A DNA stretch of 32,000 nt from Pseudodesulfovibrio piezophilus C1TLV30 (GCF_000341895.1 NC_020409.1:1470001-1502000), one strand, 5' to 3'; positions 1 through 32,000 are shown, counted from the first letter of the stretch. Notes: generated from the letters alone by a model not told the origin. Numbers and translations are program-made.

Positions 1-68
1 TCCGCTTCCACATTCAAAAGACCCCCGACCAAAAACACCCGCTTATTTTCCACTATAAGGAGGACCCC

Positions 69-1211
69 TTGGCAGAGAAGACAGTATACTACATCGAAGG
101 TGACGGTATCGGCCCGGAAGTATGGAAGGCCGGCCGCCCGGCTCTCGATGCCGCAGTCAGCAAGGCATACGGCACAGAAAAAAAACTCAACTGGGTTGAA
201 CTGCTGGCCGGTGAAAAAGGCTTTGCTGAAACAGGCGAGCATCTGCCCAAAGCGACCATGGATGCCCTTGCCGGGGCCGAACTGGCCATGAAAGGACCAC
301 TCAACACTCCGGTTGGCAAAGGTTTCCGCAGTCTCAACGTCACCATGCGCCAGGTCTTTGATCTGTACGCCTGTATTCGTCCCATCAAATATTTCAAGGG
401 AATCGAATCCCCTGTCAAGCGTCCGGACCTCGTGGACATGACCGTGTTTCGAGAAAACACCGAGGATGTTTACGCAGGAATTGAATATCAGTCAGGCAGC
501 CCGGAAGCCAAGAAATTAATCGAATTTCTTGTGGACGAATTAGGAGCCAAGATTGATATGACAGCCGGTGTCGGCATCAAGCCAATCACACCCGCAGGTT
601 CCAAACGGCTGGTCAAGAAAGCCCTTGATTTTGCCATTGAACACAACAAGCCGTCAGTCACCCTTGTCCACAAAGGCAATATCATGAAAACCACGGAAGG
701 TGGTTTCCGGGCATGGGGATACGAATTGGCAGATGAAGACTACAAGGGCCAGGTTGTTCGTGAAGGCGAAGAAGGTGAAGGTGTCATCATCAAGGACCGC
801 ATTGCTGATGCCATGTTCCAGAATGTTCTGATGTATCCGGAACAATACTCTGTGCTCGCCACCACCAACCTCAACGGCGATTACATCTCTGATGCCCTCG
901 CTGCCCAGGTCGGTGGGCTTGGTCTTGCCCCCGGTGTCAACATGGGCGACACGCTCGCCTTCTTCGAACCGACTCACGGTACTGCTCCGACCATCGCAGG
1001 CAAGGATATGGCCAACCCTGGTTCCCTGATCCTTTCCGGTGCCATGATGCTGGAGCACATCGGCTGGCATGAAGCCGCAGCCCTGATCCATGCCTCCGTG
1101 GAAAAGGCGCTCGCAGCCAAAAAGGTCACTGTTGATCTCGCCGTCCAGATCCCTGGGTCCACTCAGATCGGATGTCAGGAGTTCGGTGATATCCTGCTGT
1201 CACAACTCTAG
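69..1211 (+). CDS. icd: NADP-dependent isocitrate dehydrogenase (short, about 380 aa type)
   Basis: 380-aa ORF with YYIEGDGIGPEVW near the N-terminus and NLNGDYISDALAAQVGGLGLAPG, typical of the isocitrate/isopropylmalate dehydrogenase family. TTG start lies 5 nt after AAGGAGG (57-63). Confidence 0.9.
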   Translation: MAEKTVYYIEGDGIGPEVWKAGRPALDAAVSKAYGTEKKLNWVELLAGEKGFAETGEHLPKATMDALAGAELAMKGPLNTPVGKGFRSLNVTMRQVFDLYACIRPIKYFKGIESPVKRPDLVDMTVFRENTEDVYAGIEYQSGSPEAKKLIEFLVDELGAKIDMTAGVGIKPITPAGSKRLVKKALDFAIEHNKPSVTLVHKGNIMKTTEGGFRAWGYELADEDYKGQVVREGEEGEGVIIKDRIADAMFQNVLMYPEQYSVLATTNLNGDYISDALAAQVGGLGLAPGVNMGDTLAFFEPTHGTAPTIAGKDMANPGSLILSGAMMLEHIGWHEAAALIHASVEKALAAKKVTVDLAVQIPGSTQIGCQEFGDILLSQL

Positions 1212-1235
1212 AGTCCCCAAAAAGATTCATATCCT

Positions 1236-1266
1236 GGCCGGTCTTTTCACAAGGACCGGCCTTTTT
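1236..1266 (+). terminator. Rho-independent terminator after icd
   Basis: GGCCGGTC (1236-1243) pairs with GACCGGCC (1254-1261) and is followed by TTTTT (1262-1266). Confidence 0.7.
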
Positions 1267-1416
1267 CATACCTCCATTGCCAATCACACTCTTCGCGATT
1301 GAGAACACGTATCTTTTCTTGTTCTCCCTCCTACCAAGAGAGGAAAAAATGAGGAAATAACCCAACAAGGTCTTATTTGGCTTGCCTAAATTTGCCCTGT
1401 CCACTAAACGGGATGA

Positions 1417-1977
1417 ATGTCTGAAAATGAGAAAAAAATACTGATTCTTGGCGTCGGAAACATCCTCTATACGGACGAAGGCTTTGGAGTCCGTGTTGCT
1501 GAGGAATTGGATCAGAAGTATCAATTCTCCCCCAATGTCGAGATTCTTGATGGTGGCACACTGGGACTGAGGCTGATGGGCCCCATCATGGATGCGGACT
1601 ATCTGATCATTATTGACATTGTGCTCAATGAAGGTGCTCCAGGTGACATGTTCCGATTGCTTGGTAATGACCTGCAAAAGGCCTGTGCTTTCAAAAATTC
1701 CATGCACCAAACCGACTTGCTTGATACCTTGGCCCAGTGTAGTCTGATGGGGAAGGTCCCGGACGATGTCATCCTCTATGGCATTGAACCGGTCAATTAC
1801 AAGGATATGTCCGCGGCCTTGACTCCTGAACTAGAAGCCAGGATTCCCGAGGTTATGGAGACAGTGCTCAAGGAAGTTGAAAAGGCGGGTGGAACTTACA
1901 CCCTTCGGACAGAGACGAACCCCGCTACGGAGAAAGTGTATGTGCCTCGCGATACCAGCAGAAATTCTGGAAATTAA
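1417..1977 (+). CDS. hynC: [NiFe] hydrogenase maturation endopeptidase (HyaD/HybD/HynC family)
   Basis: 186-aa ORF. KILILGVGNILYTDEGFGVRVAEEL and HQTDLLDTL match the hydrogenase maturation protease family. Its 3' end overlaps the hypC start. Confidence 0.85.
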   Translation: MSENEKKILILGVGNILYTDEGFGVRVAEELDQKYQFSPNVEILDGGTLGLRLMGPIMDADYLIIIDIVLNEGAPGDMFRLLGNDLQKACAFKNSMHQTDLLDTLAQCSLMGKVPDDVILYGIEPVNYKDMSAALTPELEARIPEVMETVLKEVEKAGGTYTLRTETNPATEKVYVPRDTSRNSGN

Positions 1978-2197
1978 TGACGGAGTCGCCACCTGTAAAG
2001 TAGGCGAAGGCGAAACCACGGTTCAGGCATCGATTATGTTGCTGGACGAAGAAGTAACCCTGGGTGATTACATCATCATTCACGCCGGATTTGCTTTGCG
2101 TAAACTCGACCCCAAAGAAGCAGAAGAAACACTCAAAATCCTACGAGATATGCTTGAGTTGGTCGGCGGAGACGAATACCAACACGAAATGCTGTAA
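1940..2197 (+). CDS. hypC: Hydrogenase assembly chaperone HypC/HupF
   Basis: Start set at the ATG giving MCLAIPAE; the Met-Cys-Leu-x-Ile-Pro N-terminus is invariant in HypC. 85 aa. The ORF-track start at 1877 is upstream of this conserved N-terminus. Confidence 0.85.
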   Translation: MCLAIPAEILEINDGVATCKVGEGETTVQASIMLLDEEVTLGDYIIIHAGFALRKLDPKEAEETLKILRDMLELVGGDEYQHEML

Positions 2198-2210
2198 ATC
2201 AGTCGGCGCT

Positions 2211-2264
2211 TCATCAATGCACACGGCCCGGAACCATATGGTTTCGGGCCGTGTGCATTGATGA
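2211..2264. repeat. 54-nt near-perfect inverted repeat between convergent hypC and a membrane-protein gene (possible bidirectional terminator)
   Basis: TCATCAATGCACACGGCCCG (2211-2230) is the exact reverse complement of 2245-2264. The inner GAACC/GGTTT extends the stem around the palindromic CATATG. There is no clear U-tract on either strand. Confidence 0.6.
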
Positions 2265-2278
2265 ACAAAAAACATTTC

Positions 2279-2773
2279 TCAAGAGCCTTTTTTTTTGCCT
2301 GGCAAAAAAGAAGACCGCAAAAAATCCGGACAAAGAAAGACGAACGGGTTCCTCACCACCTTGTCTGGTAAAACATGATACCAACGATAACCCAACAGAT
2401 GAAAATAAGCGCGCGCGGAGACGCCATGCCCAGTTTCATCAGCCGCAAAAAGAGCGGCATCGCGTTGACAACGGGAAGAAGCAAGCGGTTCAAAGATGCG
2501 TTCGCTATAGCCGAATTTCAAAAGCATAGCCTTGATGCGTCTATATTCACGATGACGGGAAATTCCATCGGCAAAGGCAAAACCGGCAATGCCCAACCAA
2601 CCAAATCCCCAAAGGGCAAACAAGGATGCCTGAAAGGGGTTTCCCTGTATCCACAAGGAAACTCCCATCCCTTTAAAGAGAAGGGCTGTAAACAGGGCAC
2701 CCACCCCCGTCACGTAGGGCCAGGGTGCGGCTTTGGCAAATCGAAACCCGGCCATAATTCGTTCACCCATCAT
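2279..2773 (-). CDS. Hypothetical small membrane protein with a soluble C-terminal domain
   Basis: Open frame to 2830, but that TTG lies in the U-tract of the hynA terminator, so the ATG-ATG at 2773/2770 is preferred (2755 is also possible). Two hydrophobic segments (WPYVTGVGALFTALLF, ASLFALWGFGWLGIAGFAFA). No family recognised. Confidence 0.5.
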   Translation of the reverse strand: MMGERIMAGFRFAKAAPWPYVTGVGALFTALLFKGMGVSLWIQGNPFQASLFALWGFGWLGIAGFAFADGISRHREYRRIKAMLLKFGYSERIFEPLASSRCQRDAALFAADETGHGVSARAYFHLLGYRWYHVLPDKVVRNPFVFLCPDFLRSSFLPGKKKGS

Positions 2774-2823
2774 GAAGCCCTGATAGCCAAGGACATTGTG
2801 AAGGTCAAATCCACCATACAATT

Positions 2824-2860
2824 CAAACAAAAAAGGAGCCGGACATAAGCCCAGCTCCTT
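2824..2860 (-). terminator. Rho-independent terminator after hynA
   Basis: On the minus strand: AAGGAGC, a 14-nt loop, GCTCCTT, then TTTTGTTTG. It begins 25 nt after the hynA stop. Confidence 0.65.
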
Positions 2861-2884
2861 AATGATCGTTCGAGGATACCTCGT

Positions 2885-4603
2885 TTACAGGATCTTGAAC
2901 TTCTTGACGTTACCGGTCTTGTTATCAATGACGTGCACGCCACAGGCGATGCAGGGATCATAGGAATGAACGGTACGCAGGATTTCCACCGGACGCTCAG
3001 GATCAGCGATCGGTGTATTATCGAGCAATGCCTCTTCCAGCGGACCGGGGAGGTCATTGTCGCAACGGGGACCGATATTCCAGGTGGAGGGAACTACAAG
3101 CTGGAAATTGTCGATCTTGGAGTCTTTGATATCAATCCAGTGGCTCAGACCACCGCGGGGAGCGTTGACAAAACCGACACCCTGCGCTTCGGAAGGCATG
3201 TCCCAATCTTTGCAGATGTCCATGTCACCCTTGGCCACGTTTTCTTTCAGATCATTGACCCATTCTTCTGTCTTGAGCGTGGTGATCAGGCACTCGATAC
3301 CGCGTGCGCCTGTCCGCCCCAGAGTGGAGAAAAGAGCCTCGGGACCGACACTCAACGCATTGAGAACGAAGTCGACATAAGTCTTGTATTCAGGATGTCC
3401 GAGACCGTAGTTGACCAGACACGTTGCGAGAGGACCGACTTCGACGGATTTCCCTTCGTAGCGGGGAGCCTTCATCCAAGAGTATTTGGTCTTGTCATCC
3501 AGGCTGGTATACATGGGATCAGTCACACCTGAGTATGGGTGTTTCGGAGAGTCATCCTTGTACCAGGAGTGCTTGACGTGCTCCTCGATATTGTCAGGAT
3601 TGAAGTCCATGACATTGCCGAGATCACGATTGTATATGACGCCGGGCTTCACGTAACGACCACTCAGGTCCGCTTCGGTTCCCGGAGCCGGGAATTCGCC
3701 AAAGCTCATGAAGTTGGTTGTGCCACCGATGGAAGCCCAATCTTTGTAGAAACCAGCCACGGCAATGAGGTCCGGGATGTAACAGTCGAGGACGAAGTCC
3801 TTGATTTCGGAATACAGAGCCAGATAATCATTGATGTACTTGTCGGTGAGCCCTTCGTAGCAGGTCACTCCACCCATGACGGTGAACTGGGTATGCGGAT
3901 TCTTGGCACCCCAGACAGCCATGGCACGAGCAGCTTTGACCTGCATGTGCAGAGCCTTCAAGTAGTGATCTGTCGCCAACAGGTTGACTTCGGGCGGCAG
4001 AACGTAAGCCGGGTGACCGCCGAGGAAGTACGCATTGGTGAAGATACCCAAACGACCAGATTCGACAATTCCTTTGACGGTGTCCTTGGTCTTCTGAAGT
4101 TCTTCCCTGCTGGAAACGATCTTCGGGTCCTTGCGAACAGTCTGGGCAACACCTGCGGCCAATTCTGCGGCTTTGGAGACATCGGCGTTCAAACAAGCTG
4201 AAACATCAACAAAGTCAAGTGCATGCAGGTGATAGAAATGCACGATGTGATCGTGCATAAACTGGGAAGCCAGCACAAGGTTACGAATAATGGTAGCATT
4301 GTGAGGCAGTTCTTTGTCAACGCCAACGGCGTTATCGACACAGCGGATGGAAGCGAGTGCGTGCACGTATGTGCAGACACCGCAGGAGCGCTGGGTGAAA
4401 TGCTGAGCATCGCGGGGATCACGGCCCTTCAGGATGATCTCGAGACCACGAAACAGCTGAGAGCTGGAGCGGACATCGACGATCTTGCCGTCTTCGACCA
4501 CTGCTTCCACGCGAAGATGACCCTCAATTCTGGTCACTGGATCAACGACGACGTCGTGTCTCCCTTGAACCATCGCGGGGCCGGATTTTGCGCAACCGGA
4601 CAT
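2885..4603 (-). CDS. hynA: Periplasmic [NiFe] hydrogenase large subunit
   Basis: 572 aa. N-terminal RIEGH and RSCGVCTYVH (CxxC Ni ligands). C-terminal DPCIACGVH followed by a 15-aa tail, the substrate for the maturation protease. Strong SD (GGAGGA) upstream. No in-frame TGA, so not the NiFeSe type. Confidence 0.95.
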   Translation of the reverse strand: MSGCAKSGPAMVQGRHDVVVDPVTRIEGHLRVEAVVEDGKIVDVRSSSQLFRGLEIILKGRDPRDAQHFTQRSCGVCTYVHALASIRCVDNAVGVDKELPHNATIIRNLVLASQFMHDHIVHFYHLHALDFVDVSACLNADVSKAAELAAGVAQTVRKDPKIVSSREELQKTKDTVKGIVESGRLGIFTNAYFLGGHPAYVLPPEVNLLATDHYLKALHMQVKAARAMAVWGAKNPHTQFTVMGGVTCYEGLTDKYINDYLALYSEIKDFVLDCYIPDLIAVAGFYKDWASIGGTTNFMSFGEFPAPGTEADLSGRYVKPGVIYNRDLGNVMDFNPDNIEEHVKHSWYKDDSPKHPYSGVTDPMYTSLDDKTKYSWMKAPRYEGKSVEVGPLATCLVNYGLGHPEYKTYVDFVLNALSVGPEALFSTLGRTGARGIECLITTLKTEEWVNDLKENVAKGDMDICKDWDMPSEAQGVGFVNAPRGGLSHWIDIKDSKIDNFQLVVPSTWNIGPRCDNDLPGPLEEALLDNTPIADPERPVEILRTVHSYDPCIACGVHVIDNKTGNVKKFKIL

Positions 4604-4668
4604 AATATATCCTCCTTGGAATGAATTCTGATTTGCGTCTGCTTAAGTGAAGCGTATCGGACCAGAGA

Positions 4669-5655
4669 CTAGAAGTCGGTCAGATCGGCGTACATGTGAG
4701 CTTCGCCATCCCAATCGGCACCATCCCAGAAATCAGGCTGAGAACAGCCGATGCAGGGATGACCGGCCTGGACGGGCCAATTGTACTGATTGAACTTCAC
4801 TGTCGGGCAGTTGTTGAAGGTCTCGGGACCACGGCAACCGAGCTTGCGCAGACACCACCCCTTGCGGGCTTCTTCTGAACCGAAGGACGGAGCGAACTGG
4901 TCCATATCGAAGAATTCCTGACGAGGACAGTTGTCGTGAACGGTCTCGCCATAGAAAGCGACCGGACGACCAACATCGTCGAGTTCGGGGATACCCTTGG
5001 TCACATAGTACACGATGGTACCGACCAGGGAGAATGGATTCGGGGGACAACCGGGAACATTGACAATAGGCTTGCCGGGGTACAGCTCGCCGACGCCTTT
5101 GGTTCCGGTCGGATTCGGTGCGGCCTTCTGAACGCCGCCATAGGAAGCACAGGTACCGTAAGTGATTGTGGCCAATGCTTTTTCAACAACCTTGGTGGTG
5201 TTTTCATACATGGTATGGCCACCGACTTTACCATGAGCGCCAGGCTCGTTGGCCGTTCCGGCCACGGCAGTGGGAACACCACCTTCGATGACAGCAACGT
5301 ACGCGCCTTTCTCCACAGTTTCCCACAGGGCTTCCTCGGCAGCGTGACCGGCGGCAGCCATGATGGTCTCATGGTAATTCAGCGAGATATAATCCAGGAT
5401 GAGAGCATCAATGTAGGGTTCCACGGTTCTCAAAATAGATTCGGAACACCCAGTACATTCTGCATTGTGCAACCAAACGACATCAGGCCTGGTATCTGCG
5501 GTGAGGGCTTCGGCGACTTTCGGAGCGAAAGCCGGTCCCATGCCCATCACTGCGGCCACGGTTCCGCAGAACTTCATGAAATCACGACGAGTGACGCCGC
5601 GCTTTTCCAGCCGTTCCACGGCTCCGTCCCTGCCATGACCTACGGAAAATTTCAT
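4669..5655 (-). CDS. hynB: Periplasmic [NiFe] hydrogenase small subunit with Tat signal peptide
   Basis: Start set at MKFSVGHG, with GGAGGT 5 nt upstream. Twin-arginine motif RRDFMKF and AEA cleavage-type site. Cys-rich Fe-S ligand pattern (CTGC, GCPP, CIGC). The ORF-track start at 5712 uses a non-ATG codon with no SD. Confidence 0.93.
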
Positions 5656-5759
5656 AGAACACCTCCGTAATAAAATGAGTCTGTCACGAGTGGTGAACAC
5701 CGTTATCCCCACCCGCGACCGTCGGACACCTGCCCGAACTCGGACCTAACCAACATCAA

Positions 5760-5817
5760 ATAGCACGAATACGATAAACGTGCCATTTTTGACATTCTTT
5801 TCCCGAGTTCGTGCTAT
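5760..5817. repeat. 10-bp perfect inverted repeat, 38-nt spacer, upstream of hynB
   Basis: ATAGCACGAA (5760-5769) and TTCGTGCTAT (5808-5817), 105-160 nt upstream of the hynB start in an AT-rich intergenic region. Confidence 0.5.
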
Positions 5818-5903
5818 AACCCCCCGGAAAAATTAATTAAGAAATTCGTATCTCGGATCACTGACAAAATCAATAGGCAACTATAAAAAACTTTCAAACG
5901 TAT

Positions 5904-5920
5904 CGGCACGCTAGATGCAT
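5904..5920 (+). promoter_or_regulatory. Candidate sigma-54 (-24/-12) promoter
   Basis: cGGCACGctagaTGCAt has the GG and GC dinucleotides at the canonical spacing of the TGGCAC-N5-TTGC consensus. It lies 45 nt upstream of the ATG at 5965. Confidence 0.35.
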
Positions 5921-5964
5921 TGAACCCTCCAACGGGAAACGAGTTCCCACTGATTGAGCAATCA

Positions 5965-6795
5965 ATGAATACTGGCAAAAAGAGGACTCTCCTCAGGACA
6001 TTCAGGACACCCAAGAAACTCCCCATGAAACGTCATTCGGCAACGCCATACATACTCGATTTCGGAATTGGTGCTCCCGTTCGGTTAGAGTTGGACCTCC
6101 CTGACAAGACCCTCTCCCCCTTTGAGCTGGTGCCCCATATTTATCAGATAACCGATGCCATGATCACACAGACATGCAAGGCTCTTGCCCTGTCTGGAAA
6201 CACCGTTCAATGTGGTCCAGGCTGTGGCATTTGCTGCAACCAGCTTGTCCCGATCAGCGAGTACGAAGCCGTCCATATTGCAACGGTCGTCAGAAATATG
6301 CCCAAAGGGAGACGCTCCCGCGTCATAAACCGCTTTAATCAGGGGATTGCCCGATTGGACAAAGCGGGACTTGTCTCGAAACTCGCCCAGGCATACACCC
6401 GCGATGTGCATGACCAGCACAAGCTCCTGGACTTGAAAAAACACTATTGGCGTCTCGCCATTCCCTGCCCTTTTCTCGAAGAGAACTCCTGTTCGATCCA
6501 TCCACATCGCCCTGTCGCCTGTCGACAGTACCTTGTGACTTCTGCGCCACACCAATGTGCCGCCCTCTATTCATCCGATGCAAGGCACGAGGTTGTCATT
6601 CACCCAGCAGACGTTGGCGGTGCCCTGGCCTCTTTTTCCGGAGAAGGATTAGCCCATTCCCGCGCCCTTCCTTTGATTTTCTCTTTGCTCGCCGAGCGCG
6701 GCCTTCTCTCCCAATCACCACCGACCCTCCACGCACACCGCATGATGAATCGTTTCCTCGACCTGCTCGCCATCGGTTTCTCCAGATCAAATTGA
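5965..6795 (+). CDS. YkgJ/UPF0153-type CxxCxxCC zinc- or iron-chelating domain protein
   Basis: CGPGCGICCN and the downstream CPFLEENSCSIHPHRPVACRQY motif are typical of that family. Start is uncertain (TTG 5920, ATG 5965, ATG 6025) and no strong SD is seen. Confidence 0.6.
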   Translation: MNTGKKRTLLRTFRTPKKLPMKRHSATPYILDFGIGAPVRLELDLPDKTLSPFELVPHIYQITDAMITQTCKALALSGNTVQCGPGCGICCNQLVPISEYEAVHIATVVRNMPKGRRSRVINRFNQGIARLDKAGLVSKLAQAYTRDVHDQHKLLDLKKHYWRLAIPCPFLEENSCSIHPHRPVACRQYLVTSAPHQCAALYSSDARHEVVIHPADVGGALASFSGEGLAHSRALPLIFSLLAERGLLSQSPPTLHAHRMMNRFLDLLAIGFSRSN

Positions 6796-6894
6796 TTCTG
6801 CAAGGAGCAAGGACATCATTGACAGACCGCTGACATCATAGCACGGTAGAGACTCAAACATGTCCCTGTGACTTCTTTACCGGAGGAAACAACG

Positions 6895-7521
6895 ATGCTG
6901 AGAAAAGTCATTTTCTTCATGACAGCCATCACGCTGTTAGCATGGTCAAAAGCCCAAGCCGGCTCGACAATCATTGAACTCTGGACCAAGGCACCCCCTC
7001 CACCCGTGCCCAAAGTCTTCCCGGTGACGGTAGATGCACACCACACCGCCTTGCTGATTCTTGATATTGAGGAACGCACTTGTGACATAGAACAACGTCC
7101 ACGGTGCCTGGAGACTGTTCCACATATCGCCGCACTCATGAAATCGGCACGAGCCCAGGCCATGCCGGTGATCTATAGTCAAATAGCCAGACCAACACCA
7201 ATCCTGCCTGAAGTTCTTCCTGCTCCCGGAGATCCGATAGTCAGCTCAGGAGTGAATAAATTTTACCACACGGACCTTGAGGCCATCCTGAAAATAAAGA
7301 AAATAAACACTGTCATCATCACCGGAACAGCAGCCCATGGAGCGGTTTTGCATACGGCAACAGGAGCTGCCATGCGCGGACTGTCCGTCATCATCCCGGT
7401 AGACTGTCTTTCTGGTGCATCGTTATACACGGAACAAGCGGCAGTCTGGTGCCTGATCAATGGTCCCGGCACACGCCGTAATACCACCTTGACCACATCC
7501 AATCTCATTACAATCCAATAA
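6895..7521 (+). CDS. Secreted isochorismatase/cysteine-hydrolase family protein, possibly non-catalytic
   Basis: Start at MLRKVIFFM, 8 nt after GGAGG. Signal peptide ends AQA-GS. ALLILDIEE and NTVIITGTAAHGAVLHTATGAAMRG follow the isochorismatase fold pattern. Confidence 0.65.
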   Translation: MLRKVIFFMTAITLLAWSKAQAGSTIIELWTKAPPPPVPKVFPVTVDAHHTALLILDIEERTCDIEQRPRCLETVPHIAALMKSARAQAMPVIYSQIARPTPILPEVLPAPGDPIVSSGVNKFYHTDLEAILKIKKINTVIITGTAAHGAVLHTATGAAMRGLSVIIPVDCLSGASLYTEQAAVWCLINGPGTRRNTTLTTSNLITIQ

Positions 7522-7534
7522 TCGGAGCACACTC

Positions 7535-7843
7535 ATGAGCGTCATTGTCGAACTCTCCATATTCCCCATGGATAAGGAAGGACTCAGTCTGAGCCCGTAT
7601 GTAGCTCGCGTCATATCCATCATCAAATCGTCCGGCCTTTCATACCAGCTTGGCCCCATGGGGACATGCATTGAGGGCGAATGGTCAAAGGTCATGCAGG
7701 TTGTCGACCGCTGCTACCGGGAACTGGAACAGGATTGCGACCGCATCTACCTGACGATCAAAGCAGACAGCAGGCGCAACAGGACCAAAGGAATGATCGC
7801 TAAGGTTGAGAGTGTCCTTTCCAAGGCGACTGACTCCCGATAG
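7535..7843 (+). CDS. MTH1187/YkoF (DUF77, UPF0045) family protein
   Basis: 102 aa. VIVELSIFPMD...SPYVA...SGL.YQLGPMGTCIEGEW matches the small thiamine-binding-like DUF77 family. Confidence 0.65.
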   Translation: MSVIVELSIFPMDKEGLSLSPYVARVISIIKSSGLSYQLGPMGTCIEGEWSKVMQVVDRCYRELEQDCDRIYLTIKADSRRNRTKGMIAKVESVLSKATDSR

Positions 7844-7906
7844 ACGAATATTCAACCTGCCCGAAGTCGGGAGGAAGATTTCCACCCACCCCCCAAAGAG
7901 GGAATC

Positions 7907-8551
7907 ATGGCCCAACAGTCCATTCAGATGAAACAGGTCTCCCGAGGGAACTACCTGATGCGCAGTGTTCTCAAACACAACGTTATCTTCAATGAGGGGA
8001 CAAGTGGTGATGCGGCCTATATACTCACGGAGGGGAAAATAGAAATTTCAGGAATCATGGAAGGGCACAAAAAAGTGTTTGCAGTACTCACCCCCATTTC
8101 AATTTTTGGAGAAATGGCGCTTGTGCTGGACGAGGGAATCCGCACGGCCACTGCCATTGCTCTGGAGGATTCCAAAGTCATCGTCGTCACCAAGAACGAC
8201 CTGCTTCAGTTCATGAACGAATCCCCAAAGGTTATCTCTGCTATCATAACCGTTCTAGTCAGCCGACTCAAATCAACCACCAAAAAAGCCATGAAAGTTC
8301 CGTCTATCGGCATGGGTGTTGTCCGTACCCTTGACCTCTTTGCCATAAACGGGGTGATGAAAATCAAATATGACACCACAGTCAAATCATTGGCGGATAC
8401 CTTTGTCACCACACCGGAGAATATCGAAAGCTATATCCACGGCCTCGCTGATCAAAAACTCCTCGTCGTTGGCCGGGACCGAAACGATACCCGCATTATT
8501 CGACTCAGGGAACGCAACCTGCTCCGGGAAGTCCTGACCCGCAAGAATTGA
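7907..8551 (+). CDS. Cyclic-nucleotide-binding domain protein (Crp/Fnr-like)
   Basis: 214 aa. VIFNEGTSGDAAYILTEGKIEI...IFGEMALV...RTATAIA is a cNMP-binding beta-barrel signature. The C-terminal part is plausibly a winged helix. Confidence 0.7.
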   Translation: MAQQSIQMKQVSRGNYLMRSVLKHNVIFNEGTSGDAAYILTEGKIEISGIMEGHKKVFAVLTPISIFGEMALVLDEGIRTATAIALEDSKVIVVTKNDLLQFMNESPKVISAIITVLVSRLKSTTKKAMKVPSIGMGVVRTLDLFAINGVMKIKYDTTVKSLADTFVTTPENIESYIHGLADQKLLVVGRDRNDTRIIRLRERNLLREVLTRKN

Positions 8552-8790
8552 GCAGAACAAGCTCACTTGGAAGCTGCTTCCTGTTGACCGGTCACCCCTC
8601 TTCCCTCAATGAAGGAGCGCCCCCCCTTCCCGCACATGATCGGTAAAAGATTCACGGGATAGGCCATCTGAAAACTCCCCCTTTTTCAGAAAAGAGAAAG
8701 AAACAAAAGTCTGTCCAACAAACATGAAAAGTAGGAAAAGCGAAGCAGCAGATAAGCCGATTTTTCGGTCACAATTTCACGTTGACCCGT

Positions 8791-9543
8791 TTAATTCAAT
8801 GCCACAAGTTCCACATTGCCCCAGGCAGCTATTTTTTTGTTATATTGGGCAAAGACCCCTTCCACGCCGAACTCAGCCAATATCTGAGCCCTCTCAAGGA
8901 CTGAAGCAATATCAGCCTCACTGCGAAGCATATTGCAAAGCGCCGTGGCAGCGGCATCTGCAAGCCGCGCATCCTGTGCCCGAACAGCCACGAGATCACC
9001 AGCACCAAGACTAAGAGAATGTCCGATCGTGGCACTGGAAGCACACACCGCAACAGGGAATGCTTCAGCCTCGATACCAAGACCGACCACCGCCCCGGAA
9101 TCTGGCTCGGCAAGCAGGGCAACGACACGCTCGCGGGTGGAATGAAGATAAGTATCTCCACCATTTTCGACCAAAATATTAGGGGTCCGAGGGGAAAAGA
9201 AATCCCCCACAGCCTGAGCAACAGCTCCGGCGACGGCAGCCATTGGCCCAACGTCGCACAAAGCCGCAGCCTGGGCCATGGCCCGAATGATCTCAGGAGC
9301 ACCATCATCGACAATCACAGGCGAAAGACTTTCCGCAAACTCGGGGTGAAACAGAATCCAATTCTTGATCTCACCGCGAACCTGAAAGACGAAAGAAGCG
9401 ATTTCATGACGTAAATCTTCCTGCGCCACAATGAGCAGATCCGTCTGCTCCACTGCGACCTGAAATCGAACCTCCCCATCATGCGGACGCACACTCTCTC
9501 GATATGTTCGCCTTGTGGAAAGATATTTTTCCTTCAATGACAA
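8791..9543 (-). CDS. UPF0280 family protein (ApbE-like superfamily)
   Basis: 250 aa. The N-terminus RRTYRESV...FQVAVEQTDLLI resembles UPF0280 proteins as I recall them. No search was run. Confidence 0.5.
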   Translation of the reverse strand: MSLKEKYLSTRRTYRESVRPHDGEVRFQVAVEQTDLLIVAQEDLRHEIASFVFQVRGEIKNWILFHPEFAESLSPVIVDDGAPEIIRAMAQAAALCDVGPMAAVAGAVAQAVGDFFSPRTPNILVENGGDTYLHSTRERVVALLAEPDSGAVVGLGIEAEAFPVAVCASSATIGHSLSLGAGDLVAVRAQDARLADAAATALCNMLRSEADIASVLERAQILAEFGVEGVFAQYNKKIAAWGNVELVALN

Positions 9544-9611
9544 TGACTCCTGAGAGTTATGATTAAGAAGTAACAGCTTAAGAACATGTTTAGGAACACG
9601 TTTTCCACAGG

Positions 9612-10265
9612 TTACAGACCAAGGTCTTCATTGATCAAAACAACTTTAATGCGCCCTTTGGGAAAAGATTTTTCCGTCACGGTCCACACATTACAAATGC
9701 GCTGGGGAGAGTTGCAGTCCATACAGTATCCTGTCTTTACACACGGAGTCTTCATATCCAACCGCATGGCATTGGTAGGGGCTGCAAATTCTTTGATCCG
9801 GTCCATGGCCCTGGAGAGATCAGGCACGACCTTGTTTCTCGAAATAAAGACGACCACATTTCTGGGACCAAAAACGAGCGCCCCTGTCCGATTGCCTATC
9901 ATGTCAAGATTGACGAGATGGCCTTCCTCGGTAACTGCATTGGTCCCTGAAAAATAACAGTCTACAAGAAGAGCCTGCCGACGCAACTCATATCTTTCGT
10001 CATTTGACAGACTGTCATCCCACGCATCCAGGGATTCAAATTCTTCTGAATCGCGCAGGATTTCGTAAAGCCCTGTCGCCACGAATGTTTCAGACCCACC
10101 CCAGGAAACGGTTCTGGCCTTGCTTGCAGGCAATATTTCTTCCAGAACCACTGTCTTTGCGTCTTCCGCAGACTCGACAAGATAGGTATCAAATCCATTT
10201 TTTTCGAGTTTGATCTTCAGATCACGAAGATGAATATCCCAGAAAGTTTCGATTGGCTTGTCCAT
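9612..10265 (-). CDS. LUD (lactate-utilization YkgG-like) domain protein
   Basis: 217 aa. SWGGSETF...GTNAVTEEGHLVNLD.IGNR plus the C-terminal CxxxxxCxxC-like segment CVKTGYCMDCNSPQRIC is typical of stand-alone LUD-domain proteins. Confidence 0.6.
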   Translation of the reverse strand: MDKPIETFWDIHLRDLKIKLEKNGFDTYLVESAEDAKTVVLEEILPASKARTVSWGGSETFVATGLYEILRDSEEFESLDAWDDSLSNDERYELRRQALLVDCYFSGTNAVTEEGHLVNLDMIGNRTGALVFGPRNVVVFISRNKVVPDLSRAMDRIKEFAAPTNAMRLDMKTPCVKTGYCMDCNSPQRICNVWTVTEKSFPKGRIKVVLINEDLGL

Positions 10266-10432
10266 GGTATCTCCATTCGCTTTTATAATGATTATGGCCT
10301 TGGTTCGAAAAACATTTCACCGGAATCGCGATAAAAATCCTCGCCATTCATCGCAAAAACTTGTAGCAGAATTCCCTGCCGCGAGAAAGGGCTCCGAGAA
10401 GCACTTCCCACGGGATTGTCACCAATTAGAAC

Positions 10433-10461
10433 TTGACGAGCGACATCGACCCGGTTATATG
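10433..10461 (+). promoter_or_regulatory. Candidate sigma-70 promoter for rpmH
   Basis: TTGACG (10433-10438), a 17-nt spacer, then TATATG (10456-10461), about 55 nt upstream of the rpmH ATG. Confidence 0.45.
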
Positions 10462-10514
10462 CTTCCGTTCTACGGAGCTTTTACAGCGAAATTTTACTCT
10501 CAGGAGATAGTGAT

Positions 10515-10649
10515 ATGAAACGTACTTACCAGCCCAGCAAATGCCGTCGCAAAAGAACCCACGGTTTCCTGGTGCGCTCTCGCACCAAAAACGGACGGGC
10601 AGTGCTTCGCCGCCGTCGCGCAAAAGGTCGCAAGAGATTAGCCGTCTAG
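10515..10649 (+). CDS. rpmH: 50S ribosomal protein L34
   Basis: Hand-translated 44-aa ORF, below the ORF-track cutoff: [46 protein letters not shown] is AGGAG at 10502-10506. Confidence 0.95.
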
Positions 10650-11008
10650 CTTGGAACAAGGAGCGCCGACTGCTCAAAAGTCCCGCTTTCACGGAATGTT
10701 ACGAACGGGGCAGGAAATATTTCACCCGAAATTTCATCCTGTTCATTCATCGACGCAATGAAGACCAAGGCGGACTACGCCTTGGTCTCACCGTGAGCAA
10801 GAAGATGGGAAATGCAGTGGCGCGCAACCGGATAAAAAGGGTAGTGCGCGAGTACTTCCGGCTGCATCAATTTGACTTTGAACTGCCTCTGGACATTGTC
10901 GTTGTTCCCAAACGGAACCTTGAGGCCAGGCAGCTGACACTCGCCCTCACCAAAGAAGAGTTCACCCCGCTTTTTACCCGCATCTGTGCGGAAGCGGCGG
11001 CCTCTTAG
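10541..11008 (+). CDS. rnpA: Ribonuclease P protein component
   Basis: The conserved part begins around [15 protein letters not shown]...[22 protein letters not shown]. The only canonical in-frame start upstream of it is the ATG at 10541, inside rpmH in another frame. The true start is uncertain. Confidence 0.8.
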
Positions 11009-11015
11009 AGAGGAA

Positions 11016-11297
11016 ATGATGCGCAGACCAGTATTAGCGCTCATTTGGTTTTACCAAAAACTCATCTCTCCCTTGCTGCCCAGAGCATGCAGGTTCGTTC
11101 CGTCGTGCTCGGAGTACGCGAAGGAAGCTGTTATCCTCCATGGAGCCTTCAAGGGAACCCTTCTCGCGTCTTGGCGTCTCCTTCGTTGCCAGCCTTTTTG
11201 TAACGGGGGCTACGACCCCGTACCGGCCGTTTGGCCAGATCCCCAATTAAAAGCGAGAATCATTTCATGGACAAGCAGGAGAAAATCCGCCTTGTAG
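11016..11297 (+). CDS. yidD: Membrane protein insertion efficiency factor YidD
   Basis: LIWFYQKLISPLLPRACRFVPSCSEYAKEAV..HG is the YidD signature. Start set at the ATG-ATG after GAGAGG. The 3' end overlaps yidC. Confidence 0.85.
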   Translation: MMRRPVLALIWFYQKLISPLLPRACRFVPSCSEYAKEAVILHGAFKGTLLASWRLLRCQPFCNGGYDPVPAVWPDPQLKARIISWTSRRKSAL

Positions 11298-12934
11298 TTG
11301 CAATGGCATTAAGCGCCATCGTCATCTTCGGATGGCAGTACTTCATGGCTCCATCTGCCCAAGAACAAGCTGAAACGGCCAGAAGAGCCGCCGAAGCCGA
11401 AAAACAGACCGCCGCGCTCACTCAGGAAAGCGTCGCTCCGCAGGCAGCCCAGGCAGCCATTCCAACTCCTGACTTCATCCCCACCGAAGGCGTTTCCGTC
11501 ACGGTGGATACTCCTCTTTATACCGCAATATTCAATTCCCAGGGCGGTATCCTCGAAAAATTTATTCTCAAGCAGTACAAAGATACCATTAAGCCGGATT
11601 CATTCAACGTGGATCTCATCGGTAACAATGCGTATGCCAAAGGACCGCTGGGCTTGTTTCTTTCCCGTGGTGGAGATGATCAGGTTCATACATGGAAATA
11701 CGGCCAGTGGGCCTTTGATGGAAACGATATCGCTTTATCCGAAACTGATGGCACAAAAACCCTGACTTTCACCGGCGATGTCCATGGCTACCGCATTCAG
11801 AGAGTTCTGACATTCCATGCAGACACCTATCTCATCGAAGAAAATACCACTGTCACCAACCTGAATACCACTGGTGTTGATGGCTCTGTCTCCTTCACAG
11901 CAGCGGCCAAATCCATGTCTGCTGACGGCAACCGCTACAATCCGACCAAGATAGCGTACGAGAACAGTGAGACCCGGAAGGAAGAAAGTGATCGTGAGGA
12001 TCTCCAGAAAGAAGGCTTGACCGCAACTGACGGCCTAAAATGGGGTGTTATCGAATCTAACTATTTCATGTTTGCCATTGTCCCGGAAAACAACGACACT
12101 TCCCTGTCCGCAGGATACCAGGACGATGTTTTCCGCATGGCGGTCAATCAGAAGGCAACTTTTGTCCCCAATGTTGCCAAATCATTCAAGGCTTCTTACT
12201 TTCTCGGGCCCACAAACCGTCAGATGCTCGCCAAGATGCCTCATCAACTCGGCGATGCCATCAATTTCGGCTGGTTCGATTTTCTTGCCAAGCCCATGCT
12301 CATAGGTCTGAACTTCTTCTATGACTATGTCGGCAACTATGGCGTCGCCATTATCCTTCTCACCCTCGTCATCAAACTCATCTTCTGGCCACTTTCCCAG
12401 AAAAGCTACGGTTCCATGGAGCAGATGAAAAAACTGCAACCCATGGTCGCCAAACTGCGCGAGAAATATGGTGATGACAAACAACGTCTCAACCAGGAGA
12501 CCATGGCCCTGTATAAGACCTACAAGGTCAACCCCATGGGAGGCTGTCTGCCCATGGTCGTACAGATCCCGGTCTTCTTCGGCCTCTACAAGGCTCTGCT
12601 CGGAGCAGTTGAACTCAGGCATGCGCCTTTTATAGCTCACCTGCCGTTTACCGACCTGCCCTGGCTTGCCGACTTGTCTGCAAAGGACCCGTATTACATC
12701 TCGCCAATCATCATGGGCGCTTCCATGTTCCTGCAACAGCGAATGACCCCGAGTGCCGGCGACCCGACCCAGCAGAAAATCATGCTCATCATGCCTCTGG
12801 TTTTCACCTTCATGTTCCTGCAGTTCCCGTCAGGCTTGGTCATCTACTGGTTGCTCAACAACCTCCTGTCCATTGGTCAGCAACTCATGATCGCTCGGGC
12901 AAACAAAACCAAAGCAGCAGCACAAAACGATTAA
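11267..12934 (+). CDS. yidC: Membrane protein insertase YidC
   Basis: Start at MDKQEKIRL followed by a TM segment, a large periplasmic domain, then the conserved C-terminal core (MQKLQP, NPMGGCLPMVVQIPVFFGLY, FPSGLVIYW). Confidence 0.93.
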   Translation: MDKQEKIRLVVAMALSAIVIFGWQYFMAPSAQEQAETARRAAEAEKQTAALTQESVAPQAAQAAIPTPDFIPTEGVSVTVDTPLYTAIFNSQGGILEKFILKQYKDTIKPDSFNVDLIGNNAYAKGPLGLFLSRGGDDQVHTWKYGQWAFDGNDIALSETDGTKTLTFTGDVHGYRIQRVLTFHADTYLIEENTTVTNLNTTGVDGSVSFTAAAKSMSADGNRYNPTKIAYENSETRKEESDREDLQKEGLTATDGLKWGVIESNYFMFAIVPENNDTSLSAGYQDDVFRMAVNQKATFVPNVAKSFKASYFLGPTNRQMLAKMPHQLGDAINFGWFDFLAKPMLIGLNFFYDYVGNYGVAIILLTLVIKLIFWPLSQKSYGSMEQMKKLQPMVAKLREKYGDDKQRLNQETMALYKTYKVNPMGGCLPMVVQIPVFFGLYKALLGAVELRHAPFIAHLPFTDLPWLADLSAKDPYYISPIIMGASMFLQQRMTPSAGDPTQQKIMLIMPLVFTFMFLQFPSGLVIYWLLNNLLSIGQQLMIARANKTKAAAQND

Positions 12935-12979
12935 CGCCTCCGGGGGGCCATTTCACCCCGGCATGAAAAGGAATGTACT

Positions 12980-14110
12980 ATGAGTGACTTCAAAGAATTC
13001 CAGGGAAAAGATCTGGACGAAGCCATCGAAAGTGCCTGCGATTACTTCAATCTCAAGCGTGACCGCCTGGAAATAGAAATCCTCGCAGGCGGCTCGTCAG
13101 GCATCTTCGGCATCATGGGAGTGAAAAAGGCCAAAGTTCAGGCCCGCCCCCGTGCTCAGGTCAACACCACCGACATCCTCAATGGGGAAGAGCGGACACA
13201 ACCAAAGGCAAGCCCAAAGCCGCAAGCTGCGCCAAAAGCGAAGCAGGCACCCAAAGCTCAGCCTCAACCCAAAAAACAGAAAGTTGACCCAGGTAATGCT
13301 CTGGCCCCGGAAGTTGATCTTGACGAACTTGATAACAAGATCAACGGCAATGTGATGGAACCGGAAGTCGACCTGGAAGCCCTCGACAACGCAGTCAATG
13401 GCAATGTTGACCCGCAAAAATCCTCACCAAAGCAATCACGCAAGCCGCGTGAGCGCAAGCCGCGTGAAAAGAAACCACGTGAGCCACGTGCCCGCAACGA
13501 CAGGCAATCTCGTGAGCCTCAAGCTCGGGAAGAACGCCCGCGTCGAGAACGCAAACCTCGTGAGCGTCAACCCCGTGAGGGTGCACAGGTCGAAGAAAGA
13601 CCACGCGCCAACATGGAAGATTTTGATCCGGCAGTCCTGGAAAGTGCCACGACTGAAATCATGTCCGAACTACTCCGTCCCATAGTCGGTGAAACTCCCC
13701 TCAAAGTCACTATCGAGTCGGACCGTGTCAAAGTCTTTATAGATGATGAAGAGAATAGTGGACTTCTTATCGGCCGTGAGGGGCAGACACTGTCTTCCCT
13801 GCAATATTTGGTCAACCGTCTTGTATCCCGCAAAATGGAAGCCTCTGTTCGCATCCAGGTTGATACTGGGGATTACCGTGAACGCCAGGACGATAAACTA
13901 CGCCAGATTGCGCAGCATTTAGCAGAAAAGGCCAGTGATCTTGGCCGCACCCAATCGACCAAGCCTCTCTCCTCCTATCATCGCCGGGTCATTCACTTGG
14001 CGCTCCAGGAGAACGAGGAGGTCTTTACACGCTCCAAGGGCGACGGTCCCATGAAGCGCGTGCTGATTGTCCCTAAAAGCCGCAAGAATGAAAATCGCCC
14101 CAGAAGATAG
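12980..14110 (+). CDS. jag: Jag/KhpB RNA-binding protein (Jag_N, KH, R3H) with a long low-complexity insertion
   Basis: N-terminal Jag_N-like segment (FQGKDLDEAIESACDYFNL). C-terminal KH/R3H region (LIGREGQTLSSLQYLV, SYHRRVIHLAL). About 170 aa of Pro/Lys/Arg/Glu-rich repeats lie between them. Confidence 0.85.
   Translation: MSDFKEFQGKDLDEAIESACDYFNLKRDRLEIEILAGGSSGIFGIMGVKKAKVQARPRAQVNTTDILNGEERTQPKASPKPQAAPKAKQAPKAQPQPKKQKVDPGNALAPEVDLDELDNKINGNVMEPEVDLEALDNAVNGNVDPQKSSPKQSRKPRERKPREKKPREPRARNDRQSREPQAREERPRRERKPRERQPREGAQVEERPRANMEDFDPAVLESATTEIMSELLRPIVGETPLKVTIESDRVKVFIDDEENSGLLIGREGQTLSSLQYLVNRLVSRKMEASVRIQVDTGDYRERQDDKLRQIAQHLAEKASDLGRTQSTKPLSSYHRRVIHLALQENEEVFTRSKGDGPMKRVLIVPKSRKNENRPRR
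13307..13414 (+). repeat. In-frame tandem duplication of 54 nt inside jag
   Basis: 13307-13360 encodes PEVDLDELDNKINGNVME and 13361-13414 encodes PEVDLEALDNAVNGNVDP. Degenerate 15-nt KPRE(R/K/P) repeats follow at about 13439-13580. Confidence 0.8.
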
Positions 14111-14145
14111 ATAAATCTGGCGATAGATCCATTTTGACTAGAAAA

Positions 14146-14183
14146 AATGGCCGGTTGAACATTCAATCGGCCATTTTATTTTT
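14146..14183 (+). terminator. Rho-independent terminator after jag
   Basis: AATGGCCGGTTGAA pairs with TTCAATCGGCCATT (one G-U) and is followed by TTATTTTT. Confidence 0.8.
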
Positions 14184-14286
14184 GACAAGCATCCTGATGC
14201 AATTACGGTATAAATGCACCCTGCTTCGCTCTTTTATTTATCTTTCACCTTTTGCCTTTCCAATAAGCTTACTGTAAAAGACCCAC

Positions 14287-15678
14287 ATGCTTGACCCTAA
14301 ATTTGTAGGCGACACTATTGCCGCCATTGCGACACCGCCCGGAGACGGCGGTGTCGGAATTATCCGTATAAGTGGCAAAGACGCCCGTGCTTTTGCAGCC
14401 ACAGTCTTTCGCCCTGGAAGCCATACCTTTGTGGATTTCATCCCATACCATTTACATTATGGACATATTCTGGATGGACATGGACATGAGATCGACGATG
14501 TCCTGACTGCCTTCATGCCTGGCCCCAACTCATACACCGGTGAAGATGTCGTGGAAATCAACTGCCACGGCGGGCGAGCTATTTTGGCAGCCGTACTTCA
14601 TGAGATACTTCATCAGGGGGCAAGGCTGGCTGAACGCGGAGAATTTACTTACCGAGCCTTCATGAATGGTCGTATGGATCTGACGCAAGCAGAAGCTGTT
14701 GCCGAAATGATCCATGCCCCGACAAAAGCTGCCATGCACCTTGCCCAAGTGAAACTTTCAGGAGTTTTGGGCAAAAAAATACGTGAACTGAGAACTCGCT
14801 TGGAATTTCTCCGTGCACAACTCGTCGTGGCAGTGGATTTCCCTGATGATGAAGTGGAATGTCTTTCTCCTGAAGAACTGCAGCAGACATCTGCGCAGGT
14901 CAGAAATGAAATAACCCTGCTCCTTTCCGCCGTGGACAGAACCAAAGCCTGGCGCGAAGGCGCTCTGGTGGTTCTTGTCGGCCGTGTCAATGCAGGCAAA
15001 TCCAGTATGATGAATGCGTTGCTTGGCCGCAATAGAGCCATCGTGACAGACCAGCCAGGGACCACGCGTGACTATCTGGAAGAAACCATCAATCTCAACG
15101 GACTGAATATTCGACTGACCGACACAGCGGGTCTGAGAAAGACTGATGATGCCATCGAAGCAGCAGGACTCAAAATCGGCCGAGAACTTATGGATAAAGC
15201 CGACCTTGTCCTTTTCATGATCGACGGAACAATCCCTCTCCCCGCAGATGCGCTTGAAACTGCCGAATCTTTGGACCCGGAAAAAACATTGGTCGTTCTC
15301 AACAAAGCGGACCTTCCCCTCTTCAATTCAGGGAATGCAGTGCCACTCTTGGCATCCAACATAGAATCCGTCACAGTTTCGGCAAAGCAGGGAACAGATA
15401 TCGATAGACTCTGTGAGCGTATCCGAGAACGAATCCTTCAGGGAGCCGGGCAGCCTGATCCAGATGAGCTTGCTCCCAACGCCCGGCAGGCCGCTCTCCT
15501 GAGACACGCTCTTGAAGAACTTGAAGGGCTTGAGCAAGACACGGCACTCGGTATCCCTTACGATCTGCTCAGCGTTCGGTTGGAATCCGCATGTGATCTT
15601 CTGTCTGGCATGACAGGAGAGATCACCTCAAATGAAGTACTTAATGCGATCTTTGACTCGTTCTGCATAGGAAAATAG
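14287..15678 (+). CDS. mnmE: tRNA modification GTPase MnmE
   Basis: 463 aa. DTIAAIATPPG N-terminus, G-domain motifs (GRVNAGKSS, DTAGLR, NKADL) and the C-terminal FCIGK tetrapeptide. Confidence 0.95.
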   Translation: MLDPKFVGDTIAAIATPPGDGGVGIIRISGKDARAFAATVFRPGSHTFVDFIPYHLHYGHILDGHGHEIDDVLTAFMPGPNSYTGEDVVEINCHGGRAILAAVLHEILHQGARLAERGEFTYRAFMNGRMDLTQAEAVAEMIHAPTKAAMHLAQVKLSGVLGKKIRELRTRLEFLRAQLVVAVDFPDDEVECLSPEELQQTSAQVRNEITLLLSAVDRTKAWREGALVVLVGRVNAGKSSMMNALLGRNRAIVTDQPGTTRDYLEETINLNGLNIRLTDTAGLRKTDDAIEAAGLKIGRELMDKADLVLFMIDGTIPLPADALETAESLDPEKTLVVLNKADLPLFNSGNAVPLLASNIESVTVSAKQGTDIDRLCERIRERILQGAGQPDPDELAPNARQAALLRHALEELEGLEQDTALGIPYDLLSVRLESACDLLSGMTGEITSNEVLNAIFDSFCIGK

Positions 15679-15680
15679 TT

Positions 15681-15959
15681 GTGAATGAAAAGAAAAATAC
15701 TCCGGAAATTATTGATGTCCAACATGTGACTTGTGGGCTTGTTCCACTCATGCAGACTCACTTGGAAGGCTCGGAACCCCATGTAGACGCACTCGAATTC
15801 AAGATCCGACAGGGCATTGAAACCGAACTATGGAATTCCTTTGGCACAGGCGGACTGTGGCGACTTATCGAGATTCGCAAGGACCTTTTCTTCGATATTG
15901 CCTGTTTCAGACGGGAAGAAGAAAACGAACTGGACCCACTGGGGTTAATGGAATTCTAG
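15681..15959 (+). CDS. Hypothetical protein (92 aa)
   Basis: GTG start 3 nt after the mnmE stop; it ends 1 nt before the GNAT ATG. No family recognised. Coding status rests on the tight operon packing only. Confidence 0.4.
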   Translation: MNEKKNTPEIIDVQHVTCGLVPLMQTHLEGSEPHVDALEFKIRQGIETELWNSFGTGGLWRLIEIRKDLFFDIACFRREEENELDPLGLMEF

Positions 15960-15960
15960 G

Positions 15961-16425
15961 ATGCCTCAATTCTCCATATCGGAAATCGGAATCGAAAGAG
16001 TGGAAGATATCCAGCCTCTCTGGGAAGAGTTGAACCAGCACCATGCCACGATTTCTCCTCACTTCAGCCATCTTTTCGAATCCACAAGCTTTGCCCAACG
16101 CAGAAAGGCTTTACACCATAAGGCGGAGCAAGGGGTCGTTCGTATCTTCCTCGGCTATGTCAATGAACGCCGAGTAGGATATTGTGCAGTCTCGATATGT
16201 GAAAGTCATGGTGAAATCGAGTCCATATTCATACTTGAGGCATACAGAGGCTTACGGCTGGGTGAAGGGCTTATGCAAGCGGCTCTTGCCTGGATGGAAT
16301 CCAACGGCGCTCATTCTAAATCAGTCAATGTCATCTATGGCAATGAAAAAGCACACTCGTTTTATGCCAAATATGGCTTCAAACCGCGCTCCATAACATT
16401 CCTTCAACAGGTCCCATCCCCCTGA
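15961..16425 (+). CDS. GNAT family N-acetyltransferase
   Basis: 154 aa. The acetyl-CoA binding region is FILEAYRGLRLGEGLMQAALAWM...AHSFYAKYGF. Confidence 0.8.
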   Translation: MPQFSISEIGIERVEDIQPLWEELNQHHATISPHFSHLFESTSFAQRRKALHHKAEQGVVRIFLGYVNERRVGYCAVSICESHGEIESIFILEAYRGLRLGEGLMQAALAWMESNGAHSKSVNVIYGNEKAHSFYAKYGFKPRSITFLQQVPSP

Positions 16426-16802
16426 AGAGCTGTTGTAACGACCTCGTACTTCCCCATCCCCTCTTTTATTGATGCAGTAATGAATTTGCTGCTTCACAGG
16501 CTCACTCTATAGATGCCTGCATTCCACCCAAAACAGCACTTTTCATATCCAGTTCAACACAACTTTTACACAATACACGCCTCGGTTCTTCTCATACAAG
16601 TGAATACTATTATCACTCTTGGAGCTTAGAGAACTCCGAGTATCGGGATAAAATATGCTTGTAATAATAATCAGAGAACGTTACGTGGTATTCCTACCTA
16701 CATGGTAGAAAATGCTTGTAGGAAGGTCAACTGCACAGTGCTTTGTGGCTCTATGGCGGTAGGCAGTCATGACAACACATGCAATAGAGAGGGAACAATA
16801 CA

Positions 16803-18170
16803 ATGAGAGTTGGATACAAAGTAGGTGCATTGAGTGGCTTTTTAGCTCTCGTCACCACCGGCTGTTTCATTGGGCTTATCTACTGGAAAACAGGCGCAGT
16901 AATGGACTCAGCGTCCACAAAAAACCTTCAGATTTTTCAATCGCTTCGCACATGGGCATGGGGTATCGGCGTCTTTTCCCTGGCTCTCGCTGCCGTCCTC
17001 GGCATCTGGCTTGGCTCATACGTAACAGGTGCAGTCAAACGAGTTGCCAATGTTCTGAAGGAACTGAACCTTGGCAATCTGGACGTCAACTATATTCCCA
17101 TGGGCAAAGCAGTCAACTGTGGCGAAAAAGTTGGCTGCGGCCAGCAAGACTGCCGCTCATATGGCAAAGACGCCTACTGTTGGGTTGAGGCAGGATCATT
17201 CAATGCCGACCCTCATTGCCCGAAAGCACTTAAAGGACTCGATTGTCGAGCCTGCAAAATATATAAACATGCCGTGCATGATGAATTTGAAGAGTTGGGT
17301 TCCGTACTCAACACCATGGGTGACAAGCTGCGTGAAATTGTCGGAGAAATCCAGAACAGCGCAAGTCACGTAGCAGATGGTAGTGCCGCTCTTTCATCCT
17401 CATCATTGACCCTGAGCCAGGGAGCAACCGAACAGGCTGCCAGCGTTGAAGAAACCATGGCTGCGATGGAACAGATGGCAAGCAACATCACCCAGAATGC
17501 CGAAAACGCCAGGGCCACTTCTCAAACAGCGACAGCAGCCGCGCAAGAAGCTGCGCGCGGAGGCAAATCCGTCACGGAAACAGTGGAAGCAATGAATCAA
17601 ATAGCTGGCAAGATTACCATAATCGAAGAGATTGCTCGGCAAACAAACCTCCTGGCGTTAAACGCGGCTATCGAAGCCGCCCGAGCTGGAGAACACGGCA
17701 AGGGGTTTGCCGTCGTTGCCGCCGAAGTTCGAAAACTGGCTGAAAAGTCCGGGGAAGCCGCTGCCGAAATTGGTGAAGTCTCTGCCGCAAGCCAACATGT
17801 GGCATCCCAGGCCGGACAGATACTGCACCATATGGTTCCCGATATCTCCGCAACAGCCGAACATCTCGAAGAAATTTCCGCATCAAGTGATGAACAGCAG
17901 CACGGCAGCGATATGATTATCCATGCCGTTGCACAGATGGACACAGTGGTCCAACAAAATGCCAGCGCATCGGAAGAGCTTTCTTCCACTGCCGAAGAAC
18001 TGGCGGCGCAGGCCGATCATTTGCGAGGTGTCATCGGCTACTTCAAGGTCAAAGACCAGCCTTCACAACGTCCTTATAACTCCCAGTCTGCGCCCCCAGG
18101 CACTCTGGCTATACCAGCCCCTCCCATGAGTGCCTTTGCCGATAGCATGGACGAATACGAACGATTTTAA
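16803..18170 (+). CDS. Methyl-accepting chemotaxis protein with a Cys-rich insertion in the HAMP region
   Basis: Two N-terminal TM helices with a periplasmic loop of about 25 aa. HAMP-like helices flank a seven-Cys segment. Canonical signalling hairpin ([40 protein letters not shown]). Confidence 0.9.
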
Positions 18171-18191
18171 CCCGCCTTCCTCAGGTCAACG

Positions 18192-18232
18192 AAAAACCGG
18201 AGGCACTGATCAGTGCCTCCGGTTTCATTTTT
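18192..18232. terminator. Bidirectional rho-independent terminator between the MCP gene and the GGDEF-TPR gene
   Basis: Perfect 32-nt palindrome AAACCGGAGGCAC-TGATCA-GTGCCTCCGGTTT (18194-18225), with an A-tract upstream and a T-tract downstream. Confidence 0.85.
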
Positions 18233-18290
18233 CCCACCATCACGATCCGCATCACCATATGCGGAGTGCAAACCAGGTGATATACAAAGA

Positions 18291-20714
18291 TTATCCGGCA
18301 GCCCGAGCAGCCACTTTTATCGCCTCCTCTCCTTTCCCTTGAGCCTCCAACGCTTCGACCAGGACATCCCAATAGGCATCCTTGCCGGGAGACAAAGCAG
18401 CGGACTGACGAGCCAGGACTTCAGCAATCTGTGGATCTTCACCTTTATCCAAATAAAGCTTGGCAAGCATATGCATAGCCTGATGATCGTTGTGATCAGC
18501 ATTGAGAGCCAGATGCAAATACTCCCGTGTCGCTTCAATATCACCAAGGCGATAGGACACACGGGCAAGGGGGCGAAGCACCATGCGTTCACCTCCGGGT
18601 AAATCCGCGGCCCTTTTATACAAGGAACTGGCCTTGTCGAAAAAGCCTCCATTCTCCTCGATAGTCCCCAGCCTCATCAATGAATACACATGGTTCGGCT
18701 CTATTTTGAGGCATTCGCGATACGCTTGTTCGGCTTTTTCCAAATCTCCAAGCCGATGATTGGCCCAGCCAAGGTTGTAGAGAGCAAGCATATCTTTTTC
18801 TTCAAACTGCAAAACCCCTTCGAAATGTTTGCGGGCATCCTCGAATCGTCCCAATTGGGCAAAACATATTCCAAGTGAATTACGAGCCAACAAGTTGTTT
18901 TCATCGTCAAGCAGAGCCAACTTGAATTCTTCAATCGCGCCGTAGACATCACCATCCATGAAGCGTCGATCCGCTGAAAGATTCAAGGAAATGGAGTCAA
19001 AGACAGCCACACGCGGTTCAGGGAGTAGTAGAGCATGCTCTAATGCCTTCCGACAATTCTCCAAAATATCCGAACGACTGAATTTGAGGAAAGGATACAC
19101 TGCTGCTCCCACTGCGACACGAAGTCCGAATGTATCCTTTGCCAACCGCTCAATTTCCAAAGATTGTCGGCGTATGATTTCGGCATCCACACCCTCCTGA
19201 AAGAAAACCATGCCGTTCAGGCCATAACGCCCGCCAAGCGCGCTCTCGTTGAATGCGCCTCGAGCCAGGGTCGCAATATCGGACACCATCTGTTCCATTG
19301 CTTCCTGATACCGCTCCCCGGTGTCCGAAGGTTGGTCGAGCACCCGGAGAAGGGAAAGCCCGAAGGTTTCCGGAGCAAGGCGAGCCGAAGCAAAATTGGC
19401 TATAAAATCACTGTAGCTATAGAGCCTGGTCGCGACATCCCGATGTGTTTCTTCATCCTTGGCTCCAAGATCGATAAAAAGCGAATCGTCGCCTGAAACC
19501 AATTTCAAGCGGTCCCCTGCCACCAGGGTCGTTGTGGCATCACCCAGATGCAAGACTTCAGCAAAAGCGATTTCATCCTGTACTTCCACAAGGACGATCT
19601 CCCCTTTGTACATGGCGGGATAGCGCCCGACTATGCGCTCATCCTCAGTCAGTGATGCGGACGTTGCCGTTCCGGACTTGGGGGAACGGACAAGAAATCG
19701 CTGCCCGACCTTGGCCCCGGTCGTTTCGCCGAGAGAGACGAGCATCCGGTTCATTGGAAGCACTTCGAGAACACGGCCTCCCTTGGAGAGAATATCCGCA
19801 TACCCAAAGACCCGGTTGCGCCCTTGATCTTTGGCCACAGCCACACCCTTACGCGCCTTACGGACCAACATGCGGGCCTGCTCCGAGGCAGTTCTTCGAA
19901 ACTGAGCGCCTTCCAAACCCTGCGGATAATTAACAAACCCAACAGAACCGGAAATACTAATGGTGTCGTTGGTTATATCATCGGTAAAAGACAACTTACC
20001 GATACCCGACCGAATAACTTCGGAAAGCTGAAAACTTGCTCTGGGCTTGGCATCCGGCACCAGGATGGCAAATTTGTCGTTGGAAAAGCGGGCAACAGTT
20101 GTATATTTCGGGCAGACCAGATCAAGCAGACGACCAACTTCCGAAAGAATGTCATCTCCCTTGAGATACCCATAATGCTCGTTGATCCATTGAAAACCAT
20201 CAAGATCAAGAAACAGAACCCCCAGTGTGCCGGAAAAGGCGACGTCCACTTCTGCTGCTTCCATGTCCGTAGGGCAACTGCCGGTCTCTATGCATCCCTG
20301 TACCTGATCAATGGATTTCTCCAATTCATCCATAAAATAATCACGCGAAAACAATCCGGTCAGAGGATCGGTGACACTTTTTTTATACAAGGCGATCTTT
20401 TCCAGGACGGAACTGGCAAGGGCCATGATATATTTGGGGGCTGTCCCCGGAGCCTTGAGCTTCACTCCCTTAGCTATAAAATAGCAGAGCATCCGCCCTT
20501 GAAAAACAAGCGGAAGAATCAATTCCCTGTCCGCCACCCTGAACTCGGGTTCAGGAATCGGCGTGCCCGGATGATCTCTTGGAAAAAACAGGCTGTAGGA
20601 GGTGAAAGGCAGGAATTCAGCTATACAATCTTTGATCGTATGCTCGAAATCAATCAGCTCCTGCGGAGTGAAAGAAAGGGAACCGTTAGAAAAGATGTCT
20701 TTTATCGTCCTCAT
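18291..20714 (-). CDS. Multidomain signalling protein: N-terminal sensor-like region, degenerate GGDEF domain, beta-rich middle domain, second GGDEF-like domain, C-terminal TPR repeats
   Basis: 807 aa. DPLTGLFSRDYF...LFLDLDGFQWINEHYG...ARFSNDKFAIL is a GGDEF fold with SNDKF in place of GGDEF. A second relic reads GGRYGLNGMVFF. The C-terminal 230 aa or so has TPR-type repeats. Confidence 0.8.
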   Translation of the reverse strand: MRTIKDIFSNGSLSFTPQELIDFEHTIKDCIAEFLPFTSYSLFFPRDHPGTPIPEPEFRVADRELILPLVFQGRMLCYFIAKGVKLKAPGTAPKYIMALASSVLEKIALYKKSVTDPLTGLFSRDYFMDELEKSIDQVQGCIETGSCPTDMEAAEVDVAFSGTLGVLFLDLDGFQWINEHYGYLKGDDILSEVGRLLDLVCPKYTTVARFSNDKFAILVPDAKPRASFQLSEVIRSGIGKLSFTDDITNDTISISGSVGFVNYPQGLEGAQFRRTASEQARMLVRKARKGVAVAKDQGRNRVFGYADILSKGGRVLEVLPMNRMLVSLGETTGAKVGQRFLVRSPKSGTATSASLTEDERIVGRYPAMYKGEIVLVEVQDEIAFAEVLHLGDATTTLVAGDRLKLVSGDDSLFIDLGAKDEETHRDVATRLYSYSDFIANFASARLAPETFGLSLLRVLDQPSDTGERYQEAMEQMVSDIATLARGAFNESALGGRYGLNGMVFFQEGVDAEIIRRQSLEIERLAKDTFGLRVAVGAAVYPFLKFSRSDILENCRKALEHALLLPEPRVAVFDSISLNLSADRRFMDGDVYGAIEEFKLALLDDENNLLARNSLGICFAQLGRFEDARKHFEGVLQFEEKDMLALYNLGWANHRLGDLEKAEQAYRECLKIEPNHVYSLMRLGTIEENGGFFDKASSLYKRAADLPGGERMVLRPLARVSYRLGDIEATREYLHLALNADHNDHQAMHMLAKLYLDKGEDPQIAEVLARQSAALSPGKDAYWDVLVEALEAQGKGEEAIKVAARAAG

Positions 20715-20900
20715 AATGCCGGAGAATACATCGGGGTCGAATTTAACTCAAACAAAAGTTCCGACTTTCGGCATAAATACGTGTTCCCCTGAAAAGGATA
20801 TCAATTCTTTTTCAGGACTATATCAATGTATCCAGATATAGAAATTTTTCTTGACTAATGACAGCAAGCCTGTCAGTTCCACAGAGAACATAGAGGGATC

Positions 20901-21749
20901 ATGAAAATTATAAAAAACCTGAACTCACTCCAAGAACAATGCTTCGCCTGGCGGAACCAAGGTCTGAAAGTAGGCCTTGTCCCAACCATGGGATTCTTCC
21001 ATGACGGACACCAAGCCCTGATGCGGCAGGCTCGTGGACTATGCGACAAGCTGGTGGTCAGTCTTTTTCTCAATCCGACTCAGTTCGGGGAGAACGAAGA
21101 TCTGGATAAATATCCCCACGATTTTGACGGGGATTGCTCCAAAGCAGAAGCACAGGGGGTTGATGTCCTTTTCGCCCCGGCTCCTCAATCAATGTACCAC
21201 GAAAACCATGCCACATGGATAGATGTCCCTGCTCTGGGGAGCAATCTCTGCGGGGCTTCCCGCCAAGGACATTTCCGTGGGGTTTGCACTGTTGTGACCA
21301 AACTTTTCATGCTCACCCAACCGGAAATCGCGGTTTTCGGCCAAAAAGATTGGCAACAGCTAGCCATAATCCGCCGGATGGTGCGGGATTTGAATATACC
21401 GGTCGAAATTATCGGGCATGAGATAGTGCGGGAACCAGATGGCCTTGCCATGAGTTCCCGGAACGCGTATCTCACGAAAGATGAGAGAGATGTCGCTCCG
21501 GCGATCCGACAGGGGCTGCTCAAAGTCATTTCAAAGGTCCGGGACGGAGAACGCAACGCGGCATTGATCAAACATTTTCTGCAAGAGGAATATGCGGCCA
21601 CCCTGCCCACGGGCAAGGTCGACTACATAGAGGCCGTGGACCCTGCCGACATCGAACCGGTGGAAACCATCAGTTCGTCGACTCTGGTTGCTGTAGCCAT
21701 CAGACTCGGAAAGGCCCGGCTCATCGACAACATTTTGATAGAGGTTTGA
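20901..21749 (+). CDS. panC: Pantoate--beta-alanine ligase
   Basis: 282 aa. VPTMGFFHDGHQALM and FGQKDWQQ are PanC signatures. Confidence 0.93.
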   Translation: MKIIKNLNSLQEQCFAWRNQGLKVGLVPTMGFFHDGHQALMRQARGLCDKLVVSLFLNPTQFGENEDLDKYPHDFDGDCSKAEAQGVDVLFAPAPQSMYHENHATWIDVPALGSNLCGASRQGHFRGVCTVVTKLFMLTQPEIAVFGQKDWQQLAIIRRMVRDLNIPVEIIGHEIVREPDGLAMSSRNAYLTKDERDVAPAIRQGLLKVISKVRDGERNAALIKHFLQEEYAATLPTGKVDYIEAVDPADIEPVETISSSTLVAVAIRLGKARLIDNILIEV

Positions 21750-22132
21750 AGACTGTGGCTCAACGATGTTTTCTCAGTGCCAAAATCCATGGCGCAACCA
21801 TTACCTGTGCAAAGCTTGAATACCGAGGGAGTTTATCTATCGACAGCAGCCTGATGAAGGCTGTCGGCCTGATCCCCTACGAAAAAATAGATGTCTACAA
21901 CCTGGACAACGGGGAGCGACTGACAACGTACGCCATTCCTGGTGAGCCTGGCGAGATTTGTCTCAATGGCGCAGCAGCTCACAAAGGGCAGGTCGGACAG
22001 CGGGTCATCATCGCAAGCTATGCATGGTTCAGCGAAGAAGAAGCCCTGAGCTACAAGCCCAAGGTCGTGATTGCGGGCAAGGACAACACTGTCGACGAAT
22101 TTCTGGAGTGCGACATTACTCTCGATTTCTAA
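21746..22132 (+). CDS. panD: Aspartate 1-decarboxylase proenzyme
   Basis: 128 aa. SAKIHGATITCAKLEYRGSLSID contains the Gly-Ser self-processing site. The TTG start overlaps the panC stop (TTGA); GTG at 21755 is an alternative. Confidence 0.9.
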   Translation: MKTVAQRCFLSAKIHGATITCAKLEYRGSLSIDSSLMKAVGLIPYEKIDVYNLDNGERLTTYAIPGEPGEICLNGAAAHKGQVGQRVIIASYAWFSEEEALSYKPKVVIAGKDNTVDEFLECDITLDF

Positions 22133-22261
22133 TTGGTATGACAAAATAGTTACAACGGACACTTCAAAGTTCTGGCTGCACTGTCCCTCCCGAGCGTGGA
22201 GGACATCACTCCCAAGAGGGACAGGCGACACCGGCCGGAAAGAATCTGTTAGGAGGATTCA

Positions 22262-23431
22262 ATGCAGATCGAAGGCAAATACCTGTTTACTTCCGAATCC
22301 GTGACCGAAGGTCACCCCGATAAAGTTGCCGACCAGATTTCCGATGCAATACTGGATGCCATCATCGGCCAAGATCCTATGGCTCGTGTGGCATGCGAAA
22401 CATTGGTCACGACCGGTATGGCGTTCATCGCCGGGGAAATATCCACTACGGCCTATGCCGATTTTCCTGACATTGTTCGTAACACTATCAAGGATATCGG
22501 CTATAACAGTGCCGATACCATGGGCTTTGACTGGCAAACCTGCGCAGTCATCTCATCCATAGACAAACAGTCCCCGGATATTGCTCAAGGTGTCGATCGT
22601 ACCAAGCCGGAAGAACAGGGTGCTGGCGATCAGGGCATGATGTTCGGATTTGCCACCAACGAAACGCCAACATTGATGCCGACTCCTATCTACTACGCCC
22701 ACCAGCTTTCCAAACGTCTGACTCAGGTCCGCAAGGAAGGAATTCTTGACTACCTGCGCCCTGATGGCAAAACACAGGTCTGCGTTGAATTCGATAACGG
22801 GAAACCCGTGCGTATCGACAACGTCGTTGTCTCGTCCCAGCATGCCGAAGGCATTGAACTGAAGGATCTGCAAGAGGATATTTTCAAGGAAGTCATCCTC
22901 AAGACCCTGCCTGAAGACCTGATCGACGACAAACTCAAGACCTACATCAACCCGACCGGACGGTTTGTTATCGGTGGCCCTGTGGGAGACTGCGGGCTGA
23001 CCGGACGCAAGATCATCAATGACACCTATGGTGGCGCTGGTGCACATGGCGGCGGAGCATTTTCCGGTAAAGATCCATCCAAGGTTGACCGCTCCGGCGC
23101 ATACATGGCCCGCTACGTTGCCAAAAACGTCGTGGCCGCAGGCCTGGCTGACCAATGCGAAGTGCAGATTGCCTACGCCATTGGTGTGGCAAACCCGGTT
23201 TCCGTGGTTGTTTGCTCTCGCGGAACAGGAAAAGTCACAGATGAACAGCTGACCAAAGCTGTCACCGAAGTATTTGACATGCGCCCCTATTACATCCTAG
23301 AGCGCCTGAATCTGCGTCGGCCAATTTTTCAGGCATCCACCAACTATGGTCACTTTGGCCGTGAACTGCCTGAATTCACCTGGGAAAAAACCGATGCTGT
23401 CGACGACCTACGCACAGCCTGCAAAATCTAA
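22262..23431 (+). CDS. metK: S-adenosylmethionine synthase
   Basis: 389 aa. [25 protein letters not shown] and GGGAFSGKD motifs. AGGAGG lies 5 nt upstream. Confidence 0.96.
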
Positions 23432-23448
23432 AAACTCTCTACCACTCC

Positions 23449-23477
23449 AAGGTGGGCGCTCTGCGTCCACCTTTTTT
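23449..23477 (+). terminator. Rho-independent terminator after metK
   Basis: AAGGTGGGCGC-tct-GCGTCCACCTT followed by TTTT. Confidence 0.85.
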
Positions 23478-23486
23478 ATTGACCAA

Positions 23487-23501
23487 AGAGTTTAGCTACT
23501 A
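23487..23501. promoter_or_regulatory. Repeated motif copy 1 (candidate MarR operator) upstream of the MarR gene
   Basis: AGAGTTTAGCTACTA matches 23987-24001 at 14 of 15 positions and contains the palindrome TAGCTA. Confidence 0.4.
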
Positions 23502-23513
23502 TACACATAACCT

Positions 23514-23972
23514 ATGCGCACCATAAAAGACATGACCCCGGAAATGAACTTACTGACAAAAACGTTCATGCGATTTACTCAGATCAGCAAGCGCCCTATG
23601 GATTTCGGCGTTGGGATCAATATTTTCCCCGCTGAGATACATACTGTTGAGCGACTGTGTGAGCGAGGACCGATGAGCATCACCGAGTTGGCCGAATCCT
23701 CGGGAGTAACAAAAGGTGCCATGTCGCAATTGGTCAGCAAACTTATTAAAAAAGGCCTCGCCTATCGTGAGACAGATCCTGACAATCTATCAAAGCACCA
23801 AATCATCCCCACAGAACTCGGCCTAAAAGCCCACGAGGGTCATATGCGGTTTCATATGGAACACGACAAAGATTTTTTTGATTACATCGCAAATCTTGAC
23901 CCGGAAAAATACGCATTTTTCAAAGAACTCTGTCACAAAATGGACGCCTGGATGAGTACGTATTCCCTGTAA
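23514..23972 (+). CDS. MarR family transcriptional regulator
   Basis: 152 aa. Winged-helix segment MSITELAESSGVTKGAMSQLVSKLIKKGLAYRETDPDN. Confidence 0.8.
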   Translation: MRTIKDMTPEMNLLTKTFMRFTQISKRPMDFGVGINIFPAEIHTVERLCERGPMSITELAESSGVTKGAMSQLVSKLIKKGLAYRETDPDNLSKHQIIPTELGLKAHEGHMRFHMEHDKDFFDYIANLDPEKYAFFKELCHKMDAWMSTYSL

Positions 23973-23986
23973 TTTTTTTTACTTGA

Positions 23987-24001
23987 AGAGTATAGCTACT
24001 A
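23987..24001. promoter_or_regulatory. Repeated motif copy 2 (candidate MarR operator) upstream of the methyltransferase gene
   Basis: AGAGTATAGCTACTA sits in the 49-nt gap between the MarR and methyltransferase genes, 20 nt before the ATG at 24022. Confidence 0.4.
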
Positions 24002-24021
24002 ACCCCTTAAAGGAGGTTTTT

Positions 24022-25041
24022 ATGTCTTTTCCCAATCCAAAAGCATCCCTGGCCCCGATCGAAAACACCCTGATGGAAGCTGTCAGTGCCCACGCAATTC
24101 TCGATTCCATCGAGTTAGGCATTTTCGACCATTTGAACGAGGCTCCTCTCACGGCTCATGGTCTTGCCGAAAAACTGGGGTTGAAAGAAAAGCCTCTTGA
24201 AGCACTGCTTGACGTACTGGTCACCAAGAAACTTCTTGAACACCCCGGTACTGAGTACGCCAATAGCCTCATGGCTCAAGAATACATGGTAAGCTCCTCC
24301 CCTCTTTTTCAGGGAGCGGCCATGACCATGCAAGCCCGATTCAACGAGACAATGCGACAAGGTTTTAGAAACATCCTGAAGGAGGGATCGCTCAAACGGA
24401 ATGAGGTGGATGAAAATTGGGGGGAGTACGAAACAATGCTGGGAACCTATCAACATGCACTGAACGGTCAGATACAAGGAACAACAGCATACCTGGCAGC
24501 ACTCCCGGAATTCCCTTCTTTTCGCAGCATGGCAGACGTCGGCGGCAACCATGGGCAGTATTCCATGGAACTTTTGGAACGAAACCCTGACTTGAAAAGC
24601 ACTCTCTACGACTTTCCGGCAGTTGTTTCAGCCGCCTCCCAACGCTGCAAAGACAGGGGTTTTGCCGACAGGCTGACGTGCACCGAGTTTGATCTTCGCG
24701 CAGACGCGTTACCCCGGGACTCCTATGACCTGATTTTCTTCTCCCATATACTGTACGGCTGCAAGGACGATTTGCACTCGATTTTCACAATGGCCAAGAA
24801 TGCCCTGAAAACTGGAGGATGCCTCGTCAGCCAACATTTCGCCCCTGAAGGCGGCGCATCTGAATTGTACAAGACCAATGTGGAACTGCTGACAAGACTG
24901 CTCGGCTACGACACCCACTTCATCGCTCGTGCGGAATTGGAAGACGCCTTGCTCAAGACTGGGTTCGGACAGATGGAACACACATTCACTGGCGTTGACG
25001 GACAGAGCCTCCTACTGATCGCTCGAAAGTCCTCAACCTGA
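24022..25041 (+). CDS. SAM-dependent O-methyltransferase (family 2, with N-terminal dimerisation/winged-helix domain)
   Basis: Start at MSFPNPK, 5 nt after AGGAGG. DVGGNHGQYSMELLERNPDLKSTLYDFPAVV is the class I SAM-binding motif in the arrangement seen in small-molecule O-methyltransferases. Confidence 0.75.
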   Translation: MSFPNPKASLAPIENTLMEAVSAHAILDSIELGIFDHLNEAPLTAHGLAEKLGLKEKPLEALLDVLVTKKLLEHPGTEYANSLMAQEYMVSSSPLFQGAAMTMQARFNETMRQGFRNILKEGSLKRNEVDENWGEYETMLGTYQHALNGQIQGTTAYLAALPEFPSFRSMADVGGNHGQYSMELLERNPDLKSTLYDFPAVVSAASQRCKDRGFADRLTCTEFDLRADALPRDSYDLIFFSHILYGCKDDLHSIFTMAKNALKTGGCLVSQHFAPEGGASELYKTNVELLTRLLGYDTHFIARAELEDALLKTGFGQMEHTFTGVDGQSLLLIARKSST

Positions 25042-26298
25042 CTCAGCTGATGATGCCCCGCAGGAGTCTGAGTTTTGTCGCCCCATATCCACGCAAAGGA
25101 TACGGTGATCCCGACTGCCTTTATGGTAAAAAACCTGAGCGATGGTGGTGCAAAGATTACCCGAAGCCATCGATATATAAGGAGGAGTTGTAAACTTCTC
25201 AAGCCCGGCCTGGATTGGCAGAAAGTACTCCTTGAGTGAGTGATCTGCGCCAATTCGGGCCGGTTCATAGAGGAACCGCTTGCTTTTACGAAGCTTGTCA
25301 GGATTGCATATGGTATTTGAAACCTGCCTGCCCTGCATATCAAGCACATAGAGGCACTCAACATTTGGATAATTCGCTATAAATTCAGACAAGCGATGGT
25401 CAATTTCACGGGATGGACGGTTTGCCAGGCTTTGACACATCGTGAGTACAATATGGTAGAATCCGGAAAAAAGCTGTTTTTCCTCTGCAATACGGCGGGT
25501 CTGATTATCCCTGTATTTTTCTGCAAGAGCATCAATCTTGTTGGCCATACACGGAACTGCTGACAGGCCCGGTGCTGGCCGGGCAAAAAAGAATCCCTGA
25601 AAGATATCAATACCATTGCCAAGCAGACACATGGCTTCATTGCTTGTTTCCACTCCCTCGGCAAGTACCAGACAGCCAAGGCGGCTCGACATCTGCACAA
25701 AACTGCGCACAACCTCCAGCTTGTGGAACTGTTTATCCACTCCGGAAACAAGAGATCGGTCAAGCTTGATGATGTCCGGCTTGAGCAATGGGATCCGATC
25801 CAGATTAGAGTAGCCCGCGCCGACATCATCCAGCCCGATGAGAAAGTTCTTTTTACGATAGAATCGAACGAACTCCATAAGCGCATTTTCATCTTCGCAT
25901 CGCGATTCAATGATTTCTATAATGACATTGTTCGGGCTGATCCCACAACGCTTGACGAGTTCAAGCAGATGATTGGACCCGCGAGTCATGCTGTTGATGC
26001 AGGACGCATCGATATTCATGGAAAGCATGACACTTTTGTCACGACGATGAAGCGTTGCAAATGATTCCACAGCCTTTGTCCGGCAGACCCGATCAAGAGC
26101 AAGACGGGACACCCCGTCCCGAGCCTGATCAAATAAAGACGTAGGAGGTATAAGCTCGCCACTCTCTGGGTCAAATCCCCGACTCAAGGCTTCCAACCCG
26201 ATGACAGCCTTGCGCTTGAGCGAGACCTGCGGTTGAAAATAGGTGAGAATCCGTTCATTCTCAATTATGTCATGAAGGCTGGGTGCTGTGGTCGCCAT
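25033..26298 (-). CDS. EAL-domain c-di-GMP phosphodiesterase with a C-terminal Cache/PAS-like sensor domain
   Basis: All EAL catalytic motifs appear intact (QPQV, EALSR, N, EIIES, DDVGAGYSNL, KLDRS, EGVET, QGFFFARP). The C-terminal 150 aa has a Cache-like pattern (DHSLKEYF...PPYISMASGNLCTT). Start set at M65, because the upstream ATG at 26397 sits in the glnK terminator stem. Confidence 0.75.
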   Translation of the reverse strand: MATTAPSLHDIIENERILTYFQPQVSLKRKAVIGLEALSRGFDPESGELIPPTSLFDQARDGVSRLALDRVCRTKAVESFATLHRRDKSVMLSMNIDASCINSMTRGSNHLLELVKRCGISPNNVIIEIIESRCEDENALMEFVRFYRKKNFLIGLDDVGAGYSNLDRIPLLKPDIIKLDRSLVSGVDKQFHKLEVVRSFVQMSSRLGCLVLAEGVETSNEAMCLLGNGIDIFQGFFFARPAPGLSAVPCMANKIDALAEKYRDNQTRRIAEEKQLFSGFYHIVLTMCQSLANRPSREIDHRLSEFIANYPNVECLYVLDMQGRQVSNTICNPDKLRKSKRFLYEPARIGADHSLKEYFLPIQAGLEKFTTPPYISMASGNLCTTIAQVFYHKGSRDHRILCVDMGRQNSDSCGASSAESG

Positions 26299-26364
26299 TG
26301 AAATTACATATGACTGACGGAGAGTCGTCTGTGACAGGCTGCTTCGCGTTCGGTTGGAGTTTTG

Positions 26365-26395
26365 AAAAGGCCGGGACGGACTCGCCGCCCCGGCC
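26365..26395 (-). terminator. Candidate terminator after glnK
   Basis: On the minus strand GGCCGGG pairs with CCCGGCC, with 3 further inner pairs, followed by TTTTC. It begins 25 nt after the glnK stop. Confidence 0.5.
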
Positions 26396-26419
26396 ATATC
26401 GGTCTCTTGACACTCAGTT

Positions 26420-26752
26420 TTAAAGGATACCGTCTTCGGCGGTTCTGATACGCAGCGCCTTGGCAAGCTCGGTGACAAAGATGACACCATCGCCTTCGCT
26501 TCCGGTCTGTCCTGCGGTCTGAATGGCCTCTATGGCTTTCGCCTCGAAGTCGTTATTGACGCCGATTTCAAGACGAACTTTCTTGAGCAGGTTCACTTCC
26601 ATCTGGACGCCACGGTAGGTTTCGGTAAACCCTTTCTGACGACCTGATCCCAGGATATTTGTCACGGACATGGAGTATATTTCCTTGGCGAACAAGGCTT
26701 GCTTCACGTCATTGAGTTTTTCAGGTCTGATGTATGCTATGATGAGCTTCAT
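26420..26752 (-). CDS. glnK: Nitrogen regulatory protein P-II
   Basis: 110 aa. The T-loop [14 protein letters not shown] has the conserved Tyr. Lies directly downstream of amtB. Confidence 0.93.
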
Positions 26753-26793
26753 TTTTTCTTCTCCTTATAGTGTCTGGTGATCGAACTTCGCGC

Positions 26794-28152
26794 CTATTCG
26801 TTGCTGAAGAGCTGGAATCCGTTGTAGGACTCGGAGCCGTGCTCAGCAATATCCAGACCCTTAAGTTCTTCTTCCTTTGTGACACGCAGGCCAAACAACC
26901 CCTTGACGACAGACATCAAGATGTAGCCAGTACCAAATCCCCAGACGAAGAAGACACCGACACCTATGAGCTGAACACCGAGCTGAGCGAAACCGCCGCC
27001 ATAGAACAACCCACCATCAAGATTGAATAAACCGCAGGCAAGCGTTCCCCATGCACCGCACACACCATGAACCGAAGAGGCTCCGACGGGGTCATCGATC
27101 TTGAGAACCTTGTCGATGAATTCAATGGAAAGGACAACCAGGCAACCGGCGACCAGGCCGATGGCGATAGCACCGCTGGGCGAAACAGTGGCACAACCGG
27201 CAGTGATACCCACCAGACCAGCCAATGCTCCGTTCATGGTCATGGAGATGTCAGGCTTGCCGTACCGGAACCAGGAGATGAACATGGCACCAAGGACACC
27301 GCCAGCAGCAGCCAGGGAAGTATTCATGGCGATCAGACCAATGGTGTCATCAGCAGTGGTGGTGGAACCGGGATTGAATCCGAACCAACCGAACCAAAGG
27401 ATGAAAACACCCAGACCAGCCAAGGGGATGTTGTGACCAGGAATGGCATTGGCTTTTCCGTCTTCGGTGTACTTGCCGATACGAGGACCAAGCACCAATG
27501 CTCCGGCCAGGGCAATCCAACCACCGAGAGAGTGAACGACCGAGGAACCGGCAAAGTCACAGAATCCAAGGCCTTCCAACCAACCGGCACCGTCATCTCC
27601 AAGCCACAGTGAACCCCAGGCCCAGTGACCGGACATTGGGTAAATGATAGCGGTAATGACAATGGAAACAAGAATGTAACTGGAAAATTTGGTCCGTTCG
27701 GCCATACCACCGGAGACGATGGTCGCGGCAGTCGCAGCAAACACGGACTGGAAGAACCAGAAAGTGTAAGACCAGGGCAGGTCGGCAGCAGACACACCAC
27801 TCAGGGCGTAGCCGGAGGTGCCGATAAATCCGCCTGCATCCAGGCCGAACATAACGGCAAAACCGAACAGGAAAAAGACGACAGAACCAACTGCGAAATC
27901 CAGAAAGTTCTTCATCATGATATTACCGGCCGATTTTGCACGGGTGAACCCGGCTTCGACACAACCGAACCCGGCCTGCATGAACATGACCAGGATGGCG
28001 GCAACAAGTGTCCAAAGGATGTTACCATTGGACTGGGTGAGGTACTCTACCTCTTCTGCATGAGCAAGGGTCGGGGCAAGGGCAACCACTATGGCTGCCA
28101 TCGCGACAACGGCCTTGCTAAACGTAGGGGTCGGGGACTTTCTCAAAAACAT
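26794..28152 (-). CDS. amtB: Ammonium transporter
   Basis: 452 aa, with a signal peptide and multiple TM segments. Amt signatures DFAGSSVVH and ASSVHGVCGAWG. Confidence 0.95.
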   Translation of the reverse strand: MFLRKSPTPTFSKAVVAMAAIVVALAPTLAHAEEVEYLTQSNGNILWTLVAAILVMFMQAGFGCVEAGFTRAKSAGNIMMKNFLDFAVGSVVFFLFGFAVMFGLDAGGFIGTSGYALSGVSAADLPWSYTFWFFQSVFAATAATIVSGGMAERTKFSSYILVSIVITAIIYPMSGHWAWGSLWLGDDGAGWLEGLGFCDFAGSSVVHSLGGWIALAGALVLGPRIGKYTEDGKANAIPGHNIPLAGLGVFILWFGWFGFNPGSTTTADDTIGLIAMNTSLAAAGGVLGAMFISWFRYGKPDISMTMNGALAGLVGITAGCATVSPSGAIAIGLVAGCLVVLSIEFIDKVLKIDDPVGASSVHGVCGAWGTLACGLFNLDGGLFYGGGFAQLGVQLIGVGVFFVWGFGTGYILMSVVKGLFGLRVTKEEELKGLDIAEHGSESYNGFQLFSNE

Positions 28153-28202
28153 TACGATACTCCTCCTTGAAGTGGAATGCGTTTCTAACCTGGCTCCCTT
28201 CT

Positions 28203-28219
28203 ATCAAGACCCGTGCCAA
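28203..28219 (-). promoter_or_regulatory. Sigma-54 (-24/-12) promoter of amtB-glnK
   Basis: The minus strand reads TTGGCACGGGTCTTGAT, against the consensus TGGCAC-N5-TTGC with one -12 mismatch. It lies about 50 nt upstream of the amtB ATG. Confidence 0.7.
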
Positions 28220-28292
28220 ACTGCATTTTCATTGCTATTCATGTAAAACAGCCAATTCAAAGACGTATGAAACCTTACTATTTTTGCAAATT

Positions 28293-28306
28293 TGTAATTT
28301 ATTACA
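28293..28306. promoter_or_regulatory. Palindrome TGTAAT-TT-ATTACA, candidate enhancer-binding-protein or other regulator site
   Basis: Perfect 6+6 inverted repeat, 75-90 nt upstream of the -24 element, in a strongly AT-rich tract. Confidence 0.3.
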
Positions 28307-28463
28307 TTTTTGAAGTCTCTAAAATATACAAAAATTGTCAACTCAGTATTCAGAAGAAAAACAAACAGGGCTTACTTGTATATAAGGTAATAGAAGACAT
28401 CTATTCGAAATCGCAATTATTTTTATATTGACAGAACATTATCGGAGGGGATATGAATTTTGC

Positions 28464-28559
28464 ATGAATTCCACCATTGCCTCCCCAACATACTTTTCCT
28501 TCTTTTATTTTGGATATTGGTATTGCCGCGCTCGCGGTCTTGGGAGAGGTGCACTGTAA
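28464..28559 (+). CDS. Aromatic-rich leader peptide of the aro operon (putative attenuation leader)
   Basis: Hand-translated 31 codons: MNSTIASPTYFSFFYFGYWYCRARGLGRGAL. Residues 10-20 are 4 Tyr, 4 Phe and 1 Trp out of 11. The ORF ends 38 nt before an intrinsic terminator and 135 nt before the first aro gene. Confidence 0.7.
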   Translation: MNSTIASPTYFSFFYFGYWYCRARGLGRGAL

Positions 28560-28610
28560 CCAACTGGTGGATACAAGCAGAACAAAGAACCTCTTCAAGG
28601 GCCGCGGGCG
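28529..28610 (+). promoter_or_regulatory. Antiterminator helix of the aro leader
   Basis: 28529-28550 pairs antiparallel with 28589-28610: 17 Watson-Crick pairs, 4 G-U and 1 mismatch over 22 positions. The 3' strand covers the whole 5' arm of the terminator. The 5' strand lies in the last 10 sense codons (22-31) of the leader ORF. Confidence 0.6.
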
Positions 28611-28634
28611 AAAGCCGGCGGCCCTTGTTTTTTT
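28597..28634 (+). terminator. Intrinsic terminator (attenuator) upstream of the aro operon
   Basis: AAGGGCCGC (28597-28605) pairs with GCGGCCCTT (28618-28626). An inner GGC/GCC stem is capped by a GAAA tetraloop, followed by G and seven T (28628-34). Confidence 0.8.
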
Positions 28635-28693
28635 ATCTCCCGCCGGTTTCATGAGAACCATGGTCCGAGAGAGACAACCACTGGAGAGAGAAA

Positions 28694-29491
28694 ATGCACA
28701 TAGGCAAAGCTATCAGGCTTGAAAGAATCGTTAATCGTAACACAGGCAGAACCATAGTCGTCCCCATGGATCATGGAGTCACTGTCGGCCCCATTGATGG
28801 ACTGGTGGATATGCGCGAAGCTGTCGGCAAAGTTGTCGCCGGTGGAGCCAATGCAGTCATTGAGCACAAAGGGCTTGTCCGATGTGGACATCGTGCTTCC
28901 GGCAAGGACATTGGCCTCATCGTCCACTTGTCAGCATCAACCAGCCTTTCTCCTTACCCCAATGCAAAATCCCTGGTCGCCTCGGTTGAGGATGCCATCC
29001 GACTCGGCGCAGACGCCGTCTCCATTCACTGCAACCTCGGTGACGAAACCGAATCCGCCATGTTGGCCGATTTTGGAATGGTGGCTTCGAAAGCATCCAA
29101 TTGGGGCATTCCGCTCCTGGCGATGGTGTATGCCCGCGGACCTAAGATTTCCGATGAATACGACCCTGCCGTCGTCGCTCACTGTGCCCGCGTCGGCACG
29201 GAACTCGGGGCAGATATTGTCAAGGTTCCCTACACTGGAGATATCGACACCTTCGCCAAAGTATGCGACGCCTGTTGTGTCCCTGTCGTCATCGCTGGCG
29301 GGCCAAAACTCGACAGCACCGAGTCCTTTCTCCAAATGGTGCATGATTCTCTGGAGGCCGGAGGCGCAGGGCTCTCCGTCGGGCGCAACGTCTTCCAGCA
29401 TGAGGATCCCACCCGTCTGGTCGAAGCACTGAACATGATCGTCCACGCTGATGAATCCGTGGATGTCGCCCTCAATTACCTCAACGGCTAA
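28694..29491 (+). CDS. 2-amino-3,7-dideoxy-D-threo-hept-6-ulosonate synthase (AroA', DhnA-type class I aldolase)
   Basis: 265 aa. [13 protein letters not shown] and the Schiff-base Lys context ADIVKVPY match the archaeal MJ0400-type family. It is paired with a type II dehydroquinate synthase gene. Confidence 0.8.
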
Positions 29492-29507
29492 CCAACGGAA
29501 CTTCTCC

Positions 29508-30491
29508 ATGAAAAAAGTCATCTTCAAATCCGTTCCCTTTGACAAGAACCTGATTACTCTGGCCCTGGAATCCGGGGTGGACGCTGTCATGGTGGACGAG
29601 GCCCACGTCAAGGATGTGGAAGCTCTCGGCCGTGTCACCGTCATCACTCCTGAGGCCATGCCCGTTGTCGAACTGACCCAAAAATCAGACGAGGACATTG
29701 CAATCAAGGGCATTCTGGATGGTAAGGACATTGTCCTGAAAAAGGGGTGGGAAATCATCCCGGTGGAAAACATCCTCGCGCAGGTGGACACTCTGGCTCT
29801 GGAATGCGAAAATTATGACCGAGCCATACTGGCAGCAGGCATCCTGGAACGAGGGTGTGATACTGTCGTCGTCCTGCCTGAAGGTGCTGCCGATCTCAAG
29901 CAAATTGTCGCGGAACTCAAACTGTCGCAGGGAACAATGGAGCTTCAAGTCGCCACAGTTACAGCCATTGAATCAACAGGACTCGGGCATAGAGTCTGTG
30001 TGGATACTATTTCCATGCTGAAAAAAGGCCAGGGAATGCTCATCGGCAACTCCTCGGCCTTTTCTTTTTTGGTTCATGCCGAAACCGAATCCAACCCCTA
30101 TGTGGCGGCACGCCCGTTTCGGGTCAACGCCGGGGCAGTCCACGCTTACGCGCAGATGCCGGGTGACAAGACCACATATCTCGAAGAACTCGCGGCAGGG
30201 ACTGATGTTCTCATTGTCGGCGCAGATGGAGCCACCTCATTGGCTACAGTTGGCCGTGTCAAGGTCGAAGTTCGCCCCATGCTGCTGATCAAGGCGGAAG
30301 TCAAAACCGAAAACGGTATCAAGGAAGGCCAGGTCTTTTTGCAAAACGCCGAAACAATTCGGGTTGTCAGCGACAAGGGTGCCCCTGTCTCTGTAGTCAC
30401 TCTTTCCGTTGGTGACAAAATCATGGTCAAGACTGACGAAGCCGGTCGTCACTTCGGTATGCGGATCAAGGAAGAAATCGTCGAGGGATAA
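29508..30491 (+). CDS. 3-dehydroquinate synthase II (AroB', archaeal type)
   Basis: 327 aa, starting at MKKVIFKS. Family recognised from the overall pattern (FLVHAETESNPYVAARPFRVNAGAVHAY) and the gene context. Confidence 0.8.
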   Translation: MKKVIFKSVPFDKNLITLALESGVDAVMVDEAHVKDVEALGRVTVITPEAMPVVELTQKSDEDIAIKGILDGKDIVLKKGWEIIPVENILAQVDTLALECENYDRAILAAGILERGCDTVVVLPEGAADLKQIVAELKLSQGTMELQVATVTAIESTGLGHRVCVDTISMLKKGQGMLIGNSSAFSFLVHAETESNPYVAARPFRVNAGAVHAYAQMPGDKTTYLEELAAGTDVLIVGADGATSLATVGRVKVEVRPMLLIKAEVKTENGIKEGQVFLQNAETIRVVSDKGAPVSVVTLSVGDKIMVKTDEAGRHFGMRIKEEIVEG

Positions 30492-30615
30492 ATCTCTCAT
30501 GGTCCCGGTCCCTGAACCCCAGGGACCGGGAAACTCTCACAAACACTTTTTTGCAGTGCTTTCATCAAAAAATCTGACGCTGAAATCAGAACAGGAAAGC
30601 GGACTGGAGAAACTC

Positions 30616-31716
30616 ATGGGCGACATGGATAAGAGCGATATCCCGGATTTGACAGACCTCAGAGTCAAAATTGACAGCCTGGATAAACAGATCGTGGACC
30701 TTCTCAACCAACGAGCCAGGGTAAGCCTCGGCGTGGGCCGTTACAAAGCCGCCCACAATGAGCCTATCTACAAGCCGTTTCGGGAACAGGAGGTCATGGA
30801 CAAAATTGCAGACTCAAGCCCTGGCCCGCTTCCCGATAAGCACCTCCGTACCATTTATCGGGAAATCATGTCTTCATCCCGTCATTTGCAACGCCCGGAA
30901 CGAGTCGTTTACCTCGGCCCCGAAGGAACCTTTTCCTATTTTGCCGCCATTGAGCACATGGGCAGTTCCGCAGCCCTGACCCCCAAAGGGGACTTCGAAG
31001 AAATATTTCGTGCTGTTGCGGAGGAGGGAGCCGAACTTGGCGTCATCCCGCTGGAAAATTCCATTGAAGGCACTGTCGGACAAGTCGTCGACCTGTTCAT
31101 GAAATACAAAGTCTCTATCCAGGCCGAGGTTTTCAGTCGCATCAGCCACTGCCTGATGTCCAATGCCGACCGCATAGAGGATGTGGAAGTGGTTTACTCC
31201 CATCCGCAACCTCTGGGTCAATGCAGGGACTGGCTCCGCACGCACCTGCGTGATGTGCCGACTATTCCCATGGAATCCTCGGCAGAAGCCGCAGAGGTGG
31301 TCGCGGGCAAAAAAGCCGCAGCCGTGGTGGGCCATGCCAAGCTCGCCGACATGCACGGCATGAATATCCTGGCGCAGTCCATTGAAGACCTGCCGGACAA
31401 CTGGACCCGGTTCCTTATTATCGGATCGTCGCCTTCCCAGGAAGACAAACGGGACAAAACGACCATCCTGTTCACCCTGCCGGACAAGGCAGGTGCCCTG
31501 GCACGCGTTCTGACAACCATGGCACACCAGAGCATCAATATCACCAAACTGGAATCACGCCCGTTTCGTGGAGAAAAATGGAAATATGTTTTCTTCGCTG
31601 ATCTCGAATGTGACCTTGGCGCAGAACGATACGAAGACGTTCTCGAAGATATCCGACAACAGTGCCACACACTTCGTGTGCTTGGAACCTACCCCACCCA
31701 GGAGGAAAGACAATGA
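30616..31716 (+). CDS. pheA: Bifunctional chorismate mutase / prephenate dehydratase (P-protein)
   Basis: Start at MGDMDKS, 6 nt after GGAG. CM helix LRVKIDSLDKQIVDLLNQRA. PDT domain (VVYLGPEGTFSY, IPLENSIEGTV, TRFLIIG). ACT domain with ESRP. Confidence 0.9.
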   Translation: MGDMDKSDIPDLTDLRVKIDSLDKQIVDLLNQRARVSLGVGRYKAAHNEPIYKPFREQEVMDKIADSSPGPLPDKHLRTIYREIMSSSRHLQRPERVVYLGPEGTFSYFAAIEHMGSSAALTPKGDFEEIFRAVAEEGAELGVIPLENSIEGTVGQVVDLFMKYKVSIQAEVFSRISHCLMSNADRIEDVEVVYSHPQPLGQCRDWLRTHLRDVPTIPMESSAEAAEVVAGKKAAAVVGHAKLADMHGMNILAQSIEDLPDNWTRFLIIGSSPSQEDKRDKTTILFTLPDKAGALARVLTTMAHQSINITKLESRPFRGEKWKYVFFADLECDLGAERYEDVLEDIRQQCHTLRVLGTYPTQEERQ

Positions 31717-32000
31717 CCCAGGAACCGATCGTCATCAATGCGCCGCCCAGCAAGTCTCTGTCACACCGCACCCTCATTGCGGCGGCCCTGGCCAAGGGCA
31801 CTTCCGAAATATCATCAATCCTCGTCTCCGATGATATTACACGCACGCGCAATTGTCTCACTGCCTGCGGGGCTGCCATCGAGGAAAAAAACGGCAACCT
31901 CATTGTGACCGGCATGGAAGACGGGCCCAAAGGAGGCAATGCCGACGGCAAGCACAAAGGGGAAAAGCCCCATGAACTTTTCATGCACGAATCCGGTACT
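31713..32000 (+). CDS. aroA: 3-phosphoshikimate 1-carboxyvinyltransferase (EPSP synthase), 5' partial at window end
   Basis: Hand-translated MTQEPIVINAPPSKSLSHRTLIAAALAKGTSEI, which contains the KSLSHR motif. The ATG overlaps the pheA stop (ATGA). The frame is open to the window edge, so it is absent from the ORF track. Confidence 0.85.
   Translation, partial: MTQEPIVINAPPSKSLSHRTLIAAALAKGTSEISSILVSDDITRTRNCLTACGAAIEEKNGNLIVTGMEDGPKGGNADGKHKGEKPHELFMHESGT

Follow-up and report, generated by a model that had tools for sequence, protein, structure and literature searches.

What controls the archaeal-type entry into aromatic amino acid biosynthesis in Pseudodesulfovibrio piezophilus C1TLV30, and does the DNA directly before the operon carry the regulator? 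The question arises near the end of the window, i.e., the whole stretch of 32,000 nucleotides that was analysed, where the first-pass annotation had proposed ribosome-mediated attenuation: a leader ORF of 31 codons rich in Tyr, Phe and Trp (28464-28559), followed by a terminator and an antiterminator, upstream of an archaeal-type aro operon. Since an aromatic leader, a terminator and a competing antiterminator are conserved in sulfate-reducing bacteria, our analysis makes it highly likely that ribosome-mediated attenuation of transcription operates at 28428-28634, with the supply of charged Phe-, Tyr- and Trp-tRNA as its signal. Translation of the ORF, the transcription start, the stalling of the ribosome and the regulatory response are what we infer from the sequence. 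The features of the element and of the operon are collected in Table 1.

Table 1. Features of the leader element and of the operon behind it, in positions of the 32,000-nt window.
Feature	Position	Strand	Remarks
-35 hexamer TTGACA of the leader promoter	28428..28433	+	TTGACAG invariant in close relatives
GGAGGGG motif	28444-50	+	
Weak -10-like hexamer TATGAA, 18-nt spacer	28452..28457	+	inferred; TAnnnn at the same distance in relatives
Mini-ORF ATG AAT TTT GCA TGA	28453-67	+	4 codons, overlapping the leader ATG
Predicted transcription start, A of the leader AUG	28464..28464	+	6 nt past the -10-like hexamer
Leader peptide ORF	28464..28559	+	31 codons + TAA; product MNSTIASPTYFSFFYFGYWYCRARGLGRGAL
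Candidate strand 1 (CCUCCCCAA / ACUUUUCC)	28478..28497	+	can pair with 28540-28550; in the MFE fold
Regulatory codon run Y F S F F Y F G Y W Y	28491..28523	+	codons 10-20; 4 Tyr, 4 Phe, 1 Trp
Strand 2, 5' strand of the antiterminator	28529..28550	+	inside codons 22-29 of the leader ORF
Strand 3, 3' strand of the antiterminator	28589..28610	+	28596-28609 also forms the terminator 5' arm
Intrinsic terminator hairpin	28596..28627	+	10 + 3 bp, G.G mismatch 28606/28617, GAAA loop
T7 tract of the terminator	28628..28634	+	
aroA' (ADH synthase), first regulated gene	28694..29491	+	TIGR01949, 4e-118
aroB' (3-dehydroquinate synthase II)	29508..30491	+	NF002628, 1e-165
pheA, chorismate mutase / prephenate dehydratase	30499..31716	+	start codon approximate; NF008865, 3e-73, and a chorismate mutase domain
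Next operon gene, 5' part	31713..32000	+	runs off the window; translation MTQEPIVINAPPSKSLSHRTLIAAALA...

The genomic setting agrees with the operon assignment. Profile matches confirmed the ADH synthase and the DHQ synthase II that the leader had been said to precede, and the last gene, which runs off the window, presumably encodes an EPSP synthase, judging by the N-terminal motif of these enzymes. On the other side, the neighbouring ammonium transporter gene (amt) and a P-II gene are encoded by the other strand, their transcription heading away from the leader; the hairpin therefore cannot be their terminator, and this candidate explanation was rejected. The element is best read as controlling the operon of aroA', aroB', pheA and the EPSP synthase gene.

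The predicted leader ORF was found in place, and its aromatic content stands apart from the remainder of the window. Nine of the 11 codons in its regulatory run are aromatic, which is the unique maximum among ~46,300 stop-free 11-codon windows when the 32-kb window is read in its six frames. Seven or more aromatic codons are reached by just six such windows, each of which falls inside this ORF. The ~125 nt 5' of the terminator consist almost wholly of the leader ORF. Four leader peptides gave no family match when compared with NCBIfam and Pfam, and exact look-up of ten leader peptides in a collection of 15 billion proteins returned none of them, so the ORF is indeed unannotated, as had been supposed.

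The GC-rich terminator with a GAAA loop and a T7 tract that had been reported after the leader ORF is likewise present, its hairpin being delimited here as listed in Table 1. Its energy amounts to -29 kcal/mol (RNAfold), and the terminator motif occurs once in the 32-kb window, where 0 occurrences are expected. Nearly all Desulfovibrionales loci carry a GGGCCGC(N)GGC-loop-GCCGGCGGCCC hairpin with a T-run; this run follows the hairpin in most relatives and is interrupted in L002, L014, L016, L021 and L029. In a MAFFT alignment of 37 distinct sequences, the terminator pairing was kept in 93.8% of cells, and 7 pairs displayed compensatory double changes. A simple consensus scanner called neither promoter nor terminator at the leader element, because TATGAA lacks the final T of the hexamer and the terminator stem has an internal mismatch.

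The distribution of the element was followed in a set of loci obtained by a scan with the ADH synthase protein, using one genome per species. The scan yielded 80 loci, among which 59 bacterial loci, from Desulfovibrionaceae, Desulfohalobiaceae, Desulfonatronum, Desulfobacteraceae and related groups, rank above those of Aquificae and archaea. A small ORF with 6-10 aromatic residues per 11-residue window was detected ~100-260 nt 5' of the ADH synthase gene in 49 of the 59 bacterial loci, spread over Desulfovibrionales, Desulfobacterales and related groups, and the aromatic codon run expected in orthologous upstream regions is thus conserved in these related loci; upstream of the archaeal and Aquificae ADH-synthase genes, nothing comparable to an aromatic leader ORF was found. 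In a set of 45 distinct leaders, Phe, Tyr and Trp make up 28% of residues. The enrichment is specific to the reading frame, which holds 385 aromatic codons vs 131 and 203 for the two alternative frames, and all three aromatic amino acids are represented in 35 of the 45. The N-terminal halves of the peptides are not conserved, and a C-terminal motif, RA(C/R)GxGRG, is kept.

At the RNA level, 43 loci keep the terminator together with an antiterminator backed by compensatory changes. An RNA covariance model built from the 37-sequence alignment gave one strong match per locus, always 5' of the ADH synthase gene, and it also matched 5 loci outside its building set; in the 32-kb window, the search returned no second copy. 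Behind the leaders of Desulfobacterales, the hairpins differ and often comprise a tandem pair of terminators; alternative pairings of like logic were seen there, as judged by eye only.

Two start signals had been noted for the leader ORF, and both are present in the window: a promoter-like pair of TTGACA and TATGAA separated by 18 nt, which would give a leaderless mRNA, and GGAGGGG with a mini-ORF for MNFA. Only the first is upheld by the relatives. Of 50 sequences (the window and the 49 loci), 30 have TTGAC at a distance of 29-32 nt 5' of the leader ATG; none of these 30 has a Shine-Dalgarno motif, and the start codon is ATG in all. The -35 sequence TTGACAG is invariant in the 13 closest relatives, and a TAnnnn hexamer (TAGCTC, TAACCC or TAAGTn) follows the -35 hexamer after 17-18 nt. 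Of 29 distinct promoters, 25 have C and 4 have T at position -1, and every one has A at position +1. RNA polymerase prefers a pyrimidine at -1 and a purine at +1, a preference that, together with the promoter geometry, places the predicted +1 on the A of the AUG.

The alternative, in which the element is still an attenuator and its leader ORF is read from a longer mRNA by way of GGAGGGG, possibly through the mini-ORF, draws on the weakness of the -10 hexamer and on the existence of both the GGAGGGG motif and the ATGA overlap in the window. It could also appeal to an AAGGA Shine-Dalgarno motif, which precedes the leader ATG instead in gut-type Desulfovibrio and in some Desulfobacterales. However, GGAGGGG falls inside the spacer that separates the conserved -35 from the -10-like hexamer, at 13 nt from the ATG, and both GGAGGGG and the mini-ORF occur in 0 of the 13 closest relatives, for which reason this start was rejected. 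Together with the 30 sequences of TTGAC geometry described above, these observations render the longer-mRNA reading improbable. As the distance from promoter to ATG is kept, and GGAGGGG and the mini-ORF are not, translation of the leader ORF from a leaderless mRNA appears to be the better supported of the two start models.

The antiterminator had been described as a pairing of 28529-28550 with 28589-28610 comprising 17 Watson-Crick pairs, 4 G-U pairs and 1 mismatch. A count by hand returned exactly these numbers, and compensatory changes, looked for in orthologous upstream regions, were seen for both the terminator and the antiterminator. In the structure-blind MAFFT alignment of 37 sequences, the antiterminator pairs in 81.6% of cells; when the partner strand was slid by 1-3 columns, only 42-47% paired, and 0 of 500 shuffles reached the observed value. 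In the covariance-model alignment of 43 sequences, which is biased towards the structure because the model fitted the sequences to it, the antiterminator pairs in 85.3% of cells, 8 of 8 pairs of the distal helix carry compensatory changes, and doubly changed cells number 77 vs 27 +/- 4 in shuffles. Cognate distal duplexes, at -12.5 kcal/mol, also exceed non-cognate ones in stability (-9.5 kcal/mol; permutation p < 1e-4).

We regard 28533-28606 as the most telling single pair for the antiterminator, given its pattern of sequence change. In the MAFFT alignment, 22 sequences have U-A at this pair and 11 have C-G. Base 28606 is unpaired in the terminator, where it forms a G.G or A.G mismatch, and a change at 28533 swaps Arg and Cys in the leader peptide. 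Since neither the terminator nor the peptide explains the covariation of these two bases, it points to selection on the antiterminator RNA.

Two further helices were considered. Candidate strand 1 could form a protector helix with strand 2 (ACUUUUCC with GGGAGAGGU); 85% of cells pair in relatives, a value equalled by a slide of -1, and this helix displayed no covariation in the relatives and was indistinguishable from low-complexity pairing of U-rich with purine-rich stretches. A long-range helix that would join UCCACCA, at the ORF's 5' end, to UGGUGGA, past its stop codon, gained no support, being paired in 67% of cells, with a slide of -3 giving 65%.

Folding energies were then set against the proposed switch. 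The fold of the 186-nt region has a z-score of -4.0 vs shuffles. Without strand 4, as long as the 3' arm of the terminator has yet to be transcribed, the antiterminator is the minimum-energy fold (-42 kcal/mol), and at full length the terminator state (-49.8 kcal/mol) and the antiterminator state (-47.5 kcal/mol) are nearly isoenergetic; such calculated energies fit a kinetic, co-transcriptional switch. In the RNAalifold consensus, the distal helix (28543-50/28589-96) coexists with the terminator. Being compatible with both states, this helix, a third of the antiterminator, probably serves to nucleate the switch, and in the modelled structures only the proximal 13 bp (28529-41/28598-610) compete with the terminator stem.

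Folding with the leader region constrained agreed with what had been expected of the two ribosome positions: masking 28542-70, as by a ribosome at the stop codon, led to the terminator fold, and masking the footprint of an early stall within the aromatic run led to the antiterminator, before strand 4 exists. The claim that a ribosome at the stop codon would hide the 5' strand of the antiterminator stands only in part, however: the terminator does form when this footprint is masked, but the footprint covers only the 3' part of strand 2, which makes the masking model an approximation. With 28529-41 left exposed, termination would also need timing or a local hairpin at 28525-38. In addition, the equilibrium fold without a ribosome and before strand 4 is the antiterminator too, so the classic outcome in which no translation gives termination would need kinetic trapping. 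The Trp codon lies only 11 nt 5' of strand 2, and a stall there would therefore mask the first few bases of strand 2.

We propose the following sequence of events. Transcription would start at or beside the A of the leader AUG (28464), and the leader ORF would be read from a leaderless mRNA. When aromatic amino acids are plentiful, the ribosome would pass codons 10-20, cross strand 2 and reach the stop codon at 28557, keeping strand 2 from strand 3 during synthesis of 28589-28634; the terminator hairpin and the T7 tract would then form and a transcript of ~170 nt would end near 28634. When any of Phe, Tyr or Trp is scarce, the ribosome would stall within the Y/F/W run, and the free strand 2 would pair first through its distal part (28543-50 with 28589-96), after which 28529-41 would zip onto 28598-610 in the terminator 5' arm before the 3' arm is synthesized. 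The polymerase would thus read through into aroA'-aroB'-pheA-EPSP synthase and beyond.

The amino acid composition of the leaders offers a further view of what the element may sense. Four assemblies have two ADH-synthase loci with differing leaders (L003 and L026, L002 and L028, L043 and L051, L045 and L057). Mixed or Tyr/Trp-rich leaders precede aroA'-aroB'-pheA operons, as checked in the downstream genes at L003 and L051, and in the window the operon behind the mixed leader also includes the presumed EPSP synthase gene. Leaders with Phe alone (FFFFFSF) or with Phe predominating belong to stand-alone ADH-synthase genes, as checked at L026, L043 and L029, where the genes 3' of the ADH-synthase paralogue are unrelated. 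Such a match between leader composition and regulated genes is what amino-acid-specific attenuation predicts. The split among leaders resembles the division of labour among the DAHP synthase isoenzymes of E. coli (PMC5343134).

A real RNA switch might nevertheless be set by something other than a ribosome, i.e., an RNA-binding protein, an uncharged tRNA in a T-box-like manner or a small ligand, with the ORF being incidental. Such a reading could point out that the covariation supports the RNA helices only, translation of the ORF being predicted, and that a structure-only prediction has flagged an attenuator in D. vulgaris without any peptide. Yet when 27800-29000 was compared with Rfam by cmscan at E <= 10, the matches were confined to partial, terminator-like sRNA ones below gathering scores: the covariance models of the Rfam leader families (Trp_leader, Phe_leader, His_leader and others) do not match the element, and no Rfam match to a T-box specifier loop or T-box sequence, a riboswitch or another ligand aptamer was obtained. 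Moreover, the ORF, its ATG, the in-frame aromatic run and the overlap with strand 2 survive complete nucleotide divergence across lineages, and the composition of the leader follows the regulated genes. A switch of this kind is accordingly very unlikely.

Scarcely any credence can be given to the idea that the promoter-to-terminator unit is mainly a gene for a trans-acting sRNA or a micropeptide, with the operon having its own promoter: the unit would indeed yield a discrete transcript of ~170 nt from its own promoter and terminator, Sinorhizobium trpL offers precedents for attenuator-derived sRNAs and trans-acting leader peptides, and the C-terminal motif RA(C/R)GxGRG is conserved, but each locus has a single copy of the RNA motif, always co-oriented with ADH synthase and directly 5' of it, the N-terminus of the peptide is not conserved, the conservation of its C-terminus reflects RNA pairing, given that the Arg/Cys swap covaries with the terminator arm, and a role in trans would add to attenuation, not replace it.

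Read as a ribosome-mediated attenuator, the element can be compared with the E. coli trpL and pheL leaders (Rfam Trp_leader, RF00513, as cited in PMC4046766), which likewise have a short ORF with codons for the product of their own pathway. Common to both are a mutually exclusive terminator and antiterminator and a leader lying directly before a biosynthetic operon, and the position of the ribosome would decide the outcome here as it does there. Unlike in E. coli, a single leader here has codons for Phe, Tyr and Trp alike, strand 2 falls within the ORF and not past its stop codon, the start is probably leaderless, and the operon opens with ADH synthase and DHQ synthase II, not with DAHP synthase or trpE. 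The closest functional analogue is the aroF leader of Corynebacterium glutamicum, which encodes a Phe-Tyr-Phe leader peptide (Mentz et al. 2013, PMC4046766; also Neshat et al. 2014, J Biotechnol 190:55, as cited in PMC8079986) and similarly places a mixed aromatic leader before the first enzyme of the common pathway. It differs in belonging to Actinobacteria, in its DAHP synthase target, in having three regulatory codons and no Trp, and in its unrelated sequence.

Leaderless leader peptides are known from Actinobacteria, namely trpL, leuL and ilvL of Streptomyces lividans (PMC8079986) and ilvB of C. glutamicum (Morbach 2000, as cited in PMC4046766). As in those cases, the leader ORF here would begin at the transcription start, without a ribosome-binding site; the actinobacterial starts were mapped by RNA-seq, whereas the start proposed here is deduced from promoter geometry. 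In the literature searched, no report of leaderless leader peptides in Desulfovibrio or its relatives was found.

The element had been presented as not known to be described. For the leader peptide this holds within the searchable literature, but a structure-only attenuator was already listed for D. vulgaris in 2005: Table 7 of Song et al. 2005 (PMC1173090) gives a "putative attenuator" before the aroA' supraoperon, taken from Merino's website of predicted attenuators, the product of an automated search for alternative hairpins (PMC1173090). That entry is silent on a leader peptide and its regulatory codons, on any sensing mechanism, on conservation and on a leaderless start. As it concerns the same type of operon in the same clade, it very probably represents the orthologous terminator and antiterminator. 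Rodionov 2004, Naville and Gautheret 2010, Korolev 2016, Sun 2013 and Leyn 2016 do not mention the element, and a search for leader peptides or attenuation in Desulfovibrio returned nothing relevant in the literature it reached. In comparative studies of regulons, those of TrpR and TyrR were seen in gammaproteobacteria alone (PMC5343134), and RNA-motif surveys of Desulfovibrionales were confined to a few Rfam leader families (PMC3766115).

Together, our results present the element, which is absent from Rfam, Pfam and NCBIfam, as an addition to a well-known class of attenuators; its more interesting aspects are the probable leaderless start and the paralogue-specific tuning of codons. Tentatively, and with slightly less than even confidence, we propose on the basis of the compared sequences an undescribed family of aromatic attenuators, widespread in sulfate reducers and their relatives, which would govern the archaeal-type entry into the shikimate pathway, would often be leaderless and would have its codons tuned to the genes behind it, with mixed leaders before the supraoperon and Phe-only or Phe-dominated leaders before stand-alone paralogues. 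If this is true, leader peptides would take on here the role that isoenzyme-specific feedback and TyrR/TrpR have for the enterobacterial DAHP synthases.

The control of aromatic amino acid synthesis in sulfate-reducing bacteria is essentially uncharted, and the element fills a gap in it by offering a concrete candidate regulator for the aroA'/aroB' supraoperon, along with a covariance model that covers 43 loci. The Phe-only and the mixed leaders provide a natural comparison, and the start of the leader ORF is a likely case of a leaderless leader peptide beyond Actinobacteria. Both the small ORF and the premature terminator are currently missed by genome annotation and operon prediction. The element also suggests a possible handle by which aromatic biosynthesis might be derepressed in sulfate reducers and their relatives.

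The terminator hairpin of the attenuator carries a single 1x1 mismatch (G.G or A.G) within its stem in most loci having this terminator type, and the 5' base of the mismatch is perfectly paired in the competing antiterminator helix. No such mismatch occurs at three of the ADH-synthase loci numbered in our scan (L034, L026 and L028), where the stem is perfect. The mismatch looks like a built-in tuning that holds the terminator and antiterminator states nearly isoenergetic. UCCACCA near the leader ORF start and UGGUGGA downstream of the stop codon can additionally form a helix, so that in the MFE fold a single long hairpin encloses the entire leader. Support for this closing helix is weak, because the 67% of pair-by-sequence entries that pair in relatives are equalled by a control with one partner strand shifted by -3 columns.

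Upstream, an AT-rich spacer of roughly 275 bp separates the leader promoter from the divergent amt-P-II genes. Presumably the amt promoter lies within this spacer, together with the sites that regulate it. The 485-aa ORF beyond them, judged by eye, looks like a protein with a central cyclic-di-GMP phosphodiesterase (EAL-type) domain.

The Desulfobacterales versions of the attenuator are unrelated in sequence. Behind one leader ORF they apparently carry two tandem terminator-like hairpins with T-runs, and a chain of alternative pairings was noted by eye, e.g., CUGUCCACGG with CCGUGGAGAG. Another conserved Phe-rich small ORF (MTDFLNFHFARMMFFAFFDTS/AS), with a similar one at L037, was found in SEEP-SRB2-like and Thermodesulfobacteria-like MAGs; it may represent a further leader peptide of this kind.

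Coordinates of features in the window and at the numbered ADH-synthase loci
Feature	Where	Position	Strand	Remark
Terminator mismatch	window	28606/28617		columns 89/105 of the alignment of relatives' attenuators
UCCACCA/UGGUGGA	window	28471-28477/28566-28572		
AT-rich spacer	window	28153-28427		
amt-P-II nitrogen genes	window	26420-28152	minus	divergent from leader promoter
485-aa ORF	window	25033-26490	minus	adjoins P-II gene
Phe-only/Phe-dominated leader region	L026	2824-2966		
Phe-only/Phe-dominated leader region	L028	2824-2963		
Phe-only/Phe-dominated leader region	L029	2777-2934		
Phe-only/Phe-dominated leader region	L043	2776-2928		
Phe-only/Phe-dominated leader region	L045	2777-2926		
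Apparent tandem hairpins	L049, L051, L052, L054, L057, L058, L059	about 90-200 nt after leader ATG		
Phe-rich small ORF	L036, L040, L048	about 190-256 nt before the ADH-synthase gene		

Four assemblies contain two ADH-synthase loci each, and their paralogue-type loci (L026, L028, L043, L045) were compared with L003, L002, L051 and L057 of the same assemblies. At one locus per assembly, the leader is mixed or Tyr/Trp-rich; at L003 and L051, whose downstream genes were checked, it precedes an aroA'-aroB'-pheA operon. At the other, the leader is Phe-only (MTHNAARFFFFFSFSNR...) or Phe-dominated; at L026 and L043, the two checked, it is followed by a stand-alone ADH-synthase paralogue and then unrelated genes. 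L029 displays the same stand-alone pattern; its partner locus was not seen, and it is counted outside the four pairs.

In the Desulfobacteraceae MAGs, the terminator sequence of the stand-alone paralogue (AGGCCGCAGGCGGGGAUGCCGGCGGUCU; L043/L045) is nearly identical to that of the Desulfovibrionales loci, and its TTGACA geometry is likewise close to theirs, whereas the main-operon attenuator of the same MAGs is quite different. This combination hints that the gene and its leader may have moved together by horizontal transfer.
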